Source of the DNA: a virus
Taxonomy: Duplodnaviria; Heunggongvirae; Uroviricota; Caudoviricetes
Direction: 5' to 3' (one strand)
IMG/VR virus record: IMGVR_UViG_2663762992_000009
DNA length: 28,397 bases
Shown here: positions 1 to 28,397 of the stretch, one piece after another
How the letters are laid out: each line of letters begins with the position of its first letter
How positions within the stretch are numbered: position 1 is the first letter of the stretch
Position numbers and translations under genes: made by a program
The notes under the pieces: generated by a model
Seen by the model: only the letters and a program-made list of their open reading frames with translations
Databases searched by the model: none
Told to the model about the DNA's origin: nothing

Positions 1-122
1 ACCAGAACCGACACCGCCGAATACCACTTCACCAATTTGCATCAGCCACATCGGCACCATGCCACCGAGAGCGGTAAACGAATCATGCATCGCAATCACC
101 GCGCCACAGGAAGCCGCCGTAG

Positions 123-737
123 TCACGACCGCAAACAGGCTACCTCACGCCCCATAACCAGAGGAGAAACACCCGTCATACCATTAGCAATACGCGAACG
201 GATATGTAACATGTCCTCCTCCCGGATAGTCCGGGTTGCCCCGCCCGGGCGCGGATCGTTGTAGATGAACTGATACCCACCCGCACTGTCCCGCTGAATT
301 TTCACCCTCTCGGGTATCAGTGGTATCAGGGAAGTTATGCGCCTGCCGGTACGGTCAATCTCAGCAAAGGCATTACCACGCAACAGCAGCCCGGCCATCA
401 TGACTTCCCAGAACTCTACCGCTGTCATATCAGCATTGGGCTGATGATGCAGAAGTTCATATAACGGATGGTCTCGCGCAGCTTTCCGCCCGGCCTCCGT
501 TCGCTCATAAAATCCCAGCGGCAGTGTGGCCACCGTCTGTGACAGCAGATTTACGCAGGCCCACACCGCCGAAAGCTGTGTGGCCTTGCTCTCGCTCACC
601 GTGACGCCCGACGCTGTCTCAGCGCCGGAGTAAGCCTGTAAAAATTCACCGTTCGTCAGAGACAAAGGTACCCCCAGCCACCGGAGCAGGGCACCTTTCA
701 TCCGGCCAGGTTTTCTGGATTTATTCATAGGCTTCAC
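123..737 (-). CDS. phage portal protein (HK97-like), N-terminal 204 codons; frame appears to continue toward position 1 in another frame
   Basis: ORF track 204 aa; sequence has portal-like character ([10 protein letters not shown] region) and sits directly downstream of the large terminase. Translating the minus strand of 1-140 in a second frame still gives protein-like sequence ([19 protein letters not shown]...), so the stop at 123 looks like a frameshift or sequencing error. Confidence 0.75.
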
Positions 738-2476
738 ATAAATATGGGGTCATTAAAGAAATCACTGATATCGCCGTCGCCGTCATCTTCACAGGATCCT
801 GCAACACCAATTGCCATGGCACCGGACACCACGCCATCAATACGCCCATTGCTGCGACGCTTGCTGAATACACGGTTTCCGCTTTTGTCCTCCTCTATAA
901 CGGCATTGGCCGCACACCAGCGAAGGCAGGGGTTGAGTACGATGTTTATTTTTTTATCCATGATGAGTTGTTCAAACAACTCAATGGAATGCGGCATCCA
1001 CAGTCCGGATTTGGCGGACTTGCCGAATCCCTGGCCGTGCGGAATCAGTGGGATGTTTACACCTTCATCATCCAGTTCCGGCAAAAGGTAATCAATGTGG
1101 TAACTGTCGAACGCCACCTTACGGATGTCGAACATTGCAGCAAGTGTTGCCAGACGTTTTGCCACAAAGCCATAATCAATTGCAGCACCTGGCGGCGCGT
1201 GTACATACCCCTTCTTCAGCCAGACGTCATAAGGAACACGATCCACCCTTGCGCGATCGAAAAGTGTATCGCGCGGCGTCCAGAACTCAGTAAGCAACGC
1301 ATTGCTTCCAGGGAAATACAGAGAAAGAGAAGTGAGATCTCTTTTGCCGGAAAGATCCAGTCCTCCGTAACAAATCTGCCCCCGGAACTCTTCAGGATCG
1401 AATTTTTTTTCGCATGCCATCCAGGCATCACTGCTAATCCATGGATTTTCAGCATCAACCCACTGACAGAAATTAAGGCGTCGTACAATGCTCTCTTTGG
1501 ACGGAATACCGCGGGCATCATCAACCTGTTCCCGTAAATAACTGTCCTCAAATGTATGCCCCATGGAAGGGTTCGCTTTTGGCCAGCAGGATTCATCCTG
1601 GAAGGGATCATCTCTTTCATCAAGGGAACAAATGAAAGAGAAAAATGCATCATTATCCAGTTGTCCGGCTGCGACTTTTTGTCCGTACCGGTGATAGTCA
1701 TAGCAGACGCTGGTTTTGTCATGACCACTGTTAGTTATCATGAAAATCAGCGCCTGACGCCTGCCTTTTGTACCAGCCCGCATCATTTCAACCACAATGT
1801 TGCTTTTGTGCTCATGGATTTCATCAATCAAGGCACAATGTGGTCGTGGGCCTGACTGCCCGTCATCAGAACTAATCGGGCGGAAAAATGATCCCGTCTG
1901 CAAAAATGCCAGATTCCACTCTTTGCCCGCCCCTCCTGATTTGCTGATACGTTGTGCCAGCGCCGGTGATTGATCCACCATCGCCACCGCATCACGAAAC
2001 AACACCATAGCCTGGTCTTTTTTCGTCGCCGCAGCATACACCTCGGCCCTGGGCTCCTTATCCGCAGTCATGCAGTACAGGCCAACCCCTGCCGCCAGAG
2101 GGGATTTACCTGATCCCTTGCCTGATTCCACATAAGCGGTACGAAAGCGGCGCGCCCCGTTCCGCCGTTTCCATCCAAAAATGGATCCCACAATAAAGCA
2201 CTGCCAGGGCAACAGAATGAAGGGTTCTCCTTCAAACTCCCCACCGTTAAGCTTCAGTACCTTCGCAAAAAAATCAATCGCGCGTAGTGCTGCTTCTGTA
2301 TCCCATGACAAGCCGCGCTTATGCCCAAATTCAAGATCGCGCAAATGACGTTTACAGGCATTACGAATATCTGGTCCGGCAATTTTCTTACCGGTACCCA
2401 CATCCATTGCATACTGCGTGGCTGGATCAACCGAAGAACTGGTTGAACGGATCTTCGTCTTTTTCTCCACCATCAA
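734..2476 (-). CDS. terminase large subunit
   Basis: 580-aa ORF with a Walker A-like ATPase motif (GKGSGKS) and a C-terminal nuclease-like region, length typical of TerL; follows the small terminase and precedes the portal. Confidence 0.9.
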   Translation of the reverse strand: MMVEKKTKIRSTSSSVDPATQYAMDVGTGKKIAGPDIRNACKRHLRDLEFGHKRGLSWDTEAALRAIDFFAKVLKLNGGEFEGEPFILLPWQCFIVGSIFGWKRRNGARRFRTAYVESGKGSGKSPLAAGVGLYCMTADKEPRAEVYAAATKKDQAMVLFRDAVAMVDQSPALAQRISKSGGAGKEWNLAFLQTGSFFRPISSDDGQSGPRPHCALIDEIHEHKSNIVVEMMRAGTKGRRQALIFMITNSGHDKTSVCYDYHRYGQKVAAGQLDNDAFFSFICSLDERDDPFQDESCWPKANPSMGHTFEDSYLREQVDDARGIPSKESIVRRLNFCQWVDAENPWISSDAWMACEKKFDPEEFRGQICYGGLDLSGKRDLTSLSLYFPGSNALLTEFWTPRDTLFDRARVDRVPYDVWLKKGYVHAPPGAAIDYGFVAKRLATLAAMFDIRKVAFDSYHIDYLLPELDDEGVNIPLIPHGQGFGKSAKSGLWMPHSIELFEQLIMDKKINIVLNPCLRWCAANAVIEEDKSGNRVFSKRRSNGRIDGVVSGAMAIGVAGSCEDDGDGDISDFFNDPIFM

Positions 2477-2891
2477 CTTTTACCTTCGTTCTGGCGGCCG
2501 GGGTCAGACCGAATTCAACCAGATAACTTTTAAAACGGCGGTCAGCGTCTGCCAGCATGGCGACAGCAGGATGCGGTTTTATCAGAAATCCACCATCTGT
2601 CTGTACCGTATAGGTTCTGCCTTCCACTGCGACAGTGTCACGTAACTGAAGGATATCGGCGTAGATATCACAGAGGCGCTCCAGTGCCAGTCCGTCAGCT
2701 ACCGTCATCACTCCCATCCCATCCAGCAGTACGGTCAGTTTTCCCCAGGCAACCTTTCCCCAGTCGGTCAGGTGCGGGGGCGGCGACGGTATTTCGCGTG
2801 AGGGCAACGGCTCTTTGTCATTGAGTTTTCGCTTGCTTGGGTTGCCGGTTACCGCTTTCAGATGGGACGGTTTCGGACGTCTCCCTGCCAT
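2427..2891 (-). CDS. terminase small subunit (P27-like family)
   Basis: ORF overlaps the TerL start; basic N-terminus (RRPKPSHLK) typical of small terminases. Start placed at the ATG at 2891, preceded by GGGAGG with 8-nt spacing; the ORF-track start at 2900 is a GTG. Confidence 0.75.
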   Translation of the reverse strand: MAGRRPKPSHLKAVTGNPSKRKLNDKEPLPSREIPSPPPHLTDWGKVAWGKLTVLLDGMGVMTVADGLALERLCDIYADILQLRDTVAVEGRTYTVQTDGGFLIKPHPAVAMLADADRRFKSYLVEFGLTPAARTKVKVDGGEKDEDPFNQFFG

Positions 2892-3105
2892 GCCGGGCAC
2901 CTCCCAATAAAACTACTGCATTAAATCACATATGTATTTTAATACAGTAGCTTTGCTGTTTTCATCATTTTCTTATATATCAATACACTGAAGTAATTCG
3001 AGGTTGTTTTTTAACCAAAAAACAAGCCAAAAAAAAACTTTTCATTTCGCGGTTGTACACAGAAAGGAGAAGCGGGGGTCATTTACTGCAAAGGTATTTA
3101 AGTTT

Positions 3106-3459
3106 TTACCCGCCCCTCCCCCTGTTCCAGTGTGAATCGGGGTCAAGCGGGATCCCATCAGCATCACAGCCAGTCATTCTCCCGCTCTTTTCCATACGCT
3201 GTTTGGTTGAGTCGTGATGGGGTTTACATAACCCTTGCCAGTTTCCTCTGTCCCAGAACAGCTTTTGCGCCCGGGAGATATCTGCGGGATTTCCTGTTAT
3301 GAGAGCATCTTTCAACCTGTGTGGCGTGATATGATCGACCACAGTCGCCAGCTCAATCCTTCCCAGTGCCTGACACATAATGCATAAAGGATGTTCGCGC
3401 AGGAATGCCTGGCGGGCTTTACCCCATCTGCTGTCATAGATGCGCGGTTCTTTGTTCAT
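3106..3459 (-). CDS. HNH endonuclease (terminase-associated)
   Basis: 117-aa ORF with Cys pairs (CIMC ... CKPHH) and His residues (VDHITPH) in HNH-like spacing; lies immediately upstream of the small terminase, as is typical for HK97-like cos phages. Confidence 0.8.
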   Translation of the reverse strand: MNKEPRIYDSRWGKARQAFLREHPLCIMCQALGRIELATVVDHITPHRLKDALITGNPADISRAQKLFWDRGNWQGLCKPHHDSTKQRMEKSGRMTGCDADGIPLDPDSHWNRGRGG

Positions 3460-3477
3460 ACCACCATTACCTGTAAA

Positions 3478-3711
3478 TCAGTGCGGACACCGTTCAATCC
3501 TCACTAAGCCGTAAAGCATCTGCCTCTTCACTTCGCCGTTCTCTATGGTCGCGTGGCCATATTCATCACATGCAACAGCGATTACTTCACCTTTCTCATC
3601 ATCAGCAGTGAGCGCGCGCTTAACATCAACACCATCAAGATAGACAGTGTACCGCTCTACTCTGATATCAATCTTCCTGCCGGGATCATCATCTAATACA
3701 GTGAGGCGCAT
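3478..3711 (-). CDS. small hypothetical phage protein
   Basis: 77-aa ORF with normal GC content, same strand as neighbours and tightly spaced before the HNH gene; no family recognised. Confidence 0.45.
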   Translation of the reverse strand: MRLTVLDDDPGRKIDIRVERYTVYLDGVDVKRALTADDEKGEVIAVACDEYGHATIENGEVKRQMLYGLVRIERCPH

Positions 3712-4267
3712 TCCCCCCTCCTTGTTATTTATACGCGTGCAATGCGACTATGATTGCCGCACGTCCCTTGTCGGCATGGACGTTTAGCACGTGCTGGCAT
3801 CGGCGTTGCCCTGTTTGTTGGATAGAAATCATGTTGTACTCGGAGAGAAAAACGGAAATGGCAAATAGTGGACAATATTCATAAATAGAGAGAATCCACA
3901 CGGTCGCCGCCCCGTAACAGGTTGGATCGCATAACAGGCCCCATCAAATGAGAATGAATATCGATTATACTAATTAATGCTTAGAACAGGATCATATACC
4001 TGTATCAGGTCAGTCCACTCTTCACCTAAACGTGCAGATGTGTTAATCCGTCTCCCTGCTTAGCACCACTCTTTTGGTGATATACCCGTTTTGGCATAGT
4101 CGGCGAGAGACTGGTGTTGCAGCACTGTCCAGTCCTGTTTTACCATAAACCCCCTAGTTTTATCTTTTAATTAATAGATATTAGTAAGATGAATCAATGA
4201 TGTGCTCAGAGCAAAGCACATCCTGCGTTGCTTTTAGTGCCATTTAACCTATAGAGAGATATGACGC

Positions 4268-4513
4268 GTGAGAAAGTTAATCTGTCTAATTTCGTTCGTT
4301 GCAACATGCGGATTCGGGTATCAGGCATACCAGCATCATGGACTGGCTTCTCTACTGGCTTTCTTAGTCAGCTTAGGGGCTTTTCTAACTGCTGTAGCCA
4401 ACTTAATAAGTGACAAGAAGAAGTCATCCTCTATAAGCCAAGTGATTGGTAATAACTCTTCAGGAATACAAGTCAGTGGTAATTTAACCATTAATGAAAA
4501 GGACAAAAAATGA
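4268..4513 (+). CDS. small membrane protein (two predicted TM helices), first gene of AT-rich moron
   Basis: GTG start with GAGAG about 9 nt upstream; hydrophobic segments LICLISFVATCGF and LASLLAFLVSLGAFLTAVANLI; visibly AT-rich; stop overlaps the next start (ATGA). Confidence 0.5.
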   Translation: MRKLICLISFVATCGFGYQAYQHHGLASLLAFLVSLGAFLTAVANLISDKKKSSSISQVIGNNSSGIQVSGNLTINEKDKK

Positions 4514-5418
4514 GTCTTTTCGATCATAAGTCGGGTCAACATGTCGGAGATGGTTCTACCGCAATCCAAGTAACCGGTGATGCTATCATTGGTAATACTA
4601 CTACTGAAGTAGTTACTATCTGTGAATTAGTAGTTCAAGCACAAATGGCTTCTTTAAAAGAGGAAGCATATAAACTTGTAAACCAACGAGCGATAGAATT
4701 TGGTAATCAGATTGCAGCTAAACTTTCTAGTGATCTTGATCATAAATTAAAAGAGAAATTATCCGACCCTGACATTCAATATTCGATGAACCAAGCTGTA
4801 ACTCAGGTGGCTCGAAAAGGATTTGATGAAAAATCGGAGTTACTTAAAGAGCTAATCGTTTCTAAAATTCAAACTGAAGAAGAAGAGGATAGTATAGTTA
4901 TAGATCACGCTCTTGAGGTGACATCTAAATTAACAACAAACGACATTAAATTTCTCTCTCTAATATATTACCTCAGAAACATAAATAAGATACGAAACGG
5001 TATTAACATGACAGCTCTTGCTGAAAGAAATGAAACTCACTTTGGATTAATTGGCTTTACCGTAGAGCAAAACCATTCAGCCCACAAAGAATACTATGCT
5101 CGCTATGATATTGATTACATTAAATTCTTAGATAAAATAGAGTCTTTGAGAAAAATAAACATTGATCTCCTCAGCTTAAAAGGCGTTATCTTCACAGACA
5201 AGCAATACATAACAAACTATCAAGACCTACTTGAAAAAAGGACTGGAATCACCAGCTTTGAAAGCGATGAGATGTTCTTTGAAACATTTCCTGCTTTAAA
5301 GTTAACTCTAGATGCATTTGGCGTATCGACCATAAATGACTTTAATTCATATGTTTTAAATCCAATTGGCAACCTGATTGCTCAAAACTTTCTTCGGGCT
5401 CGGAACTTCCTTCAATAG
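4510..5418 (+). CDS. hypothetical 302-aa protein, second gene of AT-rich moron (candidate defence/abortive-infection or conversion function)
   Basis: Long ORF in an AT-rich segment; AAGGA RBS about 8 nt upstream; translationally coupled to the upstream small ORF; opposite orientation to the flanking late genes; no family recognised. Confidence 0.7.
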   Translation: MSLFDHKSGQHVGDGSTAIQVTGDAIIGNTTTEVVTICELVVQAQMASLKEEAYKLVNQRAIEFGNQIAAKLSSDLDHKLKEKLSDPDIQYSMNQAVTQVARKGFDEKSELLKELIVSKIQTEEEEDSIVIDHALEVTSKLTTNDIKFLSLIYYLRNINKIRNGINMTALAERNETHFGLIGFTVEQNHSAHKEYYARYDIDYIKFLDKIESLRKINIDLLSLKGVIFTDKQYITNYQDLLEKRTGITSFESDEMFFETFPALKLTLDAFGVSTINDFNSYVLNPIGNLIAQNFLRARNFLQ

Positions 5419-5597
5419 GATAAAAATTATCGTTTGTAAACATTCGACAGAAAAGGGTATTTTTATTAAGATACCCTTCAAATCCACACTTACTACAAAT
5501 ATATCTATAAAAAATAATTTAATTATCGAGATACATATCATTACATGATGTAGAGCTGAAAACTATTCAGCCCAACTTACATTTATCACATTCATAT

Positions 5598-6170
5598 TCA
5601 TTTAAAATGATTTACAACCTTAACGTCTCTGTCCTTTAACTCCATAATTTTTCCTAGTTGCTTGCGTTCCAACTCAATTTTACTGATACCAGTCAGTTGG
5701 TTATTCGCCTTCTCAATAGTAGCCAGCAGCGGCCCGATCCAGAGAACAGCCTGGCAGTATGTCAGAGAGCTGGCGGTAATGGTGTCACCACCGGCTGCAT
5801 CAGCGTTCCGGGGATCGGGGTACATTGCGCTGGCACGTAAACGGTACGCGTGGTCGAGCAGCCCGTCAGCGATATCAGCAGGAACAGGCAAATCACAGGT
5901 TTTTTCACGACGGAGTATCTCCCGGTATTCAATAACTGTTTTTTCGGAACCGGCATCAATCAGGGAGTTAAGGCGGCTGGTATTATCAGCAACCTGATTA
6001 AACCGGTTAAAGTTGAAAACCTGAGTGGCGATAACCTGCCCCTGTAGCGCGTTATCATTGCGAAGGATCCGGTTATCACTTTCTGATACAGCAAGGTCGG
6101 CCCGGCTGAATACCAGCATAACAACCACAACCAGGAACGAAATTATTGCGATAATCGTTATACGGTTCAT
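5598..6170 (-). CDS. Rz: i-spanin Rz
   Basis: N-terminal TM helix (ITIIAIISFLVVVVMLV) followed by a coiled-coil periplasmic domain; last gene of the lysis cassette; contains an embedded +1-frame lipoprotein ORF. Start placed at the ATG at 6170. Confidence 0.8.
   Translation of the reverse strand: MNRITIIAIISFLVVVVMLVFSRADLAVSESDNRILRNDNALQGQVIATQVFNFNRFNQVADNTSRLNSLIDAGSEKTVIEYREILRREKTCDLPVPADIADGLLDHAYRLRASAMYPDPRNADAAGGDTITASSLTYCQAVLWIGPLLATIEKANNQLTGISKIELERKQLGKIMELKDRDVKVVNHFK
5762..5908 (-). CDS. Rz1: o-spanin Rz1 (lipoprotein embedded in Rz, +1 frame)
   Basis: Embedded ORF with signal peptide and lipobox (LISLTGCS) and a Pro-rich C-terminus. Start placed at GTG 5908 with GGGAGA 9 nt upstream; the ORF-track start at 5959 is an alternative. 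Confidence 0.65.
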   Translation of the reverse strand: MKKPVICLFLLISLTGCSTTRTVYVPAQCTPIPGTLMQPVVTPLPPAL

Positions 6171-6174
6171 GGCT

Positions 6175-6312
6175 CTACCACCAGCGAATCGCCACAATCA
6201 GGCGCGCAATACCATACAGCACAACCGTCAACGCCACAGCCCGTATAGCCCATGCCGTAGCACTACTGATTTCTTTTGTTAACGGAGCATCTATTTCAAG
6301 GCCGTTTTTCAT
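6175..6312 (-). CDS. possible small membrane protein within lysis cassette
   Basis: Short ORF with a hydrophobic C-terminus (AIRAVALTVVLYGIARLIVAI) between the endolysin and Rz; overlaps the Rz start; the start codon is uncertain. Confidence 0.3.
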   Translation of the reverse strand: MKNGLEIDAPLTKEISSATAWAIRAVALTVVLYGIARLIVAIRWW

Positions 6313-6400
6313 AGTCAACCTCAACAGAATTCGTTTATACTTCCTCACAGGGAACACACCTCCCTATACATAATTTCTCCCTTGCTTTCCTCAAGGTGCA

Positions 6401-6450
6401 GAAACAGAAAACCCCGACTGTTTGCCGCAATCGGGGTTTTCGCTTTTAAT
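6401..6450. terminator. bidirectional rho-independent terminator-like hairpin between endolysin and Rz
   Basis: AAAACCCCGA (6408-6417) pairs with TCGGGGTTTT (6431-6440) around a 13-nt loop; T-rich tracts follow the stem on both strands. Confidence 0.5.
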
Positions 6451-6460
6451 ACACGCTCAC

Positions 6461-6883
6461 TTAACCCGCCAGTTCGAGCGCGCGGATAAACGTATCAAAG
6501 CTGTATGGCTGGCTACCGTTCTCGTGCTTAATAATGGCCTGCAACAGCTTCATCATGAAACGACTGTCACTGGTATCAATGCGCTGGTCGGGAGTAACAC
6601 CCGTCGCCTGAGCCACGTTGTTGATATACGCCAGCGTGTTGTTCTCGTTCGGCGGCGCCCAGCGTTTAATAATGCCGGTAACCGTGTTCAGCCCGTGCTT
6701 ACGCTGGTAATTGCGCAGGATGATGATCATCGCCCGGATACCATACTCAGGCGTAGTGAACTGGCAGAATGATTTATCAGTGCGCTGTGCTTTGGGTACC
6801 AGGCCCTGCCACTCATCACCCCACCGGATATTGCCGGGGTTGTTGTTGCGGATCCCGCGAGAAATTTTACTGGTTCTCATCAT
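6461..6883 (-). CDS. putative endolysin (muramidase-like), assigned mainly by position
   Basis: 140-aa ORF immediately after the holin, start overlapping the holin end; soluble, no TM segment; motif RNNNPGNIR. No similarity to lambda R or T4 lysozyme recognised by eye. Confidence 0.55.
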   Translation of the reverse strand: MMRTSKISRGIRNNNPGNIRWGDEWQGLVPKAQRTDKSFCQFTTPEYGIRAMIIILRNYQRKHGLNTVTGIIKRWAPPNENNTLAYINNVAQATGVTPDQRIDTSDSRFMMKLLQAIIKHENGSQPYSFDTFIRALELAG

Positions 6884-7202
6884 TTATCCCTGCCCGTTTT
6901 TTAAGCGCACTGATGGCAATTTCACGTAATTTATCCACGCCGACGAAGCCAATCACGCCACCGACAAAGGGTGATATCGATACAGGAAGGCCAAACGCAT
7001 CCAGCGCACTGGTGATACATAAAGAAAGGGCGCCACAAAGGACGCCCTCAAGCCATTTATTTTTTCGCGTGACGCCATCGTATATCAGGCGGGCATAAGC
7101 AATGAGTCCGGCCATTGATGCCCCCAGTAACTGGGGCCACGCATTTTTGAGTCCGGTCAAAACCGCCGCCCAGAATTCAGGGTTTTTGTCATTCATTTTC
7201 AT
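6867..7202 (-). CDS. class I holin, lambda S-like, with dual-start motif
   Basis: C-terminal region resembles lambda S as recalled (LDAFGL ... GFVGVDKLREIAISALKKRAGINDENQ); hydrophobic helices; starts MKM (ATG at 7202 and 7196), like the lambda S107/S105 dual start; SD-like GGTGAGG upstream. Confidence 0.8.
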   Translation of the reverse strand: MKMNDKNPEFWAAVLTGLKNAWPQLLGASMAGLIAYARLIYDGVTRKNKWLEGVLCGALSLCITSALDAFGLPVSISPFVGGVIGFVGVDKLREIAISALKKRAGINDENQ

Positions 7203-7243
7203 ATACCTCACCCCCGGTTTCCGGATGGTGCTGTGTACTGGTG

Positions 7244-7268
7244 AAAAAATTCAGCCTTCCGGGCTGAG
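7244..7268 (-). terminator. candidate intrinsic terminator between tRNAs and holin (minus strand)
   Basis: Hairpin TCAGCC (7251-7256) / GGCTGA (7262-7267) with a 5-nt loop; on the minus strand it is followed by a run of six U. Confidence 0.45.
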
Positions 7269-7467
7269 TATGCTGCAGATCTGAATACGAAAAAGGCCAC
7301 GCAAATGCGCAGCCTTTATAACGCGAGTTTTATTATTCGGAGGCACTCCATCCAACAAACCACCCATGGTTGCCAGGATTTTAACGGAGTGCTTTTGGAT
7401 GAGCGCTGGACCGGAAGGTCAGTATTTTTACACAGCAATTTTGCAAAAAGCAGCGCCCATTCAAAAC

Positions 7468-7543
<76 letters not shown>

Positions 7544-7546
7544 TTT

Positions 7547-7623
7547 TGGTGGCCCTTGCTGGACTTGAACCAGCGACCTGGCGATTATGAGTCGCACGCT
7601 CTGACCAACTGAGCTAAAGGGCC
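7547..7623 (-). tRNA. tRNA with CAU anticodon (Ile2-lysidine type or Met)
   Basis: Full cloverleaf on the minus strand: acceptor GGCCCTT/AAGGGCC, D-arm GCTC/GAGC, anticodon loop CTCATAA, T-arm GCTGG-TTCAAGT-CCAGC, CCA end; closely resembles the E. coli ileX sequence as I recall it. Confidence 0.85.
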
Positions 7624-7630
7624 ATGACGC

Positions 7631-7737
7631 TGCGGTGCCGGACCGCTATTATTCCGGTAGATTGCGCGCTGATACACAATCTGCTTCGCGAAAATTCTCC
7701 ATTTCAGCAAGCCTCAACGCTAGTGAGATTCACCGCA
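7631..7737. repeat. repeat unit A (~100-nt element with complementary termini TGCGGTG...CACCGCA)
   Basis: Shares 5' end tgcggtgccgg and 3' end cgctagtgagattcaccgca with the units at 8860-8963 and 9074-9166; abuts the tRNA-Ile gene. Confidence 0.7.
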
Positions 7738-7938
7738 ATGAGAAAAATTTATCGTCCGCAGATTCTGGCAGGCAAGGCCTCTTCCAAATAAATTACTCAA
7801 AATGCGAAACTGCGCACGGAGAATTAAACCTTCAAAAAGCTAAGACATCACACTTGACCGGTTCAGAAAAAAATCATTATGTTCTTTCTGCTTCTCCCAT
7901 GAAGCGACCTCAATTATTTTCTGCTTATGTGTGATTTT

Positions 7939-7966
7939 GCCCGTTCTGTATGACGGGCTTTTTTCA
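7939..7966 (+). terminator. rho-independent terminator hairpin, plus orientation (element copy 1)
   Basis: GCCCGT (7939-7944) / ACGGGC (7953-7958) with an 8-nt loop, followed by TTTTTT; the preceding ~45 nt resemble the element at 9328-9400. Confidence 0.6.
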
Positions 7967-8014
7967 ACGTCATCATCCCTGTTCATTAAATGTGTATTCA
8001 TCCATCCAGGTTTA

Positions 8015-8449
8015 CTAATTCCATACAGTTCCCCTGGCGACCGAATAACGCCCTGCCCCCAGTAATGCAACTGACAGAGAGCCAACAAAAAAATACACCA
8101 GGCTTTCTATTCCCCACGCGCCAGTACTTTCGAGCATCCATGTTTCCTCTACCCCCACCAGAAGCCAGGCCACAATCATTGTAAAAGCCAGCAACAGTGC
8201 TGCGGGGCGAGTAAGAACCCCAAGAATAATCAGGCCTGGAGCCAAAACCTCTCCCACAATTGCTCCGTATGCGAAAAATCCAGGTAAGCCGTTAGCTATA
8301 AGCATGCCGCTAATACCTTCAACTCCTGCAAAGAGCTTATGCAAACCATGAAATAACATCAGCCCACCAACAGCAAGTCTTAACAGGAACTTACCAAAGT
8401 CAGCATGGGATAAGATCTGGTTAATTTTATTCAGTACGATAGTAATCAT
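8015..8449 (-). CDS. DoxX-family inner-membrane protein (cargo gene in the Q-to-lysis region)
   Basis: 144-aa ORF with four hydrophobic segments and a DoxX-like N-terminus (FGKFLLRLAVGGLMLFHGLHKL); GGAG SD 9 nt upstream of the ATG at 8449. Confidence 0.7.
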   Translation of the reverse strand: MITIVLNKINQILSHADFGKFLLRLAVGGLMLFHGLHKLFAGVEGISGMLIANGLPGFFAYGAIVGEVLAPGLIILGVLTRPAALLLAFTMIVAWLLVGVEETWMLESTGAWGIESLVYFFVGSLSVALLGAGRYSVARGTVWN

Positions 8450-8859
8450 TGTTCATCACTCCAAGTAAAAAAGGAATGAGAAAAACAAATCACCAGCAGG
8501 CTACAACAGTCAATCTGTTCGGCTGTAAATCACAAACAAGTTAAATAGACTGTTAACACCCACCCTACCTGAATTATTACGCCAAAAAAGGAGATAAAGC
8601 GATAAATCTTATTAGCATGTAACTATTGTTCAACTCAATAGAGCCCATACACTAAGTTTTATTGCCCCTAATAATCCGATGACCAACAGAATGATGCTAA
8701 TTAAGAATACCTGATTCGTTGTAAATCTGATACTGCGTAAATATGCCTTTAGAGCATTAGCAGTTCTGTATTTATTCTGCATTTTCCCGCTCAGAAATCA
8801 CATCAATGACCAATTTAAAAGTAGAGCCCGAATAATCTATCTCCACGACCCGATATGAG

Positions 8860-8963
8860 TGCGGTGCCGGTCGCAACCCGGTGAAACGTATCCATGGTGT
8901 GGTGCAATACATACTGGCAGAATGAATAGTGCCACACCCCTCACGCTGGTGAGATTCACCGCA
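8860..8963. repeat. repeat unit B
   Basis: Same conserved termini as unit A. Read on the minus strand it shows a 7-bp terminal helix, a D-arm-like hairpin (CTCA-CCAGCG-TGAG), a long central hairpin and a T-arm-like hairpin (CCGG-GTTGCGA-CCGG). Confidence 0.7.
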
Positions 8964-9073
8964 GGAGGTAACGTATAAACGGCAGGTGCTTTAGATCAAG
9001 CTTTTTATCATGTCGGCGAAATGAAAAAGGGCTCACCGAAGTGAGCCCTGAATTACCGCCGTTTTCAATTTGC

Positions 9074-9166
9074 CGCAGTGCCGGGTGCCTCCCGATGGTA
9101 TTAACCGCAACGTCAACAGTGGAAGCGAAACCTGACGATGCCCCTACGCTAGTGGGATTCACTGCA
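9074..9166. repeat. repeat unit C (more diverged copy)
   Basis: 5' end gcagtgccgg and 3' end cgctagtgggattcactgca match units A and B with a few substitutions. Confidence 0.6.
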
Positions 9167-9372
9167 ACGGGGGGAACCTATTACCCGCAGACAGCGGCTG
9201 ACAAGATATTTATTTTGCTGAAATGCCAAAATGTGAATCTGCGCATATGAAATTAAACAGAACTTAAACAATTGCAGATACGAACTTGATAGGTTTATGA
9301 AGAAATTACTACGGTCCTCAGGCTTCCCCCTATGAAGCACTTAAGCCTCTTACCTTTTCCAATTGTGATTTT

Positions 9373-9400
9373 GCCCGCTATCTGACGCGGGCCCTTTTTT
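9373..9400 (+). terminator. rho-independent terminator hairpin, plus orientation (element copy 2)
   Basis: GCCCGC (9373-9378) / GCGGGC (9387-9392) with an 8-nt loop, followed by CCTTTTTT; upstream sequence is conserved with copy 1 (atgaagc ... tgtgattttgcccg). Confidence 0.65.
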
Positions 9401-9416
9401 ATACGGAGAACTGAGA

Positions 9417-9491
9417 ATGCCGTGTCATGAAAAAATGGCTATCGCAATCTGTGTTATTGCGCTCATCTTCGCACTGATTTTTGGCAAGTAG
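9417..9491 (+). CDS. candidate 24-aa hydrophobic small ORF (MPCHEKMAIAICVIALIFALIFGK)
   Basis: ATG at 9417 preceded by GGAGA with 7-nt spacing; single hydrophobic helix; lies between a plus-strand terminator and a minus-strand terminator hairpin. Confidence 0.3.
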   Translation: MPCHEKMAIAICVIALIFALIFGK

Positions 9492-9506
9492 GTCCACCTG
9501 AAGCCG

Positions 9507-9541
9507 TCTTTTAAAAACGACAAAACCCGCACCGTGGCGGG
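9507..9541 (-). terminator. candidate tR'-like intrinsic terminator downstream of Q (minus strand)
   Basis: GC hairpin CCCGC/GCGGG (9526-9541); on the minus strand it is followed by UUUUGUCGUUUUUAAAA; about 270 nt downstream of the Q stop. Confidence 0.45.
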
Positions 9542-9807
9542 TTCATCTGGTGTTCATGTTCTGCATCCTTGACCTCGCGATACAGCTTTGCGAAGCATAC
9601 AGTGATTGAAGCAGTTTATGGCTCAAATTGCAATACTTTTTCAGCGACGTAATTTGACCTTAATCATATGCTTTATTACTCTTCGCCTGCATTTAAACAC
9701 TGATATAACTTAGTTATACTTCCATTCATCTTGCACATTGATATTTCCACAAAAATCACCCGCAGCTTTTTACTGTCAAGTTTCAGTTAGTGGATAAGCA
9801 CAACTCA

Positions 9808-10347
9808 TCACACATTCCTATCAATGGAATCCCGTAGCGGGATATAAAGCATGTATTCAACCATATACAGCCATTGGTCGATTCGTCGCCGACAGGTAAC
9901 ATAACTCCAGTCAGGGTATTTTTCCTGAAGTTTCTCAGCTATCTTTCGCTTACTCATTCCCCGTCCTTCGTAACGCTGGTGAAGCAGTGCCTTTAGTGCG
10001 GGATGATCTGCCAGAACTGCCCCGATAACCCGGTCGATTATCAGTGCTTCAGAATCAGTACAGTATGCAAGGTAGCTTTTCTGCTTACCGTTCAATATCT
10101 CACGTAAAAATTGCTCCAGTTCAGGCCTGGTAGTGCCTGATTTTTTAAGCAGCCTGAGCGCATCACGGGCGCCTGTGCGGGTGATTTTTTTACTGACCAG
10201 CAACTGATTGAAGATATTTCCCGGATGGCCATTTCCGATATAAGACCAGCGCCCCCACATTCTTAGCTTTCCCTGTACCCATAACGTCTCAAGCGTAGTG
10301 AGACGAAGCATTTCACCAGGTTTACCTGTCGTGACCGGGTAGATCAT
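9808..10347 (-). CDS. late-gene antiterminator Q-like protein
   Basis: 179-aa ORF immediately upstream of the tRNA/lysis region and after the nin genes; basic C-terminal region with HTH-like character (KRKIAEKL ... RRRIDQWL); start overlaps the upstream gene's stop. Confidence 0.75.
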   Translation of the reverse strand: MIYPVTTGKPGEMLRLTTLETLWVQGKLRMWGRWSYIGNGHPGNIFNQLLVSKKITRTGARDALRLLKKSGTTRPELEQFLREILNGKQKSYLAYCTDSEALIIDRVIGAVLADHPALKALLHQRYEGRGMSKRKIAEKLQEKYPDWSYVTCRRRIDQWLYMVEYMLYIPLRDSIDRNV

Positions 10348-10634
10348 ACTAATCCCTCCTCTCTCCAGATTTGTTGCGTACGCATTACGCCTTCGGCATG
10401 CATTAACCGAAGTTCGGTGCGGGTAAAGTCTGTTGTTTTTATCCGGCCATCAATCAGGTCATGACAACAGCTACAGGCAATAGATGCCTGCATATCGTTG
10501 GGTTTGGTTGATGCTCCACAGGTACCGGCCAGACGGTAATGGGCCAGAACCGAGGTTTCAGGGTTATGGTTACAGTATCCGGGAATTCTCACCTGGCACT
10601 GCCGACCTTTAGCTGCTTTACGTAACCCGGACAT
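10344..10634 (-). CDS. YbcO-like (DUF1364) nin-region protein, putative nuclease
   Basis: 96 aa; Cys-rich pattern (CQVRIPGYCNHNPETSVLAHYRL ... IACSCCHD) closely resembles E. coli DLP12 YbcO as I recall it. Confidence 0.75.
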   Translation of the reverse strand: MSGLRKAAKGRQCQVRIPGYCNHNPETSVLAHYRLAGTCGASTKPNDMQASIACSCCHDLIDGRIKTTDFTRTELRLMHAEGVMRTQQIWREEGLV

Positions 10635-11233
10635 CAGGCGAACTCCAGCAACTGCATCGCTACATTTTCAGCTTCCTGTGGTGTTCTGAATTTTCGACAG
10701 AGGATGAAATTCCACAGGACGTTAAAGACATCCTTATAGAATTGCCGGAACGTATCTTCATCCATACGGGAGAAAGAAATAGATTTGGGAATTCTGCGGC
10801 GACAATTATCCGGGAGAACAACTTCATCGAAGTAACCAGCCTGAACCGTCACCCATGCCCGGTATGGCTCGAAAGACTTCAGTAAGGCAACATCCCCAGT
10901 ACGTAACTGCCCTTCTTTCAACAGAAATTCATCCGCTGCGGAGGTTAAAACATCACCGTATTGATGACCGGACATCTCAACAAGATAAGTGACAAAGCGA
11001 TTTATCAGCGAAAGTTCATCTGGTGAAAGCACACCACCGACAGGTGTCCAGTAATCGAAGCCCAGTTGCAGAAGTTTGAAGAAACGCTTATGAAAGGCGT
11101 AGTTGCGGACACGTCTGAAATCAGCGTGTATCCACTCGCCAGTTTTGACTGAATGTACAAAGCCCTCACTCTCCGGTGTTGCCGGGAGCAGGATCCCTGA
11201 TGCGGTCTGTTTGACCAGTTGTAAGTGCGCCAT
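10634..11233 (-). CDS. conserved lambdoid nin-region protein (DUF1367-like, tentative)
   Basis: 199-aa ORF of normal GC, start/stop-coupled to the YbcO-like gene; family assignment is from memory only. Confidence 0.55.
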   Translation of the reverse strand: MAHLQLVKQTASGILLPATPESEGFVHSVKTGEWIHADFRRVRNYAFHKRFFKLLQLGFDYWTPVGGVLSPDELSLINRFVTYLVEMSGHQYGDVLTSAADEFLLKEGQLRTGDVALLKSFEPYRAWVTVQAGYFDEVVLPDNCRRRIPKSISFSRMDEDTFRQFYKDVFNVLWNFILCRKFRTPQEAENVAMQLLEFA

Positions 11234-11415
11234 CGTTGCTCCGGTGGCGCGACAGGTTGTCAGTTGTTCAGGCTGACGTGGGGATTATAAGCCAATCCGG
11301 GATGATTCGGTAGTATGACAAGAGTTTCTTTATGCTTCGAACTGTACTGGATCAGACTCTAATTGACAGTCTGCTTTGAGCAGGTTGGCTACCGAAAATT
11401 TGGCGATTTAGATCG

Positions 11416-12456
11416 TCATCGAACATTCGGTGATATTGCTATCTTTAGATCACTAGTAAGCATCGCGGCCTGCTTTTCTAAAGCCTCTAACATAAAATCT
11501 GTTTTGTCTTGTATCCTAACGAGTAAATAGAATGGTTCACTACTCGTACAGGTTAAACGTGATGTTGTAAAGTCATCACGGTGAGGTATTAATGCGCGAT
11601 AATTTCCTTCAGCGATAAACATAAAGCGAGCATTAGGATGTTCACTGAGCCACATATACTTATTCCTGCAAAAGAAAGTATCGCGTGTGTCATACTTCAT
11701 GGCAAATCCAAAACCGACTTTTATGATGGATAACGTATGTATACTAAATGCAACATATGAAATGCAGCCAATAAGAAATAATGGGACGAAAACTGACATT
11801 AAATAGTTATTATCATCATCAGTTGGCGTTACTTTCCTTTTCTTTACTTTTGAGGGCATCAATATTAAACAAATAATGCAAACAAGGTAAATGATGCAAT
11901 ACAATATAAAAATAAAAAGTAATGCTACAACTGCCGTCATGAGTTTATTGAATGTAGCATCAAATGGAATGTCAAACAAATTGGAAATTAGCGAGCGTGC
12001 AATATAATATGAAATTAATGATACAATTACCCACACATATTTAATTCCCAGGTTAATTTTTATGGCTATGTTTTTTTCTTCATTATCGAACGATTTTATG
12101 TGAGATGATATTGTGTATGTAATACACAATATCGTCACAAAAGCCAATGTATATGGAATGATGGTATTTATATAACCAATAACGTTAAAGGAAACAATTG
12201 TTAATAAAAACAGAAATACCGACAACAGTGCGGCATCTTGCGTTTTTTTATAATTTTTTCGAAGGCGAACGGCCTGTTGACTGGATGACTTTTTATTCCA
12301 ATTATTTTGTACGATTAATCCGCTGAGAATAATCATACCAAACCAAATAAGAATGGGGTATACAGGATCACTCTGAGGTATGATGACGAGCACTGCCATA
12401 AAAAACAATAAACTGTGAACAATCCCGAGGTGTAAGGAAGAGTATATACTTTTCAT
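11416..12456 (-). CDS. AT-rich polytopic membrane protein with C-terminal soluble domain (cargo; candidate superinfection-exclusion/defence protein)
   Basis: 346-aa ORF, strongly AT-rich; about seven hydrophobic segments in the first ~230 aa, then a ~110-aa hydrophilic tail; AAGG SD upstream of the ATG at 12456; about 180-bp gaps on both sides. Confidence 0.7.
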   Translation of the reverse strand: MKSIYSSLHLGIVHSLLFFMAVLVIIPQSDPVYPILIWFGMIILSGLIVQNNWNKKSSSQQAVRLRKNYKKTQDAALLSVFLFLLTIVSFNVIGYINTIIPYTLAFVTILCITYTISSHIKSFDNEEKNIAIKINLGIKYVWVIVSLISYYIARSLISNLFDIPFDATFNKLMTAVVALLFIFILYCIIYLVCIICLILMPSKVKKRKVTPTDDDNNYLMSVFVPLFLIGCISYVAFSIHTLSIIKVGFGFAMKYDTRDTFFCRNKYMWLSEHPNARFMFIAEGNYRALIPHRDDFTTSRLTCTSSEPFYLLVRIQDKTDFMLEALEKQAAMLTSDLKIAISPNVR

Positions 12457-12603
12457 CGATGACCTTTTTAATAATGGGTTATTCTATTGGAATTAGAAAA
12501 ACCACCAGCAGGCCATTACTGTCAAGCCCGGACGCTGTCTGTTTTATCCGTAGCACACGTACATAAACGCGCCATCCGAACCACGATGGCGCGACAGTAC
12601 ATC

Positions 12604-12774
12604 TTACAGTTGGTCAGACTTTCCTTCAGGGCGTATCAGCTCGTCCCGTGATTCAGGCGTTATTACAATCTGATGACTCAGCAATGGCACGACCACGAAC
12701 TCACCAGAACTGAGTACGTATACAAGATATCTGCCAGGAACTTTCAACATTCTCAACAGTTCATCTGTATTCAT
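12604..12774 (-). CDS. small hypothetical protein (56 aa)
   Basis: ATG at 12774 preceded by GGAG with 8-nt spacing, inside the longer ORF-track frame; lies between the membrane protein and the next small ORF. Confidence 0.3.
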   Translation of the reverse strand: MNTDELLRMLKVPGRYLVYVLSSGEFVVVPLLSHQIVITPESRDELIRPEGKSDQL

Positions 12775-12900
12775 ATTTTTGCTCCGTTGGTTAACAGATT
12801 CCCTTTCGGGAGCATTCCCTTTCATCCCTGTGCACAATCTTTTTAAAACAGTGCCGGTACGCGCATACAGGTTTGTTAGAATGTCTGTTAATAGAGCAAA

Positions 12901-13107
12901 TCAGATATCACTCTCCCCAAGGCTCCTGCATTCAAAGTTCTCCAGTTTCACATGTTCACCGGCAGTACGGCCCGCCTCTTTAGGCTTATAAAAACGCATT
13001 TCGCACTGTTTCTGGGTCAGTCTGGTTTCGGAGTAAAATGACCAGGCCACAGGCGGATTGCCTGCTTTATGGATAGTTGCTGTAATTTTGTATTTTTTCC
13101 CTTTCAT
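12901..13107 (-). CDS. small hypothetical protein (68 aa)
   Basis: ORF-track frame on the same strand as its neighbours; weak SD; no family recognised. Confidence 0.3.
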   Translation of the reverse strand: MKGKKYKITATIHKAGNPPVAWSFYSETRLTQKQCEMRFYKPKEAGRTAGEHVKLENFECRSLGESDI

Positions 13108-13222
13108 ACTTACTGCCGAAAAATGTGTTGATTATTTACACAGATTCGTATCACAAGCAGCCAGGAGTATCCAAGCAGGATATGAAGGTAACCCAGTATG
13201 TTACCTTCACTGTCTGATATCA

Positions 13223-13963
13223 TCATTCGGTACTAAGCCCCTGCCACAACGCCCTGTTACCAGGTTTATGCACTTGCCGGGAAATCTCACGGCACTTTTT
13301 CAGACGTTTCAGTTTTGCTTCCGTCCTGCGAATTTCAGCGCTGATCGCCCGTGGTGTAGGGATGACAACGTCGTCGTGCCGCCGTTCTGTGAATGACGGT
13401 ATCGACTGAATAAGGTCTGCAACGTTATCTGTTGAGGCTTCAGCAGCAGTTACTGATGCCGCTAACTTTATTGCTTCAGGTTGCGGCGCAGGATTATCGT
13501 CGCGCCCCATGGCTGAACAGGCTTTCTGTTTCTCCGGTAAACCATCATCAGGCAGACTGTAACGAAACTTGCCATCATGATTAATCCGCAAAAGACGCCC
13601 CTTTCCCGTAGCCATCGCCAGCGTGGAGGCAACCTTCCTGGCTGTTGTGCTGAAGCGCCTGGACAGTTCATCCGCCGTCTGTGGGCCGTGTTTTCGGATA
13701 GCGTCTGTCAGCTGCTTCTCATCGATTTTCATAACCGTTTCCACTGGTGTTACAGGGTTCACTATTTTTTCTTTGGCAACGTCAGTCAGTTCCTTTTCCG
13801 GTCCGGACAGAGACCAGTAGCCGTTCAGGAATATCACCCTGCCTGAGTCTTCCTGCTCACGCAGCATTTCCAGAACATCTTTTGTCTCGATGAGCAGGCG
13901 TGCTGCGACCTCGCGAGCAGTGGCTTTTCCCATCGCTTTCAGTGCATCAGTCACTGTTTCCAT
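13223..13963 (-). CDS. hypothetical phage protein with two winged-helix-like segments
   Basis: Start placed at the ATG at 13963 with a strong SD (CAGGAGA, 9-nt spacing) just after the DnaC-like stop; two helix-turn-helix-like stretches (TAREVAARLL..., TADELSRRFSTTARKVA...). Confidence 0.55.
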   Translation of the reverse strand: METVTDALKAMGKATAREVAARLLIETKDVLEMLREQEDSGRVIFLNGYWSLSGPEKELTDVAKEKIVNPVTPVETVMKIDEKQLTDAIRKHGPQTADELSRRFSTTARKVASTLAMATGKGRLLRINHDGKFRYSLPDDGLPEKQKACSAMGRDDNPAPQPEAIKLAASVTAAEASTDNVADLIQSIPSFTERRHDDVVIPTPRAISAEIRRTEAKLKRLKKCREISRQVHKPGNRALWQGLSTE

Positions 13964-13986
13964 TGACAATTTCTCCTGTGATTCAG

Positions 13987-14727
13987 TCAGGGCCGGTTGA
14001 CGTTTTTTCGCCAGCTTTCCCAGCCAAAATTTACCCATCGGCCACCGTTCATGGACATTCTGTCCATCACCCGCTGACCTGCCAGCTTAGTCAGTGCATC
14101 ATGGTTCAGGTTGGTCAGCATTCCGACGCTGCGCAGGGATGCGGTCCGGCGATCAACAATCTGGTGCAGGATGACCTGCTCGTTGCGTGTCTCACGCTGC
14201 ACACCAACCTCATCAAGGATCAGCAGGTCCACTCCGCACAGCTCCTTCAAAAATTTTTCACCCGAATTTCCATCATCGTACCCGGCATGAAGCGCACTCA
14301 TCACGTCGGCGACGGTGATAACAATCACACTGCGTCCGGCGTTCATCAGGCGGTTACCTATGGCGGCGGCCAGATGATTTTTGCCGGTACCAGGCTTACC
14401 GCTGAACACAAAATTTGTACAACCGGTATCCAGTTCAGCAGCTATGGATTTGGCCTGGCTGAGCGCATGCTTCTGGCCGTCATTCTGCACCCGGTAATTC
14501 TTGAACGAGCATCTGCGATGCAGTGGCTGAATACCGGCCCGACCGAAGATTTTTTCGGCCCTGGTCTGGCGGTTAAGTCGGTCAATTTCCTCGCAGCGTC
14601 TGCGCCCTTCGGCTAGCTGCCATTCCCGCCACTCCCCCGGCGTCCGGAACGGTGCGGAACTGTTGGCCGACCGTGGCGCCAGTTTCCTGATGCGGGCCAG
14701 AATCCCGGTATCTGCGATGTTTCTCAT
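13987..14727 (-). CDS. DnaC-like helicase loader / replication protein (IstB-like AAA+ ATPase; YdaV-like)
   Basis: 246 aa; Walker A (GKPGTGKNHLAAAIG) and Walker B (LLILDEVG) motifs; follows the DUF1376 replication gene. Confidence 0.85.
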   Translation of the reverse strand: MRNIADTGILARIRKLAPRSANSSAPFRTPGEWREWQLAEGRRRCEEIDRLNRQTRAEKIFGRAGIQPLHRRCSFKNYRVQNDGQKHALSQAKSIAAELDTGCTNFVFSGKPGTGKNHLAAAIGNRLMNAGRSVIVITVADVMSALHAGYDDGNSGEKFLKELCGVDLLILDEVGVQRETRNEQVILHQIVDRRTASLRSVGMLTNLNHDALTKLAGQRVMDRMSMNGGRWVNFGWESWRKNVNRP

Positions 14728-14733
14728 GGCTTG

Positions 14734-15651
14734 TCACCCCCTGAAACCCGGTGGAATGGTTGTGTCCGGTGGCGAAATATCCTGAATCCTGGTCGGGCTG
14801 TCGCGGCCACGATTGCCTCCCCGGTCCTGGTCTTTTGCCAGCCAGCCGGTGATAAATTTCCTGATGCCTCGGGCGGTTTTTCGTCGTCGTCGTTCGCTGA
14901 GCAGCCATCCGCGCTGATTACGCAGTGCCTGCCGGACGTCGACCGCCGGATACAGCGTCTCAAACTCGACAACCATCGATTCGGTCACGGAAAATTCAGA
15001 ACCGTCGTTGAGCGGAAGCCGAATAAACTCAGGGTCATCAGGCGGTGTTGATGGCACACCAGCGCTCAGAGGCCGACGCTCAGGTCCGACATGGGCTGGT
15101 CCGGTACCATCGGGCAAACTCGCACCCTGTGACCCGAAATTTTCATCCAGTTGCGTGGGGCTGATTTTTTCAGCTCCGCGCAAGAGGTTTTGATCTTTTA
15201 GATCTGTTTCTTTATCTTTATCTGGATCTTTATTAGTTGCCTTTGTGTTGGGCTCCTGTTCAAACACAGAACCAACACCTGTTGAACATGTGTTATTTTC
15301 GCTGGCAGATTGTGCTTCCTTCCTGTTCCTTCTTGACTGAACAGATGCTTTTCCTGCTGCAGACTTTTTCGCTAAGGTTTCCCTGACCGAATGAAGATCA
15401 TCTTCAATACGCTTGTGAACCCACTCCGTGCCGTTATCAGTAAAAAATTCTCTCAACGACTCTTCTACGGCTCCCCAACGCTCACTGCTAACCCGGGCAA
15501 TCTTTGCCAGCCTGTTTTTCGGTATAGCCCTTCCGGTCTGCCAGTAATTGAACATCAGCAGTAAATAGGCCCCATGCTCCTCGGTTGAAAGATGCATTGT
15601 GTCAGCCAAGTAATCAGCGATATAAAGCTGCATGTATGGAAGTGCCGCCAT
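14734..15651 (-). CDS. replication initiation protein with N-terminal DUF1376 (YdaU-like) domain
   Basis: N-terminus YMQLYIADYLADTMHLSTEEHGAYLLLMFNYWQ is characteristic of DUF1376; long acidic/disordered middle; directly precedes the DnaC-like gene; GAGG SD upstream. Confidence 0.8.
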   Translation of the reverse strand: MAALPYMQLYIADYLADTMHLSTEEHGAYLLLMFNYWQTGRAIPKNRLAKIARVSSERWGAVEESLREFFTDNGTEWVHKRIEDDLHSVRETLAKKSAAGKASVQSRRNRKEAQSASENNTCSTGVGSVFEQEPNTKATNKDPDKDKETDLKDQNLLRGAEKISPTQLDENFGSQGASLPDGTGPAHVGPERRPLSAGVPSTPPDDPEFIRLPLNDGSEFSVTESMVVEFETLYPAVDVRQALRNQRGWLLSERRRRKTARGIRKFITGWLAKDQDRGGNRGRDSPTRIQDISPPDTTIPPGFRG

Positions 15652-15727
15652 AACGCCTCGCTACGCTCTTTTCCGTTCGGTCTGAATACAAAAATTAATA
15701 CTCACTGGTCATGTCTCTCTGTTTGGT

Positions 15728-15791
15728 GCCGAACCTCCTGCTGGTGCTAGCCTGCTGATTCCCCAACCAACAGAACCACAGGAGGTTCGAC
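15728..15791 (+). promoter_or_regulatory. RBS-sequestering hairpin upstream of the plus-strand small gene
   Basis: GCCGAACCTCCTG (15728-15740) pairs in 12 of 13 positions with CAGGAGGTTCGAC (15779-15791), which contains the GGAGG SD of the gene starting at 15792; 38-nt loop. Confidence 0.45.
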
Positions 15792-16004
15792 ATGTCAGAT
15801 ACAAAACTTAAAAATGGATTAACGCCTGAACAAATGGCACACGATATCGCTATGGTGCTCATCGGGAACCCATCCCATGAATGGCTTTCGGATAATGCGA
15901 CCAAAACTCGTAGCACTGAATTAGCAATGAGCGCTGTAGCAGAAGAAGTCATGAACATGGAAAAACATCTTGCTGCAGCTCTTCATCAGTACACGGAGAA
16001 CTAA
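15792..16004 (+). CDS. small hypothetical protein (70 aa) encoded antisense to the early-right operon
   Basis: ATG with a near-ideal SD (GGAGG, 6-nt spacing) and an intrinsic terminator directly after the stop; preferred over the overlapping minus-strand ORF 15695-15958, which has no such signals. Confidence 0.6.
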   Translation: MSDTKLKNGLTPEQMAHDIAMVLIGNPSHEWLSDNATKTRSTELAMSAVAEEVMNMEKHLAAALHQYTEN

Positions 16005-16014
16005 TCCGCATCAA

Positions 16015-16040
16015 AGGTCGCTGAGTTCGCGACCTTTTTT
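16015..16040 (+). terminator. rho-independent terminator
   Basis: AGGTCGC (16015-16021) / GCGACCT (16029-16035) with a 6-nt loop, followed by TTTTTT. Confidence 0.65.
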
Positions 16041-16261
16041 CAGTCCACTCCAGTAGGCATCCCCAACCATTTTTTTATATCGCTATAACTCAGCGTTATG
16101 GGCTGATTTTTGCCGGACTCTTCAACCGGTATGGTATGTTCCTCTTCAAATTTCTTTTCGAAGGTACGCATGTGCTCACGCCAGGCATTTCGATCTTCGA
16201 TCGCTTCTTCCCTCCGGTTCAGTCTGGCGTAATACCGTTCCTGCTCAGTCAACGTTTTCAT
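16040..16261 (-). CDS. small hypothetical protein (73 aa), charged/coiled-coil-like
   Basis: ATG at 16261 with an AGGAGA SD 5 nt upstream; lies between the YdaT-like and YdaU-like genes on the same strand. Confidence 0.5.
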   Translation of the reverse strand: MKTLTEQERYYARLNRREEAIEDRNAWREHMRTFEKKFEEEHTIPVEESGKNQPITLSYSDIKKWLGMPTGVD

Positions 16262-16277
16262 TACTTCTCCTGCATGG

Positions 16278-16781
16278 TTACAACAGATGGTCACTGGTCA
16301 TGTCTCTGATACTGCTGGCGGTAACTGCTTCGTAGCGTCTGTATTGCTTGTATGGCTTCATCACACTCCCGTTCAAAATCCGTAACAGGCGCACCAAGAA
16401 GTACCGCATTTGCCACTGCGGTTTTTTTAAAAACTGTGTAAGCAGATACTCGATGCTATGCCCTGCCGTGACCTGCTTATGCAGCTCCGGCGCGTGTATC
16501 CGGATTGCTTCAAGAACTGCGGGGATTAGCGCTGAAAACTTTTCGCGGTGCTCTGTCGTTTCGAGTTTTCGCCATCGCTGAAAAATGTTTATACGATTCC
16601 GGCGCCATGCTTCGTAATCCACCGTTCCGTCATCACGTTCTATACGGTGGACAGCAATATCTGGTCTCACTTGCTGTTCCAGAAAGGCGCGGGTGATCAA
16701 CTGTGTTGCACTTTCCTGACTCATTGCGGGTGTAGCCAGCCAGGATGACAGTGCTTTGTTGGCATCCTCAGGGGTGATCAT
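16278..16781 (-). CDS. YdaT-like protein (CII-analogue regulator / putative toxin family of Rac prophage)
   Basis: 167 aa; segment IFQRWRKLETTEHREKFSALIPAVLEAIRIHAPELHKQV resembles the conserved core of E. coli YdaT as I recall it; immediately downstream of the cro-like gene with an overlapping start; GAGGTG SD. Confidence 0.7.
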   Translation of the reverse strand: MITPEDANKALSSWLATPAMSQESATQLITRAFLEQQVRPDIAVHRIERDDGTVDYEAWRRNRINIFQRWRKLETTEHREKFSALIPAVLEAIRIHAPELHKQVTAGHSIEYLLTQFLKKPQWQMRYFLVRLLRILNGSVMKPYKQYRRYEAVTASSIRDMTSDHLL

Positions 16782-17043
16782 CGTTGTTCACCTCTCTCGC
16801 ATCCTTTAGTGGTAGATTTTGATGGCTAGGCAAAGCATCCGTTGGATTAGGGTAAAGAACTGAGTCGAGCTGATGCGGTGTAACTGCATACCCTACGGCC
16901 TCACAAAAAGGAATAATTCGTCGCGGTGGGAATTTTCCTGTTGTAACCCATAGACTTACGTTTTGCTGACTAGTTTTAAGACGTCGGGCGATCTCGGTCT
17001 GATTAGTGATGCCGAATAGTCGGCTCCTGGTTTTAAATTCCAT
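16768..17043 (-). CDS. Cro/YdaS-like HTH regulator
   Basis: Start at the ATG at 17043 with a GGAGGA SD; HTH segment QTEIARRLKTSQQNVSLWV; divergent from the CI-like repressor across an operator-containing intergenic region. Confidence 0.75.
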   Translation of the reverse strand: MEFKTRSRLFGITNQTEIARRLKTSQQNVSLWVTTGKFPPRRIIPFCEAVGYAVTPHQLDSVLYPNPTDALPSHQNLPLKDAREVNNDDHP

Positions 17044-17061
17044 ATATCCTCCAAATGTCAC

Positions 17062-17140
17062 ACTTGTATAAATACAGCATGAACTTGTATTTTACAAATT
17101 TAAATTTGTGTGACGCTAACAAAATTTACTTGTAAAATAT
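17062..17140. promoter_or_regulatory. right operator/promoter region (OR-like), three ACTTGTA-containing palindromic sites
   Basis: ACTTGTA at 17062, 17083 and 17128; palindromes TTGTA-TTT-TACAA (17085-17097) and TTTAC-TT-GTAAA; located between the divergent cro-like and cI-like starts. Confidence 0.55.
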
Positions 17141-17145
17141 GAGGT

Positions 17146-17580
17146 ATGAAAAAAAACAACGAATCAGCTCAATACGAGACTTCAGCCAGAAGGATCAAAC
17201 AGGTCCTGTATGAATTAGGCTGGAACCAAAGTCGCCTGGCTAAAGAAATTGGGGTTTCAGCTCAGGCGGTACAACAATGGGCAAAAGGTACTTCTCGACC
17301 GAATGGCCCTAATCTAACTCGACTTTCTGAAGTCACAAGCAAACCTGAAGCATGGTTTTTCAGTGATGTCAGCGGGTTATCTGAGAGTCATGCAGTACAT
17401 TTACCAGAAAGTAATGGTTCAGACTTTCTCCCGCTTAGCGATGAAGAGATCAGACTGCTAACTGTCTTCAGGAAATTTCCTTCTGTAGAGAGTAAAAACA
17501 TGCTGTTAGCGTTTGAGATGAGACTTCAGGAGATAAAAGAATACTATTCCAAATACGCTAATCCCAATAAAAACCGATAG
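17146..17580 (+). CDS. CI-like prophage repressor, HTH_XRE type, short form without a LexA-like peptidase S24 domain
   Basis: 144 aa; N-terminal HTH (NQSRLAKEIGVSAQAVQQWAKG); the C-terminal ~60 aa is too short for an S24 domain; divergently arranged to the cro-like gene. Confidence 0.8.
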   Translation: MKKNNESAQYETSARRIKQVLYELGWNQSRLAKEIGVSAQAVQQWAKGTSRPNGPNLTRLSEVTSKPEAWFFSDVSGLSESHAVHLPESNGSDFLPLSDEEIRLLTVFRKFPSVESKNMLLAFEMRLQEIKEYYSKYANPNKNR

Positions 17581-17608
17581 TCTCCTTCTTTCCTCCCCCA
17601 ACAATCAC

Positions 17609-17631
17609 AAGCCTGCTTGAAATGCAGGCTT
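17609..17631 (+). terminator. possible terminator hairpin after the repressor gene
   Basis: AAGCCTGC / GCAGGCTT with a 7-nt loop, followed by a short T tract (TGTT); the U-tail is weak. Confidence 0.3.
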
Positions 17632-17648
17632 GTTACACCTCGCATAAT

Positions 17649-17746
17649 AAAACACTTAAATTTCATACAATTAAAAATTTTTAGTGATTTTCTCACTTTA
17701 AACACTTGTATTTATCAAATCCATTTTGTAGATTGATTGTACAAAT
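17649..17746. promoter_or_regulatory. left operator/promoter region (OL-like)
   Basis: Sites related to the OR repeats: acacttaaatttca (17651-), acacttgtatttatc (17702-), and the palindrome TTGTACAA (17738-17745). Confidence 0.45.
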
Positions 17747-17816
17747 CCTCTAGCAACACATGCGCGACAGGTAAACGTTCCGCCGACGGGCGTAAAACAA
17801 AGATGAGGACGACAGA

Positions 17817-18005
17817 GTGGACAAGACTGAACTGAAACACATTATCGCCCTGCTCCTGGAAGATGCAAAACGTCTTCAGCAGGTTGAACCAAATGCAGGC
17901 ACTGAGGCCCGCATATGGTTGGCTAATAAAACACTTAATTCATTCAGAGAGTTAAGCGGTTTTGCAAGAGGGTCAGGTATCTCTACCGAACACCAACTTT
18001 CTTAG
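17817..18005 (+). CDS. small hypothetical protein, first ORF of the early-left operon
   Basis: GTG start with GAGGA 7 nt upstream; 62 aa; overlaps the 3' end of a convergent minus-strand ORF, so one of the two may be spurious. Confidence 0.35.
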   Translation: MDKTELKHIIALLLEDAKRLQQVEPNAGTEARIWLANKTLNSFRELSGFARGSGISTEHQLS

Positions 18006-18171
18006 CTAGCGCCTCCATAATAATAGAATGTCGTTCGCTAAGAATGCCGATTGCCGCCCCGCAAAGTGCACACTGAACGAAGTGAATAATGTGACTGCAA
18101 TTTTTCACTGAGGAATTGGTTTTTAACTCAAAAGAAGTTGATGGGCATTTTGGACAGGTTGTTACAGCCAT
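17983..18171 (-). CDS. small zinc-ribbon protein (CxxC ... CxxC), Ogr/Delta-like architecture
   Basis: ATG at 18171 with a strong SD (GGAGGG, 6-nt spacing); Cys pairs CPKC and CALC separated by about 25 residues. Confidence 0.5.
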   Translation of the reverse strand: MAVTTCPKCPSTSFELKTNSSVKNCSHIIHFVQCALCGAAIGILSERHSIIMEALAKKVGVR

Positions 18172-18302
18172 ATTTTACCCTCCACGGGGTCGATGTTGGT
18201 GGAGTTCCCGACGGACGAGGTCGGGAATGTGCGCCGGACACAGGTATAAATCCGGCATACGAAATTCGTATCACATGCAGGATATGTATTTAAACACGAG
18301 CA

Positions 18303-18383
18303 CATAACCGAAAACGCACTACGCAGAACCTTCCTTGTCGGGTCTGTCGTTAAATTTACTGCGATAGTGCGTTTCCGGTTATG
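18303..18383. repeat. long imperfect inverted repeat (about 24-bp arms, 32-nt spacer)
   Basis: cataaccgaaaacgcactacgcag (18303-18326) is nearly complementary to ctgcgatagtgcgtttccggttatg (18359-18383). Confidence 0.6.
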
Positions 18384-18648
18384 AGTGAAAATCATAACAG
18401 TGCTGTGTGTAGTCTTTGACGGTATCCGTTAACAAAGTTTTCCTGGCTGATACCGTCCTTTTTCAGAATGAATTTTATAGTGTGGTGAATGCGGCTCAGC
18501 GCACGTGACACAGTTAAAAACATGTCAGTCCTTCATCTGTTGATGGGTGGGAATGTTCGTCGGCAGTAATGGTTAGCTGTTTACTGTCACCGGGAGGCAC
18601 CCGGCACCACACTCCAAAATTCATTGTGTTACCAGAATGGAGACAACT

Positions 18649-18939
18649 ATGCCAGTTACACCTGAAATAAAACAAAACTCAGACTGGATGCGGCGCAACA
18701 AATCTGAACAAACCGCCCCTGCCTGTAAGCCTGGTATTATTCAGAAAATATTAAGTACGCTGAACCAGAAAGGTGACCCCACCCTTATTCCTTGCGCTTA
18801 TTGTGGCAAAGCCATCAACAAAAGTGAAATCGTGGAGCATGAACTTATTTATATAAACGGAAGTCAGCTCGCAAGAAAAACGAATCTATATTGCAGTAAA
18901 CGATGTGCCGAATATGACCAGATGGCACATGAATCTTAA
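18649..18939 (+). CDS. small Cys-rich hypothetical protein (zinc-binding-like)
   Basis: ATG at 18649 with a GGAG SD (6-nt spacing); motifs CAYCGK and CSKRC. Confidence 0.5.
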   Translation: MPVTPEIKQNSDWMRRNKSEQTAPACKPGIIQKILSTLNQKGDPTLIPCAYCGKAINKSEIVEHELIYINGSQLARKTNLYCSKRCAEYDQMAHES

Positions 18940-19022
18940 TAGCTGAAAGTTTAACACTGCATTAACCCTGAAACTATGCCTGCAATGGCAGGATATCACT
19001 CACCCTGAAAAGAGAATATAAA

Positions 19023-19355
19023 ATGAGAAAGACACCGAGCGAATCAGTAATTAATGAACTCAACAAACGAGCAAAGGAAATTCTTGAACTGTGTGAGAAA
19101 AACGATATTCCGGTTGTTTTTTGTTACTCATTCGAATTAAGCCGGAATGAAAATGGATATTTAAACAACAAATCCATTACAGCTTATATCAATAAAGAGA
19201 AAGGAGCATGGGATTCAACAATAGCCGCAGCCAGCATGATCCTGCGGATGAAAGAGGTTCCTGAGATAGCTATCCATGCAATGGCTGAAATGGCTGCGAT
19301 TTGTGACATCACACGGACTGCATCCGGTACTTCAGATGAAAAAAGCCTGCACTAA
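19023..19355 (+). CDS. hypothetical protein (110 aa)
   Basis: ORF in operon orientation upstream of the recE-like gene; no family recognised. Confidence 0.45.
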   Translation: MRKTPSESVINELNKRAKEILELCEKNDIPVVFCYSFELSRNENGYLNNKSITAYINKEKGAWDSTIAAASMILRMKEVPEIAIHAMAEMAAICDITRTASGTSDEKSLH

Positions 19356-19491
19356 GGCAGGCATTTTCCCGGTTTTTACATCCCGGCGATGCTGAGGTGG
19401 GCGACCAAACCCACCGACAGAGACATGACCAATGAGCACCAGAGGTGATCACCGATCGCCTCATTCTAAACAGAAGTGAGGTTAAAAAACA

Positions 19492-22400
19492 ATGAGTGAT
19501 AAGAAAGAAGATTTCGCGCTGTACTGCCCTGTTAAAAATGAAGAGGCCAGGAAACGACTTGGAATAAAAGCAGGCTTTTTCTGGGCAACTGCAAAAAAAT
19601 TATCTGTGGCTGTTTCCCGCTGTATTGCTGCTATGGACGATAAGGGGTATGACGAGGATGACTTTAAAAAACCTGTTCGCGTCAATTACCCCGTCGTTAA
19701 CGACCTGCCTCCTGAAGGCGTGTTTGATACTGAATTCTGCAACCGTTACGAAAAAGGCGGTCAGGGTGGTATCACAATGGTACTTATCCCCGGCGCTGTT
19801 CCCGCCGATCCAATGCACGGCGAAGTCGGCAGGGATATTACTGGCAGCGGCAACGCAGACGCAGACGCAGACGCAGGCACAGACGCAGATAATGCTACGG
19901 ACAATACCGAAAGTACGCTCCTCCCCGCTTACGCTTATAACGTCAACGGCGAACTGATGTCGGAAGTGGAAAAGGAAATGTCGCAGCCTGTTTCAGGACT
20001 AAGTCTGCCACTTCGTTTCCTGGCGCAATTTAATAACGACTGTCCACAACATCAGGTCACACCAGAGCGTTTACGGGAGTTAAACCTTACAGAGCAGGAT
20101 CCCGACAGTCGTACCGGAACTATTTTACTCGCCATCCAGAACAGAAAGGAACAGCTCGAAAAACTGGACACAAAAAACCTGCATCCTTTGGCGACGTACA
20201 TTGAAAAAGTATTTCCCTGCGGAAAACGACCACAACTCAATGATGTCATTAATTTTATCGATGCCGTACTTAATACAGACTATGTCGATCGCGGACTGCT
20301 CGTTAAGGAATGGTGCGAAGGTCGTCGAGCCGCGTGCGTAGAGCATGTAACAGCACCAGAAACCAGGCGTGATAATACTGTGTCAGCGCAGACGGAAACG
20401 AAGACTACTGTCACTGAACGTCCGCGTCGTAGCGAAAAAACAACGCACCGGACGATTAATTATGAAATTGGCTGTGGCTTATATGACGGCGAGCTGGATC
20501 TTCATAACCTGAGGGAACCGCTGGATTTTGCGAAACGCATTATGGCGAAAGACCGGGAAGACTGGAAAGTATGGTCAGACACAATCAACTGCATCCCTGG
20601 CATCCTGAATTATGACCGCCAGACCATTATCGAGATGGTACGAAAAGCCCCCACCCCGACTTATCACAGTGCTGCACTGCGCCGCGAGTGGTGTGATTCT
20701 TATCTGCGAGCCTGGGGACGGCTCGATCCCGACTGGAGCCAGAGCGCCGCTGTCAAAACAGCAGAGTCACATGAAGATGTCTGTGCTGATATCAGGAAGG
20801 CCGGAAAGCGCCTGCGTGAAATTGAATCAGGAGTTGGGATCAATGAAGAAAAACAGACGACACAGGGAGAACTGGCAGATGAACCGTCAGCGCCTGAATC
20901 AGTGGAACCGGCTTCAGCTGAACATCAGCAGAATACGCAGCCGCTGGATGCTGAGGCATCTGTAAACACCACTAAAACGGAATTCGATGTATTTGCTCTA
21001 ATGCAGAACTCATCTGTTTATGGCAGCAAAAACACACAGGAGACGACCAGCAATGTGCAGGTTCAGGACGCTGAAAAGGATGAAAAACAGGCTGGTACTG
21101 AAGTTCAGTCAGGCGAAAGCAGTCTGGGAACTGGTGAAGAGTCAGATACCAGACAGCAAGCCGATGTAAACCAGAATACGGATTCTGTCGCCCAAAATAG
21201 CGATTCTGTAAACCAAACTGAACCAGTTTTGGCACAAACCGAGCCAGAAGTGCAATCTGACGAACCGGCTGTTGTTTACCCCGCTTACTTCGAACCAGGC
21301 CGCTATGAGGGTCTGCCGAACGAGGTTTATCACGCAGCCAACGGTATCAGCTCGACAATGGTAAAAGATGCGCGGGTGAGCCTGATGTACTTCAATGCGC
21401 GCCACGTAGAGAAAACCATTATCAAAGAACGCTCTCCTGTACTGGATATCGGTAACCTGGTGCATGCACTGGCGTTGCAGCCAGATCAACTCGATGAAGA
21501 ATTCAGCATTGAACCCGTAATTCCGGAAGGTGCATTTACCACCACGGCAACGATCCGCGCGTTTATTGATGAGCACAACGCCAGCCTGACAGCGATGCTG
21601 TCAGCCGACGACATCAAAGCACTGTTAGAAGAGTACAACGCCACCCTTCCTGCTCAGGTTCAGTTAGGTGGTTCCGTGGAGGAAACTGGCCAGAGCTATA
21701 TGTCGCTGCCAGAAGAGTTCCAGCGTCTCGAAGCGGACAAGAAGCAGACCGCAGCGGCAATGAAAGCCTGCATCAAGGAATACAACACCACACTGCCTGC
21801 ACAAGTGAAAATCAGCGGTAGCCGTGATGCGTTACTCGAGCAGTTAGCAATCATCAATCCTGACCTGGTGGCGCAGGAAGCGCAGAAGCCCGCGCAGTTG
21901 AAAGTGTCCGGCACCAAAGCGGATCTGATTCAGGCCGTGAAGTCTGTTAATCCTGATGCCATCTTCGCCGACGAACTGCTGGATGCGTGGCGCGAAAATA
22001 CGCAAGGGAAAGTGCTGGTCACCCGCCAGCAACTGAGCACTGCACTGAGCATTCAGAAAGCCCTGCTCGAGCACCCTACAGCGGGCAAGCTACTGACACA
22101 CCCGAGCCGCGCCGTTGAGGTGAGCTACTTCGGTTTTGACGACGAAACCGGTCTGGAAGTCCGCGTTCGTCCCGACCTTGAGATCGATCTTGACGGGGTG
22201 CGCATCGGCGCCGACCTGAAAACCATCAGCATGTGGAACATTAAACAGGAAGGTCTGCGCGCCAAACTGCACCGCGAAATCATCGACCGTGACTACCACC
22301 TGAGTGCTGCCATGTATTGCGAGACCGCAGCGCTTGACCAGTTCTTCTGGATTTTCGTCAACAAAGACGAGAACTACCACTGGATCGCCATCATCGAGGC

Positions 22401-22596
22401 ATCCGCCGAACTTCTGGAACTGGGCATGCTGGAGTACCGCAAGGCAATGCGCGCCATCGCTACCGGCTTTGACACTGGCGAGTGGCCAGCGCCGATCACC
22501 TCCGGTAACTCCGATGAAATAGCCGACTACACCGACGAACTGAACGATTTCGACACACGCCGCCTTGAAGCGCTGCGTACGGCACAAGGGGAATGA
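19492..22596 (+). CDS. recE: RecE-like exonuclease VIII (C-terminal PD-(D/E)XK nuclease domain, long disordered N-terminal/central region)
   Basis: 1034 aa; C-terminal region carries the catalytic-type pattern RPDLEIDLDGVRIGADLKT; large acidic, low-complexity central region; followed by a translationally coupled annealing-protein-like gene; position matches Rac-type recE-recT order. Confidence 0.75.
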   Translation: MSDKKEDFALYCPVKNEEARKRLGIKAGFFWATAKKLSVAVSRCIAAMDDKGYDEDDFKKPVRVNYPVVNDLPPEGVFDTEFCNRYEKGGQGGITMVLIPGAVPADPMHGEVGRDITGSGNADADADAGTDADNATDNTESTLLPAYAYNVNGELMSEVEKEMSQPVSGLSLPLRFLAQFNNDCPQHQVTPERLRELNLTEQDPDSRTGTILLAIQNRKEQLEKLDTKNLHPLATYIEKVFPCGKRPQLNDVINFIDAVLNTDYVDRGLLVKEWCEGRRAACVEHVTAPETRRDNTVSAQTETKTTVTERPRRSEKTTHRTINYEIGCGLYDGELDLHNLREPLDFAKRIMAKDREDWKVWSDTINCIPGILNYDRQTIIEMVRKAPTPTYHSAALRREWCDSYLRAWGRLDPDWSQSAAVKTAESHEDVCADIRKAGKRLREIESGVGINEEKQTTQGELADEPSAPESVEPASAEHQQNTQPLDAEASVNTTKTEFDVFALMQNSSVYGSKNTQETTSNVQVQDAEKDEKQAGTEVQSGESSLGTGEESDTRQQADVNQNTDSVAQNSDSVNQTEPVLAQTEPEVQSDEPAVVYPAYFEPGRYEGLPNEVYHAANGISSTMVKDARVSLMYFNARHVEKTIIKERSPVLDIGNLVHALALQPDQLDEEFSIEPVIPEGAFTTTATIRAFIDEHNASLTAMLSADDIKALLEEYNATLPAQVQLGGSVEETGQSYMSLPEEFQRLEADKKQTAAAMKACIKEYNTTLPAQVKISGSRDALLEQLAIINPDLVAQEAQKPAQLKVSGTKADLIQAVKSVNPDAIFADELLDAWRENTQGKVLVTRQQLSTALSIQKALLEHPTAGKLLTHPSRAVEVSYFGFDDETGLEVRVRPDLEIDLDGVRIGADLKTISMWNIKQEGLRAKLHREIIDRDYHLSAAMYCETAALDQFFWIFVNKDENYHWIAIIEASAELLELGMLEYRKAMRAIATGFDTGEWPAPITSGNSDEIADYTDELNDFDTRRLEALRTAQGE
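19855..19890 (+). repeat. in-frame hexanucleotide tandem repeat (GCAGAC)n within the recE-like gene
   Basis: Six consecutive 6-nt units (gcagac x3, gcaggc, acagac, gcagat) encoding ADADADAGTDAD. Confidence 0.9.
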
Positions 22597-23648
22597 TGAT
22601 GGAAAAAAACAACGTAGCAGTAATTGAACATAACGAACCGAGCACGATGAATAACACATCCCTGCTTCTGAATATCGACGTCATGGATCGCATGATGAAG
22701 CTAGCAGAGGTGATGTCTCAGGGCGTCGCGACAGTACCGAAACATCTACAGGGAAGACCTTCTGATTGTCTGGCAATAATCATGCAGGCCGCTCGTTGGG
22801 GTATGGACCCATTTGTTGTAGGACAGAAAACACACCTGGTTAACGGGGCTCTGGGTTATGAAGCACAGCTTTACAACGCTTTAATCACCAGCTCCAAAGT
22901 TGTACACGGGCGCTTTAAATACGAGTACGGCGGTGAGTGGGAAAAAATTGTTGGCAAAAAAGACGGGCGTGATGAATCAGGTTTGTTTGTTCGTGTCGGA
23001 GCAGTTCTTCGAGGCGAGACAGAGGTGACCTGGGGAGAGCCAATTTACCTTGCTGATATTACTACGCGAAATTCCCCTTTGTGGAAAACCGCACCTAAAC
23101 AGCAAATAGGTTATTTGGCCGTTAAGTATTGGGCGAGGACTTACTGCCCTGAAGTCACAATGGGTGTTTATGACAGAGAAGATCTGGAACAACGAACAGA
23201 GCGCGAAATTAACCCTGCACCAATCCAACGAATGAGCGCTGCTGAAATCGCAGGTGACACCGTCACAACCACACAAAACACGCAGGAATCGTCAGTAAAT
23301 ATCGACTCACTGGCTGATGTTTTCCGCGAACGCATCAATGCTACGCAGGATGTAGACAGCGCCAAAGTAGTCCGGGCTGATATCGAAAGCGCGAAGGTCA
23401 CACTCGGTTCGGCTCTGTTCACCGAACTGAAAAACAAGGCAGTGAAGCGCTATTACCTGGTAGATCACCGCAACAAAGTTGAAGCCGCGATCAACTCCCT
23501 GCCGTCTCCGGACGAACCGAATGCAGCAGAACGGTTCGGAGAAGTTGAGCGAGCTCTTGCTGCGGCCAAACGTCACCTGGGTGACGAGCTGCACGATCAG
23601 TTCAGCATCACCCTGGCAGATATGAAACCGGAATACATCACTGCATAA
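22593..23648 (+). CDS. putative single-strand annealing protein partner of RecE (RecT/Red-beta superfamily, assigned mainly by synteny)
   Basis: Start overlaps the recE-like stop (ATGATGATGG, coupled translation); 351 aa with a globular N-terminal part and an acidic C-terminal tail; no specific motif identified by eye. Confidence 0.55.
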   Translation: MMMEKNNVAVIEHNEPSTMNNTSLLLNIDVMDRMMKLAEVMSQGVATVPKHLQGRPSDCLAIIMQAARWGMDPFVVGQKTHLVNGALGYEAQLYNALITSSKVVHGRFKYEYGGEWEKIVGKKDGRDESGLFVRVGAVLRGETEVTWGEPIYLADITTRNSPLWKTAPKQQIGYLAVKYWARTYCPEVTMGVYDREDLEQRTEREINPAPIQRMSAAEIAGDTVTTTQNTQESSVNIDSLADVFRERINATQDVDSAKVVRADIESAKVTLGSALFTELKNKAVKRYYLVDHRNKVEAAINSLPSPDEPNAAERFGEVERALAAAKRHLGDELHDQFSITLADMKPEYITA

Positions 23649-23663
23649 CGGAGGTGGTTGAAT

Positions 23664-24002
23664 ATGCCCAGATCAAACCCACCACAAAAGCAGGAGGCAC
23701 TCATTCAGATAATCATCGAGGAAGTGAACCTGCGTGGTCGCCTGACCGTTAACCAGGCATCAGAGATGTTGTCGCTGCACCGTGGGACAACAGAAAAGTA
23801 CTTTCGGGAAGCGACAATACGCGGTGGCCTTATTCGTCATGGACGCTGCGGCCTGTTCCGCGACCAGCGGGCTGTGCTTGATTTTGACTTACAGCGATTT
23901 TCGTACAACTCAGGAAAGTCCCTGGTGGATTTGCCGCCGGATTTTCGGGGAAGCGCGGTAATGCGCCGGGTTATTGAAATCGTGGGGAGGATGCCAGTAT
24001 GA
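23664..24002 (+). CDS. hypothetical protein (113 aa)
   Basis: ATG at 23664 with a GGAGG SD (9-nt spacing); HTH-like stretch (LTVNQASEMLSLHRGTTEKYF). Confidence 0.5.
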   Translation: MPRSNPPQKQEALIQIIIEEVNLRGRLTVNQASEMLSLHRGTTEKYFREATIRGGLIRHGRCGLFRDQRAVLDFDLQRFSYNSGKSLVDLPPDFRGSAVMRRVIEIVGRMPV

Positions 24003-24382
24003 CAATCGATAAACAGGCGCTGCGCCAATTAGCAACTGATGCGCACGAGCTTGGCATCATCAAGCGTTACACGAAAGGCATCGAGGCCAATAAGCGATTC
24101 ATCGCCGCATTCAACCCGGCTACGGTGCTGGCGCTGCTGGATGAGCTGGAGAAAGATAACTGCTCAAACGTTCATTATGCTGACGCCGCCGAGATGGAAA
24201 TTGCAGCATTACGCCAGCGCATAGCAGAACTGCAAATTGCTCGAGACAAATGTTTCCTGAGCGGCCTGAAAACCGGCTGGGAATATGGCATTGCTGATGA
24301 TACGGAAGGGTATAACCGTGAAATCGCTGATGCACAGGCAGTAATCGACCGCGCCGCTGGCATTGGCGTGAAGGGGGAATGA
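23999..24382 (+). CDS. hypothetical protein, possibly Ead/Ea22-like (tentative)
   Basis: 127-aa ORF, start overlapping the upstream stop; coiled-coil-like centre; family assignment from memory is weak. Confidence 0.45.
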   Translation: MTIDKQALRQLATDAHELGIIKRYTKGIEANKRFIAAFNPATVLALLDELEKDNCSNVHYADAAEMEIAALRQRIAELQIARDKCFLSGLKTGWEYGIADDTEGYNREIADAQAVIDRAAGIGVKGE

Positions 24383-24383
24383 G

Positions 24384-24566
24384 ATGGAACTAGTCATGTG
24401 GATATTCAAGTGCATAGGCGTAACTATTTGCCTGTTATCAGGGATACTGGTTACCGCTCTACTGGTGGGATTCGTAGCTCAATATTCCTGGGAAAAAATA
24501 AGGGTAGCTCATTCCGTTGTTGAAATTCAACGCGCCGTAAAGGCCTACAAAAACAAGAAGGACTAA
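24384..24566 (+). CDS. small membrane protein (60 aa, one TM helix)
   Basis: Hydrophobic segment IGVTICLLSGILVTALLVGFVA; start adjacent to the upstream stop. Confidence 0.45.
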   Translation: MELVMWIFKCIGVTICLLSGILVTALLVGFVAQYSWEKIRVAHSVVEIQRAVKAYKNKKD

Positions 24567-24683
24567 CCCATGACCACTATTACCAAAAAACAGCGTGCAG
24601 AGTTGCGCATGAAGTTCGGCGGTCGTTGTGCTTAGATTGGTAGCGCATGTCTGGCAGCACCGACACAAACAGAAGGATAACCG

Positions 24684-24941
24684 ATGTTCTGCCTGATTCA
24701 GCGTGGACAAATTTATACAGATTTTGACGGCTATCCTGTGACGATTTACCGCTGTGACGCCGACAGGATTGTGTATCGCCGTAATGACAGCCAAATCCGT
24801 TCGGTTTCCACTGGTGAATTTAATGCGAAATTCGAGCGTATTGAATATCAGGAATATGCGCAGATAAAAGCCGAAATGGCCCGGGAGGAAAATATCCGAA
24901 ATTTACGCAATCAGGCCAGAGAAAATAAAGCAGCAGGATAA
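24684..24941 (+). CDS. DUF4222-like small phage protein (tentative)
   Basis: 85 aa; pattern G.IY.D.DGYPVTIYR ... RIVYRR fits the DUF4222 profile as I recall it. Confidence 0.5.
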   Translation: MFCLIQRGQIYTDFDGYPVTIYRCDADRIVYRRNDSQIRSVSTGEFNAKFERIEYQEYAQIKAEMAREENIRNLRNQARENKAAG

Positions 24942-25033
24942 ACGCTGATATTGCCAGACAGTAAATAGAGGTAGAACGCTTAAAAACACCGCTCACGCGG
25001 CGGGATTCGTGCAGCCTGAAAACGGAGGACATT

Positions 25034-25258
25034 GTGGACGCATTATTACGATACGCAACAAACAGAATTATCGAACTGGAGACCATGCTGTTACCCGCAA
25101 TACCGGAAATCATCCTTCGGGATTACCGTGGCAAGAAGTACACCAAGGACAAGCAAATTACTAGCTGTGGTAATGCGGTACCACCGCAGTTAGCTGAGGC
25201 GCTGGTGAGAGCTAACCTGCCTGAAATGTGTGTACAGCGTGAGGATCAGGCTGCATGA
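25034..25258 (+). CDS. small ORF carrying a DNA cytosine-5 methyltransferase motif-X-like segment (possible methyltransferase remnant)
   Basis: GTG start with GGAGGA 4-5 nt upstream; segment KQITSCGNAVPPQLAEALV resembles the C-terminal motif X of C5 methyltransferases; 74 aa is far too short for a complete enzyme. Confidence 0.4.
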   Translation: MDALLRYATNRIIELETMLLPAIPEIILRDYRGKKYTKDKQITSCGNAVPPQLAEALVRANLPEMCVQREDQAA

Positions 25259-25608
25259 AAAAACATATCTGCATGTTTTGTGGTGAACCGGCCACGCTGC
25301 TCTGCGATGGGAATCTCGGCTTTCCTCCAAAAGATGACCGTGGCAGAGAATGCATTGACGCATTCCACCAATATACCTGCGATGCGCCCATGTGCAGAAA
25401 ATGTGGCACGCAGATGATGCGCATGTTCGTATCCGGGCGGAAACCTTATGCGGGGATCCACACAGTAGATCACTGCCCTATTTGTCTGCGTGATCTGCCA
25501 ACCTATCCAGCCCATGTGCGAAGGACATCTACTCGCAGGAGCAGGCAGAAGTTATCCGCGCTTCGCATTGGGCTGGTTACCAGAATGACCATACGAAACG
25601 GCTGGTAA
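25255..25608 (+). CDS. Cys-rich zinc-finger-like hypothetical protein
   Basis: 117 aa; CxxC pairs (CMFCGE, CRKCG, CPIC); start overlaps the upstream stop. Confidence 0.5.
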   Translation: MKKHICMFCGEPATLLCDGNLGFPPKDDRGRECIDAFHQYTCDAPMCRKCGTQMMRMFVSGRKPYAGIHTVDHCPICLRDLPTYPAHVRRTSTRRSRQKLSALRIGLVTRMTIRNGW

Positions 25609-25728
25609 CTGAAAAAGGAGCTGAGCTGCAATCCTTTGATTTCTGGACCTGATCATCGTTGTTCAACCCCGGCCATCAGCTATTACGTATAGTGCGCTGA
25701 TGGTCATAAAGTAAAAGAGACATGACCA

Positions 25729-25947
25729 ATGATTCAGCAAATCGTTTTTAATGAAGAATGGATGGTAGAAAAAAAACTACAGGATCGGACTGGTTTAAAT
25801 GACCGCCAGATTGAGAAATACAGGCAAAATTGCTGGATTGAAGGGGTTCATTTTAAAAGAGTATCTCCCTTAGGAAACCTCAGAAGTTCTCGCGGAACGA
25901 CCTGGTACAACTACCCCATGATTAACAAGTTTATTCAGGATTCCTAG
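25729..25947 (+). CDS. xis: excisionase-like protein
   Basis: 72-aa ORF immediately upstream of and nearly abutting the integrase gene; segment [27 protein letters not shown] is typical of putative excisionases of Rac/CP-933-type prophages. Confidence 0.65.
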
Positions 25948-25949
25948 CG

Positions 25950-27197
25950 ATGGCTGCTTTACCAACAGGTGTAGAAATCAGAGGTAGTAGCATCTGTATC
26001 TGGTTTATGTACAGAGGAAAACGTTGCCGCGAAACTCTCAGAGGATGGAGCATAACACCTGCTAATATCAGAAAAGCAGGTAATCTGCGCTCAATTATCG
26101 TCAGTGAAATCAACATGGGCGAGTTCGACTACCAGACTCGCTTCCCATCCTCCAAAAAAGCAATAAAAATTGTCACTACGGTTTCAGTCAGAACTCTAGG
26201 CGAACTCTGTGATCTGTGGCTGTCGATAAAAGAGACTGAACTGGCGGCTAACACCTTGCGCAAAACCAGCTCGCAGCTCGACACGCTGAAATTCATTATC
26301 AATAAAAACACGCCACTTTCGACGATTCGCCACAGCGACATTCTGAACTACCGCAACGAGCTGCTAAACGGAGAGACAAATTACCGAAACGCCACGAGAG
26401 GAAATAAAACCGGCCGTACCGCGCGCACGGTTGATAATTACATTTCCCTGCTCTGCTCCCTGCTCCGTTTTGCGCAGCACTCAGGGTTTATTAAGCACAA
26501 ACCTTTTGAGGGGGTTCGGAAGCTGCAAAAAGCCCGGATCAAACCGGACCCGCTCACAAAGCAGGAGTTTGCACAGTTGATGGAAGCAGAATACGGCCAG
26601 AGCCAGAATCTGTGGAAATTTGCAGTATATACGGGCCTTCGTCATGGTGAACTTGCTGCGCTGGCGTGGGAGGATGTGGATCTCGAGGCGGGAACAGTCA
26701 GCGTGTGCCGTAATCTGACCATTATCGGTACCTTCGGGCCGCCAAAGACAGATGCAGGCTACCGGACAATAAAGCTGCTGGAACCTGCGTTGGAAGCGTT
26801 GAAAGCACAGCGTGAACTTACCGCCCTCCAGCCAAAGTCAAAAATCGTTTTTAACCACCGTGAATATGGAAGGACAGAAACCCAGCGCGTGCACTTTGTT
26901 TTCATGCCAAGGATGCGTAAAGGCGAGCAAAAACCGTATTACAGCGTATCGAGCATCGGGCACCGTTGGAACGCTGCCGTAAAACGTGCTGGCATTCGTC
27001 GTCGGAATCCATATCACACACGGCATACTTTCGCCTGCTGGTTGTTATCCGCCGGTGCAAACCCGTCGTTTATCGCAAGTCAGATGGGACATGAAAATGC
27101 ACAAATGGTTTATGAAGTATATGCAACATGGATGGATGATATGAACAAAGATCAAATTGAACTAATTAATAGAAACTTACTAAACTCTTTATTTTAA
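25950..27197 (+). CDS. int: tyrosine site-specific integrase (lambda/Rac IntR-like)
   Basis: 415 aa; N-terminal arm-binding-like region (LPTGVEIRGSSICIWFMYRGKRCRETL); catalytic signature GLRHGELAAL ... HTRHTFACWLLSAGANPSFIASQMGH ... VY (R, H-x-x-R, Y). Confidence 0.9.
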   Translation: MAALPTGVEIRGSSICIWFMYRGKRCRETLRGWSITPANIRKAGNLRSIIVSEINMGEFDYQTRFPSSKKAIKIVTTVSVRTLGELCDLWLSIKETELAANTLRKTSSQLDTLKFIINKNTPLSTIRHSDILNYRNELLNGETNYRNATRGNKTGRTARTVDNYISLLCSLLRFAQHSGFIKHKPFEGVRKLQKARIKPDPLTKQEFAQLMEAEYGQSQNLWKFAVYTGLRHGELAALAWEDVDLEAGTVSVCRNLTIIGTFGPPKTDAGYRTIKLLEPALEALKAQRELTALQPKSKIVFNHREYGRTETQRVHFVFMPRMRKGEQKPYYSVSSIGHRWNAAVKRAGIRRRNPYHTRHTFACWLLSAGANPSFIASQMGHENAQMVYEVYATWMDDMNKDQIELINRNLLNSLF

Positions 27198-28397
27198 GAA
27201 AGATGATATAAACATCGTACAATTCAAAATCAGATTACTGAATGATAATGCCGACACTAAACCGAATATTTTATATAACGTGTTACATTGAGAATCCAAT
27301 GCATTCTCTTTTTTATTAAGCTCCGTCAACTCTAACTTTTTCAACTCATCACGCATTGTCCTAAAAAGAACACTATACTCTGACTGACATTCTTGCACCA
27401 ATACTTTTTGATAATTTGTAAGATAATATATGGTGAACGTCGTATATAAAGAAAGAACTATAGCTGCCATATTTAAAACCCACGAGTTTACATTATCAAA
27501 TTTCCCCATGGCAGCAAAACTGATTATTCCAGATATAGGAATGGCAAGTGACCTTGTAAGGGTGTCATACATTATGGAATTGAGTTTAGATAAATAATCC
27601 CTGAATTTCTCTTGGTACTCCTTTCTTATTTTTTCAAAACTAAACCCGACCGTAAACGAAAGGTAATTTTCTTGGAAAATCCGTGAGAACAATGTAAAGT
27701 CGGTTAAAATTTTTGAAAGTCGATCTTCTTTCTTTACTCTCCATAAAAAAGAGAACAATACGTTCTGTAGAATGTGTTTTTTCTCCTGTTCATGCAAGAG
27801 GTCAGAGAATAATTTTTCAAAACTTGAAAACCCATCAAATTCGTAAGCTAAATCTTCAAATTTATAGTTAAGATCTAAATACAATTTATTTTTTGATAAA
27901 AACAACAACTCTCTCCCGTTCTCCCCATCAGAACAATCTGTAAGTATTTTCCAAATTTTCGAAACTTGAAAATACCGTAATATTTCATTCCGGTTATAAT
28001 CATCAGGACAAATTGTGCATTTTCCTTCATTCGTAGTTGATGAAATTAAAATAAACCGATTACCAGCAAGAGGTCTATTTGCAACCAGCTCTTTTTCATC
28101 ATAAAAAACTTCGATCTGCCCTCTTAACCTGTCAAGGTTCATGCTGACAATAAAATATTTTACCCCTCCACTTTGCAGCATTGAGGGAGAATCGGACCAA
28201 GCGTGAAAATTACGTTTATAAATTTTAGAATTAAGTTCTACTTCATATTGAGGTTCCAGTAGGTATTGCTCACTACGTTTAAATGCGAGATCAAATACTT
28301 CCTGCTCAAATTGAAGTTCTAAAGTAAGAAAGCCATTATCGTATCCCATTATTTTGGATTTATTTAATATCTCCTTTATATTTTCAAAGCTTACCAT
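27189..28397 (-). CDS. AT-rich hypothetical protein with C-terminal TM helices, convergent with int (N-terminus at or beyond window edge)
   Basis: 402-codon ORF, strongly AT-rich; 3' end overlaps the int stop by 9 nt; C-terminal hydrophobic segments (AIPISGIISFAAMG, WVLNMAAIVLSLYTTFTIYYL, IFGLVSALSFSNLIL); ORF runs to the last base of the window. Confidence 0.7.
   Translation of the reverse strand: MVSFENIKEILNKSKIMGYDNGFLTLELQFEQEVFDLAFKRSEQYLLEPQYEVELNSKIYKRNFHAWSDSPSMLQSGGVKYFIVSMNLDRLRGQIEVFYDEKELVANRPLAGNRFILISSTTNEGKCTICPDDYNRNEILRYFQVSKIWKILTDCSDGENGRELLFLSKNKLYLDLNYKFEDLAYEFDGFSSFEKLFSDLLHEQEKKHILQNVLFSFLWRVKKEDRLSKILTDFTLFSRIFQENYLSFTVGFSFEKIRKEYQEKFRDYLSKLNSIMYDTLTRSLAIPISGIISFAAMGKFDNVNSWVLNMAAIVLSLYTTFTIYYLTNYQKVLVQECQSEYSVLFRTMRDELKKLELTELNKKENALDSQCNTLYKIFGLVSALSFSNLILNCTMFISSFLK

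Follow-up and report, generated by a model that had tools for sequence, protein, structure and literature searches.

A two-gene prophage module with a shared RHIM-like motif: a possible amyloid-signalling switch against phage

In a 28,397-nt stretch of Caudoviricetes DNA (hereafter the window), we found two collinear genes, encoding a small inner-membrane protein and a soluble protein of 302 residues, that carry the same RHIM-like motif at their facing ends. Because this arrangement is the hallmark of cell-death switches based on amyloid signalling, the pair is probably a new anti-phage suicide module and not an ordinary phage gene. Judging from sequence, we propose, with somewhat less than even confidence, that the module is an abortive-infection-type anti-phage switch that would act through RHIM-like amyloid signalling.

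Cell-death signalling by amyloid templating has been described for the animal RHIM necrosome, for the fungal HET-S/NWD2 and PP systems and for one anti-phage pair of E. coli (Bab/Agp); RHIM-type systems include the RIPK1-RIPK3 necrosome, fungal HELLP/PNT1 and the Bell/NLR pairs of Actinobacteria and Cyanobacteria. In bacteria, amyloid signalling has so far been ascribed mostly to multicellular lineages, with Bell/NLR pairs. If the proposed reading is true, the pair would be a second, unrelated effector/sensor combination built on the same amyloid logic, with a core motif resembling RHIM itself, and its broad spread in ordinary Gram-negative bacteria and prophages would extend RHIM-type signalling well past multicellular bacteria, fungi and animals. 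More tentatively still, the LPO_1073/Vpar_1526 protein with its two-TM partner may constitute a large unrecognised class of RHIM-like amyloid-signalling cell-death systems in minimal form, the 20-residue motif sitting directly on a TM hairpin, with ~1500 clusters at 50% identity in Proteobacteria, other unicellular bacteria and prophages. The proposed reading, if true, would also give a first functional lead for a named, uncharacterised family of ~1500 sequence clusters. With two genes in 1.2 kb, the module is a very small and easily testable model for how a 20-residue motif might relay a death signal to a membrane protein.

A mobile gene pair at the lysis/packaging junction

The initial annotation had described an AT-rich pair encoding an 81-aa two-TM protein and a 302-aa soluble protein, with an ATGA overlap at 4510-4513, transcribed against the late operon. 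Both genes and the overlap were recovered at these positions. The GC content of the module was 0.36 while that of its flanks was 0.49 and 0.48, and over 4350-5700 it was 0.30-0.38 compared with ~0.47-0.54 on either side, confirming the AT-richness. All flanking phage genes, among them the portal gene, lie on the minus strand, opposite to the pair on the plus strand. The features of the region are as follows.

734-2476, minus strand: TerL
2427-2900, minus strand: TerS
3106-3459, minus strand: HNH
3478-3711, minus strand: 77-aa ORF
4063-4146, minus strand: fossil 2, first 28 codons of a small-terminase gene of Klebsiella L003 type
4193-4243, minus strand: fossil 1, first 17 codons of a Terminase_2 small-terminase gene
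4268-4513, plus strand: small gene, GTG start, 81-aa inner-membrane protein, proposed effector
4510-4513, plus strand: ATGA stop/start overlap of the small and large genes
4510-5418, plus strand: large gene, soluble 302-aa protein, proposed sensor
5453-5478, strand unassigned: 11-bp hairpin, candidate 3' boundary or terminator of the module
5598-6197, minus strand: Rz, with Rz1 embedded at 5762-5959
6461-6883, minus strand: endolysin
6867-7211, minus strand: holin

The 81-codon ORF with its GTG start was found again in all 26 related loci, and an AATGA-type junction between the small and the large gene in 25 of these 26, the exception being L023 with a 5-nt gap. Comparison with a 76%-identical Klebsiella copy gave dN/dS values of 0.12 for the small and 0.09 for the large gene, i.e. 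purifying selection. The recurrence across related loci together with the low dN/dS indicates that both ORFs are real genes. The hairpin begins 35 nt past the stop codon of the large gene and lacks a U-run after it on the plus strand; the fold of 5419-5500 has an energy of -16.8 kcal/mol (z -4.06), and none of 200 shuffled sequences was equally stable. Consensus scans of the region preceding the small gene, in the window as well as in the related loci L003 and L007, detected no sigma70-consensus promoter, which speaks against the proposed switch; promoter candidates picked there by eye were dropped as unconserved. An Rfam scan of 3400-8000 returned tRNA and no other family.

The pair is a horizontally mobile, self-contained prophage moron. 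It lies between the small-terminase (or HNH) gene and the Rz/lysis genes in 27 related prophage loci, always opposite to the late genes, and the prophages carrying it have unrelated terminases, portals and lysis cassettes. This bears out the earlier suggestion that the junction is a recurrent site for acquired cargo, since the pair occupies a fixed site in prophages that are otherwise unrelated. The pair is rare, and the core-like conservation that the initial annotation had named as refuting was not seen: a near match was present in 0 of 5426 complete E. coli genomes and a 68%-identical relative in 10 of them, and nearly all related phages lacked the pair, as did all 50,697 sequenced phage records searched. 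In phage lambda the moron bor is located downstream of Rz/Rz1, before cos/terminase, on the strand opposite to the late operon. The kind of insertion site and the orientation are thus those of the gene pair, whereas bor encodes just one lipoprotein, which contributes to serum resistance, and the genes are unrelated.

Remnants of two different small-terminase genes are nested next to the module. Fossil 1 (MALKATQDVLCSEHIID) matched the TerS of L007 (tblastn E 0.005, in a 701-nt database) and is of the terminase type found immediately beside the module in most relatives; the distance from it to the start of the small gene is 24 nt, the corresponding gap in L007 being 21 nt. Fossil 2 ends in a stop codon and matched at 57% identity (tblastn E 6e-9), and DNA homology to the Klebsiella locus L003 extends from 4053 to 5431 at 76%. 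The nested fragments show unusually clearly how recombination at the lysis/packaging junction carries a moron from one phage lineage to another.

The pair is also kept in non-phage chromosomal contexts. ShosTA adjoins it in Pseudomonas, and a PDC candidate and Mrr-like genes lie beside it in Shewanella; at 14 further loci the neighbours include matches to ThsB, a type I S-subunit, Cas1 and REase, a suggestive count made without a control set. A Burkholderia member is positioned between GST and MarR genes, and others adjoin MutL, NadA or AlaRS genes. That some family members reside among housekeeping genes speaks against the proposed anti-phage switch.

A shared motif at the facing ends of the two proteins

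The C-terminal end of the small protein and the N-terminal end of the large protein carry a common motif of ~20 residues, with the following copies in the window.

4436-4495, plus strand: motif copy 1, small-protein residues 57-76, SQVIGNNSSGIQVSGNLTIN, RHIM-like core N-S-S-G-I-Q-V-S-G-N
4534-4593, plus strand: motif copy 2, large-protein residues 9-28, GQHVGDGSTAIQVTGDAIIG, disordered in the monomer model

For the window pair taken alone, local alignment of the two copies was only modestly above chance, with 35 of 2000 shuffles scoring as high. Examination of 24 pairs, taken from Enterobacterales prophages, Burkholderia, Pseudomonas, Shewanella, Comamonadaceae, Brocadiaceae, Chlorobiaceae, Desulfomonile, Nitrospirillum and Pantoea, revealed the motif at both ends in every one, with the two genes collinear and either overlapping or at most 23 nt apart. 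The motif is rich in Q, N, G, V and I and has the consensus N-S-S-G-I-Q-V/I/A-G-G-N. Over the 48 copies its composition is G 17.2%, Q 11.1%, S 10%, I 10.0%, V 9.1% and N 9.0%, with proline absent (0%) and leucine (1.4%) and lysine (2.2%) depleted. There is a single repeat per side, except for one relative (P0021) that has a 7-residue internal duplication.

The two copies vary together. At +3 from the central Q stands G, R or N, with the same residue in both partners in 23 of the 24 pairs, and motif identity was 9.1/20 between cognate and 7.7/20 between non-cognate partners, a cognate value reached in none of 50,000 shuffles when all pairs were permuted. Covariation was also found in the distant clade alone (p = 0.008); the enterobacterial clade taken by itself gave no significant result (p = 0.34). 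This, and the small number of independent changes on which the covariation is based, speak against the proposed switch. Residues identical between the two copies are mostly encoded by different codons (e.g. 11 of 14 in L043), indicating that selection acts on the motif at the protein level; the differing codons rule out recent DNA duplication or gene conversion as the source of the likeness.

The core resembles that of RHIM motifs. The small-protein tails read G-I-Q-[A/I/V]-G in 21 of the 24 pairs, the exceptions being G-I-Q-V-S in the window, G-I-Q-S-G in L044 and A-I-Q-A-G in L048, while the core of the large proteins is A-[I/L/V]-Q-φ-x-G, always with A and never with G before the I-Q position. 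A G-φ-Q-φ-G core with flanking N and G is the signature of the RHIM/PP/BASS3 motifs (10.1101/2020.01.06.895854; PMC7885112), and by its residues the motif described here can be called RHIM-like. A profile built from 22 tails had a single match in the PDB, the RIPK1 RHIM 'NSTGIQIG', over 8 residues at a sub-significant E of 0.37, to be compared with N-S-S-G-I-Q-I/V/A-G-G-N in the small tails. Likewise, RHIM (PF12721) was the sole Pfam family matched by the 22 tails, with 3 of them matching at a best E of 0.048, again below significance, and the window's own proteins gave no RHIM match in Pfam at E <= 1. Such sub-threshold matches over ~8 residues, the G-I-Q-V-S of the window's small protein and the constant A of the large proteins speak against an amyloid reading. 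The likeness to RHIM may have arisen by convergence.

In bacterial and fungal amyloid signalling motifs Q, N, G, V and I are over-represented while K, P and L are scarce, and effector/receptor pairs have been searched for as collinear genes that overlap or lie very close together, with the motif at the C-terminal end of the effector and the N-terminal end of the receptor (Dyrka et al. 2020, 10.1101/2020.01.06.895854). As in those pairs, the genes studied here are adjacent or overlapping, the same motif of 20-25 residues is found at their facing ends and the composition is biased; motif length, composition bias and paired-gene layout are all shared with RHIM/PP/BASS3 systems (10.1101/2020.01.06.895854). 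Unlike in those pairs, the receptor is not an NLR (NB-ARC or NACHT with repeats), the effector does not appear to be a Bell domain, and the module resides in unicellular Proteobacteria and their prophages, whereas most reports of BASS pairs concern multicellular bacteria. A non-NLR receptor is possible, since Bab/Agp has one.

The membrane protein and the LPO_1073/Vpar_1526 family

The small protein has two hydrophobic segments, at residues ~4-20 and ~25-47 (19-residue Kyte-Doolittle maximum 2.27), followed by a Lys-rich linker and the C-terminal tail. The tail is predicted to be cytoplasmic by the positive-inside rule, given R2 and K3 at the N-terminus and KKK after the second TM segment. Homologues of the small protein form 26 clusters of 81 aa with a mean column identity of 80%. 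The protein matched phrog_27656 (E 2.5e-8) and, weakly, the PHROG holin family phrog_217 (E 0.0038); against a holin assignment, the small gene runs opposite to the late operon and a separate holin is encoded at 6867-7211. Compared by description, an 81-aa protein with two TM-length hydrophobic segments differs from the ~80-100-aa soluble helical bundle of Bell/Babybell.

The initial annotation had found neither protein recognisable. For the 302-aa protein this did not hold, as residues 28-295 matched NCBIfam NF045477 (LPO_1073/Vpar_1526) with 105.8 bits (E 2.9e-30), well above the curated cutoff of 45 bits for membership, and each of its homologues carries a precomputed match to PF28206 (Vpar_1526). 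The statement stands insofar as the family, with 1506 cluster representatives at E <= 1e-3, has no assigned function and is uncharacterised, and our literature search yielded no paper covering it. The protein is all-helical, lacks a TM segment by hydropathy and has no solved homologue; when the family profile was run against PDB sequences, no match fell below E 0.1. In the AF2 monomer model residues 1-28, which include the motif, have pLDDT <50 and the remainder, which comprises two domains, is confidently folded.

4597-4989, plus strand: conserved, family-defining N-terminal helical domain, residues 30-160
4990-5415, plus strand: C-terminal helical domain, variable, residues 161-302, with a proposed role in specificity or sensing

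The N-terminal domain has a dN/dS of 0.04, and most of the 1506 family representatives match only profile positions ~5-160. The C-terminal domain holds a weak winged-helix-like sub-fold. Searches of Pfam, NCBIfam and folds revealed no NTPase or repeat domain in the 302-aa protein, and no enzymatic fold was found in either protein. A sensor lacking an NTPase or another known oligomerisation engine speaks against an amyloid reading. The Pfam search, run with a set that lacks PF28206, returned only noise for both proteins. A PADLOC check of the locus, as the initial annotation had suggested, matched neither protein to any family at E <= 1 (PADLOC-DB 2.0.0), which speaks against the proposed switch, and homology of the 302-aa protein to structural, lysis or packaging proteins, which that annotation held would refute a cargo role, was looked for and none was detected. 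The prophage defence proteins HepS, TerI and GiPD474 are unrelated to the pair, being a HEPN protein, a small terminase inhibitor and an ATPase, respectively.

In rare relatives of the family, an HNH-like domain is fused N-terminally in place of the separate membrane partner. Defence systems typically exchange effectors in this way. The earlier guess of a defence, exclusion or conversion role is thus strengthened by the shared RHIM-like motif, by ShosTA and other defence neighbours and by the HNH-fused relatives.

Proposed mechanism and alternative readings

According to the proposed mechanism, the 302-aa cytosolic protein would be the sensor, its conserved helical N-domain serving as a scaffold and its fast-evolving C-domain recognising a phage cue, and its first ~28 residues would be the disordered RHIM-like motif. 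The 81-aa two-TM inner-membrane protein, whose cytoplasmic tail ends in the same motif, would be the effector. Upon sensing, the sensor would assemble and its N-terminal motifs would stack as a cross-β (amyloid-type) template, which would recruit and convert the tails of the membrane protein. The TM hairpins would then cluster into a membrane-disrupting assembly, and the infected cell would be killed or arrested. The anti-phage phenotype, expression in the lysogen, cross-β assembly and membrane damage are the inferred parts of this scheme.

The closest precedent is Bab/Agp of E. coli ECOR25, a proven prophage Abi system that works by amyloid signalling (Ibarlosa et al., 10.1101/2024.11.07.622273). 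In both systems two collinear genes lie side by side in a prophage or a defence hot spot, both place a ~20-residue motif at the C-terminus of a small membrane-targeting effector and at the N-terminus of the downstream sensor, and in neither is the sensor an NLR (10.1101/2024.11.07.622273). The Bab effector is a soluble four-to-five-helix 'Babybell' domain of 109 aa, unlike the 81-aa integral two-TM hairpin, and Agp is a 1094-aa protein with TPR, GreA/B-C and PIN, unlike the 302-aa protein, which has no such Pfam matches. The motif of Bab/Agp is BASS11, the core here is RHIM-like, and the BASS11 positions given in its text (I87-G88-S89-V90, Q92, D99, N100) have no obvious alignment with the spacing here. 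[quoted passage not shown] HET-S/NWD2 has no sequence relationship to the gene pair; HET-S has a HeLo domain with two pseudo-repeats besides, NWD2 belongs to the NACHT-WD NLRs, and here there is a single repeat per side.

Of the other readings the most credible, though unlikely, is a RexAB-type defence or Abi module in which the shared motif is a mere docking element (β-strand pairing or competition for one pocket), the sensor being tethered at or released from the membrane without amyloid templating. Lambda RexA/RexB is a prophage-expressed exclusion pair in which a soluble sensor of ~280-300 aa acts with a small inner-membrane effector that collapses the membrane potential; RexB has four TM segments, the RexAB locus is the immunity region, and we know of no terminal motif shared by the two proteins. 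The two-gene layout of a soluble ~300-aa protein and a small inner-membrane protein, expected of a prophage sensor and effector, is the same here and is consistent with docking, as are a short motif in one copy per side, the sub-threshold RHIM matches and the lack of an oligomerising NTPase in the sensor. Against docking, ordinary heteromeric interfaces require complementary and not identical sequences, whereas the two sides of the motif stay alike and change together, and the Q/N/G/V/I bias, the complete lack of proline and the 20-residue length, that of one β-arch layer, are specific to cross-β signalling motifs (10.1101/2020.01.06.895854). Moreover, PADLOC and Pfam searches detected no homology to RexA/RexB, and unlike RexAB the module lies at the lysis/terminase junction, has two TM segments and shares a motif between its partners.

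It is improbable that the pair acts in superinfection exclusion, in which the inner-membrane protein, under the hold or control of the cytosolic partner, would keep incoming phage DNA out without killing the cell, like P22 SieA or T4 Imm. A small inner-membrane protein encoded in a prophage moron opposite to the late genes would suit this role, which explains neither the shared, covarying motif nor why a partner of 300 aa, one domain of which evolves fast, is needed. Furthermore, members occur outside prophages beside ShosTA, an intracellular defence, and the HNH-fused relatives point to an intracellular effector role.

Slightly less probable again is a lysogenic-conversion or stress module outside phage conflict, e.g. 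a sensor of membrane stress or an addiction pair of toxin-antitoxin type by which the prophage would be stabilised. Distant members that lie among housekeeping genes without mobile or defence neighbours, and the lack of a match to any defence model, are in line with such a role, whereas the recurrence of the pair at prophage hot spots and beside known defence genes argues against it and the variable C-domain fits diversifying recognition. Least probable of all, and very unlikely, is that the pair serves the phage's own lysis or packaging, e.g. as a holin-like protein and its regulator, as the weak phrog_217 match and the position next to Rz/Rz1 might suggest, given that it is transcribed against the late operon, is missing from nearly all related phages and from every phage record searched, accompanies a full holin-endolysin-spanin set in the window and is maintained at chromosomal loci outside phages.

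Gene pair and its mobility

Two co-oriented ORFs overlapping by ATGA lie in a region of low GC content (0.30-0.38 across 4350-5700 versus ~0.5 on both sides), among phage genes that are all on the minus strand. The arrangement is as follows:

Gene pair and neighbouring features in the window
4268-4513, plus strand: small ORF, 81 aa, GTG start
4510-5418, plus strand: large ORF, 302 aa
One flank, minus strand, in order: portal, TerL, TerS, HNH, 77-aa ORF
Other flank, minus strand: Rz/Rz1, endolysin, holin
4193-4243, minus strand: terminase fossil 1, codons 1-17 of the terminase type directly abutting the module in most relatives
4063-4146, minus strand: terminase fossil 2, codons 1-28 of another terminase type, intact in the Klebsiella prophage L003

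Hydropathy analysis revealed two transmembrane (TM)-length hydrophobic segments in the small protein and none in the large one. Given that ORFs, overlap, TM segments, GC content and gene orientation all agree, the initial annotation was accurate in describing an AT-rich segment in which an 81-aa two-TM protein overlaps a 302-aa soluble protein by ATGA and both genes oppose the late operon. Comparison with a 76%-identical Klebsiella copy gave dN/dS values of 0.12 (small gene) and 0.09 (large gene), indicating that both ORFs are real genes. Scans for a consensus promoter of the pair found none. A strong 11-bp hairpin (5453-5478; z -4.06), 35 nt past the stop of the 302-aa gene, has no U-run after it on the plus strand and a partial one on the minus strand, and may separate the module from the late operon as a boundary or terminator acting in both directions. 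The 77-aa ORF (3478-3711, minus strand) beside the HNH gene matches only PHROGs lacking an assigned function (phrog_24619, E 1.4e-7) and accompanies the module in three related loci (L001, L002 and L011).

Relatives of the large protein with 40-99% identity were found in E. coli, Klebsiella, Enterobacter, Leclercia, Citrobacter, Serratia and Pantoea. In 26 of 26 loci fetched, an 81-codon GTG-start ORF lies upstream of the large gene, with an AATGA-type overlap in all but one, and the GC content of the pair is 0.34-0.40 versus 0.41-0.55 in the flanks. The place of the pair is constant: it always opposes the late genes and is bounded by the small terminase (or HNH) on one side and by the Rz/lysis genes on the other, while the surrounding terminases, portals and lysis cassettes come from differing families; the same arrangement is found in an annotated P22-like prophage of E. 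coli. None of 5426 complete E. coli genomes carries a near match to the module, 10 of them carry a 68%-identical relative, and the module is absent from 50,697 phage records. This recurrent site amid varying neighbours, together with rarity and low GC, bears out the earlier proposal of an acquired moron and indicates that the gene pair is mobile.

Nested in the stretch that separates the module from the 77-aa ORF, the two terminase fossils are 5' ends of two types of small-terminase gene, both truncated; in layers, they record the phages that carried the module before and the successive recombinations that moved it between phage lineages. DNA homology between the window and L003 extends from 4053 to 5431, and that with L001, a 99%-identical E. 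coli copy, from 3461 to 5827 (99.4%), stopping inside the Rz gene of the window. The spanin of L001 is of the DUF2514 type and differs from that of the window; beside it, a piece matching window 5598-5827 persists (L001 2138-2380) as an 80-aa ORF, which looks like a right-hand fossil of the same transfer. A second cargo site of the same prophage lies between the antiterminator region and holin, carrying tRNA-Met (7547-7623, minus strand), a partial tRNA-like match (7479-7536, minus strand) and a DoxX-family membrane-protein gene (8015-8449, minus strand) that is present in L001 too.

Large protein family and the shared terminal motif

The initial annotation had recognized neither protein. This does not hold for the large one, which scores 105.8 bits against the NCBIfam model NF045477 (LPO_1073/Vpar_1526; cutoff 45), the same family as Pfam PF28206, identifying it as a Vpar_1526 family member; no functional assignment for the family was found in the literature searched. 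The family comprises 1506 representatives of 50%-identity clusters (E <= 1e-3), most of them 280-300 aa long, that have the N-terminal 160 residues in common and a divergent C-terminal half. Between the window and the Klebsiella copy, dN/dS of the large gene is 0.16 in the C-half and 0.04 in the N-half. An AlphaFold2 model built on a deeper alignment is all-helical (pLDDT 84, pTM 0.81), with residues 1-28 at pLDDT below 50. Among solved structures there was no convincing match, the sole partial one being a weak winged-helix sub-match, and a PADLOC scan matched neither protein of the pair.

The small protein's C-terminal tail (...SQVIGNNSSGIQVSGNLTIN...) resembles the N-terminus of the large protein (...GQHVGDGSTAIQVTGDAIIG...). 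The upstream small ORF was also found in three distant loci of the protein database (Burkholderia, Pseudomonas and Shewanella; 27-32% identity) and, by a genome scan, in 14 further loci spanning Comamonadaceae, Brocadiaceae, Chlorobiaceae, Methylocystaceae, Desulfomonile, Nitrospirillum, Aliivibrio, Pantoea and others. All 24 pairs consist of a two-TM small protein with the motif in its tail followed by a large protein with the motif at its N-terminus. The +3 position, counted from the central Q, holds G, R or N, and the partners agree there in 23 of the 24 pairs. Cognate copies share 9.1 identities per 20 residues versus 7.7 for non-cognate copies. None of 50,000 shuffles of all pairs attained the observed value; the permutation test gave p = 0.008 for the distant clade alone and was not significant for the enterobacterial clade alone (p = 0.34). 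The data indicate that the two copies covary at the level of clades, independent changes being few. Identical residues of the two copies mostly use different codons (11/14 in L043 and 8/11 in L045, both related loci), which speaks against gene conversion or a recent duplication and indicates that the likeness is upheld at the protein level.

The motif-coding segments begin 98 nt apart in the window (4436 and 4534). Among eight other loci measured, four show exactly this spacing across very distant taxa (L023, L034, L043 and L045) and four show 95-110 nt, thus the linker from the first motif through the junction to the second is nearly fixed in length. In a related protein of 56% identity (P0021), a 7-residue internal duplication within the N-terminal motif (QVTGDLTQVTGDL, residues ~20-33) forms a pseudo-repeat like those of some amyloid signalling motifs.

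The 48 motif copies are composed of G (17%), Q (11%), S, I and A (10% each), V and N (9% each), with P absent and L and K very scarce. Bacterial and fungal amyloid signalling motifs, 20-25 residues in length, show the same bias (10.1101/2020.01.06.895854). The core of the small-protein tail, N-S-S/T-G-I-Q-[A/I/V]-G-G-N, fits the defining core of RHIM, fungal PP and bacterial BASS3 motifs, a pseudo-palindromic G-φ-Q-φ-G flanked by N and G (10.1101/2020.01.06.895854; PMC7885112), although the tail in the window departs from the exact core with G-I-Q-V-S, and the large proteins always have A-I-Q, never G-I-Q. A profile of 22 tails matched one of 177,635 distinct PDB sequences, the RIPK1 RHIM peptide NSTGIQIG (E 0.37, not significant), and among 24,736 Pfam models at E <= 10 RHIM (PF12721) was the sole family, matched by three of the 22 tails scanned (best E 0.048, not significant). 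Both searches point toward RHIM without significance, and profile scores do not place the motif in the RHIM family. As judged from the sequences, each member of the named but uncharacterized Vpar_1526 family in the pairs examined (24/24) is accompanied by a very small membrane protein with which it has a RHIM-like terminal motif in common.

Defence context and proposed mechanism

Genomic context supports a conflict role, which the initial annotation had raised and which now appears likely, because the pair occupies a prophage moron site, has defence genes as neighbours in distant loci and has HNH-fused relatives. In L031 (9032-11507; Pseudomonas sp. TH05), a distantly related pair is followed directly downstream by ShosTA (ShosA E 1e-85, ShosT E 8e-50), in a region also containing UmuDC, SRAP and phage lysis genes. 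The Shewanella pair has a PDC candidate on one side and an Mrr-like gene on the other, and in the 14 other loci ThsB, a type I specificity subunit, Cas1, WYL and a restriction enzyme occur among the neighbours. Housekeeping genes are found there too, and such contexts of some family members would suit a conversion or addiction module without a defence role, which the pair may be instead. A few relatives, including two metagenomic family members of 470-485 aa (P0171 and P0229), carry an HNH-like N-terminal domain (HNH_2, E 1e-3, just below cutoff), a Q/N/G/V motif-like stretch and the Vpar_1526 domain; this all-in-one form, with a nuclease in place of the separate membrane partner, looks like an effector swap. 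In the pair-carrying prophage L003, a RelA/SpoT-domain protein (10726-11787; PADLOC candidate PDC-S33, E 1e-119) encoded between antiterminator and holin is likely a further defence moron.

In amyloid-signalling pairs, the receptor has the motif at its N-terminus and the membrane-targeting effector, encoded by the adjacent and often overlapping gene, has it at its C-terminus; ligand-driven assembly of the receptor templates the effector motif into a cross-β fold, leading to cell death. Bacterial BASS pairs were discovered using this layout as search criterion (10.1101/2020.01.06.895854), and Bab/Agp, an Abi system of an E. coli prophage, has been shown to work by this mechanism (10.1101/2024.11.07.622273). 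The window pair matches such pairs in layout, in motif composition and in having a putative membrane effector, but its large protein is not an NLR receptor, and it has no domain in common with Bab/Agp. By the positive-inside rule the motif-bearing tail of the small protein is predicted to be cytoplasmic and so accessible to a soluble partner. Based on these properties, we propose a specific, testable mechanism that goes beyond the initial annotation: the large protein would sense infection via its variable C-domain, assemble and template the tails of the two-TM proteins, whose clustered TM hairpins would damage the membrane and result in abortive infection. Given the lack of an NLR, of a significant RHIM score and of Bab/Agp domains, the proposed likeness is one of function: the pair would most likely act in the manner of amyloid-signalling Abi pairs, with a core resembling RHIM, and membership of BASS3 or Bab/Agp is not claimed. 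The motif may instead be a conventional docking element of a RexAB-like system, but its two sides stay alike and are not complementary. The pair may also be a superinfection-exclusion module, which would explain neither the shared motif nor the large partner. That it is a lysis accessory is countered by its orientation, its rarity and its occurrences outside phages.

What the first reader, a model, noticed from the sequence alone, without database searches (positions are those of the whole stretch)
6401..7268. Intrinsic terminators inside and just upstream of the lysis cassette
Hairpins with U-tails lie between the tRNAs and the holin (7244-7268) and between the endolysin and Rz (6401-6450, bidirectional). 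Full lysis-cassette and spanin expression would then depend on Q-mediated terminator readthrough; a polymerase not modified by Q would stop before Rz/Rz1.
Basis: partly seen in the sequence, partly recalled or inferred. Interest (0 to 1): 0.25.

Follow-up and report, generated by a model that had tools for sequence, protein, structure and literature searches.

The report
Guard terminators in a prophage lysis cassette
Two of the three reported hairpins look like real transcription terminators in a lambda-like prophage, and the one between endolysin and Rz is the first part of a widespread, unannotated terminator-plus-ribosome-site-hairpin leader that always precedes a tiny membrane-protein gene.

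Summary
The window is a lambdoid prophage with its late genes on the minus strand: Q, sRNA/DoxX/tRNA morons, holin, endolysin, small ORF, Rz/Rz1, terminase.

The hairpin at 6407-6441 (T_C) is real: -30 kcal/mol, z -4.6, with a U-tract. The hairpin at 7251-7267 (T_B) is weak (z -0.5) and absent from relatives. Its position, about 110 nt before the holin start, is kept in 21 of 23 related upstream regions, with at least seven different stems.

T_C does not belong to the endolysin or to Rz. It is the 5' end of a roughly 75-nt leader:
- A-tract, hairpin and U-tract;
- a second helix that occludes the Shine-Dalgarno site;
- in this window, an 8-codon uORF and a third hairpin.

This leader always precedes a 45-60 aa membrane-protein gene. 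It occurs behind at least five endolysin types and inside a tail operon. Matches to it occur in 1237 of 5426 E. coli genomes and in several isolated phages, and it is never annotated. Both helices show compensatory changes.

Read-through by Q-modified polymerase is the natural reading but is untested. A polymerase lacking Q would already have stopped far upstream. The kind is ordinary; the conserved cassette is modestly new.

The parts
9808..10347 (-). Q-type late antiterminator gene (179 aa)
   Evidence: Pfam DUF1133 at 2.5e-86 and Phage_antitermQ at 6e-07 (29.8 bits, cutoff 26). phrog_753 'anti-termination protein Q-like' at 3e-64.
9523..9544 (-). Candidate tR', the first terminator-like hairpin after Q. 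It lies about 200 nt downstream of a perfect TTGACA at 9777-9772.
   Evidence: Terminator scan and sequence reading. The rough d-score is only -6. The assignment as pR'/tR' is an inference.
9018..9195 (-). STnc100-family sRNA gene with its own terminator (9049-9028)
   Evidence: Rfam RF02076, 66.2 bits against a gathering score of 47. Terminator scan. d-score +23.
7479..7623 (-). tRNA(CAT) gene at 7623-7547 plus a truncated tRNA-like remnant at 7536-7479
   Evidence: ARAGORN calls one gene. Rfam tRNA scores are 71.2 and 44.8 bits, the second covering model positions 8-63 only. The pair is about 89% identical to the ileZ-argN pair of Stx phages.
7283..7317 (-). T_A: intrinsic terminator (hairpin 7317-7292, tail UUUUUCGUAUUC) that ends the moron/tRNA region 90 nt before the holin start
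   Evidence: Folds at -19.1 kcal/mol, z -4.4. d-score +18. A terminator-like site is present in 21 of 23 distinct upstream regions of related holins. In about 18 of these it sits at -110 to -117. At least 7 different stem sequences occur.
7243..7267 (-).
   Evidence: Folds at -9.1 kcal/mol, z -0.5. d-score -25. It occurs only in the window and in the identical contig L001.
6867..7202 (-). Holin (111 aa) with an MKM dual-start motif
   Evidence: Pfam Phage_holin_3_1 at 1.9e-37 and phrog_126. Start coordinates. Gene callers give 111 aa.
6461..6883 (-). Endolysin (140 aa)
   Evidence: phrog_873 'endolysin' at 5e-65. No Pfam or NCBIfam hit. It lies between holin and Rz.
6399..6447 (.). T_C / helix 1: A-tract (6447-6437), 14-bp hairpin (6441-6407, GC core 6436-6412) and U-tract (6411-6399). 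It is terminator-like on both strands and stronger on the minus strand.
   Evidence: The covariance model scores 92.6 bits, with a single copy in the window. Of 14 pairs, 7 show compensatory changes. 94% of cells over all 19 modelled pairs are paired (92% for this helix), against 39-67% when the partner columns are slid.
6373..6405 (-). Helix 2: UUUCU/AGAAA plus CCUUG/CAAGG. It occludes Shine-Dalgarno site 1 (AAGGGAGAA, 6383-6375).
   Evidence: Folds at -9.5 kcal/mol. In a protein-anchored sample, 5 of 12 pairs show compensatory changes. 85.8% of cells are paired against 44-60% when slid. The alternative arms are CGTTA/TAACG and CCTG/CAGG.
6345..6371 (-). 8-codon uORF (MYREVCSL*). Its UGA stop overlaps the GUG start of the small ORF (GUGA).
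   Evidence: Read from the sequence. The same design is present in E. coli and Salmonella type-B variants. Its translation is inferred.
6346..6368 (-). Helix 3: a 9-bp hairpin that occludes the second SD (GGGAGG, 6364-6359) and the GUG start (6348-6346)
   Evidence: Folds at -10.8 kcal/mol, z -3.3, with 1 of 200 shuffles folding as well. Its stem does not vary among relatives, so there is no covariation evidence.
6175..6348 (-). Small membrane-protein gene (57 aa, ending IRWW), function unknown
   Evidence: phrog_1115 at 9e-12 and phrog_4493 at 4e-11. An identical 57-aa gene call exists on public contigs. All homologues are 'hypothetical' and have no Pfam domain. The N-terminal KYKRILLRLT is conserved as protein.
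5598..6170 (-). Rz i-spanin (190 aa), with Rz1 o-spanin embedded at about 5959-5762 (lipobox LTGC)
   Evidence: phrog_214 at 2.6e-47 and phrog_456 at 1e-06. Coordinates.
4510..5418 (+). Convergent plus-strand gene (LPO_1073/Vpar_1526 family). The first terminator-like site downstream of it on the plus strand is T_C.
   Evidence: NCBIfam NF045477 at 2.9e-30. Pfam PF28206 is recorded on public contigs. Relaxed plus-strand terminator scan.

Best explanation
T_A and T_C are genuine Rho-independent terminators placed at module junctions of a Q-dependent late operon. T_B is marginal.

In the lysogen, T_A ends transcription of the sRNA/DoxX/tRNA morons about 90 nt before the holin start and shields the lysis genes.

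T_C is the first of up to three locks in the leader of a mobile small-membrane-protein cassette inserted between endolysin and Rz:
1. a terminator that stops any polymerase not made terminator-resistant;
2. a helix that pairs the distal U-tract (UUUCU) and CCUUG with the Shine-Dalgarno region;
3. in this window, a hairpin over the second SD and the GUG start. It can only be opened by translation of an 8-codon uORF whose stop overlaps that start.

During lytic growth, Q-modified RNA polymerase starting downstream of Q reads through tR', the sRNA terminator, T_A, T_B and T_C. It transcribes holin, endolysin, small ORF, Rz/Rz1 and the terminase genes as one message, and the small protein is made in small amounts.

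Shown here: the structures, their conservation and covariation, and their strict linkage to the small gene. Inferred: termination, Q read-through, translational repression and uORF coupling.
For: Strength of the hairpins:
- T_C: -30 kcal/mol, z -4.6. T_A: -19 kcal/mol, z -4.4. Both have U-tracts and positive rough d-scores.

T_A is conserved by position. 21 of 23 distinct upstream regions of related holins have a terminator-like site, mostly at -110 to -117. They lie behind different morons and use at least 7 different stems.

T_C is conserved by structure:
- Helix 1 has 7 of 14 pairs with compensatory changes. 94% of cells over all 19 pairs are paired (92% in helix 1), against 39-67% when slid.
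- Completely different stems occur in divergent leaders.

T_C is linked to the small gene, not to its upstream neighbour:
- In the endolysin-anchored sample, 8 of 8 small-ORF copies carry the hairpin, and loci without the ORF lack it.
- In the protein-anchored sample, 39 of 48 distinct upstream regions pass a simple automated hairpin-plus-T-tail test. About 44 carry a terminator on visual inspection.
- The upstream gene varies: SAR lysozyme, E. coli-type lysozyme, phrog_873 endolysin, apparent GH19 and GH108 endolysins, antirepressor, methylase and baseplate gpV-like genes.
- Close relatives L002 and L003 have Rz directly after the endolysin.

The terminator must be read through in at least one setting. 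In SEN34 the module sits in the middle of the essential tail operon of a phage with a Q gene and a single co-oriented late operon.

Translational locks:
- Helix 2 covaries: 5 of 12 pairs, 85.8% paired against 44-60% when slid.
- The whole leader folds into three hairpins at -42.9 kcal/mol, z -4.9.
- Start codons are GTG or TTG in most family members.

Other context:
- Q gene identification.
- No minus-strand promoter-like site lies between T_A and the holin, and promoter-like sites overall are not above the shuffle expectation.
- Published phage-genome analysis notes that intra-late-operon terminators are common and of unknown role. It suggests they block non-antiterminated transcription or attenuate (PMC8022706). 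Constitutive pR' terminated at tR' is documented for Stx phages (PMC7547250).
Against: - There are no transcript data. Termination efficiency and Q read-through are not measured.
- No source of unmodified polymerase between T_A and T_C is predicted, so the benefit of a second lock at T_C in this position is unclear.
- T_B fails every test of significance.
- The pR'/tR' assignment is weak: a poor -10 hexamer and a d-score of -6.
- The Q here belongs mainly to DUF1133, whose antitermination activity I did not find tested.
- Helix 2 and helix 3 rest on few independent lineages. About three sequence classes support helix 2, and helix 3 never varies.
Confidence: 0.6

Rival explanations
1. T_C and similar internal terminators are partial attenuators. 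Even Q-modified polymerase terminates at some frequency, so genes after the terminator (small ORF and spanins here, baseplate and fibre genes in SEN34) are transcribed less than those before it. This would tune stoichiometry.
For: The idea is suggested for phage L internal terminators (PMC8022706). In SEN34 the module separates the tube, tape-measure and gpV genes from the baseplate and fibre genes.
Against: Established knowledge of lambda Q is that the modified polymerase is highly resistant to intrinsic terminators. This rival does not explain why the terminator is tied to one small gene family rather than to operon position. It also does not explain why that gene is additionally locked at the translation level.
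Confidence: 0.15
2. T_C matters mainly on the plus strand. It stops antisense transcripts coming from the convergent prophage-expressed gene at 4510-5418 before they enter the endolysin and holin genes.
For: - The upstream A-tract, which is the U-tract on the other strand, is conserved.
- The plus-strand fold has z -3.6.
- The hairpin after the convergent gene (5446-5478) has no U-tract, and T_C is the first terminator-like site on the plus strand after it.
- Opposite-strand genes follow Rz in lambda (bor, from general knowledge) and in several loci seen here.
Against: The plus-strand tail is interrupted and the d-score is -7. In the SEN34-type context the nearest opposite-strand gene is 4 kb away. 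An upstream A-tract is also common in one-way terminators. This rival does not explain helix 2 or the link to the small gene.
Confidence: 0.1
3. The hairpin is not used as a terminator. It acts as an RNA stability or processing element (a 3' protector of the holin-endolysin segment or a 5' protector of the small ORF-Rz segment), or as the Hfq-binding 3' end of an sRNA derived from the endolysin 3' region.
For: Prophage late regions are rich in Hfq-binding sRNAs that end at such terminators. In many relatives a conserved spacer of about 100 nt lies between the endolysin stop and the hairpin.
Against: In this window the hairpin starts 20 nt after the endolysin stop, so there is no room for a separate sRNA body. 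No Rfam family matches. The canonical GC stem plus U-tract is exactly what termination needs and more than a stabiliser needs.
Confidence: 0.1
4. The conserved block is only a mosaic joint. It would be a shared sequence at which lambdoid phages recombine, conserved by recent exchange rather than by selection for structure.
For: The block shared at 94.6% with Citrobacter braakii and other contigs is exactly 6448-6375, while the flanks are unrelated or much more diverged. Different small-ORF subtypes and different endolysins are joined at it.
Against: Compensatory changes occur in both helices. Entirely different stem sequences sit at the same place before homologous small genes. This rival may hold in addition to a regulatory role, not instead of it.
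Confidence: 0.08

Closest known systems
Lambda tR' and other intrinsic terminators overridden by Q-modified RNA polymerase (processive antitermination of lambdoid late operons)
   Same: A Q-family gene is followed by co-oriented late genes, with several GC-hairpin/U-tract terminators in the path. The lysis genes are the first late genes.
   Different: T_A and T_C lie 2.5 and 3.4 kb downstream of Q, not at the promoter-proximal tR' position. The Q is a DUF1133 / Q82-like type, not lambda Q. Read-through has not been tested.
Intra-late-operon terminators noted in P22-like phage L (PMC8022706)
   Same: These are predicted terminators inside an operon that has only one promoter. The roles proposed there, blocking non-antiterminated transcription or attenuation, are the same as considered here.
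   Different: Here the terminator is shown to be a conserved, covarying part of one gene's leader and to move with that gene between operon positions.
Morons of lambdoid phages (Hendrix and Juhala concept: an extra gene with its own promoter and terminator inserted between late genes)
   Same: An extra small gene lies between two conserved neighbours and is absent from close relatives. It carries a terminator and is found at different insertion points.
   Different: The terminator is upstream of the gene, not downstream. No promoter is detectable. The gene is tightly joined to the next gene, with the Rz start 4-5 nt after its stop.
Translational control structures of small lethal membrane proteins: the lambda S sdi stem-loop, and hok/mok-type leader-ORF coupling with SD sequestration
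   Same: SD- and start-occluding hairpins lie in front of a roughly 50-aa single-pass membrane protein. A short leader ORF has a stop that overlaps the start codon. Start codons are non-ATG.
   Different: There is no antisense RNA partner, and no sequence similarity to S, Hok or Mok. Toxicity of the small protein is unknown. This resemblance is drawn from memory and is a lead, not a test.

Membership tests
Rho-independent (intrinsic) terminator | GC-rich stem-loop more stable than expected for its composition | tested here: met
   T_C z -4.6 and T_A z -4.4, with 0 of 200 shuffles folding as well. T_B is not met: z -0.5, 48 of 200.
Rho-independent (intrinsic) terminator | Run of U immediately 3' of the stem on the transcribed strand | tested here: met
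   T_C minus strand UUUUCUGUUUCUG and T_A UUUUUCGUAUUC. The T_C plus-strand tail is interrupted (UUUUCGCUUUU), and the T_B tail begins with A.
Rho-independent (intrinsic) terminator | Intergenic position, co-directional with the flanking genes | tested here: met
   T_C lies 20 nt after the endolysin stop. T_A lies between the tRNA remnant and the holin.
Rho-independent (intrinsic) terminator | Hairpin maintained in evolution (compensatory changes or replacement by other stems at the same place) | tested here: met
   T_C: 7 of 14 pairs compensatory, with other stems in divergent leaders. T_A: at least 7 different stems at about -110 to -117. T_B: not met.
Rho-independent (intrinsic) terminator | Transcript 3' ends at the U-tract in vivo or in vitro | not testable with these tools
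   No transcript data are available. K-12 Qin and Sakai Sp5/Sp15, for which public data exist, lack the T_C module.
Q-dependent lambdoid late operon | Q-family antiterminator gene directly upstream of the late genes | tested here: met
   PF06530 at 29.8 bits (cutoff 26), DUF1133 at 2.5e-86, phrog_753 at 3e-64.
Q-dependent lambdoid late operon | Constitutive late promoter with a Q-binding or pause site, and a promoter-proximal terminator (tR') | tested here: inconclusive
   TTGACA at 9777-9772 has a poor -10 hexamer. The hairpin at 9544-9523 lies about 200 nt downstream. No Q-binding element was identified. The consensus scan listed no minus-strand promoter there.
Q-dependent lambdoid late operon | Lysis and morphogenesis genes co-oriented downstream with no internal promoter | tested here: met
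   Holin, endolysin, small ORF, Rz, HNH and terminase genes are all on the minus strand. Promoter-like sites number 10 against 12.8 +/- 3.7 expected, and none lies between T_A and the holin.
Moron (autonomous inserted transcription unit) | Extra gene between conserved neighbours, absent from close relatives | tested here: met
   L002 and L003 share 94% identical holin and endolysin but have Rz directly after the endolysin.
Moron (autonomous inserted transcription unit) | Own promoter upstream and own terminator downstream of the gene | tested here: not met
   The terminator is upstream. Only about 35 nt lie between the U-tract and the SD, and no promoter match is found there. The gene's stop lies 4 nt before the Rz start.
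Any described RNA family (Rfam 15) | Match at or above the gathering score | tested here: not met
   There is no family at T_A, T_B or T_C. The best sub-threshold hits at T_C are sar (25 bits against 43) and rimP leader (27 against 47) on the plus strand.

The most novel reading that the evidence does not exclude
The terminator + SD-occluding helix (+ uORF) leader may be a dedicated gating device. It would make a so far unstudied family of 45-60 aa membrane proteins (phrog_1115/4493, ending RWW) expressible only from antiterminated late transcripts and only at very low level. The protein itself may be a new lysis-cassette component, for example a regulator of lysis timing or of spanin or endolysin action, that is harmful if made early. 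The cassette would then be a new type of mobile 'antitermination-gated' gene that has spread through late operons of enterobacterial prophages, including Stx phages.
Probability: 0.2. Interest if true: 0.55.

Novelty: new variant of a known kind. Interest (0 to 1): 0.35.

Why it matters
Internal terminators in phage late operons are often seen and rarely explained. Here one of them can be tied to a specific gene. It is the conserved first element of a two- or three-step lock in front of a tiny membrane protein. That protein sits in the lysis cassettes of many Salmonella, Citrobacter, Klebsiella and E. coli prophages, including Stx-converting phages.

This gives a concrete and cheap experimental handle on two open points. 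The first is what intra-operon terminators are for. The second is whether lysis cassettes of lambdoid phages hold an additional, tightly restrained component.

It also shows that a positionally conserved guard terminator precedes the holin in this phage group. That is relevant to how lysogens avoid leaky lysis.

If the terminators turn out to be ordinary and the small protein dispensable, the finding remains a useful annotation for prophage genomes.

Tried and rejected
- Near-identical matches in the phage, E. coli and genome collections: none over the whole region. Only contig L001 is identical, so the host remains unknown.
- Rfam at gathering and at E <= 1: nothing for the three hairpins. 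The weak plus-strand 'sar RNA' and 'rimP leader' hits at T_C were rejected as generic terminator similarity.
- Is a terminator after the endolysin general for this endolysin family? No. 36 of 139 loci have a terminator-like site, but most of these are hairpins inside the Rz coding sequence.
- More divergent copies of the T_C module in Photorhabdus, Xenorhabdus, Erwinia and other relatives, searched with model R1: none.
- Model strains with public 3'-end data: K-12 Qin and Sakai Sp5/Sp15 lack the module. There an antirepressor cassette begins exactly where the hairpin would start.
- A DNA pattern for the U-tract with the wrong spacing returned mostly unrelated phage junctions of the type 'terminator-UUUCUGGAG-ATG'. 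This showed that compact terminator-SD junctions are common and that the U-tract sequence alone is not diagnostic.
- An alignment of all small-protein subtypes was too diverse to seed a locus search. The type-A subset worked.
- Promoter inside the module: none found by scan or by eye.
- Literature search for a description of an element between R and Rz: nothing in the held library.
- The d-score re-implementation is rough and depends on where the hairpin boundaries are set.
Full report
**Context**

The window is part of a lambdoid prophage whose late genes lie on the minus strand. Reading from high to low coordinates:
- a Q-type antiterminator gene at 10347-9808 (DUF1133 and Phage_antitermQ, phrog_753);
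- an STnc100-family sRNA at 9195-9018 with its own terminator;
- a DoxX-family membrane-protein gene at 8449-8015;
- a tRNA(CAT) gene at 7623-7547 and a truncated tRNA remnant at 7536-7479;
- the holin at 7202-6867 (Phage_holin_3_1);
- a 140-aa endolysin at 6883-6461 (phrog_873);
- a small ORF at 6348-6175;
- Rz at 6170-5598 with embedded Rz1 (phrog_214 and phrog_456);
- a pair of convergent plus-strand genes at 4268-5418;
- HNH and terminase genes.

No phage, plasmid-free E. coli genome or species-representative genome in the collections holds this region at high identity. Only one 6.7-kb IMG/VR contig (L001) is identical.

**Observation check**

- T_C, the element at 6401-6450, is real and strong. 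It is a 14-bp hairpin at 6441-6407 with a 9-bp GC-rich core, followed on the minus strand by UUUUCUGUUUCUG. Folding gives -30 kcal/mol, z -4.6, and none of 200 shuffles folds as well.
- On the plus strand the same palindrome is weaker. It folds at -23 kcal/mol, z -3.6, and its U-tract is interrupted.
- T_B, the element at 7244-7268, exists as a 6-bp hairpin plus AUUUUUUC. It cannot be told from chance: z -0.5, with 48 of 200 shuffles folding as well.
It folds at -19 kcal/mol, z -4.4, with tail UUUUUCGUAUUC.
- A rough d'Aubenton-Carafa-type score ranks them T_A (+18), T_C minus strand (+10), T_C plus strand (-7), T_B (-25).
- Terminator-like sites in 4000-11000 are about twice the shuffle expectation: 13 against 6.3 +/- 2.7.

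**The terminators before the holin**

I compared the 250 nt upstream of all holins at least 80% identical to this one.
- 21 of 23 distinct regions contain a terminator-like site. In about 18 it sits at -110 to -117 from the holin start.
- The stems differ. At least seven sequences occur, for example GGCTGCGC.., GGTCACC.., GCCAGCC.., CCCGCC.., GCCCTGGC...
- The genes upstream of these terminators also differ.
- The U-tract and the following TTCAGG junction are shared.

T_A is therefore a positionally conserved terminator that closes whatever moron lies upstream and sits just before the holin leader. In the window it is at -90 because the leader is shorter.

The segment homologous to T_B forms no hairpin in any relative.

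**T_C belongs to a mobile leader**

The 74 nt from the A-tract to the first Shine-Dalgarno site (6448-6375) are about 95% identical in contigs whose flanks are unrelated or much more diverged.

Distribution of the block:
- An exact-pattern scan found it in 51 viral contigs.
Together with loci fetched earlier, 133 places also have a stable upstream hairpin, while chance matches to the pattern lack one.
- blastn finds it in 1237 of 5426 complete E. coli genomes.
- It is also in Salmonella phages SPN3UB and FSL SP-016, E. coli phage GER2 and several Stx1a- and Stx2a-converting phages.
- I saw no regulatory or RNA annotation for it; at most a 'hypothetical protein' CDS overlaps the match.

Genes upstream of it:
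- a SAR-type lysozyme (61 places);
- the E. coli-type lysozyme (32);
- the phrog_873 endolysin of this window (13);
- apparent GH19 and GH108 endolysins, identified by eye from sequence motifs;
- an antirepressor;
- a methyltransferase;
- in SEN34-like phages, a baseplate gpV-like gene in the middle of the tail operon.

What is constant is the gene after it. This is a 45-60 aa protein with one C-terminal hydrophobic segment, usually ending IRWW. It comes in two main subtypes (VIDISKLIREL.. and RKYKRILLRLTMKNGLE..). Its stop usually lies within a few bases of the Rz start.

Linkage tests:
- In the sample anchored on the endolysin, which is blind to the module, all 8 small-ORF copies carry the hairpin. 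No locus without the ORF does.
- In a sample anchored on the type-A small protein, 39 of 48 distinct upstream regions pass a simple automated hairpin-plus-T-tail test. About 44 carry a terminator on visual inspection, including ones with unrelated stem sequences such as GGCCCAG..CTGGGCC. The exceptions are doubtful homologues or partial matches.
- Close relatives of this prophage with 94% identical holin and endolysin have Rz directly after the endolysin.

**Structure evidence**

- Helix 1 (alignment A1, 37 distinct module sequences). Of its 14 pairs, 7 have compensatory changes, for example A-U to G-C at the fourth pair and A-U to U-G or G-C at the sixth. 94% of cells over all 19 modelled pairs are paired (92% in helix 1), against 39-67% when the partner columns are slid. 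No shuffle reaches the observed score.
- Specificity. A covariance model built from A1 scores the window copy at 92.6 bits and finds no second copy in the window.
- Helix 2. Downstream of the U-tract, a second helix pairs UUUCU and CCUUG with CAAGG and AGAAA, that is, with the Shine-Dalgarno region. My DNA patterns had fixed this sequence, so I tested it on the protein-anchored sample. There the same geometry is built from other sequences (CGUUA..UAACG-AGGAA, CCUG..CAGG). 5 of 12 pairs show compensatory changes, and 85.8% of cells are paired against 44-60% when slid. The number of independent lineages is small, about three classes.
- The window's longer leader. The first SD serves an 8-codon uORF (6371-6345, MYREVCSL*). 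A third hairpin (6368-6346, z -3.3) covers a second SD and the GUG start at 6348. The uORF stop overlaps that start (GUGA).
- The whole leader. The 117-nt leader folds into three consecutive hairpins at -42.9 kcal/mol, z -4.9.
- The coding call. The 57-aa reading is supported by protein-level conservation of KYKRILLRLT in relatives where an ATG follows the first SD directly. It is also supported by independent gene calls of an identical 57-aa product.
- Annotation of the protein. Every homologue is annotated 'hypothetical', and there is no Pfam or NCBIfam family.

**Mechanism**

The best-supported reading has three parts.
1. T_A and T_C are functional intrinsic terminators that a Q-modified polymerase reads through.
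2. T_A protects the holin from transcription of the upstream sRNA, DoxX and tRNA units in the lysogen.
3. T_C is the transcriptional lock of a small-gene cassette that is also locked at the level of translation.

The SEN34 case is informative. A strong terminator in front of essential baseplate and fibre genes, in a phage with a Q gene and one co-oriented late operon, must be read through.

T_C cannot be the reason why spanin expression needs Q. A polymerase without Q would already have stopped at the candidate tR' (9544-9523), at the STnc100 terminator or at T_A. The consensus scan gives no convincing promoter between T_A and T_C. It lists one weak 9-of-12 match at 6579-6552 inside the endolysin gene, at a frequency no higher than in shuffles. 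So the local benefit of T_C is unclear, and it may simply be carried with the cassette.

The rivals cannot be excluded by computation:
- partial attenuation;
- a mainly plus-strand role against the convergent gene at 4510-5418, for which T_C is the first terminator-like site;
- an RNA-stability or sRNA-end role;
- a pure recombination joint.

The last is the least likely because of the compensatory changes.

**Comparison with what is known**

Internal terminators in lambdoid late operons are known, and their roles are explicitly called unknown (PMC8022706). Promoter-proximal termination and Q read-through are textbook and are documented for Stx phages (PMC7547250).

The cassette resembles a moron but fails its definition. 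The terminator is upstream and no promoter is found. The SD occlusion and leader-ORF coupling in front of a small membrane protein resemble lambda S sdi and hok/mok. This comparison is from memory and was not tested.

No Rfam family and no paper in the searchable library describes the element.

**Verdict**

The terminators themselves are ordinary members of a known kind.

The added value is threefold:
- the holin-proximal terminator is positionally conserved;
- the endolysin-Rz hairpin is the first element of a widespread, covarying, unannotated leader tied to an unstudied small membrane protein;
- this makes the role of one class of intra-operon terminator directly testable.

Noticed in passing
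window 9018-9195 (-); weaker partial matches at 8817-8987 and 7631-7737 (-): An STnc100-family sRNA gene (66 bits, above the gathering score) lies between Q and the DoxX gene, with its own strong terminator at 9049-9028. Two sub-threshold partial copies lie further downstream. A 2026 preprint links STnc100 and PasD sRNAs to prophage late regions next to holin-lysozyme operons.
   Followed up: partly
window 9435-9491 (+): An 18-codon, very hydrophobic ORF (MAIAICVIALIFALIFGK) lies on the strand opposite to the late genes. It is framed by a plus-strand terminator (9373-9392) and the palindromic hairpin at 9523-9544. It looks like a type I toxin-like small peptide gene sitting inside the presumed pR'-tR' region.
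   Followed up: no
window 7190-7250 (-): The holin begins MKMNDK, a dual-start motif like lambda S107/S105. The 61 nt before and over the start fold into a structure that covers the SD (-18.1 kcal/mol, z -2.9), reminiscent of the lambda sdi element.
   Followed up: partly
window 7283-7478 (-): About 190 nt between the tRNA remnant and T_A are shared at 85-96% with other prophage contigs (L017, L048, L182) and end at T_A. This may be an sRNA-like unit directly upstream of the holin. There is no Rfam match.
   Followed up: partly
window 7479-7623 (-): The tRNA that ARAGORN calls Met(CAT), and the truncated tRNA next to it, are about 89% identical to the ileZ-argN pair of Stx phages. The first is therefore probably a tRNA-Ile2 (lysidine) gene, and the second a decayed argN.
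   Followed up: partly
window 7026-7049 (-): A terminator-like hairpin (9 bp, 6 GC) lies inside the holin coding sequence. Its U-tract is poor (d-score -10), so it is probably only a coding-sequence hairpin.
   Followed up: no
window 6461-6883 (-): The endolysin has no Pfam or NCBIfam family. PGAP calls its E. coli homologues 'structural protein'. Its PHROG relatives are domains inside tape-measure, head and tail-injection transglycosylase proteins. This is an endolysin type that standard annotation misses.
   Followed up: partly
window 4268-5418 (+): Two plus-strand genes (81 aa, and 302 aa of the LPO_1073/Vpar_1526 family) are inserted against the direction of the late operon, between Rz and the HNH/terminase genes. 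The hairpin after them (5446-5478) has no U-tract on either strand.
   Followed up: partly
L212 2320-2500; L213 2420-2500; L215 2920-2990; L047, L048, L054, L063 about 3400-3490: In many relatives a conserved spacer of about 100 nt (CTGAAAAATG..CGCGG.CGGATAACAC.AAATCC..) lies between the endolysin stop and the T_C-type hairpin. It is absent from the window. In Sakai Sp5 and Sp15 it is kept, but an antirepressor cassette starts exactly where the hairpin would begin.
   Followed up: partly
loci L325-L412: Many unrelated phages, for example P2-like tail sheath genes, have the compact junction 'GC hairpin-UUUUUCGUUUCUGGAG-N5-9-AUG'. Here the distal U-tract runs straight into the Shine-Dalgarno site of the next gene. 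This appears to be a common terminator-SD arrangement in phage genomes.
   Followed up: no

Follow-up and report, generated by a model that had tools for sequence, protein, structure and literature searches.

A predicted dual-start holin gene of the lambda S family at the head of a lambdoid lysis cassette

Introduction

The dual start of the holins of the lambda S family is textbook knowledge, and the gene described here adds an ordinary member to that family. For phage lambda, it is known that the RNA structure sdi controls initiation at both start codons of the S gene and sets how much holin is made relative to antiholin (PMC3359269). The long form, which is the antiholin, is held off until the membrane depolarises and then aids hole formation (PMC6116005, PMC9636201). 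A lambda phage that produces S105 alone is viable and still lyses its host efficiently, just 5-10 minutes earlier (PMC6116005). A dual start is also present in the S21 pinholin of phage 21 (S21-71/S21-68), in which an extra positive charge at the N-terminus makes the longer product the antiholin (PMC9636201). However, S21 is a class II protein with two transmembrane segments, which forms small heptameric pinholes and has a SAR endolysin as its partner. In a literature search for the holins of the Gifsy type, no experimental study of the dual start was found, and one phage record of a close relative is already annotated as 'holin/antiholin component S'.

Here, we compare these systems with a locus in a stretch of viral DNA of 28,397 nucleotides (IMG/VR record IMGVR_UViG_2663762992_000009), which is hereafter called the window. 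The window holds a lambdoid prophage and contains genes for an integrase, a NinB-like protein, a Q-like antiterminator, an HNH protein and the small and large terminase subunits. The gene at 7202..6867 on the minus strand is predicted to encode a class I holin of this prophage, a member of the lambda S family. This protein is neither homologous to S21 nor built like the pinholin, and the endolysin of the window is devoid of a SAR segment.

The holin gene and its start codons

The following features define the gene and its 5' end:

6867 to 7202, minus strand: S-like holin/antiholin gene (PF05106, PHROG 126, TIGR01594 and BLASTP against lambda S)
7202 to 7200, minus strand: ATG1 (sequence read)
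7199 to 7197, minus strand: Lys2 codon AAA (sequence read)
7196 to 7194, minus strand: ATG3 (sequence read)
7194 to 7202, minus strand: dual-start motif ATG-AAA-ATG, encoding Met1-Lys2-Met3 (sequence read and conservation)
7212 to 7206, minus strand: GGTGAGG, located 5' of ATG1 (sequence read)
6869 to 6867, minus strand: stop codon TAA of the holin gene (sequence read)

Read directly from the minus strand, the transcript runs ...CACCAUCCGGAAACCGGGGGUGAGGUAU AUG AAA AUG AAU GAC..., which agrees with the claim of the initial annotation that two in-frame ATG codons at 7202 and 7196 are separated by a lysine codon. The gene comprises 111 codons, and the two starts correspond to a long form of 111 aa (ATG 7202) and a short form of 109 aa (ATG 7196). 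Among the 99 ORFs of the window that extend over at least 50 aa from the first ATG to the stop codon, the holin gene is the only one that starts with M-[K/R]-M. As such a start is expected by chance with a frequency of about 0.002 per ORF in random sequence, its occurrence is moderately improbable, which is suggestive when taken alone. It becomes convincing because the motif is conserved in frame in the relatives and in lambda S.

The bounds of the gene had initially been given as 6867-7211. The list of ORFs contains the same interval since it opens each frame at the first GTG, ATG or TTG after a stop codon; the GTG at 7211 is a boundary of the ORF finder only, and the true start is at 7202. 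Translation that also or instead begins at this GTG would yield a 114-aa form starting with M-R-Y-M-K-M and carrying one additional positive charge, and the gene would have three products. The codon is in frame and opens the listed ORF, and the relatives of the Gifsy-like subclade have an in-frame GTG as well (GTG AGG CTT ATG). However, this codon falls within the conserved Shine-Dalgarno-like run GGTGAGG and is base-paired in the hairpin described below. Moreover, apart from the loop GGAAA, there is no purine-rich site at a useful distance on its 5' side, and the family profiles and the gene callers begin at Met1 or Met3. In one subclade of the relatives (L045 type), in which the sequence GTGAGGCT-ATG leaves 8 nt from the GTG to ATG1, the codon is out of frame and thus not a conserved start. 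For these reasons, GTG 7211 was rejected as the true start, and we regard its use as extremely improbable.

Relationship to the S protein of lambda

Profile searches revealed that the gene product covers the models of the lambda holin family from end to end. The Pfam family PF05106 'Phage holin family (Lysis protein S)' (Phage_holin_3_1) was matched with an E-value of 1.9e-37 and 128.1 bits (cut-off 23.8) over profile positions 1-99 of 99, and the NCBIfam equivalog TIGR01594 'phage holin, lambda family' was matched with 132.8 bits (cut-off 55.05) over positions 1-107 of 107. PHROG 126 'holin/anti-holin' was also recovered (E 1e-39). A BLASTP comparison with lambda S (sequence from NC_001416) aligned residues 1-111 with residues 1-107 at an amino-acid identity of 29% (E 2e-11). 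In this alignment, Met-Lys-Met lies on Met-Lys-Met, and a C-terminal KKAG..D..NQ tail is common to both proteins. The initial description of the gene as a lambda-like holin with a start in the style of S107/S105 is thus in accordance with two family models scoring above their cut-offs and with the aligned start.

The two proteins also resemble each other in their overall organisation. Like lambda S, the protein of the window has three hydrophobic stretches in the Kyte-Doolittle profile and a C-terminal tail with basic and acidic residues, which has a net charge of +1. Its single cysteine aligns with that of lambda and is conserved without exception in 21 family members. The N-terminal segment carries a net charge of 0 when counted from Met1 and of -1 when counted from Met3, which is identical to the values for S107 and S105. 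An AlphaFold2 model, which was calculated from an alignment of 19 sequences and has a low confidence (pLDDT 63), was used for the number of helices only and contains three of them (residues 8-41, 49-69 and 77-103). The proteins differ in length, with 111/109 aa in the window compared to 107/105 aa in lambda. By its profile matches and the full-length alignment, the gene is genuinely homologous to lambda S and not a mere look-alike.

Conservation of the dual start among the relatives

Proteins designated 'phage holin, lambda family' were found by protein searches in Salmonella, Citrobacter, Klebsiella, Kosakonia, Dickeya and Pectobacterium as well as in Photorhabdus, Morganella and Providencia. 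Their annotations start either at Met1 (111 aa) or at Met3 (109 aa). An identical holin gene with the same neighbourhood is present on 18 contigs from public assemblies, including metagenome assemblies and a contig of 44.5 kb, and an identical copy occurs in an IMG/VR contig. In the genome collection, no match reached 100%, and the best was Citrobacter meridianamericanus (94%). The prophage holins of Salmonella (e.g. STM1028.2n), Citrobacter and Kosakonia are 83-94% identical at the protein level and share with the window ATGAAAATG, the GGTGAGG run and the outer hairpin stem CACC/GGUG. At the DNA level, the holin genes of the Salmonella prophages Gifsy-1 and Gifsy-2 and of phage SEN34 matched with 83% identity in megablast, over the window positions 7229..6865 only, that is, from the hairpin to the stop codon. 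These relatives differ from the window in the inner stem of the hairpin (CCGA/UCGG or CGC/GCG instead of CCGG/CCGG) and in the upstream ribosome-binding site (GGAGGU instead of GGGGGU).

For a broader comparison, 80 viral loci and 80 genome loci were fetched and their starts were read at the DNA level. An in-frame ATG-AAR-ATG is present at the aligned N-terminus in 118 of 159 related loci (84 with AAA and 34 with AAG), and also in lambda S. These loci derive from Salmonella, Citrobacter, Kosakonia, Xenorhabdus and Photorhabdus and span 53-100% protein identity, with lambda at 29%. Both ATG codons are retained while the residues following Met3 vary (NDKNPEF, NEKTPDF, KENPDLW or PEKHDLL), the lysine codon changes synonymously between AAA and AAG, and the whole upstream sequence differs. 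The motif is also present in the DNA of loci whose proteins were annotated from Met3, such as the Kosakonia loci L073 and L084 and the locus L170. Furthermore, two variants of the motif were observed: in a Morganella P2-like phage (L171) the start reads M-K-T-M, and in Yersinia (L085) it reads M-Q-D-R-K-M.

The motif is absent in 41 of the 159 loci. Single-start members include some Xenorhabdus and Photorhabdus genes, which begin with MDKQPD and have a stop codon just upstream. In the Salmonella loci L168/L169 (GCA_007525325.1, positions 241..340), the 5' end of a holin gene whose product is 94% identical to that of the window has been replaced. There, the gene starts at a lone GTG that overlaps the end of a gene for an HNH/AP2-domain protein, lacks both Met-Lys-Met and the upstream hairpin, and is followed by an endolysin of the same 140-aa type. 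This locus is a natural single-start allele. The dual start is therefore a motif that is conserved well beyond chance and yet dispensable in the family, which fits the viability of lambda producing S105 alone.

A predicted hairpin and two Shine-Dalgarno-like sites precede the starts

The region upstream of ATG1 contains three RNA elements:

7209 to 7230, minus strand: sdi-like hairpin CACC-A-UCCGG-AAA-CCGGG-GGUG with 9 bp and one bulged A (RNA fold)
7210 to 7215, minus strand: upstream Shine-Dalgarno-like site GGGGGU (anti-Shine-Dalgarno duplex of -9.2 to -9.9 kcal/mol)
7205 to 7209, minus strand: downstream Shine-Dalgarno-like site GAGGU (anti-Shine-Dalgarno duplex of -6.6 to -6.9 kcal/mol)

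When a segment of 41 nt ending at ATG3 was folded, the hairpin 7230..7209 had a minimum free energy of -14.1 kcal/mol (z = -2.99), and two of 200 shuffled sequences folded as well. The Shine-Dalgarno-like sites were found by a sliding duplex calculation with the anti-Shine-Dalgarno sequence. The stronger site, GGGGGU, is located 7 nt before ATG1, lies wholly in the 3' arm of the hairpin and has a probability of being unpaired of about zero. The weaker site, GAGGU, lies mostly outside the hairpin. Its distance to ATG3 is 8 nt, and with a distance of 2 nt it is too close to ATG1. The Shine-Dalgarno-like GGTGAGG noted upstream of the gene in the initial annotation is indeed present at 7212-7206, and GGTGAG is invariant in the close clade. 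However, this run is actually part of two overlapping ribosome-binding elements, of which the upstream one is buried in the hairpin.

Lambda has the same layout (CCCC-UUAUU-GGGGG-UAAGAC-AUG-AAG-AUG). In both cases, 5-6 nt separate ATG1 from the end of the G-rich 3' arm of the hairpin, and this arm includes a Shine-Dalgarno-like site that is spaced for ATG1. The hairpin of the window is longer and more stable than sdi (9 bp; -14.1 compared to -9.7 kcal/mol), the stem of lambda is CCCC/GGGG, and the second ribosome-binding element is UAAG in lambda and GAGGU in the window. For lambda, a stem-loop further downstream in the coding region has also been described. Such hairpins were predicted in the coding regions of the window and of lambda (z = -0.8 and -0.9, respectively), and the 110-nt segments folded no better than shuffled sequences.

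Except for two Photorhabdus loci, whose upstream sequences folded no better than shuffled sequence, a hairpin was predicted at the same place in most of the relatives carrying the motif and in lambda, and the sequences of these hairpins differ. The stems found in the relatives are CCGA/UCGG, CGC/GCG, CACCCCA/UGGGGUG (Xenorhabdus), GCCGC/GCGG (L170) and CCUCC/GGGGG (Morganella P2-like phage). Thus, at least five stem designs exist across the family, and that of the window is the most stable among the close relatives (at least 80% identical). In the close clade, 88.9% of the alignment cells are paired in the hairpin, compared to 33-47% when the partners were slid against each other. Strict covariation in this clade is weak, with only one pair showing a double change and a score no better than that of shuffles, and from a MAFFT alignment RNAalifold recovered no more than the outer 4 bp of the hairpin. 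Positional covariation is not scorable because the stems of the subclades sit in different registers. For the hairpin, we therefore rely on the fact that independent hairpins recur and on the z-scores of the individual sequences. Taken together, the comparison shows the dual start travelling across the family with an upstream ribosome-binding site that is predicted to be occluded by a hairpin.

The stability of the hairpin also bears on the question of whether both starts are used. The gene could be a lambda-family holin gene with a single functional start and a Met-Lys-Met that is an inherited relic with no role in timing. The start would then most likely be ATG3 because the free GAGGU is spaced for this codon. 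As the hairpin exceeds sdi in stability and buries the site spaced for ATG1, initiation at ATG1 could be negligible. The loci without a dual start, including L168/L169, and the efficient lysis by the lambda S105 mutant are in line with this explanation. However, ATG1 and the lysine codon have been kept in 118 loci while the upstream sequence, the stem, the third position of the lysine codon and the following residues have changed, and a neutral relic of two codons is expected to decay or to vanish more often within clades. We therefore consider the use of a single start unlikely.

The lysis cassette and its endolysin

The holin gene heads a complete lysis cassette in which it is followed by the genes for an endolysin, a small membrane protein and Rz with an embedded Rz1. 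The cassette and the elements that are relevant for its expression comprise the following features:

6461 to 6883, minus strand: endolysin, 140 aa (phrog_873 endolysin, E 5e-65; PDB 7q47_A 'Endolysin', E 3e-31)
5598 to 6170, minus strand: Rz-like inner-membrane spanin, 190 aa from ATG 6170 (phrog_214, E 2e-47)
5762 to 5959, minus strand: Rz1-like outer-membrane lipoprotein spanin (phrog_456 Rz-like spanin, E 1e-06)
7251 to 7317, minus strand: two hairpins resembling terminators, 7317..7292 and 7267..7251, in the interval from the tRNA block to the holin gene (pattern scan)
9808 to 10347, minus strand: Q-like late antiterminator (phrog_753 anti-termination protein Q-like, E 3e-64)

The N-terminus of the endolysin, MMRTSKISRGIRNNNPGN, is hydrophilic and contains no hydrophobic SAR segment. 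Because an N-terminal membrane segment is absent, the enzyme should be cytoplasmic, and a cytoplasmic endolysin is the situation in which a canonical large-hole holin is needed. Profile searches with the endolysin sequence gave no match in Pfam or NCBIfam. The protein also matches domains in large virion or tape-measure proteins (PDB 9vvp Gp29; phrog_2276 and phrog_7182), and its E. coli relatives in RefSeq are named merely 'structural protein'. Rz1 is embedded inside the Rz gene in a different frame and has the lipobox L-T-G-C, which was read from the sequence. The start of Rz at 6170 corresponds to the 190-aa gene call in identical contigs, and the ORF finder lists a TTG start at 6197.

The cassette shares with lambda the Q-dependent position in the late operon, the downstream Rz/Rz1 pair with its embedded arrangement and an overlap of 17 nt between the end of the holin gene and the ATG of the endolysin gene. 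The same overlap of 17 nt exists in lambda (45493 vs 45509) and in Gifsy-2, and the three endolysins are not all related. The endolysin of the window (phrog_873, similar to PDB 7q47) is unrelated to the lambda R transglycosylase, and the endolysin located downstream in Gifsy is a P22-type lysozyme, which suggests a mosaic joint at the S/R overlap. The DNA similarity to Gifsy and SEN34 ends within 2 nt of the holin stop codon (region 6865..6883 of the window). Because the length of the overlap is constant and the similarity stops at the end of the holin gene, the comparison shows that the S/R overlap acts as a recombination joint, at which a common holin module meets endolysin modules that are unrelated to each other. 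Such a joint and a dual start with an occluded site fit the known lambdoid lysis cassettes.

Lambda differs from the window in the interval between R and Rz, where the window has an additional small membrane ORF (6175..6357, minus strand). It is listed with 60 aa, or 45 aa from ATG 6312, has a C-terminal transmembrane segment and matches phrog_1115/4493 of unknown function. A terminator-like, GC-rich hairpin of 14 bp precedes it (6441..6407, minus strand). The ORF may encode an accessory lysis protein. An ORF of 302 aa (4510..5418, plus strand), which runs opposite to the lysis cassette and separates it from the HNH/terminase genes, matches phrog_19542 of unknown function and is annotated with PF28206 Vpar_1526 in identical contigs. 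This ORF looks like an inserted accessory gene (moron).

The region between Q and the holin gene

The Q-like antiterminator gene is located 2.6 kb upstream of the holin gene, and its product is presumed to activate the late transcript that includes the lysis genes. Polymerase modified by Q would read through the two hairpins at 7317..7292 and 7267..7251. The spacer, which distinguishes the window from lambda, carries inserted genes and RNA elements, namely a gene of the DoxX family, a tRNA, a truncated tRNA, sRNA-like repeats and several terminator-like hairpins. The DoxX-family membrane protein gene (8015..8449, minus strand; PF07681 in identical contigs) looks like an inserted accessory gene (moron) of the late operon. 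An intact tRNA with the anticodon CAT (7547..7623, minus strand) is followed by a truncated second tRNA (7479..7536, minus strand; Rfam RF00005, 44.8 bits, model positions 8-63 of 71). The tRNA block 7479..7623 is about 89% identical to a tRNA-Ile/tRNA-Arg block in the interval between Q and the lysis genes of Stx-converting phages. Because of this similarity, the CAT tRNA may be a lysidine-modified isoleucine tRNA rather than a tRNA-Met. Moreover, a match to the sRNA family STnc100 (Rfam RF02076; 9018..9195, minus strand) was found downstream of the Q-like antiterminator gene with 66.2 bits compared to a gathering score of 47, and it ends at a terminator-like hairpin (9049..9028). Partial copies with lower scores are located further downstream at 8817..8987 and 7631..7737 on the minus strand. 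The STnc100-like element may represent a duplicated late-leader or prophage sRNA module.

The insertion of about 2.6 kb of material between Q and the holin gene raises the possibility that the prophage is defective and its cassette a silent remnant, in which case the holin would never be expressed for lysis. The window also holds only part of the prophage. However, in Stx-type lambdoid phages it is normal for the Q-to-S spacer to be long and to contain tRNAs as well as inserted genes. Furthermore, the ORFs of the lysis cassette are all intact and of full length when compared with the profiles, the genes for the integrase, Q, the HNH protein and both terminase subunits are present, and the gene and its neighbourhood are preserved without change on the 18 public contigs mentioned above. 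A silent remnant is thus very unlikely.

Proposed mechanism

The gene most likely produces an antiholin of 111 aa from ATG1 and a holin of 109 aa from ATG3, in the style of S107 and S105 of lambda. To judge from the charge shift, the three hydrophobic segments, the cysteine, the non-SAR endolysin and the hairpin, the features that are required by the mechanism of lambda all appear to be present. From the comparison with lambda, we infer that both starts are used, that the long form is inhibitory and that the hairpin acts in the direction described below.

Initiation at ATG1 (7202) would give rise to the antiholin beginning with Met-Lys-Met and initiation at ATG3 (7196) to the holin. In the long form, the additional lysine and the additional N-terminal amino group would prevent the first transmembrane segment from entering the energised membrane. 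This form would bind and neutralise the holin, thereby delaying hole formation. Upon collapse of the membrane potential, it would flip into the membrane and join the active holin, so that lysis would be more sharply timed. Probably, the RNA determines in what proportion the two products are made. The stronger site GGGGGU, with its spacing for ATG1, would be locked in the 3' arm of the hairpin 7230..7209, and the weaker GAGGU, which is spaced for ATG3, would be mostly free. Because the hairpin restricts the site spaced for ATG1, the holin form should predominate. For lambda, Blasi et al. are said to have observed in 1989 that destabilising sdi favours Met1.

Implications for the family

The locus should be annotated as a holin/antiholin gene of the lambda family that starts at 7202, with an alternative start at 7196, and not at the GTG at 7211. 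In this respect, public annotations of close relatives conflict with each other, as forms of 111 aa and of 109 aa both occur. Beyond correct annotation, the importance of the finding is small. The locus could be used as a further natural allele in studies on the evolution of lysis timing.

Tentatively, the hairpin and the tandem ribosome-binding sites may also be regarded as an evolvable dial, since Met-Lys-Met has been kept while the stems have been swapped; we consider this interpretation possible, with the odds rather against it. If it is true, each prophage would set its own ratio of antiholin to holin and its own lysis time. Naturally occurring alleles in which a single start has replaced the dual one, such as the GTG allele of Salmonella with its 94% identity, would then represent lineages that have abandoned this control.

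Follow-up and report, generated by a model that had tools for sequence, protein, structure and literature searches.

Small structured RNAs of the STnc100 type are common in the prophages of enteric pathogens, and include a copy that lies right after the Shiga toxin genes. This copy, which follows stx2B, is the Hfq-bound small RNA EcOnc27/sRNA103 and has been seen on northern blots (PMC12711010, PMC7873438, PMC4104026). PasD1 and PasD2, which are reported to be STnc100 relatives (bioRxiv 10.64898/2026.05.13.724894), are Hfq-dependent and active in RIL-seq with many partners (PMC8550237). As published, both EcOnc27/sRNA103 and PasD1/2 are Hfq-bound small RNAs whose genes lie downstream of Q and ahead of the lysis genes. 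At the STnc100 copies of Salmonella LT2, ChIP-exo has recorded sigma-factor binding (PMC10794520). In the accounts of STnc100-type RNAs that we consulted, we did not find a covarying pseudoknot, tandem arrays of two to five copies, or terminator-less copies that serve as 5' heads.

We analysed a stretch of 28,397 nucleotides from a virus of the class Caudoviricetes (IMG/VR record IMGVR_UViG_2663762992_000009), hereafter the window. An earlier note on this DNA had described three repeats with common, complementary ends, and we confirmed this description. Units A, B and C (Table 1) share both ends and a closing stem of 7-8 bp. The 21-nt shared end ACGCTAGTGAGATTCACCGCA is present at 7717-7737, 8943-8963 and 9146-9166 with 0, 1 and 2 mismatches, respectively, where 100 dinucleotide-preserving shuffles give 0.00 matches expected by chance. 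The outermost bases can pair, as TGCGGTG/CACCGCA in units A and B and as GCAGTG/CACTGC in unit C. Pairwise identity among the units is only 59-62%, with most of the likeness at the two ends; between A and C, the similarity extends upstream of the units, in minus-strand sense, for about another 250 nt (7738-7990 versus 9167-9420, 61% identity). The shared unit end also appears in the repeat listing, as family D1.

Table 1. Positions of the family copies and neighbouring features in the window.
Feature	Position	Strand	Details
Rz-like ORF	5598-6197	-	assigned by position
140-aa ORF	6461-6883	-	no Pfam match; lysis assignment by position
Holin ORF	6867-7211	-	Pfam Phage_holin_3_1 recorded for the corresponding gene of L242
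Two terminator-like hairpins	7251-7317	-	after the tRNAs, before the holin gene; first terminators downstream of B and A
Second tRNA-like gene (UCU, Arg-type)	7479-7536	-	44.8 bits; Rfam tRNA model positions 8-63 only
tRNA, anticodon CAU, ileZ-like (ARAGORN: Met)	7547-7623	-	71.2 bits; directly downstream of unit A
Unit A core, without terminator	7631-7737	-	ends 7 nt ahead of the tRNA; P1 UGCGGUG/CACCGCA, P2 CUCA/UGAG, hairpin AGAUUG/CAAUCU, P5 CCGGA/UCCGG; pseudoknot: hairpin loop (UCAGC) can pair with upstream GCUGA
Promoter-like site, unit A	7748-7775	-	TTGCCT (7775-7770), 16-nt spacer, GATAAA (7753-7748), 9 nt before P1
DoxX-family cargo gene	8015-8449	-	Pfam PF07681, E=1e-20
50-aa ORF, hydrophobic C-terminal half	8630-8782	-	77 nt after unit B; first cargo ORF; no Pfam match
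Unit B core, without terminator	8860-8963	-	P1 UGCGGUG/CACCGCA, P2 CUCAC-CAGC-GUGAG, long central hairpin GGUGUGG/CCACACC, P5 CCGG-GUUGCGA-CCGG
Promoter-like site, unit B	8972-8999	-	TTGATC (8999-8994), 16-nt spacer, TATACG (8977-8972), 8 nt before P1
Complete STnc100-family small-RNA gene around unit C	9018-9195	-	Rfam RF02076 match
Intrinsic terminator of unit C gene	9028-9049	-	AGGGCUCAC-UUCG-GUGAGCCCU, then U run
Unit C core	9074-9166	-	P1 GCAGUG/CACUGC, AAUC, P2 hairpin, central hairpins, P5 CGGG-AGGCA-CCCG
Promoter-like site, unit C	9178-9204	-	TTGTCA (9204-9199), 15-nt spacer, TAATAG (9183-9178), 9 nt before P1
Terminator candidate	9544-9523		just after Q; candidate for the pR'-tR' leader role
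Q-type ORF	9808-10347		Pfam DUF1133 and Phage_antitermQ
Fourth family copy	18479-18614	+	early-left operon, between HTH repressor gene (17146-17580) and RecE-like gene (19492-22596)

Units A, B and C are diverged paralogous copies of the STnc100/PasD/EcOnc27 family of small structured RNAs. We found that unit C matches the Rfam STnc100 model (RF02076) with 66.2 bits (E=2.8e-12, model positions 1-206), above the curated cut-off of 47 bits. The matches of unit A (30.6 bits, E=3.4e-4, core model positions 31-147) and unit B (23.3 bits, E=0.025) fall below that cut-off, yet their homology is supported by a profile HMM that was trained on 19 cores from outside the window and recovers both at full length. 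With this profile, all four copies in the window were recovered full length at E values from 6e-10 to 1e-4 (C, 1e-9; B, 2e-6; A, 1e-4), and our own model scored unit A at 60.8 bits and unit B at 52.7 bits. The fourth copy, at 43.7 bits with our own model (E=8e-8) and E=6e-10 with the non-window profile, has P1 GUGUGGUG/CACCACAC, an exact P5, the pseudoknot ACAGUUAA/UUAGCUGU and a degenerate P2. It shares with the three units the core architecture of closing stem, AAUC, 5' hairpin, central domain and 3' hairpin abutting the closing stem. As expected of STnc100, units A, B and C occupy the late strand in the interval from the Q-type gene to the lysis genes. The earlier note had named a match to a known repeat family as grounds for abandoning its proposal, and such a match exists in part: the repeats belong to a curated family, which is an RNA family. 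The units are members of a known RNA family and not unknown elements.

The earlier note had further proposed that the units are structured RNAs on the minus strand, the strand of the tRNAs and the late transcript, with a closing stem, a 5' hairpin, a central domain and a 3' hairpin that abuts the closing stem. The folds gave exactly this topology: all units are multi-branched, closed by the end stem, and contain P1, P2, hairpin b and P5. Covariation supports both the structure and the strand. Among 22 sequences, both sides had changed in five of the eight P1 pairs, and 92% of the P1 cells were paired, compared with 41-51% when the partners were slid. P1 and P5 together contain nine G-U cells versus one A-C cell, which favours the minus strand for the RNA. 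Helices are also kept intact in the window by compensated changes, such as CUCAC/GUGAG in place of CCCC/GGGG in P2, and an A-U pair in the P5 of unit A. These column-based counts are limited to P1, P2 and P5 because the MAFFT columns of the central domain are off by one between variants; for P2, where only 85% of the cells were paired, the pairing is ambiguous owing to runs of C and G.

For the pseudoknot in the central domain, we found compensation between the two strands in at least 12 distinct sequence combinations. The strands paired with their own partners over a mean of 6.4 bp, versus 4.6 bp with mismatched partners, and none of 20,000 permutations reached the observed sum. We used this partner-permutation test because a loop-shuffle test was uninformative (median p 0.05), the loops being only 6-10 nt long. 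Unit A keeps the pseudoknot with a sequence of its own. Fold z-scores were modest (-1.3 to -2.8; unit A, -2.78), and neither they nor the folding energies of the units separate the two strands; we assigned the strand from terminators and promoters, together with the Rfam match and the excess of G-U over A-C cells. The family also conserves the loops of P2 (UGUGCGG) and P5 (AGGCA, 5 nt), and strong conservation at unpaired core positions exceeds the needs of a simple stabiliser, which counts against the stabilising role proposed below.

Many members of the family are laid out as small genes. Of 70 distinct family contexts, a simple scan, of which a few calls are doubtful, assigned 53 a terminator at most 90 nt after the core, usually at 20-30 nt, and throughout the family -35/-10-like hexamers precede P1 by a constant distance. 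One contig (L066) contains up to five complete genes in an array, each with promoter, core and terminator, and about 900 nt hold four of these. Behind other cores that lack a terminator, ORFs begin 13-80 nt downstream. A wider pattern scan of genomes returned mostly chance matches in GC-rich genomes; at least five of the matches listed are real loci, namely in Lelliottia, Enterobacter (two), an Enterobacteriaceae isolate and E. coli E69, which we take to be E2348/69. The last of these (L235) carries an STnc100-family core that scores 86.6 bits with Rfam.

Within the window, unit C has a terminator shortly after its core (9049-9028), and the terminator scan found none directly after unit A or unit B. 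We read the promoter-like sites of all three units by eye from the sequence and from an alignment of the upstream regions, in which the columns CTTG...ATA are invariant; their placement agrees with the family-wide -35/-10 pattern. The hexamers are weak (for example TTGCCT/GATAAA for unit A), and a consensus promoter scanner listed none of the three sites. The promoter-like site of unit B directly follows the terminator of unit C.

The units had also been described as lying upstream of tRNA genes and arrayed with them. Of the two adjacent tRNA genes, ARAGORN calls only one, whose homologues in Stx phages are annotated ileZ; the second tRNA-like gene is a partial match to the Rfam tRNA model, received no ARAGORN call, and has a sequence 5' of its D arm that cannot pair with the acceptor strand at the 3' end. 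The association itself proved recurrent. In other contigs, at least five distinct cores end 6-9 nt upstream of a tRNA, with two tRNA types represented; in one contig (L010), four cores are interleaved with four tRNA matches, and in another (L018), tRNAs are followed by at least two STnc100 genes, to which our own model adds a weak third core (33 bits).

We consider it more likely than not that unit C is a stand-alone, Hfq-type small RNA, and that units A and B each supply a promoter and a leader, as a head, to the tRNAs and the cargo, respectively reversed in order: B to the cargo and A to the tRNAs. Here, we infer promoter activity, Hfq binding, a stabilising role and release by RNase P as follows. 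The family core is a compact RNA of about 100 nt encoded on the transcribed strand of lambdoid prophage operons, built from P1, which pairs the two ends, a conserved P2, a variable centre that is a pseudoknot in most members, and a conserved P5 abutting P1. At unit C, a predicted sigma-70-type promoter would place the start of transcription at or just before P1, and the terminator about 25 nt after the core would then release a separate small RNA some 150-180 nt long. If it behaves like its homologues EcOnc27/sRNA103 and PasD1/2, the lysogen would produce this RNA, Hfq would bind and stabilise it, and it would base-pair with other RNAs. The transcript from unit B would read on into the small ORF and doxX, and that from unit A into the two tRNA genes, both ending at the terminator-like hairpins ahead of the holin gene. 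As a folded 5' head, the core of A or B may permit Q-independent expression in the lysogen, with its base-paired 5' end probably protecting the RNA from 5'-end-dependent decay. In unit A, RNase P cleavage at the 5' end of the tRNA would free the core, which would keep a tail of 7 nt. In the lytic phase, polymerase that has been modified by Q and comes from the late promoter would read through all of the units. Given the weakness of the promoter-like hexamers, units A and B could also be transcribed solely within the late transcript. If the terminator-less copies do drive and shape the expression of tRNAs and cargo in the lysogen, this would help to explain how 'morons' and the tRNAs of prophages can be expressed when the late antiterminator is absent. 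The covarying pseudoknot and the fixed spacing between core and tRNA offer concrete handles for experiments.

A broader version of this proposal, which we put forward only tentatively, is that the pseudoknotted core, beyond being the scaffold of one class of Hfq small RNA, is a portable 5' module of lambdoid prophages, a promoter plus a folded RNA, starting where the transcript starts, that can be set before a terminator, a tRNA (at 6-9 nt) or cargo ORFs such as doxX, and that is also used in the early-left operon. Such a module may set the expression, stability or processing of what lies downstream in the lysogen, possibly through a specific protein or through mimicry of the acceptor/T-arm stack.

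Units A and B could instead be decaying copies, as their scores below the Rfam cut-off and the departure of their P2 and P5 loops from an otherwise near-invariant family consensus would suggest. In this account, which we regard as unlikely but the most serious of the competing explanations, they are remnants of complete STnc100-type genes that lost their terminators when tRNA or cargo recombined in, and are now functionless passengers in the late transcript. The missing terminators and the weak hexamers that the scanner passed over fit such a history, and a PasA variant without a terminator has been read as a possible pseudogene (bioRxiv 10.64898/2026.05.13.724894). Set against it are the helices, all of which are intact through compensated changes, and the pseudoknot that unit A keeps. 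Moreover, the terminator-less junction between core and tRNA recurs in unrelated contigs, and this recurrence counts against decay because random decay does not predict it. If A and B were merely decayed, the region would represent ordinary turnover of small-RNA genes in a mosaic prophage.

We give a lower probability, and a rather small one, to the idea that the core is a cis-acting regulator of read-through in the late and early-left operons, for instance an attenuator of the riboswitch type or an antiterminator resembling put. The core does have an aptamer-like complexity, with a multi-helix junction, a pseudoknot and highly conserved unpaired nucleotides; most members carry a terminator at a fixed short distance; every copy points in the direction of its operon; and one stands in the 5' region of the early-left operon, 24-36 nt before an ORF. 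However, by inspection we saw no conserved alternative pairing between a sensor and a terminator, since P1, P2 and P5 remain constant across members whose terminators have very different sequences. Attenuators are not arranged in tandem as these units are, four or five in a row with a promoter and a terminator apiece, and P2 is degenerate in the early-left copy. In addition, the relatives are discrete, Hfq-bound RNAs with many partners in trans (PMC8550237, PMC4104026), which indicates that termination does occur after the core. For these reasons, we rejected a put-like antiterminator as the identity of the units.

The earlier note had also entertained an origin from tRNAs. The reading of the units as degenerate tRNA genes, or as mimics of tRNAs, in which the closing stem and the 3' hairpin imitate the acceptor/T-arm stack and are processed or recognised like tRNAs, now seems very improbable to us. 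Some features would fit it: P5 follows directly on the 3' strand of P1, so that the two form a stack of 12-13 bp like that of acceptor and T stem, P2 occupies the position of a D arm, and in many contigs units alternate with tRNA genes. The tRNA cluster of phage T4, too, contains two stable RNAs whose function is not known. Nevertheless, the Rfam tRNA model (RF00005) gave no match overlapping any unit at E<=10 over 7300-9900, and ARAGORN called the ileZ-like tRNA and none of units A, B and C. The P5 loop is 5 nt in most members, rather than the 7 nt of a T loop, and the centre is a pseudoknot or a set of variable hairpins, not an anticodon arm. The family alignment likewise lacks D- and T-loop sequences and a conserved 3' CCA after P1.

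Equally hard to credit is the proposal that the units are DNA-level junction or recombination sequences through which cargo such as doxX is captured and exchanged between prophages: conserved ends around variable centres, copies on both sides of the cargo in a 'moron' insertion zone known for mosaicism (PMC4104026), and the homology that several copies per late region provide for exchange would suit it, but the members carry promoters and terminators of their own, and the compensatory changes in P1 and the pseudoknot, with the bias of G-U over A-C, indicate selection on RNA. The DoxX block speaks against it as well. An identical DoxX protein occurs in six prophage contexts, and these prophages share the window from about 9641 to 7547 as one intact block at 99.4-99.5% identity, with breakpoints at about 9907/9641, near Q, and at 7547, the 3' end of the tRNA. 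Assemblies GCA_037004945.1 and CP046278.1 are examples that carry the block. The breakpoints are away from every unit, and thus the suggestion that the units are recombination footprints is not supported; an attC-like identity was rejected on the breakpoints and the covariation. A search of viral contigs for an empty site found A/B-type ends in a single contig, which has the same block, and no cargo-free site. Elsewhere, a near-identity search with 7400-9850 in 5,426 E. coli genomes and a phage collection matched only the tRNAs, and positions 1-25000 had no close phage in that collection, the best matches being RecE/RecT segments and a patchy match of about 80% to Gifsy-1/2. One contig (L242) is 99.98% identical to the window.

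The locus can be compared with several known systems. Spacer RNAs of tRNA transcripts, such as the 3' external spacer of glyW-cysT-leuZ, are Hfq-bound sponges that are short, unstructured and encoded in chromosomal operons. Unit A would resemble them as a regulatory RNA freed from a tRNA precursor by processing enzymes, and differs in being a large folded 5' leader of phage origin, 7 nt upstream of the tRNA. The pR'-tR' leader RNAs, lambda 6S RNA and the Hfq-bound StxS (PMC7873438), are likewise short, constitutive late-region transcripts with an intrinsic terminator, whereas STnc100-type genes lie further downstream and may be present in several copies. We rejected a late-promoter leader RNA as the identity of the units on this position and on the separate terminator candidate just after Q.

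Two opposite-strand RNA units lie on the plus strand at about 7880-7966 and 9325-9400. Their layout recalls that of Stx phages, in which a sense STnc100-type RNA is accompanied, between pR' and lysis, by a short opposite-strand RNA with its own terminator (PMC4104026, PMC7873438); in the window, however, the opposite-strand unit is upstream of the core and divergent, while the published one is downstream and convergent. The window units gave no match to the AsxR or AgvB models and only a weak match to Esr41 (19 bits), and had no homologues among the other family loci compared. The AsxR and AgvB models matched neither the window nor the Stx2a_F349 locus.

Published members of the family offer a further comparison. 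Like the window copies, PasD1 and PasD2 of enteropathogenic E. coli are, according to published descriptions, structural kin of STnc100 that adjoin Q in lambdoid prophages; the PasD copies are described as far apart in the genome, whereas the window has three within 1.5 kb. Compared with STnc100/EcOnc27/sRNA103 of Stx2 phages, units A and B differ in lacking a terminator and in scoring below the cut-off. The middle regions differ, the window copies precede tRNAs and cargo, while the published copy follows stx2B, and the host of the window is an enterobacterium other than E. coli. Nevertheless, the core sequence, the helices, the late strand and the zone between Q/pR' and lysis are the same in both, and unit C has the full gene layout of STnc100/EcOnc27, including its terminator.

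We found that the three ~100-nt repeats described in the earlier note are real and are members of a known RNA family, STnc100. Units A, B and C lie at the positions first proposed and have in common a 21-nt end (0-2 mismatches), which was expected 0.00 times in 100 dinucleotide-preserving shuffles of the window. Their outer bases pair as had been stated, and on folding every unit gave a multi-branch structure closed by an outer stem. The units are alike mainly at their two ends and overall are only 59-62% identical. The earlier note had missed that A and C remain similar for ~250 nt further upstream on the minus strand (7738-7990 versus 9167-9420, 61% identity), that C has an intrinsic terminator of its own downstream (9049-9028), and that a fourth family copy lies at 18479-18614 (+). 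On the minus strand, the Rfam STnc100 model (RF02076; cut-off 47 bits) aligns over its full length with 9018-9195 (66.2 bits, E=2.8e-12); at a permissive threshold, unit A matched the core of the model (30.6 bits, E=3.4e-4) and unit B matched the model weakly (23.3 bits, E=0.025). An independent profile of 19 cores, all from contigs other than the window to avoid circularity, recovered all four window copies at full length (fourth copy E=6e-10, C 1e-9, B 2e-6, A 1e-4). C is a canonical member, and A and B are diverged, terminator-less members.

Pattern scans took in 120 viral-contig loci and at least five genuine genome loci, and the architecture of the core, the ~100-nt fold, was derived from 22 diverse examples. 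In these, a closing stem of 7-9 bp (P1) with an invariant inner GGUG/CACC is followed by an unpaired AAUC, a 5' hairpin (P2, CCCC...GGGG with loop UGUGCGG), a variable centre and a 3' hairpin (P5, CCGGG-AGGCA-CCCGG) that directly abuts the 3' strand of P1. Both sides have changed in 5 of 8 P1 pairs; over the whole structure, pairing holds in 92% of cells, versus 41-51% with partners slid, and the observed covariation was reached in 0 of 500 shuffles. In P1 and P5, G-U cells outnumber A-C cells 9 to 1, which favours the stated strand. Most members also contain an H-type pseudoknot, in which the loop of the hairpin just 5' of P5 pairs with a segment just 3' of P2. Compensating changes give at least 12 different strand combinations (such as AUCAGCA/UGCUGAU, CCAGUC/GACUGG, CUGGUGU/ACACCAG and UUUGAUCG/CGAUCAAA). 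Own partners form a mean of 6.4 bp versus 4.6 bp when swapped, and the observed sum was reached in 0 of 20000 permutations. The pseudoknot is present in unit A (GCUGA/UCAGC) and the fourth copy (ACAGUUAA/UUAGCUGU); units B and C carry other central hairpins in its place.

The family has a recurrent gene layout. In 53 of 70 distinct contexts, a simple scan (with a few doubtful calls) placed an intrinsic terminator no more than 90 nt from the core, most often at 20-30 nt, and -35/-10-like hexamers stand at a constant distance that would put the transcription start at P1 or a few bases before it. The hexamers of A, B and C are weak, and a consensus scanner listed none of them. One contig (L066, 6984-7930) carries a tandem array of four complete promoter-core-terminator genes in ~900 nt, spaced by ~265 nt and differing from one another in their central regions; a fifth copy lies at 5012. 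Since L018, L031 and L093 have three clustered copies each (own model; one of them weak, 33 bits), and L005, L007 and others have two, several copies per late region are the norm.

Features of the late region of the window
Feature	Position	Strand	Remarks
Q-type antiterminator gene	9808-10347	-	Pfam DUF1133/Phage_antitermQ
Terminator-like hairpin	9544-9523	-	~265 nt past Q gene stop
Promoter-like site of C	TTGTCA 9204-9199 / TAATAG 9183-9178	-	aligned among three units
Unit C	9074-9166	-	common end 9146-9166
Promoter-like site of B	TTGATC 8999-8994 / TATACG 8977-8972	-	aligned among three units
Unit B	8860-8963	-	common end 8943-8963
doxX	8015-8449	-	PF07681
Promoter-like site of A	TTGCCT 7775-7770 / GATAAA 7753-7748	-	aligned among three units
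Unit A	7631-7737	-	common end 7717-7737
Two ORFs past holin gene		-	endolysin and Rz positions, assigned by position; 140-aa ORF without Pfam match

The setting is a lambdoid prophage. Its minus strand reads Q gene, terminator and units, then a small ORF, doxX, two tRNA-type genes, two terminators and the holin gene; the hairpin after Q, which is distinct from the STnc100-type units, is likely the end of a short late-promoter leader transcript. The window does not come from E. coli (in 5,425 of 5,426 E. coli genomes, only tRNA segments matched it), and a search of window 1-25000 against a phage collection found no close relative. Upstream of Q lies a 346-aa multi-pass membrane ORF (11416-12456, -) with no recorded Pfam hit, where related prophages have other genes. 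Just past the lysis genes, two overlapping opposite-strand ORFs (81 and 302 aa; 4268-5418, +) may be one more inserted cargo gene; precomputed Pfam results list Vpar_1526 for the 302-aa product in the sister loci.

Unit A ends 7 nt before a tRNA gene (anticodon CAU), a 50-aa ORF begins 77 nt past unit B and is followed by doxX, and the first minus-strand terminators past both units lie at 7317-7251. Such core-tRNA junctions recur. In L010, a related late region whose holin gene is likewise followed by this type of 140-aa ORF, four cores are interleaved with four tRNA matches, two cores lying 4-8 nt before a tRNA, and a targeted scan added further, distinct cores that precede tRNA-Ile(CAU)-type or tRNA-Arg genes by 6-9 nt (L272/L309, L297/L303, L314). 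Other terminator-less cores have ORFs 13-80 nt past them. Judging from this arrangement, promoter and core could serve as a 5' head for a downstream gene, and at unit A an RNase P cut at the tRNA would free the core. Because A and B score low, it is plausible that they are instead decaying gene remnants; against this, their helices are intact and compensated, and the junction with tRNAs recurs. The second tRNA-type gene (Arg, UCU; 7470-7545, -) matches only model positions 8-63, its 5' acceptor strand being unpaired with the 3' strand, a defect also seen in L010 (2638-2695, -); sister prophages L241 and L243 have three intact tRNAs at this site.

The units had also been read as tRNA-derived. 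They are indeed arrayed with real tRNAs, and this is general, but they gave no tRNA-model match at E<=10 and no ARAGORN call, and their conserved loops are unlike those of tRNAs. They resemble a tRNA in topology only, P1 being stacked on P5 and P2 standing where the D arm would be. The complex fold and nearby terminator suggest a riboswitch-like or antiterminator element, but no conserved alternative pairing was seen, and relatives accumulate as discrete trans-acting RNAs. That the units are DNA-level junctions is contradicted by the RNA-type covariation and the breakpoint positions.

Nor did the proposal that recombination at the units brought in DoxX hold up: no breakpoint falls at any unit among the prophages compared. 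Six prophage contexts encode an identical DoxX protein, and in each the order is C, DoxX, A, tRNA-Ile (our own model, applied to two of them, confirmed B in both), and one block, window ~9641 to 7547, is 99.4-99.5% in common by pairwise comparison. On the upstream side, an isrK/C4/ORF6N insert follows Q in some of these prophages; on the downstream side, L244 is homologous exactly as far as the tRNA 3' end, with a different lysis module beyond, and L241 has a different tRNA set. No cargo-free relative was found. The insert (L241, L243-L246, locus ~3990-4800; equivalent to between window ~9907 and ~9641, and absent from the window) lies directly behind Q, combines matches to isrK and C4 antisense RNA with a gene for an ORF6N-domain protein, and looks like a P1/P7-type immunity module.

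The fourth copy, a diverged one, lies in the early-left operon between an HTH repressor gene (17146-17580) and a RecE-like gene (19492-22596); a 100-aa ORF follows it after 24-36 nt. Similar lone opposite-strand copies 8-12 kb from late-region copies occur in L014, L031, L068 and L092; the early-left extra copy is conserved.

Two paralogous short units also lie on the opposite strand (~7880-7966 and ~9325-9400, +), back-to-back with the promoter-like sites of A and C, respectively. They have terminator hairpins (7939-7958 and 9373-9392) and a common 3' sequence, UGUGAUUUUGCCCG; the first has a promoter-like site at 7854-7883. Comparison with the other loci collected yielded no homologues.

Published work makes the family known and leaves its molecular role unsettled. 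The small RNA EcOnc27/sRNA103, which is bound by Hfq, overlaps the STnc100 copy that lies 75 nt past stx2B (PMC12370729, PMC12711010, PMC7873438). In at least eight prophages, Tree et al. reported small RNAs that bind Hfq and come in pairs, at conserved sites of the 'moron' insertion zone that separates pR' from the lysis genes (PMC4104026, PMC7873438). Northern blots have confirmed PasD1/2 of EPEC, which depend on Hfq and have numerous partners in RIL-seq data (PMC8550237), and in Salmonella LT2 ChIP-exo detected binding of sigma factors at STnc100 copies (PMC10794520). A 2026 preprint derives PasD and STnc100 from a common ancestor, describes multiple PasA and PasD copies as distant, not tandem, and does not mention a pseudoknot or promoters (bioRxiv 10.64898/2026.05.13.724894). 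In the papers examined we found no description of the pseudoknot, tandem arrays, fixed core-tRNA spacing or conserved early-left copy, which are of modest added interest and testable. The short (+) units match neither AsxR nor AgvB, their only hit being a weak one to Esr41 (19 bits), and they are reminiscent of the anti-sRNA partners published for this site.

What the first reader, a model, noticed from the sequence alone, without database searches (positions are those of the whole stretch)
7896..9400. Two copies of a ~70-bp element ending in a plus-strand intrinsic terminator, antisense to the late operon
Copies at 7896-7966 and 9328-9400 share atgaagc, tgtgattttgcccg, a GC stem with an 8-nt loop and a T run. 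Both are oriented against late transcription and each sits on the Q-proximal side of a cargo/repeat block. Each contains a short ATG-initiated frame without an SD (MKRPQLFSAYV and MKHLSLLPFPIVILPAI) that ends at or inside the stem. They could be 3' ends of antisense small RNAs or portable terminator modules.
Basis: seen in the sequence. Interest (0 to 1): 0.45.

Follow-up and report, generated by a model that had tools for sequence, protein, structure and literature searches.

The report
Paired antisense small-RNA genes in prophage
Two diverged copies of a roughly 78-base gene that looks like a small regulatory RNA sit back-to-back with duplicated late-promoter modules of a lambda-like prophage; this kind of element is already known from pathogenic E. 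coli prophages, and this one is an undescribed, narrowly distributed example with no expression data yet.

Summary
Both elements are at the stated coordinates, with a plus-strand GC hairpin plus a T6 run and a shared 14-mer.

They are not free-standing 70-bp units. They are the ends of a diverged direct repeat of about 255 bp (7711-7964 vs 9140-9398, 62% identity, E=2e-12). That repeat also carries the start of the Q-dependent late leader (Rfam STnc100-like).

Each copy has the anatomy of an sRNA gene antisense to the late operon:
- a sigma-70-like promoter;
- a predicted +1 at the first base of a conserved 5' hairpin;
- a variable single-stranded stretch of about 33 nt;
- a conserved UGUGAUUUU block, then terminator and U6.

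No Rfam family matches. Only this one prophage lineage (rare E. coli and Salmonella assemblies) carries the element.

The closest known kind is the Hfq-binding sRNAs encoded antisense to late transcription at the moron site of lambdoid prophages (AsxR/AgvB, PasA/PasC). Position, orientation and size agree with these; sequence does not.

Verdict: a probable new member of a known kind. Expression is untested. Interest is modest.

The parts
7854..7883 (+). Predicted sigma-70-type promoter of copy B (TTGACC-18-TATGTT); predicted +1 at G7890
   Evidence: 9 of 12 consensus matches. The count of such sites in the region is not above the shuffle expectation, so the weight comes from position and from the matching layout in copy A.
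7890..7966 (+). Copy B, predicted 77-nt RNA: 5' hairpin 7890-7905 (GCUUC/GAAGC), single-stranded variable stretch 7906-7929, conserved UGUGAUUUU 7930-7938, terminator hairpin 7939-7958, U6 7959-7964
   Evidence: Fold (MFE -19.4 kcal/mol, z -3.6). Terminator. Model R1 scores 91.4 bits.
9286..9315 (+). Promoter-like site of copy A (TTGATA-18-TACGGT), same spacing and register as in copy B; weak -10; predicted +1 at G9322
   Evidence: Alignment (no gap between the -35 hexamer and the hairpin start). It falls below the threshold of the scan.
9322..9400 (+). Copy A, predicted 79-nt RNA: 5' hairpin 9322-9338, variable stretch 9339-9363, UGUGAUUUU 9364-9372, terminator 9373-9392, U6 9395-9400
   Evidence: Fold (MFE -17.8 kcal/mol, z -3.4, 0 of 200 shuffles as stable). 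Terminator. R1 scores 95.1 bits.
7711..7964 (.). Extended repeat, copy B: late-leader start (ACGCTAGTGAGATTCACCGCA), conserved block CAAAATGCGAAACTGCGCA, then the sRNA-like gene
9140..9398 (.). Extended repeat, copy A: same order of blocks
9018..9195 (-). STnc100-family late leader RNA with its terminator (tR'-like, 9049-9028), divergent from copy A (5' ends about 127 bp apart)
   Evidence: Rfam RF02076, 66.2 bits against a gathering score of 47; terminator
7650..7768 (-). STnc100-like leader remnant divergent from copy B (5' ends about 122 bp apart); runs into the tRNA gene and has no terminator of its own
   Evidence: 18 bits, below gathering; cut by the end of the stretch searched; leader block, family D1
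8817..8987 (-). Third, degenerate STnc100-like leader copy with no associated sRNA-like gene
   Evidence: 23.3 bits, E=0.019
9808..10347 (-). Late antiterminator Q (context)
   Evidence: PHROG 753 at 3e-64; Pfam DUF1133 and Phage_antitermQ
8015..8449 (-). DoxX cargo (moron) gene, convergent with copy B (48 nt between the gene's end and the RNA's 3' end)
   Evidence: Pfam DoxX at 1e-20. Homology to the chromosomal Citrobacter DoxX gene is confined to the coding sequence.

Best explanation
The two elements are paralogous small-RNA genes of a lambdoid prophage, transcribed on the plus strand, that is, against the late operon.

Proposed mechanism:
1. Each is read from its own sigma-70 promoter. 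Each starts at the first base of a short 5' hairpin (G7890, G9322) and ends at an intrinsic terminator (about 7964-7966 and 9398-9400). The products are RNAs of about 77 and 79 nt.
2. The conserved 3' part (UGUGAUUUU, GC hairpin, U6) is the kind of module that binds Hfq and terminates transcription.
3. The 5' hairpin would protect the 5' end.
4. The diverged unstructured middle of 24-25 nt would be the base-pairing region. The two copies would therefore have different targets (host or prophage mRNAs, or host sRNAs).
5. Because the promoters are independent of Q, the RNAs would be made in the lysogen.

Each gene lies back-to-back with a copy of the Q-dependent late promoter/leader (STnc100-like). 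The pair arose when that whole module was duplicated, or brought in by recombination between phages, as cargo was added between Q and the lysis genes.

Shown: homology of the two modules, strand-specific terminators, folds, conservation pattern, absence of coding signal, genomic context.
Inferred: transcription, the 5' ends, Hfq binding, trans-acting function.
For: 1. The copies are homologous over about 255 bp (E=2e-12, score 165.5 vs 25 +/- 7).

2. Both fold the same way: a 5-bp 5' hairpin, about 33 nt unpaired, then the terminator. Z-scores are -3.6 and -3.4.

3. The terminators are plus-strand specific. The T6 run follows the stem only on the plus strand, and copy B's 7th pair is G-U on the plus strand, which would be A-C on the minus strand.

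4. Copy B has TTGACC-18-TATGTT at 7854-7883, which puts +1 at the first base of the hairpin. Copy A has TTGATA-18-TACGGT in the same register, with no gap between the -35 hexamer and the hairpin, while gaps occur on both sides of that stretch.

5. Positions with an assigned role (promoter hexamers, stems, U-rich block, U run) are 43/49 identical. All other positions are 35/67 identical (Fisher p=5e-5; categories chosen after seeing the sequences).

6. One terminator pair changes on both sides: T-A in copy B, C-G in copy A.

7. The homology stops at the end of the U run on the cargo side. DoxX's homology to chromosomal genes stops inside its coding sequence. So the RNA gene belongs to the promoter module, not to the cargo.

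8. There is experimental precedent. In EHEC, Hfq-bound sRNAs are encoded convergently at the moron site downstream of PR' (PMC4104026). In EPEC E2348/69, PasA (85 nt) and PasC (79 nt) are Hfq-dependent, detected by Northern blot, and lie antisense to the late operon directly downstream of the esterase moron; for PasA the next gene is the holin (PMC8550237 table S6; loci).
Against: - There are no expression data of any kind.
- Promoter-like sites are not enriched in the region (3 found, 4.4 expected). Copy A's -10 (TACGGT) is poor and fails the scan's threshold.
- Only two paralogues exist, so there is one compensatory pair and no real covariation test.
- Among 12 near-identical loci the only SNPs inside the elements are G7933A, in the conserved U-rich block, and G9377T, which breaks a terminator pair in L035. 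That is no sign of strong purifying selection.
- The U run is only 6 nt, at the low end for Hfq-dependent sRNAs (my own knowledge of that class).
- No Rfam family matches, and no relative was found outside this prophage lineage.
- No better-than-chance target among translation start regions within the window.
Confidence: 0.55

Rival explanations
1. The elements are insulators or relics. The plus-strand terminators only stop stray antisense transcription, which might start at a divergent promoter upstream of the late promoter or inside cargo, before it enters Q or the cargo gene. The short RNA made has no function of its own. The resemblance between the copies is inherited from the duplicated late-promoter module.
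For: - The elements are part of a longer duplicated module.
- Overall identity of the RNA part is close to the module average.
- Copy A has a weak -10.
- One natural variant breaks a terminator pair.
- The distribution is narrow.
Against: - A mere stop signal does not explain the fully conserved 5' hairpin that starts at the predicted +1.
- It does not explain the 9 conserved bases upstream of the terminator stem.
- It does not explain the gap-free promoter-to-hairpin spacing, or the contrast of 88% vs 52% identity between assigned and unassigned positions.
Confidence: 0.2
2. The RNAs act in cis as antisense regulators, in the manner of lambda OOP RNA or the paQ transcript. They would pair perfectly with the opposite-strand transcript that crosses them: for copy A, read-through of the Q message; for copy B, the late or cargo transcript between DoxX and the tRNA genes. 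This would trigger cleavage or interfere with transcription, damping Q or late expression in the lysogen.
For: - Both are fully complementary to any minus-strand read-through transcript, as the sequence shows directly.
- Size and layout (own promoter, about 77 nt, terminator) match OOP RNA (my own knowledge of phage lambda).
- Each is coupled to a late-promoter module.
Against: - Neither copy overlaps a coding sequence. Copy B ends 48 nt from the DoxX stop, and copy A lies about 400 nt from the Q stop.
- A minus-strand terminator at 9544-9523 lies between Q and copy A. Without N-type antitermination little Q read-through would reach copy A.
- The validated sRNAs at this position in E. coli act in trans (PMC4104026, PMC8550237).
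Confidence: 0.1
3. Copy A is the 5' leader or attenuator of the small hydrophobic ORF that follows it (9417-9491, MPCHEKMAIAICVIALIFALIFGK). Read-through of its terminator would control a toxin-like peptide.
For: GGAG at 9405-9408 and ATG at 9417 lie directly after the terminator. The peptide is hydrophobic, like type I toxins (my own knowledge of that class).
Against: - Copy B has no such ORF downstream, and the A/B homology ends at 9398, before the ORF.
- No family or phage match was found for the peptide.
- A natural variant changes its Met7 to Ile (9437 G>T).
Confidence: 0.06
4. The short ATG frames (11 and 17 codons) encode micropeptides.
For: Both frames start with ATG-AAG at the same place in the element.
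Against: - After the first two residues the peptides are unrelated, and their lengths differ.
- The conserved 14-mer is read in different frames: T7930 is codon position 2 and T9364 is codon position 3.
- There is no Shine-Dalgarno sequence, and the ATG sits in the 3' arm of the 5' hairpin.
Confidence: 0.03
5. The match is a chance resemblance between two generic terminators.
For: GC hairpins followed by a T run are common. The count of terminator-like sites in the region (6) is only modestly above shuffles (2.6 +/- 1.9).
Against: Homology runs over about 255 bp with E=2e-12 and z of about 20. There are 9 identical bases upstream of the stem and identical 5' hairpin arms.
Confidence: 0.01

Closest known systems
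PasA / PasC sRNAs of EPEC E2348/69 lambdoid prophages (homologues EcOnc51/52 in EHEC)
   Same: - They are about 80 nt (85 and 79 nt) and end in an intrinsic terminator. In the DNA upstream of PasA I read a TTGACA -35-like hexamer, consistent with its own promoter.
- They are encoded antisense to the late operon, directly downstream of the cargo (esterase) gene; PasA lies between it and the holin. A PasD/STnc100-type late leader lies upstream of the cargo.
- This is the position and orientation of copy B (PMC8550237 table S6; loci; bioRxiv 10.64898/2026.05.13.724894).
   Different: - There is no detectable sequence or structure similarity. Model R1 finds nothing at the PasA or PasC positions with filters off, and the alignment shows only scattered matches.
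- PasA is processed from a longer transcript and is followed by a second sRNA in tandem.
- The elements here are physically joined to the upstream edge of a late-promoter module, and one of them lies between Q and the late promoter.
- PasA and PasC are experimentally validated; these elements are not.
AsxR / AgvB 'anti-sRNAs' (EcOnc01-03) of EHEC O157 prophages, Rfam RF02703 / RF02702
   Same: - Prophage sRNA genes at the moron site downstream of PR', antisense to the late or toxin transcript.
- A family of paralogues with a conserved 3' part and a variable pairing part (PMC4104026).
   Different: - No match to either Rfam model even at E up to 10.
- Those RNAs are 51-60 nt, with the variable part at the very 5' end. 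Here the predicted RNAs are 77-79 nt, with a conserved 5' hairpin and a variable middle.
- A sponge function is untested here.
Lambda OOP RNA (77-nt antisense RNA with its own promoter and terminator)
   Same: Size, self-contained promoter-to-terminator unit, and orientation against a major phage operon (my own knowledge of phage lambda).
   Different: OOP overlaps the 3' end of the cII coding sequence and acts in cis through RNase III. These elements overlap no coding sequence, and no sequence similarity is claimed or was tested.
Esr41 (Rfam RF02676)
   Same: About 74 nt with a 5' hairpin, a U/C-rich single strand and a terminator. It gave the best, though insignificant, Rfam alignment for copy A.
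   Different: It scores 19.3 bits against a gathering score of 102, E=1.2. In E. coli, Esr41 lies in the iha/tellurite island, not next to Q or a late promoter.

Membership tests
AsxR/AgvB anti-sRNA family (Rfam RF02703, RF02702) | Match to the family covariance model | tested here: not met
   No hit for either family in 7650-9650 at E up to 10
AsxR/AgvB anti-sRNA family (Rfam RF02703, RF02702) | Encoded downstream of PR' at the moron site, antisense to late transcription | tested here: met
   Copy B lies 48 nt from the end of the DoxX cargo gene on the opposite strand. Copy A lies upstream of the STnc100 leader rather than downstream of it.
AsxR/AgvB anti-sRNA family (Rfam RF02703, RF02702) | Length 51-60 nt, with a variable 14-18 nt 5' end and a conserved 42-nt 3' part | tested here: not met
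   Predicted lengths are 77 and 79 nt. The 5' hairpin is conserved and the middle is variable.
AsxR/AgvB anti-sRNA family (Rfam RF02703, RF02702) | Binds Hfq and titrates a core sRNA | not testable with these tools
   Needs Hfq CLIP, RIL-seq or genetics
PasA/PasC sRNAs | Sequence similarity to PasA or PasC of E2348/69 | tested here: not met
   Alignment A4 shows only scattered identities. Model R1 with filters off gives no hit at L071:3616-3700(-) or L072:3333-3410(-).
PasA/PasC sRNAs | An sRNA of about 80 nt, antisense to the late operon, directly downstream of the moron (before the holin in the PasA locus) | tested here: met
   Copy B: DoxX, then the element, then tRNAs, then holin. PasA and PasC loci.
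PasA/PasC sRNAs | Hfq-dependent stability and a Northern-detectable transcript | not testable with these tools
   No expression data for this prophage
Esr41 (RF02676) | Score at or above the gathering threshold | tested here: not met
   19.3 bits vs 102, E=1.2; different genomic context
Hfq-type trans-acting sRNA (general class) | Rho-independent terminator with a U tail, preceded by a U-rich single strand | tested here: met
   Terminators with T6. UGUGAUUUU lies directly upstream of the stem in both copies. A U6 tail is at the short end of the usual range.
Hfq-type trans-acting sRNA (general class) | Own promoter and a defined 5' end | tested here: inconclusive
   Consensus-like site for copy B, weak site for copy A, same register in both. 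This is a pattern match only.
Hfq-type trans-acting sRNA (general class) | Structure supported by covariation | tested here: inconclusive
   Only two paralogues: one compensatory pair in the terminator, and the 5' stem is invariant
STnc100 (RF02076), the flanking late leader | Score at or above the gathering threshold | tested here: met
   9018-9195(-) scores 66.2 bits vs 47. The copies at 8817-8987 and 7650-7768 are below threshold.

The most novel reading that the evidence does not exclude
The antisense RNA gene and the Q-dependent late promoter/leader form one co-inherited, back-to-back regulatory module. In it, the RNA acts on the phage's own Q or late read-through transcripts as an OOP/paQ-like brake on lytic commitment. 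The RNA's terminator edge is the fixed joint at which cargo genes are swapped in. That would explain why each copy sits exactly at the Q-proximal boundary of a cargo block.
Probability: 0.12. Interest if true: 0.55.

Novelty: new member of a known kind. Interest (0 to 1): 0.3.

Why it matters
If the RNAs are expressed, they add an undescribed sequence family to the prophage sRNAs that sit antisense to the late operon at cargo sites. That class rewires host regulation in EHEC and EPEC.

Two paralogues with conserved scaffold parts and a diverged pairing region in one prophage would be a compact example of how such sRNAs diversify. Their tight coupling to duplicated late-promoter modules also shows how cargo was stacked between Q and the lysis genes.

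The practical reach is limited. The element is confined to a rare prophage lineage, and nothing here links it to a phenotype.

Tried and rejected
Searches for relatives, all negative outside the same prophage:
- E. coli complete genomes by megablast and blastn.
- INPHARED phages.
- IMG/VR with five different patterns. The extra hits were coding regions of unrelated high-GC phages, or a terminator next to a tRNA/tmRNA-like sequence.
- JGI metagenomes: 12 chance hits.
- 31 loci with Q relatives of 51-82% identity from GTDB genomes, by blastn and by covariance model R1 (best 20.8 bits, E=0.13, on the wrong strand).

Other checks that led nowhere or gave a negative answer:
- Phages that share the exact leader block (L044, L045) have a late-direction terminator instead of the element.
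- Klebsiella and Superficieibacter loci with STnc100 also lack it.
- Esr41 lead: rejected on score and context.
- PasA/PasC homology: rejected.
- Origin of copy B as the native flank of DoxX: rejected.
- Exact look-up of the holin gave no new context.
- Target search within the window: duplex energies no better than shuffled seeds.
- Literature search for the sequences themselves: nothing relevant.
- Locating the late promoter precisely: two weak candidate hexamer pairs upstream of the STnc100 copy, not resolved.
Full report
**Context**

The window is a lambdoid prophage whose late operon runs on the minus strand. In the direction of late transcription the order is:
- the antiterminator Q at 9808-10347 (PHROG 753, 3e-64; Pfam DUF1133 and Phage_antitermQ);
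- an isrK-like remnant with a minus-strand terminator at 9544-9523;
- copy A of the element;
- a full STnc100-family leader RNA at 9195-9018, ending in a terminator at 9049-9028 (66.2 bits against a gathering score of 47);
- a degenerate second leader copy at 8987-8817 (23 bits);
- a 50-codon ORF;
- a DoxX cargo gene at 8449-8015;
- copy B of the element;
- a third leader remnant at 7768-7650;
- a tRNA at 7623-7547 and a truncated tRNA at 7536-7479;
- two terminator-like sites at 7317-7292 and 7267-7251;
- holin, endolysin and Rz.

STnc100 and the related PasD RNAs are described as prophage sRNAs encoded close to antiterminator Q genes (bioRxiv 10.64898/2026.05.13.724894). That agrees with reading these copies as late-promoter leaders.

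**Checking the observation**

- The shared ATGAAGC, the 14/14 identical TGTGATTTTGCCCG, and the plus-strand GC hairpins with T6 runs are all there.
- The two short frames translate as written.
- The two 70-bp pieces are the ends of a longer diverged direct repeat, 7711-7964 vs 9140-9398. It has 62% identity over 261 columns, E=2e-12. The global alignment scores 165.5 against 25 +/- 7 for shuffled sequence.
- Besides the element, the repeat holds the start of the late leader (ACGCTAGTGRGATTCACYGCA, present three times) and a conserved block CAAAATGYGAAWCTGCGCA.

So the resemblance is true homology, not a generic terminator. The unit is a late-promoter module with the element at its Q-proximal edge.

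**Anatomy of the element**

Copy B:
- It has a sigma-70-like site, TTGACC-18-TATGTT, at 7854-7883.
- Seven bases downstream is G7890, the first base of a 5-bp hairpin GCUUC-UCCCAU-GAAGC.

Copy A:
- It has TTGATA-18-TACGGT at 9286-9315 in the same register.
- G9322 opens the hairpin GCUUC-CCCCUAU-GAAGC.

Shared features:
- From these starts both RNAs fold identically: the 5' hairpin, 33-34 unpaired nucleotides, then the terminator hairpin. MFE is -19.4 and -17.8 kcal/mol, with z -3.6 and -3.4.
- The alignment has no gap between the -35 hexamer and the hairpin, although gaps occur just upstream, in the hairpin loop and in the middle.
- Positions to which I can assign a role (hexamers, both stems, the nine bases UGUGAUUUU before the terminator, the U run) are 43/49 identical. 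The remaining positions (spacer, loops, middle) are 35/67 identical. Fisher p=5e-5, with the caveat that the classes were defined after seeing the sequences.
- The sixth terminator pair is T-A in copy B and C-G in copy A, a change on both sides.
- The U run follows the stem only on the plus strand. Copy B's seventh pair is G-U on the plus strand only. The plus strand is therefore the functional one.

A U-rich stretch directly before a terminator hairpin with a U tail is the usual Hfq-binding module of enterobacterial sRNAs. This rests on my own knowledge of that class and was not tested here.

**Not coding**

- The two short frames share only Met-Lys.
- They have different lengths.
- They read the conserved 14-mer in different frames.
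- They lack a ribosome-binding site.
- Their ATG lies in the 3' arm of the 5' hairpin.

**Distribution**

Where the element is absent:
- No Rfam family matches. The best is Esr41 at 19.3 bits (gathering 102, E=1.2), and AgvB and AsxR give nothing at E up to 10.
- Nothing turned up in 5,426 complete E. coli genomes, in INPHARED phages or in JGI metagenomes.
- IMG/VR holds one contig, which is the same prophage at 99.96% identity.
- Thirty-one loci with Q relatives (51-82% identity) from other Enterobacterales lack it by blastn and by a covariance model built from the two copies.
- Phages that share the exact leader block carry a late-direction terminator at this position instead.

Where the element is present:
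- Exact look-ups of the window's Q and DoxX proteins returned assemblies named E. coli and Salmonella enterica.
- In all 11 of those loci both copies are 99-100% identical.
- The block 9641-7482 (9641-7547 in L039) is conserved at about 99.4-99.5%. Its two sides vary: some relatives carry a full isrK-C4-ORF6N module between Q and the block, and others carry a different lysis cassette.
- The only SNPs inside the elements are G7933A and G9377T. The latter breaks a terminator pair in one locus.

The comparative evidence therefore rests on the two paralogues alone.

**Where the element belongs**

- On the cargo side the A/B homology ends at the last bases of the U run.
- The phage DoxX gene is about 75% identical in protein to a chromosomal Citrobacter gene. 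The DNA homology is confined to 8401-8037, inside the coding sequence.
- Copy B is therefore part of the promoter module, not of the cargo. The RNA's 3' end marks the joint with the cargo.

**Comparison with what is known**

Tree et al. found that EHEC lambdoid prophages carry Hfq-bound sRNA genes convergent with the cargo gene at the moron site downstream of PR'. These include AsxR and AgvB, a family with conserved 3' parts and variable pairing parts (PMC4104026).

In EPEC E2348/69, PasA (85 nt) and PasC (79 nt) are Northern-validated and Hfq-dependent. Both lie on the strand opposite the late operon, directly downstream of the esterase cargo gene; PasA lies between it and the holin. A PasD/STnc100-type leader lies upstream (PMC8550237 table S6; loci). 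That is the position, orientation and size of copy B.

Sequence membership in any of these families fails. Esr41 is excluded by score and by context, since it lies in the iha island.

The element works like these sRNAs as far as anatomy can tell, but it is a separate sequence family. It has two features of its own:
- it is fused back-to-back with a late-promoter/leader module, with 5' ends 122-127 bp apart;
- one copy lies between Q and the late promoter rather than after cargo.

**Explanations weighed**

| Explanation | Weight |
|---|---|
| Two paralogous sRNA genes made in the lysogen, conserved scaffold and diverged pairing region, probably chaperone-dependent and trans-acting | 0.55 |
| Terminators that merely insulate, on relics of a duplicated module | 0.2 |
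| OOP-like cis-antisense action on Q or late read-through transcripts | 0.1 |
| Copy A as leader of the small hydrophobic ORF at 9417-9491 | 0.06 |
| Micropeptides from the short ATG frames | 0.03 |
| Chance resemblance | 0.01 |

A search for targets among translation start regions inside the window gave nothing above shuffled controls.

**Verdict**

The small-RNA interpretation is the best-supported one but lacks expression evidence. It is a new member of a known kind and of modest interest.

Noticed in passing
window 9417-9491 (+), GGAG at 9405-9408: A 24-codon hydrophobic ORF (MPCHEKMAIAICVIALIFALIFGK) starts 17 nt after copy A's U run and has a ribosome-binding site. It resembles a type I toxin or a small membrane protein. 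It has no NCBIfam match and no tblastn match in phages. A natural variant changes Met7 to Ile.
   Followed up: partly
window 9195-9018, 8987-8817, 7768-7650 (all minus strand): There are three tandem copies of the STnc100-type late leader between Q and the lysis genes. Only the first is complete and has a terminator. The third runs straight into the tRNA genes, so a second late promoter upstream of it might drive the tRNAs. The late promoter hexamers could not be placed with confidence.
   Followed up: partly
window 9520-9596 (-); L038 2993-3803, L039 2992-3804: Downstream of Q lies a weak isrK-like remnant with a minus-strand terminator. Related prophages carry a complete isrK + C4 antisense RNA + ORF6N (P1-type c4/ant immunity) module inserted between Q and the otherwise identical block.
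   Followed up: partly
window 8015-8449 (-): The DoxX cargo gene is about 75% identical in protein to a chromosomal Citrobacter gene that lies between a TPP-dependent enzyme gene and hcr/hcp-like (Prismane) genes. DNA homology stops inside the coding sequence, so only the ORF was captured.
   Followed up: yes
window 7479-7536 (-): The second tRNA gene matches only model positions 8-63 of the tRNA family, so it looks truncated (anticodon loop CUUCUAG, which would read Arg AGA). The relative L038 has three intact tRNA genes at this place.
   Followed up: no
window 4510-5418 (+): A 302-codon ORF lies on the strand opposite the late operon, between the Rz gene and the terminase genes. Its Pfam hit on record is Vpar_1526, and it matches PHROG 19542 of unknown function. 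It may be another cargo gene.
   Followed up: no
window 7317-7292 and 7267-7251 (-): Two terminator-like hairpins lie between the tRNA genes and the holin start. They would stop cargo- or tRNA-derived transcription before the lysis genes when Q is absent.
   Followed up: no

Follow-up and report, generated by a model that had tools for sequence, protein, structure and literature searches.

The window analysed here (28,397 nucleotides, IMG/VR record IMGVR_UViG_2663762992_000009; all positions below are those of the window) is part of a lambdoid prophage whose late genes lie on the minus strand, and its late region contains a DoxX-family gene, doxX, encoding a 144-aa protein from an ATG start codon (Table 1). 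doxX is co-oriented with the late genes, with the antiterminator gene Q (whose PHROG family, 753, is labelled "anti-termination protein Q-like") upstream, and the holin, endolysin, and spanin genes downstream. This is the placement between Q and the holin that had been proposed in a sequence-only reading of the window. The late region is in turn bordered by the terminase genes and, at its other end, by replication, recombination, and integrase genes. The integrase end of the same prophage abuts ttcA, dbpA, and zntB, which are on the same contig and 100% identical to their Escherichia coli counterparts, and this rules out a non-Escherichia host; the ttcA junction is the Rac attachment site. Because a single E. 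coli contig (CCBT01000076.1) carries both the ttcA-side junction and the Q-doxX-holin region, doxX must lie deep within a lambdoid E. coli prophage. The possibility that the gene is a fragment of a host gene at a prophage boundary, which had been named as a potential flaw of the cargo proposal, could be dismissed, since the open reading frame (ORF) is full length, is located in the prophage interior, and has flanks with no homology to the host. What had been called cargo is indeed a full-length, host-type gene in a prophage late region.

Table 1. Features of the Q-to-spanin region of the window
Feature	Position	Strand	Evidence
Rz-like spanin	5598-6197	-	phrog_214, E 2e-47
Endolysin	6461-6883	-	phrog_873, E 5e-65
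Holin, M-K-M dual start	6867-7196/7211	-	Phage_holin_3_1, 128 bits
Two terminator-like hairpins just ahead of holin (7317-7292 and 7267-7251)	7251-7317	-	Pattern scan
Chimeric tRNA remnant	7479-7536	-	Partial match, Rfam only, 44.8 bits
tRNA-Met (CAT), phage	7547-7623	-	ARAGORN; Rfam 71 bits
STnc100-like copy A, degenerate	7631-7737	-	Rfam 30.6 bits, E 3e-4
Repeat unit A, includes hairpin 7939-7958 (plus-strand terminator-like)	7717-7964	.	Repeat search, alignment, terminator scan
doxX, DoxX-family inner-membrane protein (predicted), 144 aa	8015-8449	-	ORF list, Pfam, conserved residues, AF2 model, fold search
Weak sigma-70 promoter candidate for doxX, TTGAAC-16-TAAGAT	8606-8633	-	Lenient scan, 8/12 matches
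orf50, 50-aa single-pass membrane protein (putative), upstream of doxX	8630-8782	-	ORF list; dN/dS between variants
STnc100-like copy B, degenerate, no terminator	8817-8987	-	Rfam E 0.026, 23.3 bits
STnc100 copy C, complete, own terminator 9049-9028	9018-9195	-	Rfam RF02076, 66.2 bits, gathering score 47
Repeat unit C, ~290 nt common with unit A	9146-9398	.	Repeat search, alignment
Terminator-like hairpin and T-run T1, downstream of Q, within 99.5% module	9523-9544	-	Pattern scan
Late antiterminator Q, DUF1133 type	9808-10347	-	DUF1133 288 bits, Phage_antitermQ 29.8 bits, PHROG 753 E 3e-64

The only ORF adjacent to doxX, orf50, has no Pfam, PHROG, or PADLOC match, and its sole homolog among 5.8 billion proteins is found in a diverged variant of the cassette, where it has been called as an 86-aa protein. 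The two variants of orf50 share 82% nucleotide identity with a dN/dS of 0.21, so orf50 is probably a genuine gene and moves together with doxX. Several other features of this prophage deserve mention in their own right. At the position of the chimeric tRNA remnant, the carrier locus L001 has a tRNA-Arg(TCT) and a tRNA-Gly(TCC), both intact according to ARAGORN, and overlapping BLAST segments indicate that a deletion by tRNA-tRNA recombination generated the chimera; another carrier, L004, has only the tRNA-Met. A second cargo-like gene, encoding a 302-aa protein of the LPO_1073/Vpar_1526 family with no PADLOC match, is found between the spanin and terminase genes (4510-5418, plus strand). Upstream of the DUF1367-YbcO-Q block, there is a gene for a 346-aa multi-pass membrane protein (11416-12456, minus strand) with no Pfam, NCBIfam, PHROG, or PADLOC match, which certain carrier prophages retain; L001 and L002 have other genes in its place. 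Finally, the ORF that adjoins the integrase gene towards ttcA (27189-28397, minus strand) is 402 aa long and has a weak match to the NCBIfam anti-phage family DS1_2 (50.8 bits versus a cut-off of 315); it may represent defence-type cargo close to the attachment site. In L097 (8970-11209), an NA37-like gene precedes it.

The doxX product and its relatives

The assignment to the DoxX family made in the sequence-only reading is supported by profile search, in which the protein matches Pfam DoxX (PF07681) with 74.4 bits (E 1.1e-20, cut-off 23.6) over profile positions 2-83 of 85. Translation is likewise credible as had been proposed, a GGAG Shine-Dalgarno sequence being found at 8462-8459, 9 nt ahead of the ATG. 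Our AlphaFold2 model (mean pLDDT 95.7) has four long helices (residues 16-41, 57-76, 80-102, and 115-130), an N-terminal helix, and one short helix; the protein is thus modelled as a four-helix inner-membrane protein, in line with the earlier proposal. In an alignment of 85 sequences reaching down to 33% identity, the phage protein keeps the three invariant residues of the subfamily (R24, G35, and G77), as well as every residue that is at least 90% conserved (L23, H34, K38, P56, E67, P71, R81, G110, E115, G131, and G133). No sequence relative was found in the PDB. When the model was used in a fold search, the top solved structure was that of the DoxX-family protein NACHO/TMEM35A (PDB 9h9e, chain C), a eukaryotic endoplasmic reticulum chaperone for ion-channel assembly rather than an enzyme; at 14% identity, this fold match carries no evidence of a common function.

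Biochemically, DoxX proteins are a mixed group, and to our knowledge no enterobacterial DoxX protein, including those of the poxB-linked subfamily discussed below, has a demonstrated activity. A weak match (27 bits, E 8.8e-6, residues 17-138) links it to PHROG 4606, which is labelled "quinone oxidoreductase TQO", and this label is the only pointer to a thiosulfate:quinone oxidoreductase of the DoxD/DoxA type, as there is no DoxA partner and orf50 is the sole adjacent ORF. PHROG 4606 groups DoxX-like proteins of phages in the category "moron, auxiliary metabolic gene", so phage cargo with a DoxX fold has a precedent, weak as the match to our protein is. The NCBIfam family NF050144, which covers HvfX-type DoxX proteins of Cu-binding RiPP maturation, scores 27.5 bits against a cut-off of 80, and there are no DUF692 or DUF2063 neighbours. 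E. coli K-12 has two proteins of the same Pfam family and size class, YqjF and YphA, but they are just 32-33% identical to the phage protein over partial alignments and are encoded in other genomic neighbourhoods. yqjF adjoins yqjG, the gene for a glutathionyl-hydroquinone reductase, and a DoxX operon of Haemophilus is induced by HOCl. The yqjF promoter has been used in DNT bioreporters and studied together with YhaJ, a regulator of aromatic-compound degradation (PMC5031710). In Mycobacterium tuberculosis, according to the passage of PMC7907618 that cites Nambi 2015, DoxX is part of a membrane thiol-oxidoreductase complex with SseA and SodA; this protein, the chief experimental precedent for a thiol/redox role, belongs to the same Pfam family but is distant, and the window has no sseA or sodA nearby. 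By analogy with such relatives, the most likely role of the doxX product would be that of a quinone- or thiol-linked membrane redox helper.

Capture, maintenance, and modular spread

The closest chromosomal genes clearly point to a poxB-hcr-linked enterobacterial DoxX as the source lineage. A search of the 5.8-billion-protein set returned a cluster of sequences 98-100% identical to the doxX product, with source names E. coli, Enterobacteriaceae, and Salmonella, and all other hits at no more than 78% identity; a Salmonella variant (P0123) is roughly 94% identical. The near relatives whose context was inspected are all chromosomal: in two, the gene is flanked by poxB and hcr, and in three it adjoins poxB where the contig ends. 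Among 80 species-representative loci, poxB is adjacent in 74 and hcr in 71, the exceptions being confined to Aeromonas and Moellerella, whose contexts (a TetR-MFS pair upstream in the Moellerella locus) give no functional hint. The nearest of these chromosomal relatives, in Citrobacter, Klebsiella, and Raoultella, are full length and resemble the phage protein in size (144 aa), conserved residues, and predicted four-helix topology (75% amino acid identity for C. amalonaticus). They differ in that the phage copy sits in a prophage late region, has lost the flanking homology, which ends at the ORF boundaries, and is accompanied by a small membrane ORF missing from the chromosomal loci. In E. coli itself, a chromosomal ortholog is present in only one of 5,426 complete genomes, that of strain GF131, in the order hcr-doxX-poxB and with 68.5% nucleotide identity. 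The chromosomal orthologs are monocistronic and have no dedicated partner, poxB and hcr being neighbours rather than operon partners. Synteny is therefore poorly informative on function, but this organization fits capture of doxX as a stand-alone gene.

Base composition suggests that this capture is an old one. The GC3 of doxX is 43%, versus 55-73% in the enterobacterial chromosomal orthologs, and its overall GC content (46.9%) equals that of the window (46.8%); elsewhere, GC3 is 49-52% in Q, holin, and DUF1367, and 69% in the endolysin gene. Judged by these values, the GC3 of doxX has drifted to phage level by amelioration, so that either the capture was not recent or the donor remains unsampled. 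Since doxX has no odd base composition, the classical signature of a moron is absent. That doxX has been kept under purifying selection is well supported by sequence comparisons on two scales. Against the chromosomal orthologs, dN is ~0.17-0.25 with saturated dS, and dN/dS is no higher than 0.14. Against a variant cassette, L103, which is 92% identical at the nucleotide level over 9006-7793, 11 of the 435 positions of doxX differ, eight of them synonymously and three non-synonymously, giving a dN/dS of 0.12. In the same comparison the doxX ORF is 97.5% identical, versus ~90% for its flanks. The 179-nt spacer between orf50 and doxX is ~95% conserved, versus 82% for orf50, which suggests that doxX has a regulatory region of its own.

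The cassette is modular. A ~2.1-kb module (9641-7488) is 99.5% identical across prophages that otherwise differ in the C terminus of Q, in the presence of an isrK/C4/ORF6N insert, in the lysis genes (Phage_holin_3_1 versus Phage_holin_2_1 plus lysozyme), and in the portal and terminase genes. Seven loci have the doxX ORF without a single nucleotide difference. Two insertions seen right after Q in other carriers are absent from the window: isrK, a C4 antisense RNA, and an antirepressor-like ORF6N gene in L001 and L004 (7990-8800), and a YecR-like gene in L107 (3180-3521). In the collection searched, 182 blocks index the exact doxX protein; the carrier assemblies number roughly 180, and GCA_037004805.1 and GCA_000939335.1 are two assemblies with this prophage. 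In the distinct contexts listed for it, Q lies ahead in all six and a holin behind in five, the sixth, L006, stopping at the gene; conversely, doxX is also present in all three distinct contexts of the exact holin. Overall, the order Q-doxX-holin was found in eight independent contexts, the contig of the ninth (L006) ending at doxX.

Outside this set, the element is rare. The Q region and cassette had no match in 5,426 RefSeq complete E. coli genomes, no doxX homolog was detected among 50,697 phage records (INPHARED; tblastn, E ≤1e-5), and no close copy was found on plasmids. A single IMG/VR contig has doxX and is the same element, and BFVD returned only DoxX/MauE proteins of giant viruses with marginal E-values. 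The sequence-only reading had recommended comparing homologous prophages for alternative cargo at the same site. Megablast and blastn searches of E. coli genomes and of phages, together with two exact-pattern scans of IMG/VR, recovered only the same element, so this comparison yielded no alternative cargo; nor did any sister prophage without the cassette turn up in the RefSeq complete E. coli genomes, INPHARED, or IMG/VR.

STnc100 repeats and transcription signals

The repeat units that had been noticed on both sides of doxX proved to be one complete and two degenerate copies of STnc100, the latter (A and B) scoring below the gathering threshold of 47. They share a 21-nt core, ACGCTAGTGAGATTCACCGCA, whose three copies (at 7717, 8943, and 9146) are 90-100% identical, and repeat search and alignment revealed ~290 nt common to 7717-7964 and 9146-9398. 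Elements of this type thus flank the doxX cargo on both sides, and copy B forms the left edge of the cassette, homology with L103 beginning at 9006.

The Q-to-lysis interval of lambdoid phages is a known site for Shiga toxin and other fitness genes. In the Stx2a phage F349, stx2AB is located between Q and the holin, as the sequence-only reading had stated for stx, and there are parallels with doxX: non-phage cargo is co-oriented with the late genes, and phage tRNAs and an STnc100 element are found in the same interval (PMC12370729). STnc100 lies 75 nt past stx2B in F349 and directly ahead of the nanS-p esterase gene in a non-Stx O-group prophage, placements that are consistent with PMC12370729 and with the 2026 Storz-lab preprint cited next, so STnc100-type elements are regular landmarks of the Q-to-holin interval. 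STnc100 has been described as prophage-encoded and PasD-related (2026 Storz-lab preprint). The layouts differ nonetheless. Stx phages have the order Q, tRNAs, stx, STnc100, nanS-p, and holin, whereas the window has Q, STnc100, STnc100-like, orf50, doxX, STnc100-like, tRNAs, and holin. In the window, the cargo is upstream of the phage tRNAs, is accompanied by orf50, and is a host-type membrane protein rather than a secreted toxin.

Signals on the coding strand suggest how doxX could be transcribed. The pattern scan marked two terminator-like sites in the stretch from Q to doxX, one at 9544-9523 and another, which belongs to STnc100, at 9049-9028, and none between STnc100-like copy B and doxX. 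The T-run belonging to the hairpin past doxX (7958-7939) is found on the opposite strand and not on the coding strand. A lenient scan identified a likely STnc100 promoter (TTGGCA-15-TATCTT, 9229-9203) and the weak candidate at 8633-8606, which lies 155 nt ahead of doxX; conservation resembling -35 and -10 elements across the three repeat units is suggestive only. A TTGACA right after Q (near 9778) was considered as pR' and dismissed since it lacks a usable -10. On the basis of these predicted signals, expression of doxX is most likely to occur by Q-dependent read-through on induction, possibly supplemented by a weak promoter of its own.

The interval holds other potential small genes. On the plus strand, opposite to the late genes, there are paired sRNA-like paralogues at 7888-7966 and 9318-9400, each with a 5' hairpin (GCUUC...GAAGC), a ~30-nt U-rich linker, and a GC-rich terminator followed by a U-run. 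Their terminator stems show a compensatory difference (T-A to C-G), their folding z-scores are -3.5 and -1.7, a promoter-like site (TTGACC-18-TATGTT) precedes the unit at 7888-7966, and neither unit matches an Rfam family at threshold. In addition, a 24-aa hydrophobic ORF (MPCHEKMAIAICVIALIFALIFGK; 9417-9491, plus strand), with a GGAG 8 nt upstream, belongs to the conserved 2.1-kb module, where it falls between Q and the first STnc100 copy, and resembles a type I toxin or a small membrane peptide.

Possible functions and significance

The reading that we favour, with a probability of roughly one in two, treats doxX as functional cargo made up of a single gene, of the moron or auxiliary type, captured and ameliorated, borne on a module, encoding a redox helper, and expressed by Q read-through and a weak promoter. 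On this reading, an ancestral phage took up the coding sequence of an enterobacterial chromosomal DoxX from between poxB and hcr, and the gene has resided in phages long enough to reach their base composition. Together with the small membrane ORF, it moves as a ~2.1-kb module bounded by STnc100-like repeats and recombines among different lambdoid backbones. By family precedent, its product is most likely a quinone-linked redox helper that handles thiols, hydroquinones, or electrophiles. On induction, Q-antiterminated late transcripts would pass both upstream terminators into doxX, and in lysogens the weak promoter in the conserved 179-nt leader could sustain low-level transcription. The prophage supplies E. 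coli with a DoxX paralogue that is nearly always missing from the species. Identity, fold, position, origin, selection, and modular spread are established by the comparisons above; the route of expression, including transcription driven by Q, the biochemical activity, and the benefit, such as the lysogenic conversion suggested in the sequence-only reading, are inferred.

The principal competing explanation, which is possible but to our mind doubtful, is that doxX acts purely in the lytic phase: silent in the lysogen, where the two upstream terminators would block it, and made only when Q antiterminates, it would maintain the quinone pool and membrane energetics under the oxidative or genotoxic stress of induction and so serve the phage rather than the lysogen. 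The two terminator-like sites between Q and doxX together with the absence of a strong promoter, the embedding of the co-oriented gene in the late operon, and a placement analogous to that of stx2AB are all consistent with such a role. However, the leader, better conserved than orf50, points to regulation of its own, the retention of all the host-type conserved residues makes the protein look like a housekeeping paralogue, and the lack of a detectable homolog among INPHARED phages argues that doxX is not a general lytic requirement. Another reading, which we regard as improbable, is that orf50 and doxX form a late membrane module acting on the quinone pool or the proton-motive force, which would either time holin triggering or protect phage production under the inducing oxidative and quinone stresses.

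Two further explanations fare worse. That doxX, alone or with orf50, has no redox role and is instead a modulator of lysis timing, a superinfection-exclusion factor, or an anti-phage factor is suggested by the presence of two small, adjacent membrane ORFs immediately upstream of the lysis cassette, and by a nearest solved fold that is a non-enzymatic chaperone of membrane proteins. We nevertheless consider this very unlikely: PADLOC found no match for doxX, orf50, or three other unassigned ORFs, the protein is 65-78% identical to the products of widespread Enterobacteriaceae chromosomal genes that have no phage context, and the same cassette precedes members of two unrelated holin families, Phage_holin_3_1 and Phage_holin_2_1, which makes a holin-specific role in particular unlikely. 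Least probable of all is that doxX is a neutral passenger, functionless in the phage, that hitch-hikes with the STnc100-like repeats and tRNAs. The copies of the cassette are near-clonal, and recent spread could explain the identity of the ORF in seven loci, but a dN/dS of 0.12 within the phage lineage, an ORF more conserved than its flanks, and the retention of the full ORF, Shine-Dalgarno sequence, and conserved residues despite the long residence implied by the ameliorated GC3 all speak against it.

Taken as functional cargo, the doxX prophage is a real but fairly ordinary case of a kind of phage gene that is already known, and it reveals no new mechanism. If the improbable notion of a late orf50-doxX membrane module were true, the module would add a novel functional class to the late-region genes of lambdoid phages and offer a handle on the biochemistry of bacterial DoxX proteins. 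Short of this, a host-type DoxX adds a clean new example to the contents of the Q-to-lysis slot, in which a phage gives E. coli a gene that is chromosomal in its relatives and has been almost universally lost in E. coli. As a single-gene, partner-free DoxX, it is also one whose phenotype should be easy to test.

What the first reader, a model, noticed from the sequence alone, without database searches (positions are those of the whole stretch)
9417..9491. 24-codon hydrophobic small ORF with its own SD in the Q-to-lysis intergenic region
MPCHEKMAIAICVIALIFALIFGK is one predicted TM helix with a GGAGA SD 7 nt upstream. It lies between a plus-strand terminator (9373-9400) and the hairpin of the candidate tR'. 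The size and composition recall type I toxins and small membrane regulators, but there is no sequence-level match I can name.
Basis: partly seen in the sequence, partly recalled or inferred. Interest (0 to 1): 0.45.

Follow-up and report, generated by a model that had tools for sequence, protein, structure and literature searches.

The report
Conserved 24-residue prophage membrane peptide gene
A 24-codon reading frame just beyond the late-gene terminator of a rare E. coli/Salmonella lambdoid prophage behaves like a real, conserved gene for a tiny membrane-spanning peptide, but it has no known relatives and whether it is a toxin or a harmless regulator is untested.

Summary
The ORF is at 9417-9491 (+) as described, with GGAGA 7 nt upstream, between a plus-strand terminator and the minus-strand tR' hairpin. 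It is more than chance. Only 0.45% of composition-matched random regions contain so hydrophobic a small ORF, and none of 2000 also had an SD. In the three diverged haplotypes I recovered (99.5%, 91.5% and 86% identical), start, stop, frame and SD are all kept. Seven of the nine substitutions fall on third codon positions, and the three amino-acid changes are conservative (M7I, A10T, L16I). The ORF plus SD is a local conservation peak. The antisense frames are broken or change radically.

The ORF runs antisense to the late operon. It lies in a ~320-nt insert with an upstream sRNA-like gene that has its own promoter and an atypical terminator. That gene is the only visible source of transcription, through terminator read-through.

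No protein family matches it, no antisense promoter was found, and no homologue exists outside this rare DoxX/STnc100 module.

Verdict: probably a genuine small single-pass membrane peptide expressed in the lysogen. Type I toxin status is possible but unsupported. It is a new sequence family of a known kind, of moderate interest.

The parts
9417..9491 (+). 24-codon ORF, MPCHEKMAIAICVIALIFALIFGK. It has a polar N-terminus (MPCHEK), a 17-residue hydrophobic core and a C-terminal Lys.
   Evidence: Intact in all haplotypes, with 7 of 9 substitutions at third codon positions. Hydrophobicity is far above chance.
9405..9409 (+). Shine-Dalgarno GGAGA, 7 nt before the ATG.
   Evidence: GGAG is identical in all haplotypes. 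The spacer has single changes, at 9410 (L101) and 9416 (L098/L099).
9286..9315 (+). Candidate sigma-70 promoter, TTGATA-18 nt-TACGGT (TATGGT in L101, L098, L096). It is the only plausible plus-strand promoter upstream of the ORF.
   Evidence: Conserved between the two paralogous copies and across haplotypes. The window's own version is below the threshold of the scan.
9321..9400 (+). sRNA-like transcript of about 80 nt. It has a 5' hairpin GCUUC/GAAGC (9322-9338), a CU-rich linker (CCUUUUCC) and an intrinsic terminator (9373-9400) with a 2-nt CC spacer before the U-tract.
   Evidence: (z = -3.3). The Esr41 match is only 19.3 bits against a gathering score of 102.
9523..9544 (-). tR' hairpin of the late leader. 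It is convergent with the ORF, and its T-run ends about 22 nt from the ORF stop codon.
9605..9633 (-). Candidate late promoter pR' (TTGCAA-17-TTCAAT). It would give a short leader RNA of about 80 nt ending at tR'.
   Evidence: Read. It lies inside the module conserved with 80 Q loci. The promoter itself is an inference.
9808..10347 (-). Q-type antiterminator (DUF1133 / Phage_antitermQ).
9018..9195 (-). STnc100/PasD-family sRNA gene. It marks the left border of the insert that carries the ORF.
   Evidence: 66.2 bits, gathering score 47. In L015 and L017 it follows tR' directly.
7854..7964 (+). Paralogous second copy of the plus-strand sRNA-like gene (TTGACC-18-TATGTT, canonical terminator). No small ORF follows it.

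Best explanation
The ORF is a genuine gene for a 24-residue single-pass membrane peptide carried by a rare lysogenic-conversion module of a lambdoid prophage.

Shown by the sequences:
- The ORF, its SD, start and stop are conserved.
- Substitutions are biased to synonymous sites.
- The ORF sits on the strand opposite to the late operon, immediately downstream of an sRNA-like gene that has its own promoter and terminator.
- The sRNA-like gene and the ORF together form a ~320-nt insert between tR' and STnc100.

Inferred:
- The peptide is made in the lysogen from transcripts that start at the sRNA promoter (9286-9315) and read through its atypical terminator. The arrangement resembles the dicF-dicB arrangement of the Qin prophage as I recall it.
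- The peptide inserts into the inner membrane. There it modulates a membrane function, either as an accessory or regulatory small protein or, at higher dose, as a membrane-perturbing peptide.
- On induction, Q-modified polymerase reads through tR' across the cassette in antisense and should silence it.
For: - Hydrophobic ORF plus SD is far above chance: 0.45% of random regions have such an ORF, 0 of 2000 with an SD as well, and there are no analogues in 40 related loci.
- Four peptide haplotypes were recovered from DoxX-anchored contigs: identical in L090 and L101, M7I in L091/94/95, A10T in L098/99, L16I in L096/102.
- ATG, TAG, frame and GGAG are kept in all of them, and the ORF has no indel although the flanks have four.
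- Of 9 substitutions, 7 are at third positions, 2 at first and 0 at second. That is 6 synonymous and 3 conservative changes.
- Under random placement of the substitutions, P = 0.007 for the third-position bias and P = 0.003 for an intact ORF with at most 3 amino-acid changes.
- Against L096, identity is 90-92% over the SD plus ORF. It is 77-83% just upstream and falls from 77% to 50% downstream. The ORF is therefore as conserved as the DoxX CDS and STnc100.
- The antisense frame that shares third positions is broken by stops or a frameshift in L101, L098 and L096. The other antisense frame changes radically.
- M7 is lost in L091, while the N-terminal MPCHEK is invariant with one synonymous change. 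M1 is therefore the start.
- The ORF persists in L096/L102. In L102 an IS4-type gene lies in the place of the Q/pR' module, and no gene is called there in L096.
- The upstream promoter and hairpins are conserved between two paralogous copies.
- The cassette is absent where tR' abuts STnc100.
Against: - Only three diverged haplotypes exist, so all the statistics rest on 9 substitutions.
- There is no expression data of any kind.
- No recognisable promoter lies between the terminator and the ORF, so expression depends on an unmeasured read-through.
- Stem-weakening changes occur in the terminator in L098 and L096. The predicted SD sequestration by the CU-rich linker is not conserved: unpaired probability is 0.02-0.04 in the window and L101, 0.58 in L098 and 0.18 in L096.
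- A 17-residue hydrophobic core is short for a bilayer span.
- No homologue was found in 5426 complete E. coli genomes, 50,697 phages, plasmids, IMG/VR, 185,579 species genomes or JGI metagenomes. Breadth of conservation therefore cannot be tested.
Confidence: 0.55

Rival explanations
1. It is the toxin of a type I toxin-antitoxin-like pair. The hydrophobic peptide depolarises the membrane. Its mRNA is held in check by RNA: either the abundant short pR'-tR' leader RNA, which converges on its 3' end as in the 3'-overlapping Gram-positive prophage systems (txpA/RatA, bsrG/SR4), or the upstream sRNA's CU-rich region, which masks the SD.
For: - Size and extreme hydrophobicity resemble Ibs, ShoB and TisB (own knowledge; KD mean 3.3).
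- It sits behind a terminator, and the SD is predicted to be paired in the window haplotype. That fits tight repression.
- It is convergent with a constitutive promoter whose RNA ends about 22 nt from the stop codon.
- Prophage type I toxins are known, for example hokW-sokW of Sp5, which aids phage release (PMC8621323).
- It is retained in a module whose Q/pR' side has been replaced, next to an IS4-type gene in L102. This fits an addictive or beneficial element.
Against: - No match to any type I toxin family model.
- No antisense promoter or terminator overlaps the ORF.
- The pR' RNA does not overlap the coding region, and overlap with a 3' UTR is hypothetical because the plus-strand 3' end is unknown.
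- In L096/L102 the pR'/tR' partner is missing, yet the ORF is intact. This argues against an essential antitoxin role for that RNA.
- SD masking is not conserved.
- There are no tandem duplicates.
Confidence: 0.2
2. It is not a gene. The 75-nt frame is a chance ORF lying in sequence conserved for another reason. That reason could be the 3' extension of the upstream sRNA, the leader of the late transcript on the other strand, or simply recent common ancestry of the few haplotypes.
For: - Only three diverged haplotypes exist, and the module is nearly clonal in more than 180 assembly blocks.
- There is no promoter of its own.
- The gene callers behind the contig collection call no gene at this position in any locus listed. 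A 24-codon ORF is probably below their length limit (own knowledge).
- There are no homologues elsewhere.
Against: - The third-position bias (P = 0.007) and the intact frame with conservative changes (P = 0.003) are not expected for non-coding conservation.
- The antisense frames fail.
- The flanks on both sides diverge faster than the ORF and carry indels.
- The probability of such a hydrophobic ORF with an SD arising by chance is below 0.5%.
Confidence: 0.2
3. The ORF acts mainly in cis. Its translation protects read-through plus-strand transcripts from Rho, so that they extend head-on into pR' and the 3' end of Q. This would damp late-gene expression in a way comparable to the paQ antisense promoter of lambda. 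The peptide itself would be incidental.
For: - The geometry fits: nothing that looks like a plus-strand terminator follows the ORF. The tR' hairpin has no U-tract in that orientation.
- pR' and Q lie directly ahead on the opposite strand.
Against: - Synonymous-biased substitution and conservative replacements indicate selection on the amino-acid sequence, not merely on being translated.
- The ORF is kept in L096/L102, where pR' and Q are no longer downstream.
Confidence: 0.05

Closest known systems
Type I toxins of enterobacteria (Ibs 18-19 aa, ShoB 26 aa, TisB 29 aa, DinQ 27 aa; Hok family including prophage hokW-sokW)
   Same: A very short, strongly hydrophobic single-helix peptide with its own SD. 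It is encoded on a mobile element. It lies next to small RNA genes and behind structures that should limit its expression.
   Different: There is no sequence similarity to any of these families. No overlapping or divergent antisense RNA gene was detected. Toxicity is untested. It is a single copy.
Small inner-membrane proteins of E. coli/Salmonella that act as accessory regulators (e.g. MgtS, AcrZ, CydX, KdpF, YohP, YoaJ; own knowledge)
   Same: Length of 20-50 aa, one predicted transmembrane helix, flanking charged residues, an SD-dependent start, and conservation of the helix with conservative substitutions.
   Different: Those are chromosomal core or operon-linked genes with known partners. 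This one is a prophage insert with no co-directional partner gene and no homologues.
dicF-dicB arrangement of the Qin prophage (own knowledge, not checked here: an sRNA whose terminator is read through into small-protein genes)
   Same: A prophage-borne sRNA with an intrinsic terminator, followed in the same orientation by a small protein gene that lacks its own obvious promoter.
   Different: DicB is a soluble 62-aa division inhibitor and DicF is processed from a long operon transcript. Here the sRNA appears to be a primary transcript and the product is a 24-aa membrane peptide. There is no sequence relationship.
Esr41 and STnc100/PasD prophage sRNAs (Rfam RF02676, RF02076; bioRxiv 10.64898/2026.05.13.724894)
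   Same: Same neighbourhood type. STnc100 is present 220 nt away (66 bits). Esr41 is reported to be frequent near PasD-family genes.
   Different: The upstream plus-strand sRNA-like gene scores only 19.3 bits against Esr41 (gathering score 102) and has a different 5' hairpin. I found no report of a small ORF downstream of Esr41 or of STnc100/PasD-family genes in the papers searched.

Membership tests
Type I toxin-antitoxin systems | Small (<60 aa) hydrophobic membrane-active peptide | tested here: met
   24 aa with a 17-residue hydrophobic core. The maximum 15-residue Kyte-Doolittle mean is 3.3.
Type I toxin-antitoxin systems | A cognate antisense RNA antitoxin gene, overlapping or adjacent, with its own promoter and terminator | tested here: inconclusive
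   No promoter-like or terminator-like site on the minus strand overlaps 9400-9500 (manual reading). The only candidates are the convergent pR' leader RNA, which does not overlap the CDS, and the upstream co-directional sRNA. The pR' module is absent in L096/L102, yet the ORF is intact.
Type I toxin-antitoxin systems | Membership of a described toxin family (Hok/Gef, Ldr, Ibs, ShoB, TisB, DinQ, ZorO, and others) | tested here: not met
   No hit at E-value up to 10 in Pfam-A, NCBIfam or PADLOC. PHROGs gives only E = 0.39 to a family of unknown function.
Type I toxin-antitoxin systems | Growth arrest or membrane damage on overexpression, relieved by the RNA | not testable with these tools
   Requires experiment.
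Bona fide bacterial small proteins (sORF-encoded, <=50 aa) | ORF with a start codon and a correctly spaced SD, conserved in homologous loci | tested here: met
   GGAGA-7 nt-ATG. GGAG, ATG and TAG are identical in all seven loci compared.
Bona fide bacterial small proteins (sORF-encoded, <=50 aa) | Substitution pattern showing purifying selection on the protein | tested here: met
   6 synonymous and 3 conservative changes, with 7 of 9 at third positions. P = 0.007 and 0.003. The sample is small, at three diverged lineages.
Bona fide bacterial small proteins (sORF-encoded, <=50 aa) | Evidence of transcription and translation | not testable with these tools
   No RNA-seq, Ribo-seq or proteomic data are available for a strain carrying this module. 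The peptide string is absent from the searchable literature.
Phage holins/antiholins | Encoded in the late lysis cassette, co-directional with the endolysin, with at least one TM and typically more than 60 aa | tested here: not met
   It is on the strand opposite to the late operon and 2.2 kb from the holin at 7211-6867 (PF05106). It is only 24 aa.
Esr41 sRNA family (for the upstream transcript that would carry the ORF) | Rfam RF02676 score at or above the gathering threshold (102 bits) | tested here: not met
   19.3 bits, E = 0.17 in a 281-nt search.

The most novel reading that the evidence does not exclude
The ~320-nt insert is a self-contained 'sRNA - leaky terminator - toxic membrane peptide' cassette. 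Its output is gated by the state of the prophage. In the lysogen, the short pR' leader RNA and/or the cassette's own CU-rich sRNA region restrain the peptide mRNA. After induction, Q-driven antisense transcription shuts it off. This would be a new architecture of type I-like toxin control wired to the lambdoid late switch.
Probability: 0.12. Interest if true: 0.65.

Novelty: new member of a known kind. Interest (0 to 1): 0.4.

Why it matters
Small membrane peptides are systematically missed by annotation. The gene callers behind the contig collection called no gene at this position in any of the contigs listed. Those that are studied often turn out to be toxins, phage-exclusion factors or regulators of transporters and sensors. 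This one is carried with a DoxX gene and at least three sRNA genes in a mobile module that moves between prophages with different Q genes in E. coli and Salmonella. If it is expressed in lysogens, it would be one more lysogenic-conversion function. It would also be a second example, after dicF-dicB, of a prophage sRNA gene whose terminator read-through feeds a small-protein gene. The case is limited by its rarity and by the lack of expression data.

Tried and rejected
- **Homologue searches that found nothing beyond the same module:**
  - megablast and blastn of 9196-9560 against complete E. coli genomes, phages and plasmids
  - tblastn of the peptide against phages
  - degenerate back-translated patterns in IMG/VR, which returned only the identical contig L005
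  - the same patterns in GTDB species genomes, which returned two unrelated hits: one inside a transporter gene and one in a Rhizobium stretch
  - the same patterns in JGI metagenomes, with zero hits twice
- **Tools that refused a 24-aa query:** The search for related loci and the search for homologous proteins.
- **Q-anchored loci (80 from IMG/VR):** they share only the pR'-tR' module and never the ORF.
- **DoxX relatives at 75-78% identity:** these are chromosomal Citrobacter-type genes between poxB-like and hcr-like genes and do not carry the module.
- **Antisense ORFs as the real coding frame:** rejected.
- **M7 as the start codon:** rejected, because it is ATT in L091/94/95.
- **A conserved SD-sequestering structure:** not supported across haplotypes.
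- **Esr41 identity for the upstream sRNA:** rejected on score.
- **A paralogous small ORF after the second sRNA copy:** none.
- **Covariation support for the sRNA hairpins:** weak. There is one compensatory pair, not above the shuffles.

Full report
**Observation**

The window carries a lambdoid prophage whose late genes run on the minus strand.
- The Q-type antiterminator (DUF1133/Phage_antitermQ) is at 10347-9808 (-).
- A DoxX gene is at 8449-8015 (-).
- A tRNA-Met and a partial tRNA are at 7623-7479 (-).
- The holin (PF05106) is at 7211-6867 (-).

The ORF is exactly as described. ATG is at 9417, TAG ends at 9491, and the peptide is MPCHEKMAIAICVIALIFALIFGK. GGAGA lies at 9405-9409, 7 nt before the start. 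A plus-strand intrinsic terminator lies at 9373-9400 and a minus-strand one at 9544-9523.

The minus-strand terminator closes a ~130-nt module (9645-9515). This module is conserved at 72-84% identity downstream of 80 related Q genes from IMG/VR and an E. coli Rac-like prophage. In every case the similarity stops within a few bases of 9515. That is the behaviour expected of pR'/qut/tR'. Reading the minus strand gives a candidate pR' (TTGCAA-17-TTCAAT, 9633-9605) and a leader RNA of about 80 nt (inference).

So the ORF lies about 22 nt beyond the end of the short late leader. It is on the opposite strand and converges on tR'.

**Is it more than chance?**

An ORF of 24 codons alone is not remarkable. 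One this hydrophobic is.
- In 2000 first-order Markov random sequences with the length and composition of the 8450-9807 intergenic tract, 0.45% contained an ATG ORF of 18-60 aa with a 15-residue Kyte-Doolittle mean of at least 3.0. None of the 2000 also had an SD.
- The entire 28.4-kb window has two such ORFs, and both are in this module.
- In 40 distinct related Q loci, no comparable ORF occurs within 350 nt after tR' on either strand.

**Where the module occurs**

Protein names attached to the exact Q, DoxX and flanking proteins place the prophage in draft E. coli genomes and in some Salmonella enterica. It is rare. The 9196-9560 segment has no match in any of the following:
- 5426 complete E. 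coli genomes
- 50,697 phage records
- PLSDB plasmids
- IMG/VR, except one identical contig
- 185,579 species-representative genomes
- JGI metagenomes

**Comparative test of coding**

I used the neighbouring DoxX protein and the members of its 90%-identity cluster as neutral anchors. This recovered contigs that carry the same module behind different upstream modules. They differ in what lies upstream of the module:
- a 184-aa DUF1133 Q with an ORF6N gene (L090-L095, L101)
- a DUF968 gene followed by an unannotated 203-aa gene (L098, L099)
- an IS4-type gene in L102, and no called gene in L096

Identity to the window over 9190-9560 is 99.5-99.7% for L090-L095, 97% for L101, 91.5% for L098/L099 and 86% for L096/L102.

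In all of them the ORF has the same length, start, stop and GGAG. The peptide variants are M7I (L091/94/95), A10T (L098/99) and L16I (L096/102). MPCHEK is invariant, with one synonymous TGT>TGC change. Because M7 can be lost, M1 is the start.

Of nine nucleotide substitutions, seven are at third codon positions, two at first and none at second. That is six synonymous and three conservative changes. The ORF has no indel, although the flanks of the same alignment carry four.

Random placement of the same numbers of substitutions gives P = 0.007 for the third-position bias. It gives P = 0.003 for an intact ORF with at most three amino-acid changes.

Against L096, the SD plus ORF is 90-92% identical, the same as the DoxX CDS and STnc100. 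The stretch just upstream (9296-9380) is 77-83% identical, and the stretch downstream falls from 77% to 50%.

The antisense frame that shares third positions (9532..9425) is interrupted by stops in L101 and L096 and by a frameshift in L098. The other open antisense frame (9497..9399) accumulates radical replacements such as ERN>YSY.

The evidence rests on only three diverged lineages. Every test nevertheless points to selection on the plus-strand reading frame.

**Context and likely expression**

No sigma-70-like promoter lies between the terminator and the ORF. The 9227-9400 tract has a diverged paralogue (about 67% identity) at 7798-7965, on the other side of DoxX. L096/L102 also carry both copies.

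Aligning the copies shows four shared features:
- a conserved promoter: TTGATA-18-TACGGT at 9286-9315 (TATGGT in three haplotypes), and TTGACC-18-TATGTT at 7854-7883
- an invariant 5' hairpin GCUUC/GAAGC
- a U/C-rich linker
- a terminator whose stem differs by one compensatory pair (C-G versus U-A)

Of all pair cells, 95.5% are standard pairs. Covariation is too sparse to exceed the shuffles. The ~80-nt transcript folds better than its shuffles (z = -3.3). It scores only 19.3 bits against Esr41, whose gathering score is 102. It is therefore an undescribed sRNA-like gene, not Esr41.

In copy 1, the one followed by the ORF, the U-tract is separated from the stem by CC. The stem also carries weakening changes in L098 (a C·A mismatch) and L096 (a 1-nt deletion). 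Copy 2 has a canonical terminator and no ORF after it.

In related E. coli prophages (L015, L017), tR' is followed directly by STnc100. The sRNA-like gene and the ORF therefore form a ~320-nt insert (9196-9514) with a single visible promoter.

The simplest reading is that the ORF is translated from transcripts that read through the sRNA terminator. This is an inference. I recall the dicF-dicB arrangement of Qin as a precedent.

In the window haplotype, the SD is predicted to pair with the linker CCUUUUCC (unpaired probability 0.02). This is not conserved: the value is 0.58 in L098, and L096 uses a different partner. I do not rely on it.

**Function**

No family model matches the peptide. Pfam, NCBIfam, PADLOC and PDB give nothing at E-value up to 10, and PHROGs gives E = 0.39 to a family of unknown function. 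The literature search found neither the peptide nor a description of a small ORF in this position.

The peptide has a polar N-terminus, a 17-residue hydrophobic core and a terminal Lys. This fits a single-pass or membrane-embedded helix.

Its orientation and position make it a gene expressed in the lysogen: it lies opposite to the late operon and just outside the reach of the terminated pR' leader. Q-modified read-through transcription would cover it in antisense after induction. It also survives in L096/L102, where the Q/pR' module is no longer adjacent and an IS4-type gene lies beside it in L102. This suggests it is kept for the host or for the element's maintenance rather than for lytic growth.

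I consider a small membrane-acting peptide the best-supported class. The choice between a benign regulator and a toxin is open.

The type I toxin reading has size, hydrophobicity and apparent tight expression control in its favour, and there are prophage precedents such as hokW-sokW (PMC8621323). It lacks its defining partner, however. No antisense RNA gene overlaps the ORF. The only convergent RNA, the pR' leader, does not reach the coding region and is absent in L096/L102.

**Verdict**

The coding interpretation is supported as far as the few available sequences allow. The toxin analogy remains a lead, not a finding.

This is a new sequence family of a known kind, the prophage-borne small hydrophobic peptide. 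It is embedded in an sRNA-rich conversion module: two STnc100/PasD-type copies, two copies of a new plus-strand sRNA-like gene, DoxX, and a second conserved 50-aa single-TM ORF. It is of moderate interest, mainly as a clean experimental target.

Noticed in passing
window 9286-9400 (+) and 7854-7964 (+): Two paralogous copies (about 67% identical) of an undescribed sRNA-like gene, antisense to the late operon. They share a conserved sigma-70-type promoter, an invariant 5' hairpin GCUUC/GAAGC, a U/C-rich linker and an intrinsic terminator. Esr41 scores only 19 bits. Neither copy matches complete E. coli genomes.
   Followed up: partly
window 9195-9018 (-) and 8987-8817 (-): Tandem STnc100/PasD-family sRNA genes on the late strand. 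The first scores 66 bits and has its own terminator at 9049-9028. The second is degenerate, at 23 bits.
   Followed up: partly
window 8782-8630 (-): A second small hydrophobic ORF of 50 aa with one predicted TM (MQNKYRTANALKAYLRSIRFTTNQVFLISIILLVIGLLGAIKLSVWALLS), 180 nt upstream of DoxX on the same strand. It is open with the same ends in all haplotypes and 80% identical in L096, with conservative TM changes. It is not called as a gene at that position in any contig listed.
   Followed up: partly
window 8449-8015 (-): The DoxX-family gene is a moron in the late region. Its nearest relatives outside the module (75-78% identity) are chromosomal Citrobacter-type genes that lie between a poxB-like TPP enzyme gene and an hcr-like gene. 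This suggests capture from a host chromosome.
   Followed up: partly
window 9646-9807; L003 3626-3940: About 160 nt of extra sequence separates the Q stop codon from the conserved pR' module. In many related E. coli prophages the module starts within about 10 nt of Q; in others 0.9-1.8 kb intervenes. One otherwise identical contig (L003) has a further insertion here that carries a 113-aa YecR-like gene.
   Followed up: no
window 9633-9513 (-): The candidate pR' (TTGCAA-17-TTCAAT) would give a terminated leader RNA of about 80 nt. I recall the StxS sRNA made from pR'-tR' of Stx phages as being of similar size (own knowledge). Whether this RNA has a trans-acting role is unknown.
   Followed up: no
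window 12456-11416 (-): A 346-aa ORF rich in hydrophobic segments. It has no Pfam match and lies between the replication/nin region and the DUF1367-YbcO-Q genes. It may be another accessory (moron or defence) gene.
   Followed up: no
window 7623-7479 (-): A tRNA-Met (CAU) gene followed by a truncated tRNA-like sequence (Rfam 44.8 bits, model positions 8-63, not found by ARAGORN). They lie between DoxX and the holin in the late transcript.
   Followed up: no

What the first reader, a model, noticed from the sequence alone, without database searches (positions are those of the whole stretch)
9505..9807. Q-proximal region: intrinsic terminator about 270 nt downstream of Q suggests a short tR'-terminated transcript, but the promoter is unresolved
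In lambda, the late promoter PR' gives a short terminated RNA unless Q modifies the polymerase. Here a good minus-strand terminator lies at 9507-9541, and a perfect TTGACA hexamer on the minus strand (plus coordinates 9774-9779) lies upstream. I could not find a convincing -10 at 16-18 bp spacing, so the promoter and Q-utilisation site positions stay open.
Basis: partly seen in the sequence, partly recalled or inferred. Interest (0 to 1): 0.35.

Follow-up and report, generated by a model that had tools for sequence, protein, structure and literature searches.

The report
Late promoter and terminator after Q
The promoter is not the TTGACA near the Q gene. It is a conserved, phage-21-like promoter, Q-binding and pause module about 150 bp further downstream, so this is an ordinary, well-understood kind of phage switch.

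Summary
Both observed features exist: TTGACA at 9779-9774 (minus strand) with no usable -10, and an intrinsic terminator with stem 9544-9523 and T tract to 9513.

The TTGACA is not the late promoter. It lies in a 174-nt leftover (9807-9634) of a YecR-like lipoprotein gene. That gene is intact in a sister prophage and has lost 323 bp here.

The real module is at 9633-9513 (minus strand):
- -35 TTGCAA (9633-9628)
- Q-binding 8-mer TGAGCCAT (9625-9618)
- extended-10 TG (9613-9612)
- -10 TTCAAT (9610-9605)
- sigma-dependent pause element TATGCT (9599-9594)
- terminator

The predicted short RNA is about 81-86 nt, not about 230-270 nt.

Four lines of evidence support this:
1. The 179-aa "Q" (DUF1133) is a remote homologue of phage 21 Q.
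2. The element order matches the annotated phage 21 PR'. The TGAGC core lies the same 26 bp from the pause element.
3. The module is present downstream of about 80 related Q genes, nearly always abutting the stop codon.
4. The 8-mer changes with the Q recognition helix while everything else stays constant.

No transcript has been mapped. The -10 is non-canonical (T at -11). The switch is of a known kind, in a Q subfamily whose site had not been described.

The parts
9808..10347 (-). Q-like antiterminator gene (179 aa, DUF1133; remote Q21-family member; recognition helix ...VTCRRRI...)
   Evidence: Pfam DUF1133 at 2.5e-86, and PF06530 at 29.8 bits against a cutoff of 26. PDB Q21 (6p18/6jnx) at E=2e-4 with the single sequence and 6e-8 with a family profile.
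9634..9807 (-). Spacer between the Q stop and PR'.
   Evidence: Sister contig L036 carries an intact 113-aa gene here. The window matches L036 on both sides of a 323-bp gap flanked by (T/G)ATGA.
9628..9633 (-). PR' -35 hexamer TTGCAA
   Evidence: TTG is invariant at this position in all 30 aligned loci, both coding and non-coding, and in 50 IMG/VR loci.
9618..9625 (-). Candidate Q-binding element TGAGCCAT (core TGAGCC, compare phage 21 QBE subsite TGAGCA)
   Evidence: The core starts 26 bp upstream of the pause element, the same as QBEu in phage 21. The 8-mer co-varies with the Q recognition helix.
9605..9613 (-). Extended -10: TG (9613-9612), C, then TTCAAT (9610-9605)
   Evidence: 17-bp spacer from the -35. 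TG is present in 24 of 26 loci that have the non-canonical TTNAAT hexamer and in 0 of 4 loci with a canonical TAnnnT hexamer. Rac-SA53 has TATCTT at exactly this position.
9597..9600 (-). Predicted transcription start (most likely A9598, 7 nt after the -10)
   Evidence: Inference from promoter geometry only. In phage 21 the annotated start is 1 nt before the pause element.
9594..9599 (-). Sigma-dependent pause element (-10-like) TATGCT
   Evidence: The TA..CT pattern keeps T1, A2 and T6 invariant in all 30 loci and the 50 IMG/VR modules. It equals the annotated SDPE TAAGCT of phage 21.
9573..9593 (-). Conserved early-transcribed block TCGCAAAGCTGTATCGCGAGG. It includes a second -10-like AAAGCT at 9589-9584. 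Its role is unknown.
   Evidence: It is identical or nearly identical in the window and in the class-A loci of several genera. The core GC[AG]AAGCT persists in Providencia and Edwardsiella phages.
9513..9544 (-). Intrinsic terminator tR' (stem 9544-9523, U tract to 9513)

Best explanation
Window 9633-9513 (minus strand) is the late-gene regulatory cassette (PR' / qut / tR') of a Rac-like lambdoid prophage, and it is served by the DUF1133-type Q protein encoded at 10347-9808. The proposed mechanism has four steps. First, sigma-70 RNA polymerase starts at a weak-looking extended -10 promoter (TTGCAA, 17 bp ending in TGc, then TTCAAT), at about A9598. Second, sigma region 2 re-binds the -10-like TATGCT (9599-9594) in the first transcribed bases and pauses the polymerase after roughly 12-17 nt. 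Third, without Q the polymerase goes on to terminate at 9544-9513, leaving an RNA of about 81-86 nt. Fourth, with Q, the protein bound at TGAGCCAT (9625-9618) loads onto the paused polymerase as phage 21 Q does. The polymerase then reads through tR' and at least three further terminators (9049-9028, 7317-7292, 7267-7251) into holin, endolysin, spanin and terminase. What is shown here: homology of Q to Q21, the order and spacing of the elements, their conservation, the co-variation between QBE and recognition helix, and the terminator. What is inferred: the start site, the pause, Q binding and readthrough.
For: 1. The Q gene is homologous to Q21. Pfam PF06530 scores above its cutoff. The family profile hits PDB Q21 at E=6e-8, with the next hit at 2.5e-3. 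Recognition-helix residues T-C-R-R align with Q21 T125-C-R127-R128, which contact the QBE according to PMC6606751.
2. Phage 21 PR' is annotated as TTGACA-17-AACACT-7-TAAGCT with QBE subsites ATTGAGCA and AATGAGCA. The window has TTGCAA-17-TTCAAT-5-TATGCT, and its TGAGCC core starts 26 bp before the pause element, the same distance as QBEu.
3. The composite motif occurs once in the window and in 0 of 100 shuffles.
4. The same architecture is found after 29 other Q genes from many enterobacterial genera, and from phages with only 33-37% identical Q (Providencia: TTGACT-16-TATAGT-7-TATGCT; Edwardsiella: TTGACA-16-TAGTAT-7-TACGCT). In those, the upstream promoter is canonical.
5. In 50 IMG/VR loci with an otherwise constant module, the 8-mer at spacer positions 3-10 tracks the helix: TCEKR with TTACG(C/T)A, TCRRR with TGAGCC, TCKNR with TTGCCCA, TCERR with TGACGCA. 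The same tracking holds across different transcript classes. The window Q is overall closer to the TCEKR and TCCSR proteins (63-64% against 58-59%), yet it carries the TCRRR helix and a TGAGCC site.
6. In E. coli only window 9620-9515 is conserved (296 genomes), and there it starts right at the Q stop codon.
7. The terminator is conserved in all 23 aligned homologous transcripts. Lysis and terminase genes lie downstream on the same strand, behind further terminators.
Against: There are no transcript data, so the start site, pause and Q dependence are all inferred. The -10 hexamer TTCAAT has T instead of the near-universal A at -11, and the -35 matches only 4 of 6; the consensus scan did not call this promoter. 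Only one QBE subsite is recognisable, whereas Q21 uses two direct repeats. The gap from -10 to pause element is 5 bp against 7 in phage 21, which places the pause element at about -1 to +5, closer to the lambda arrangement. The loci are phylogenetically related, so counts of loci overstate independent support. The helix-to-site code is not strictly one to one: TCRNR pairs with TTATCC in most loci but with TTGCCAA in L097, and TCCSR also pairs with TTATCCGG.
Confidence: 0.82

Rival explanations
1. One reading: the late promoter uses the TTGACA at 9779-9774 as its -35, perhaps with an unusual or extended -10. The short transcript would then be about 230-270 nt and end at the same terminator.
For: The hexamer is a perfect consensus, lies on the correct strand and is downstream of Q.
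Against: There is no -10-like hexamer at 16-18 bp. The hexamer occurs 8 times in the window, fewer than the chance expectation of about 20. The whole 9807-9634 segment is missing from the homologous loci, where the conserved module starts between -26 and +47 nt of the Q stop. The segment is a deletion remnant of a YecR-like gene cassette.
Confidence: 0.04
2. TATGCT (9599-9594) is itself the promoter -10 rather than a pause element. Transcription would start at about 9587, and the upstream TTG...TTCAAT conservation would serve Q binding or something else.
For: TA..CT keeps the three most important -10 positions (T-12, A-11, T-7), whereas TTCAAT lacks A-11. Many class-B loci have TGn directly before TAGGCT.
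Against: There is no -35 at 16-18 bp from it. In phage 21 the same hexamer (TAAGCT) is the annotated pause element, one nucleotide after the start site. Providencia, Edwardsiella and Rac-SA53 relatives have canonical promoters (TATAGT, TAGTAT, TATCTT) at the upstream position. TTG at 17 bp and TG at -15/-14 are conserved relative to TTCAAT, not relative to TATGCT. No further -10-like pause element with T at its last position follows in class B.
Confidence: 0.07
3. The conserved 9633-9513 element is a self-standing small-RNA gene, or merely the terminator of the early (Q) operon or of the convergent + strand small ORF. It would have no Q-dependent antitermination role.
For: Short PR' RNAs can act as sRNAs, as StxS does (PMC7547250) and IsrK does (PMC4825925). 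The transcribed block 9593-9573 is more conserved than a pause site would seem to need. The terminator faces a + strand ORF that ends at 9491.
Against: The co-variation between Q helix and 8-mer ties the element to Q. Its position always abuts Q and lies upstream of the lysis genes. An sRNA function would be additional to the antitermination role, not exclusive of it. There is no Rfam family hit; isrK scores only 14.5 bits against a cutoff of 50.
Confidence: 0.07

Closest known systems
Phage 21 late cassette (Q21, PR'21 with QBE, SDPE and terminator; PDB 6p18/6jnx)
   Same: The Q protein is homologous (profile E=6e-8) and keeps the T-C-R-R recognition helix. The element order is the same: -35, QBE in the spacer, -10, -10-like pause element TA(A/T)GCT, then a terminator within about 50-85 nt. 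The TGAGC core lies 26 bp upstream of the pause element. tRNA and lysis genes lie downstream.
   Different: Only one recognisable QBE subsite, against two direct repeats in phage 21. The DUF1133 proteins lack the 13-residue loop of the Q21 helix-turn[loop]helix, including R113, and have a roughly 35-residue N-terminal insertion. The -10 is TTCAAT with an extended TG, against AACACT. The gap from -10 to pause element is 5 bp rather than 7. The short RNA is longer (about 81-86 nt against about 50 nt).
Lambda PR' / 6S RNA / Q-lambda
   Same: A constitutive late promoter, a -10-like pause element at the very start of the transcript (in lambda +1 to +6, from my own knowledge), a Q site between -35 and -10, and a short terminated RNA in lysogens.
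   Different: Q-lambda belongs to an unrelated protein family (PF03589). No -35-like element is evident here. The lambda RNA is 194 nt.
Gifsy-1 AntQ / IsrK (Salmonella)
   Same: AntQ-type proteins are DUF1133 relatives, about 63-65% identical to the window Q. IsrK is likewise a short terminated RNA made immediately downstream of the Q gene.
   Different: The window RNA is not an IsrK family member (14.5 bits against a cutoff of 50). The IsrK loci carry a different promoter (TTGACT-18-TATATT) followed by c4-a1b1 and C4 antisense elements.
StxS (short PR' transcript of Stx phages acting as an sRNA)
   Same: A short RNA by-product of an antitermination-controlled late promoter (PMC7547250).
   Different: No sequence relationship was found, and no evidence here for Hfq binding or for targets.

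Membership tests
Q21-type (PF06530) Q-dependent late-gene cassette | Antiterminator protein homologous to Q21/Q933W | tested here: met
   PF06530 at 29.8 bits against a cutoff of 26. PDB Q21 at E=2e-4 with the single sequence and 6e-8 with the profile. The homology is remote; the main family assignment is DUF1133.
Q21-type (PF06530) Q-dependent late-gene cassette | Cassette lies directly downstream of Q on the same strand and upstream of the late (lysis/morphogenesis) genes | tested here: met
   The -35 starts 175 nt after the stop in the window, because of a moron remnant. In 79 other loci it starts between -26 and +47. Holin, endolysin-like, spanin-like and terminase genes lie downstream.
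Q21-type (PF06530) Q-dependent late-gene cassette | Sigma-70 promoter (PR') | tested here: inconclusive
   TTGCAA-17-TTCAAT with TG at -15/-14. Each hexamer matches 4 of 6, and A-11 is missing. The consensus scan did not call it. Conservation and canonical equivalents in relatives support it. Promoter activity was not measured.
Q21-type (PF06530) Q-dependent late-gene cassette | Q-binding element in the -35/-10 spacer recognised by the HTH recognition helix | tested here: met
   TGAGCCAT lies at spacer positions 3-10, and the 8-mer co-varies with the helix in about 80 loci. This is sequence evidence only; binding was not measured.
Q21-type (PF06530) Q-dependent late-gene cassette | QBE made of two direct-repeat subsites bound by two Q protomers | tested here: not met
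   The position 8 bp downstream of the core reads AAACTG or AAAGTG in all helix classes and does not co-vary. The Q21 loop that links the two protomers is absent.
Q21-type (PF06530) Q-dependent late-gene cassette | -10-like sigma-dependent pause element in the initial transcribed region | tested here: met
   TATGCT lies 5 bp after the -10. T1, A2 and T6 are invariant across all loci. Phage 21's annotated SDPE is TAAGCT. Pausing itself cannot be tested here.
Q21-type (PF06530) Q-dependent late-gene cassette | Intrinsic terminator shortly downstream, giving a short RNA | tested here: met
Q21-type (PF06530) Q-dependent late-gene cassette | Q-dependent readthrough of the terminator | not testable with these tools
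   Needs in vitro transcription or a reporter assay.
Rfam isrK (RF01394) | Score at or above the gathering threshold of the covariance model | tested here: not met
   14.5 bits against 50, E about 0.4-1. True isrK copies in L002 and L006 score 67-81 bits.
Pfam DUF1133 | Full-length match to the family model | tested here: met
   288 bits, residues 1-174 of 176 model positions.

The most novel reading that the evidence does not exclude
DUF1133 (AntQ/Rac-type) antiterminators may be a distinct, loop-less variant of the Q21 family that loads from a single 8-bp site rather than a double one. That site would follow a readable recognition code: TCRRR with TGAGCC, TCEKR with TTACGCA, TCESR with TTGCGCGG, TCKNR with TTGCCCA, TCERR with TGACGCA, and T(Y/H)Q(D/N)R with TTACCGA. 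If so, one could predict from sequence which prophage Q proteins can cross-activate which late operons, including toxin-bearing ones, in polylysogens.
Probability: 0.45. Interest if true: 0.5.

Novelty: new member of a known kind. Interest (0 to 1): 0.3.

Why it matters
For this window, the result settles where late transcription starts and where Q must act. More generally, DUF1133-type Q proteins are common in enterobacterial prophages. At least 594 relatives are present in IMG/VR, the module occurs in 296 complete E. coli genomes, and Gifsy-1 AntQ is a member. I found no description of their promoter or Q-utilisation site in the papers searched. The element map and the helix-to-site pairing give directly testable predictions. 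They could help annotate late promoters, short PR' RNAs and possible Q cross-talk between co-resident prophages. Conceptually this remains the textbook Q switch.

Tried and rejected
1. Rfam at gathering thresholds finds nothing in 9500-9810. At permissive thresholds there is a full-length but insignificant isrK match (14.5 bits), rejected as generic hairpin-plus-terminator similarity.
2. I considered a 5' hairpin that begins in the GCT of the pause element (class A GCUUCGC...GCGAGGC; class B GCUCGG...CUGAGC). It is not the minimum-energy fold of the window RNA. The whole RNA is no more stable than shuffles (z = -0.28), and RNAalifold over all classes keeps only the terminator. It is therefore not claimed.
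3. Alternative registers for the -10 (16- or 18-bp spacers) fit some class-B loci (TAAATT) but not the window (TCAATC).
4. A second, phage-21-like QBE subsite 8 bp downstream was not found.
5. Megablast against phages and E. coli found no close relative of the whole region; only the 105-bp module matched, at about 80%.
7. The host species was not identified. The one genome-contig scan gave Q relatives of at most 66% identity.
8. The 24-aa + strand ORF has no Pfam/NCBIfam family match and no E. coli counterpart.

Full report
**Context.** The window is a Rac-like lambdoid prophage.
- On the + strand lie integrase (25950-27197) and recE/recT-like genes (19492-23648).
- On the minus strand, in order, lie replication genes, a nin-like block (DUF1367 11233-10634, YbcO 10634-10344), a 179-aa DUF1133 protein (10347-9808) and a 2.6-kb stretch of accessory elements.
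- That stretch is followed by a lambda-family holin (7211-6867), an endolysin-like ORF, a spanin-like ORF and the terminase genes.

The finding concerns the DNA just downstream of the DUF1133 gene.

**Check of the observation.** Both features are present.
- TTGACA is at 9779-9774 on the minus strand. It is one of 8 copies in the window, where shuffles give about 20, so it is not informative by itself.
- Nothing resembling a -10 follows it at 16-18 bp. The consensus scan reports no minus-strand promoter in 8500-11000.
- The terminator is a good one: stem GAACCCGC/GCGGGTTT at 9544-9523, followed by TGTCGTTTTT. It folds at -13.3 kcal/mol, z = -1.96.

**Is the gene a Q?**
- The protein is a full-length DUF1133 member. 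It also passes the Pfam cutoff of PF06530, which Yin et al. name as the Q21/Q933W family (bioRxiv 10.1101/651190).
- Against PDB sequences, the only significant hits are the phage 21 Q structures: E=2e-4 for the single sequence and 6e-8 for a profile of 18 family members, with the next hit at 2.5e-3.
- The alignment places the window's V-T-C-R-R-R on Q21 A124-T125-C126-R127-R128, the recognition helix that reads the QBE (PMC6606751).
- The 13-residue loop of the Q21 helix-turn[loop]helix, which includes R113, has no counterpart in DUF1133 proteins.
- Gifsy-1 AntQ-type proteins are 63-65% identical to the window protein. They were recognised here by isrK lying immediately downstream.

**Where the conserved element is.** A megablast of 8900-10400 against 5,426 complete E. 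coli genomes matched only window 9620-9515, at about 80% identity in 296 genomes. In the example examined, that segment begins right at the stop codon of a DUF1133 gene in a Rac prophage next to trkG. It lies about 150 bp further downstream and runs into the terminator.

**Architecture.** I collected the sequence downstream of Q from these sources:
- 30 species-representative genomes
- four phage records, including Providencia and Edwardsiella phages whose Q is only 33-37% identical
- phage 21 itself

Anchored on one hexamer, the loci align without gaps. The shared pattern, in order, is:
- TTGnnn
- a 16-17 bp spacer
- a -10 hexamer
- a 5 or 7 bp gap
- TA..CT
- 45-75 nt further on, a terminator

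Phage 21 is annotated, with literature references, as follows:
- -35 TTGACA
- QBEu ATTGAGCA and QBEd AATGAGCA in the spacer
- -10 AACACT
- start site 7 nt later
- sigma-dependent pause element TAAGCT(G) from +2
- terminator

The window reads:
- -35 TTGCAA (9633-9628)
- spacer TTTGAGCCATAAACTGC
- -10 TTCAAT (9610-9605)
- gap CACTG
- pause element TATGCT (9599-9594)

Its TGAGCC core starts 26 bp before TATGCT, exactly the distance from QBEu to the SDPE in phage 21. The composite pattern occurs once in the window and in none of 100 shuffles.

**Which hexamer is the promoter -10?** TTCAAT is odd because it has T at -11. Four observations still place the promoter there rather than at TATGCT.
- The TTG at 17 bp is invariant whether it lies in coding or non-coding DNA.
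- TG sits at -15/-14 in 24 of the 26 loci that have TTNAAT, and in none of the four loci that have a canonical TAnnnT hexamer at that position. This is the pattern expected of a compensating extended -10.
- The four exceptions are unambiguous promoters at the same place: phage 21 (experimentally characterised), Rac-SA53 TTGATT-17-TATCTT, Providencia TTGACT-16-TATAGT and Edwardsiella TTGACA-16-TAGTAT.
- TATGCT has no -35 partner. It corresponds to the known pause element of phage 21.

The start is therefore predicted at about A9598, and the terminated RNA at about 81-86 nt.

**The Q site.** The strongest argument is protein-DNA co-variation.
- In the first set, the helix type predicts the 8-mer at spacer positions 3-10 whatever the transcribed region looks like:
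  - TCRRR with TGAGC(C/A), in the window, 13 other loci and phage 21; the remaining two TCRRR loci carry the near-matches TGAACC (L008) and TGCACC (L012)
  - TCESR with TTGCGCGG (5 loci)
  - TCEKR with TTACGCA (5 loci)
  - TCRNR with TTATCCAG (2 loci)
  - T(Y/H)Q(D/N)R with TTACCGA (2 loci)
- An independent IMG/VR sample gave 50 modules in which the -10, the conserved TA..CT pause hexamer and the transcribed block are essentially constant. At least 594 relatives exist there, and the best 80 were examined. The 8-mer again follows the helix:
  - TCEKR with TTACG(C/T)A
  - TCRRR with TGAGCC
  - TCKNR with TTGCCCA
  - TCERR with TGACGCA
- The window protein is overall closer to the TCEKR and TCCSR proteins (63-64% identity) than to the class-B TCRRR proteins (58-59%). 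Yet it carries TCRRR and a TGAGCC site.
- The code is not perfectly one to one. One TCRNR protein pairs with TTGCCAA, and TCCSR shares TTATCCGG with TCRNR. The loci are also related by descent, so the counts are not independent events.
- The position 8 bp downstream, where phage 21 has its second subsite, reads AAA(C/G)TG in every class and does not co-vary. Together with the missing loop, this suggests a single specific subsite. That is an inference.

**Why the window differs near Q.** Contigs encoding exactly this Q protein are common (74 index blocks). Three of the four examined are identical to the window over 8900-9820. The fourth (L036) has a 113-aa YecR-like lipoprotein gene between Q and the module. 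The window form is that arrangement minus 323 bp, removed between two (T/G)ATGA repeats. What remains is the gene's upstream region, which contains the TTGACA, and its last 17 codons (9729-9676). In every other locus the -35 starts between -26 and +47 nt of the Q stop; in the window it starts at +175.

**Downstream.** Between tR' and the holin, the minus strand carries the following:
- an STnc100-family RNA with its own terminator (9195-9018)
- a DoxX gene
- a tRNA-Met and a truncated tRNA-like sequence
- two more terminator-like hairpins just before the holin

This layout fits a processive antiterminator acting from PR'.

**What remains open.**
- No transcript has been mapped.
- The reason for the conserved T at -11 is unknown.
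- The block TCGCAAAGCTGTATCGCGAGG (9593-9573) is unexplained. Its core survives even in the Providencia and Edwardsiella phages, and it contains a second -10-like AAAGCT. It overlaps the region where the paused polymerase should sit, but class-B loci have a different block there.
- A conserved RNA structure other than the terminator was not supported.
- The short RNA might also act as an sRNA, as argued for StxS and IsrK. Nothing here tests that.

**Verdict.** The feature is the PR'/qut/tR' cassette of a DUF1133-type, Q21-related antiterminator. It is a new, uncharacterised member of a well-known kind of switch.

Noticed in passing
window 9634-9807 (-); L036 4541-5040: A YecR-like lipoprotein moron sits between Q and PR' in a sister prophage. 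The window has lost 323 bp of it between (T/G)ATGA repeats, leaving the upstream region and the last 17 codons (9729-9676).
   Followed up: yes
window 9373-9491 (+): A 24-aa hydrophobic ORF (MPCHEKMAIAICVIALIFALIFGK, 9417-9491) has GGAG 9 nt upstream. It lies immediately after a + strand terminator-like hairpin (9373-9392) and converges on the PR' terminator. It looks like a small membrane peptide or type-I-toxin-like gene. It has no Pfam/NCBIfam family match and no E. coli counterpart.
   Followed up: partly
window 9018-9195 (-): An STnc100-family sRNA (Rfam RF02076, 66 bits) with its own terminator, lying inside the late transcription unit.
   Followed up: partly
window 7479-7623 (-): tRNA-Met (CAT) at 7623-7547, followed by a truncated tRNA-like sequence at 7536-7479. 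The truncated one is found by Rfam (model positions 8-63) but not by ARAGORN. Both lie between PR' and the lysis genes, as in phage 21 and Stx phages.
   Followed up: no
window 9573-9593 (-): The early-transcribed block TCGCAAAGCTGTATCGCGAGG is conserved across genera. It contains a second -10-like AAAGCT (9589-9584) 10 bp after the pause element. Its function is unknown.
   Followed up: partly
L002 3575-3776; L006 3588-3768: In AntQ-type loci (TCCSR or YATCRNR helix), the Q gene is followed at once by isrK overlapping c4-a1b1 targets, then a C4 antisense RNA. This is a P1/P7 immI-like cassette occupying the place where PR' sits elsewhere, and its promoter spacer contains TTATCCGG.
   Followed up: partly
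L040 (Rac-SA53) 1238-1350: A mosaic late cassette: the QBE is of the TCEKR type (TTACGCA), but the -10 is TATCTT, the pause element is TAAGAT, and GCCGTT follows as in phage 21.
   Followed up: no
L008-L028 class-B loci, last ~45 nt of the Q gene: In class-B loci the Q reading frame continues for 14 extra codons through the -35, QBE and -10 of its own late promoter, and the stop codon lies inside the -10 hexamer. Coding and regulatory sequence therefore overlap.
   Followed up: no
window 11416-12456 (-): A 346-aa multi-pass membrane ORF between the replication genes and the nin-like genes, with no NCBIfam match.
   Followed up: no
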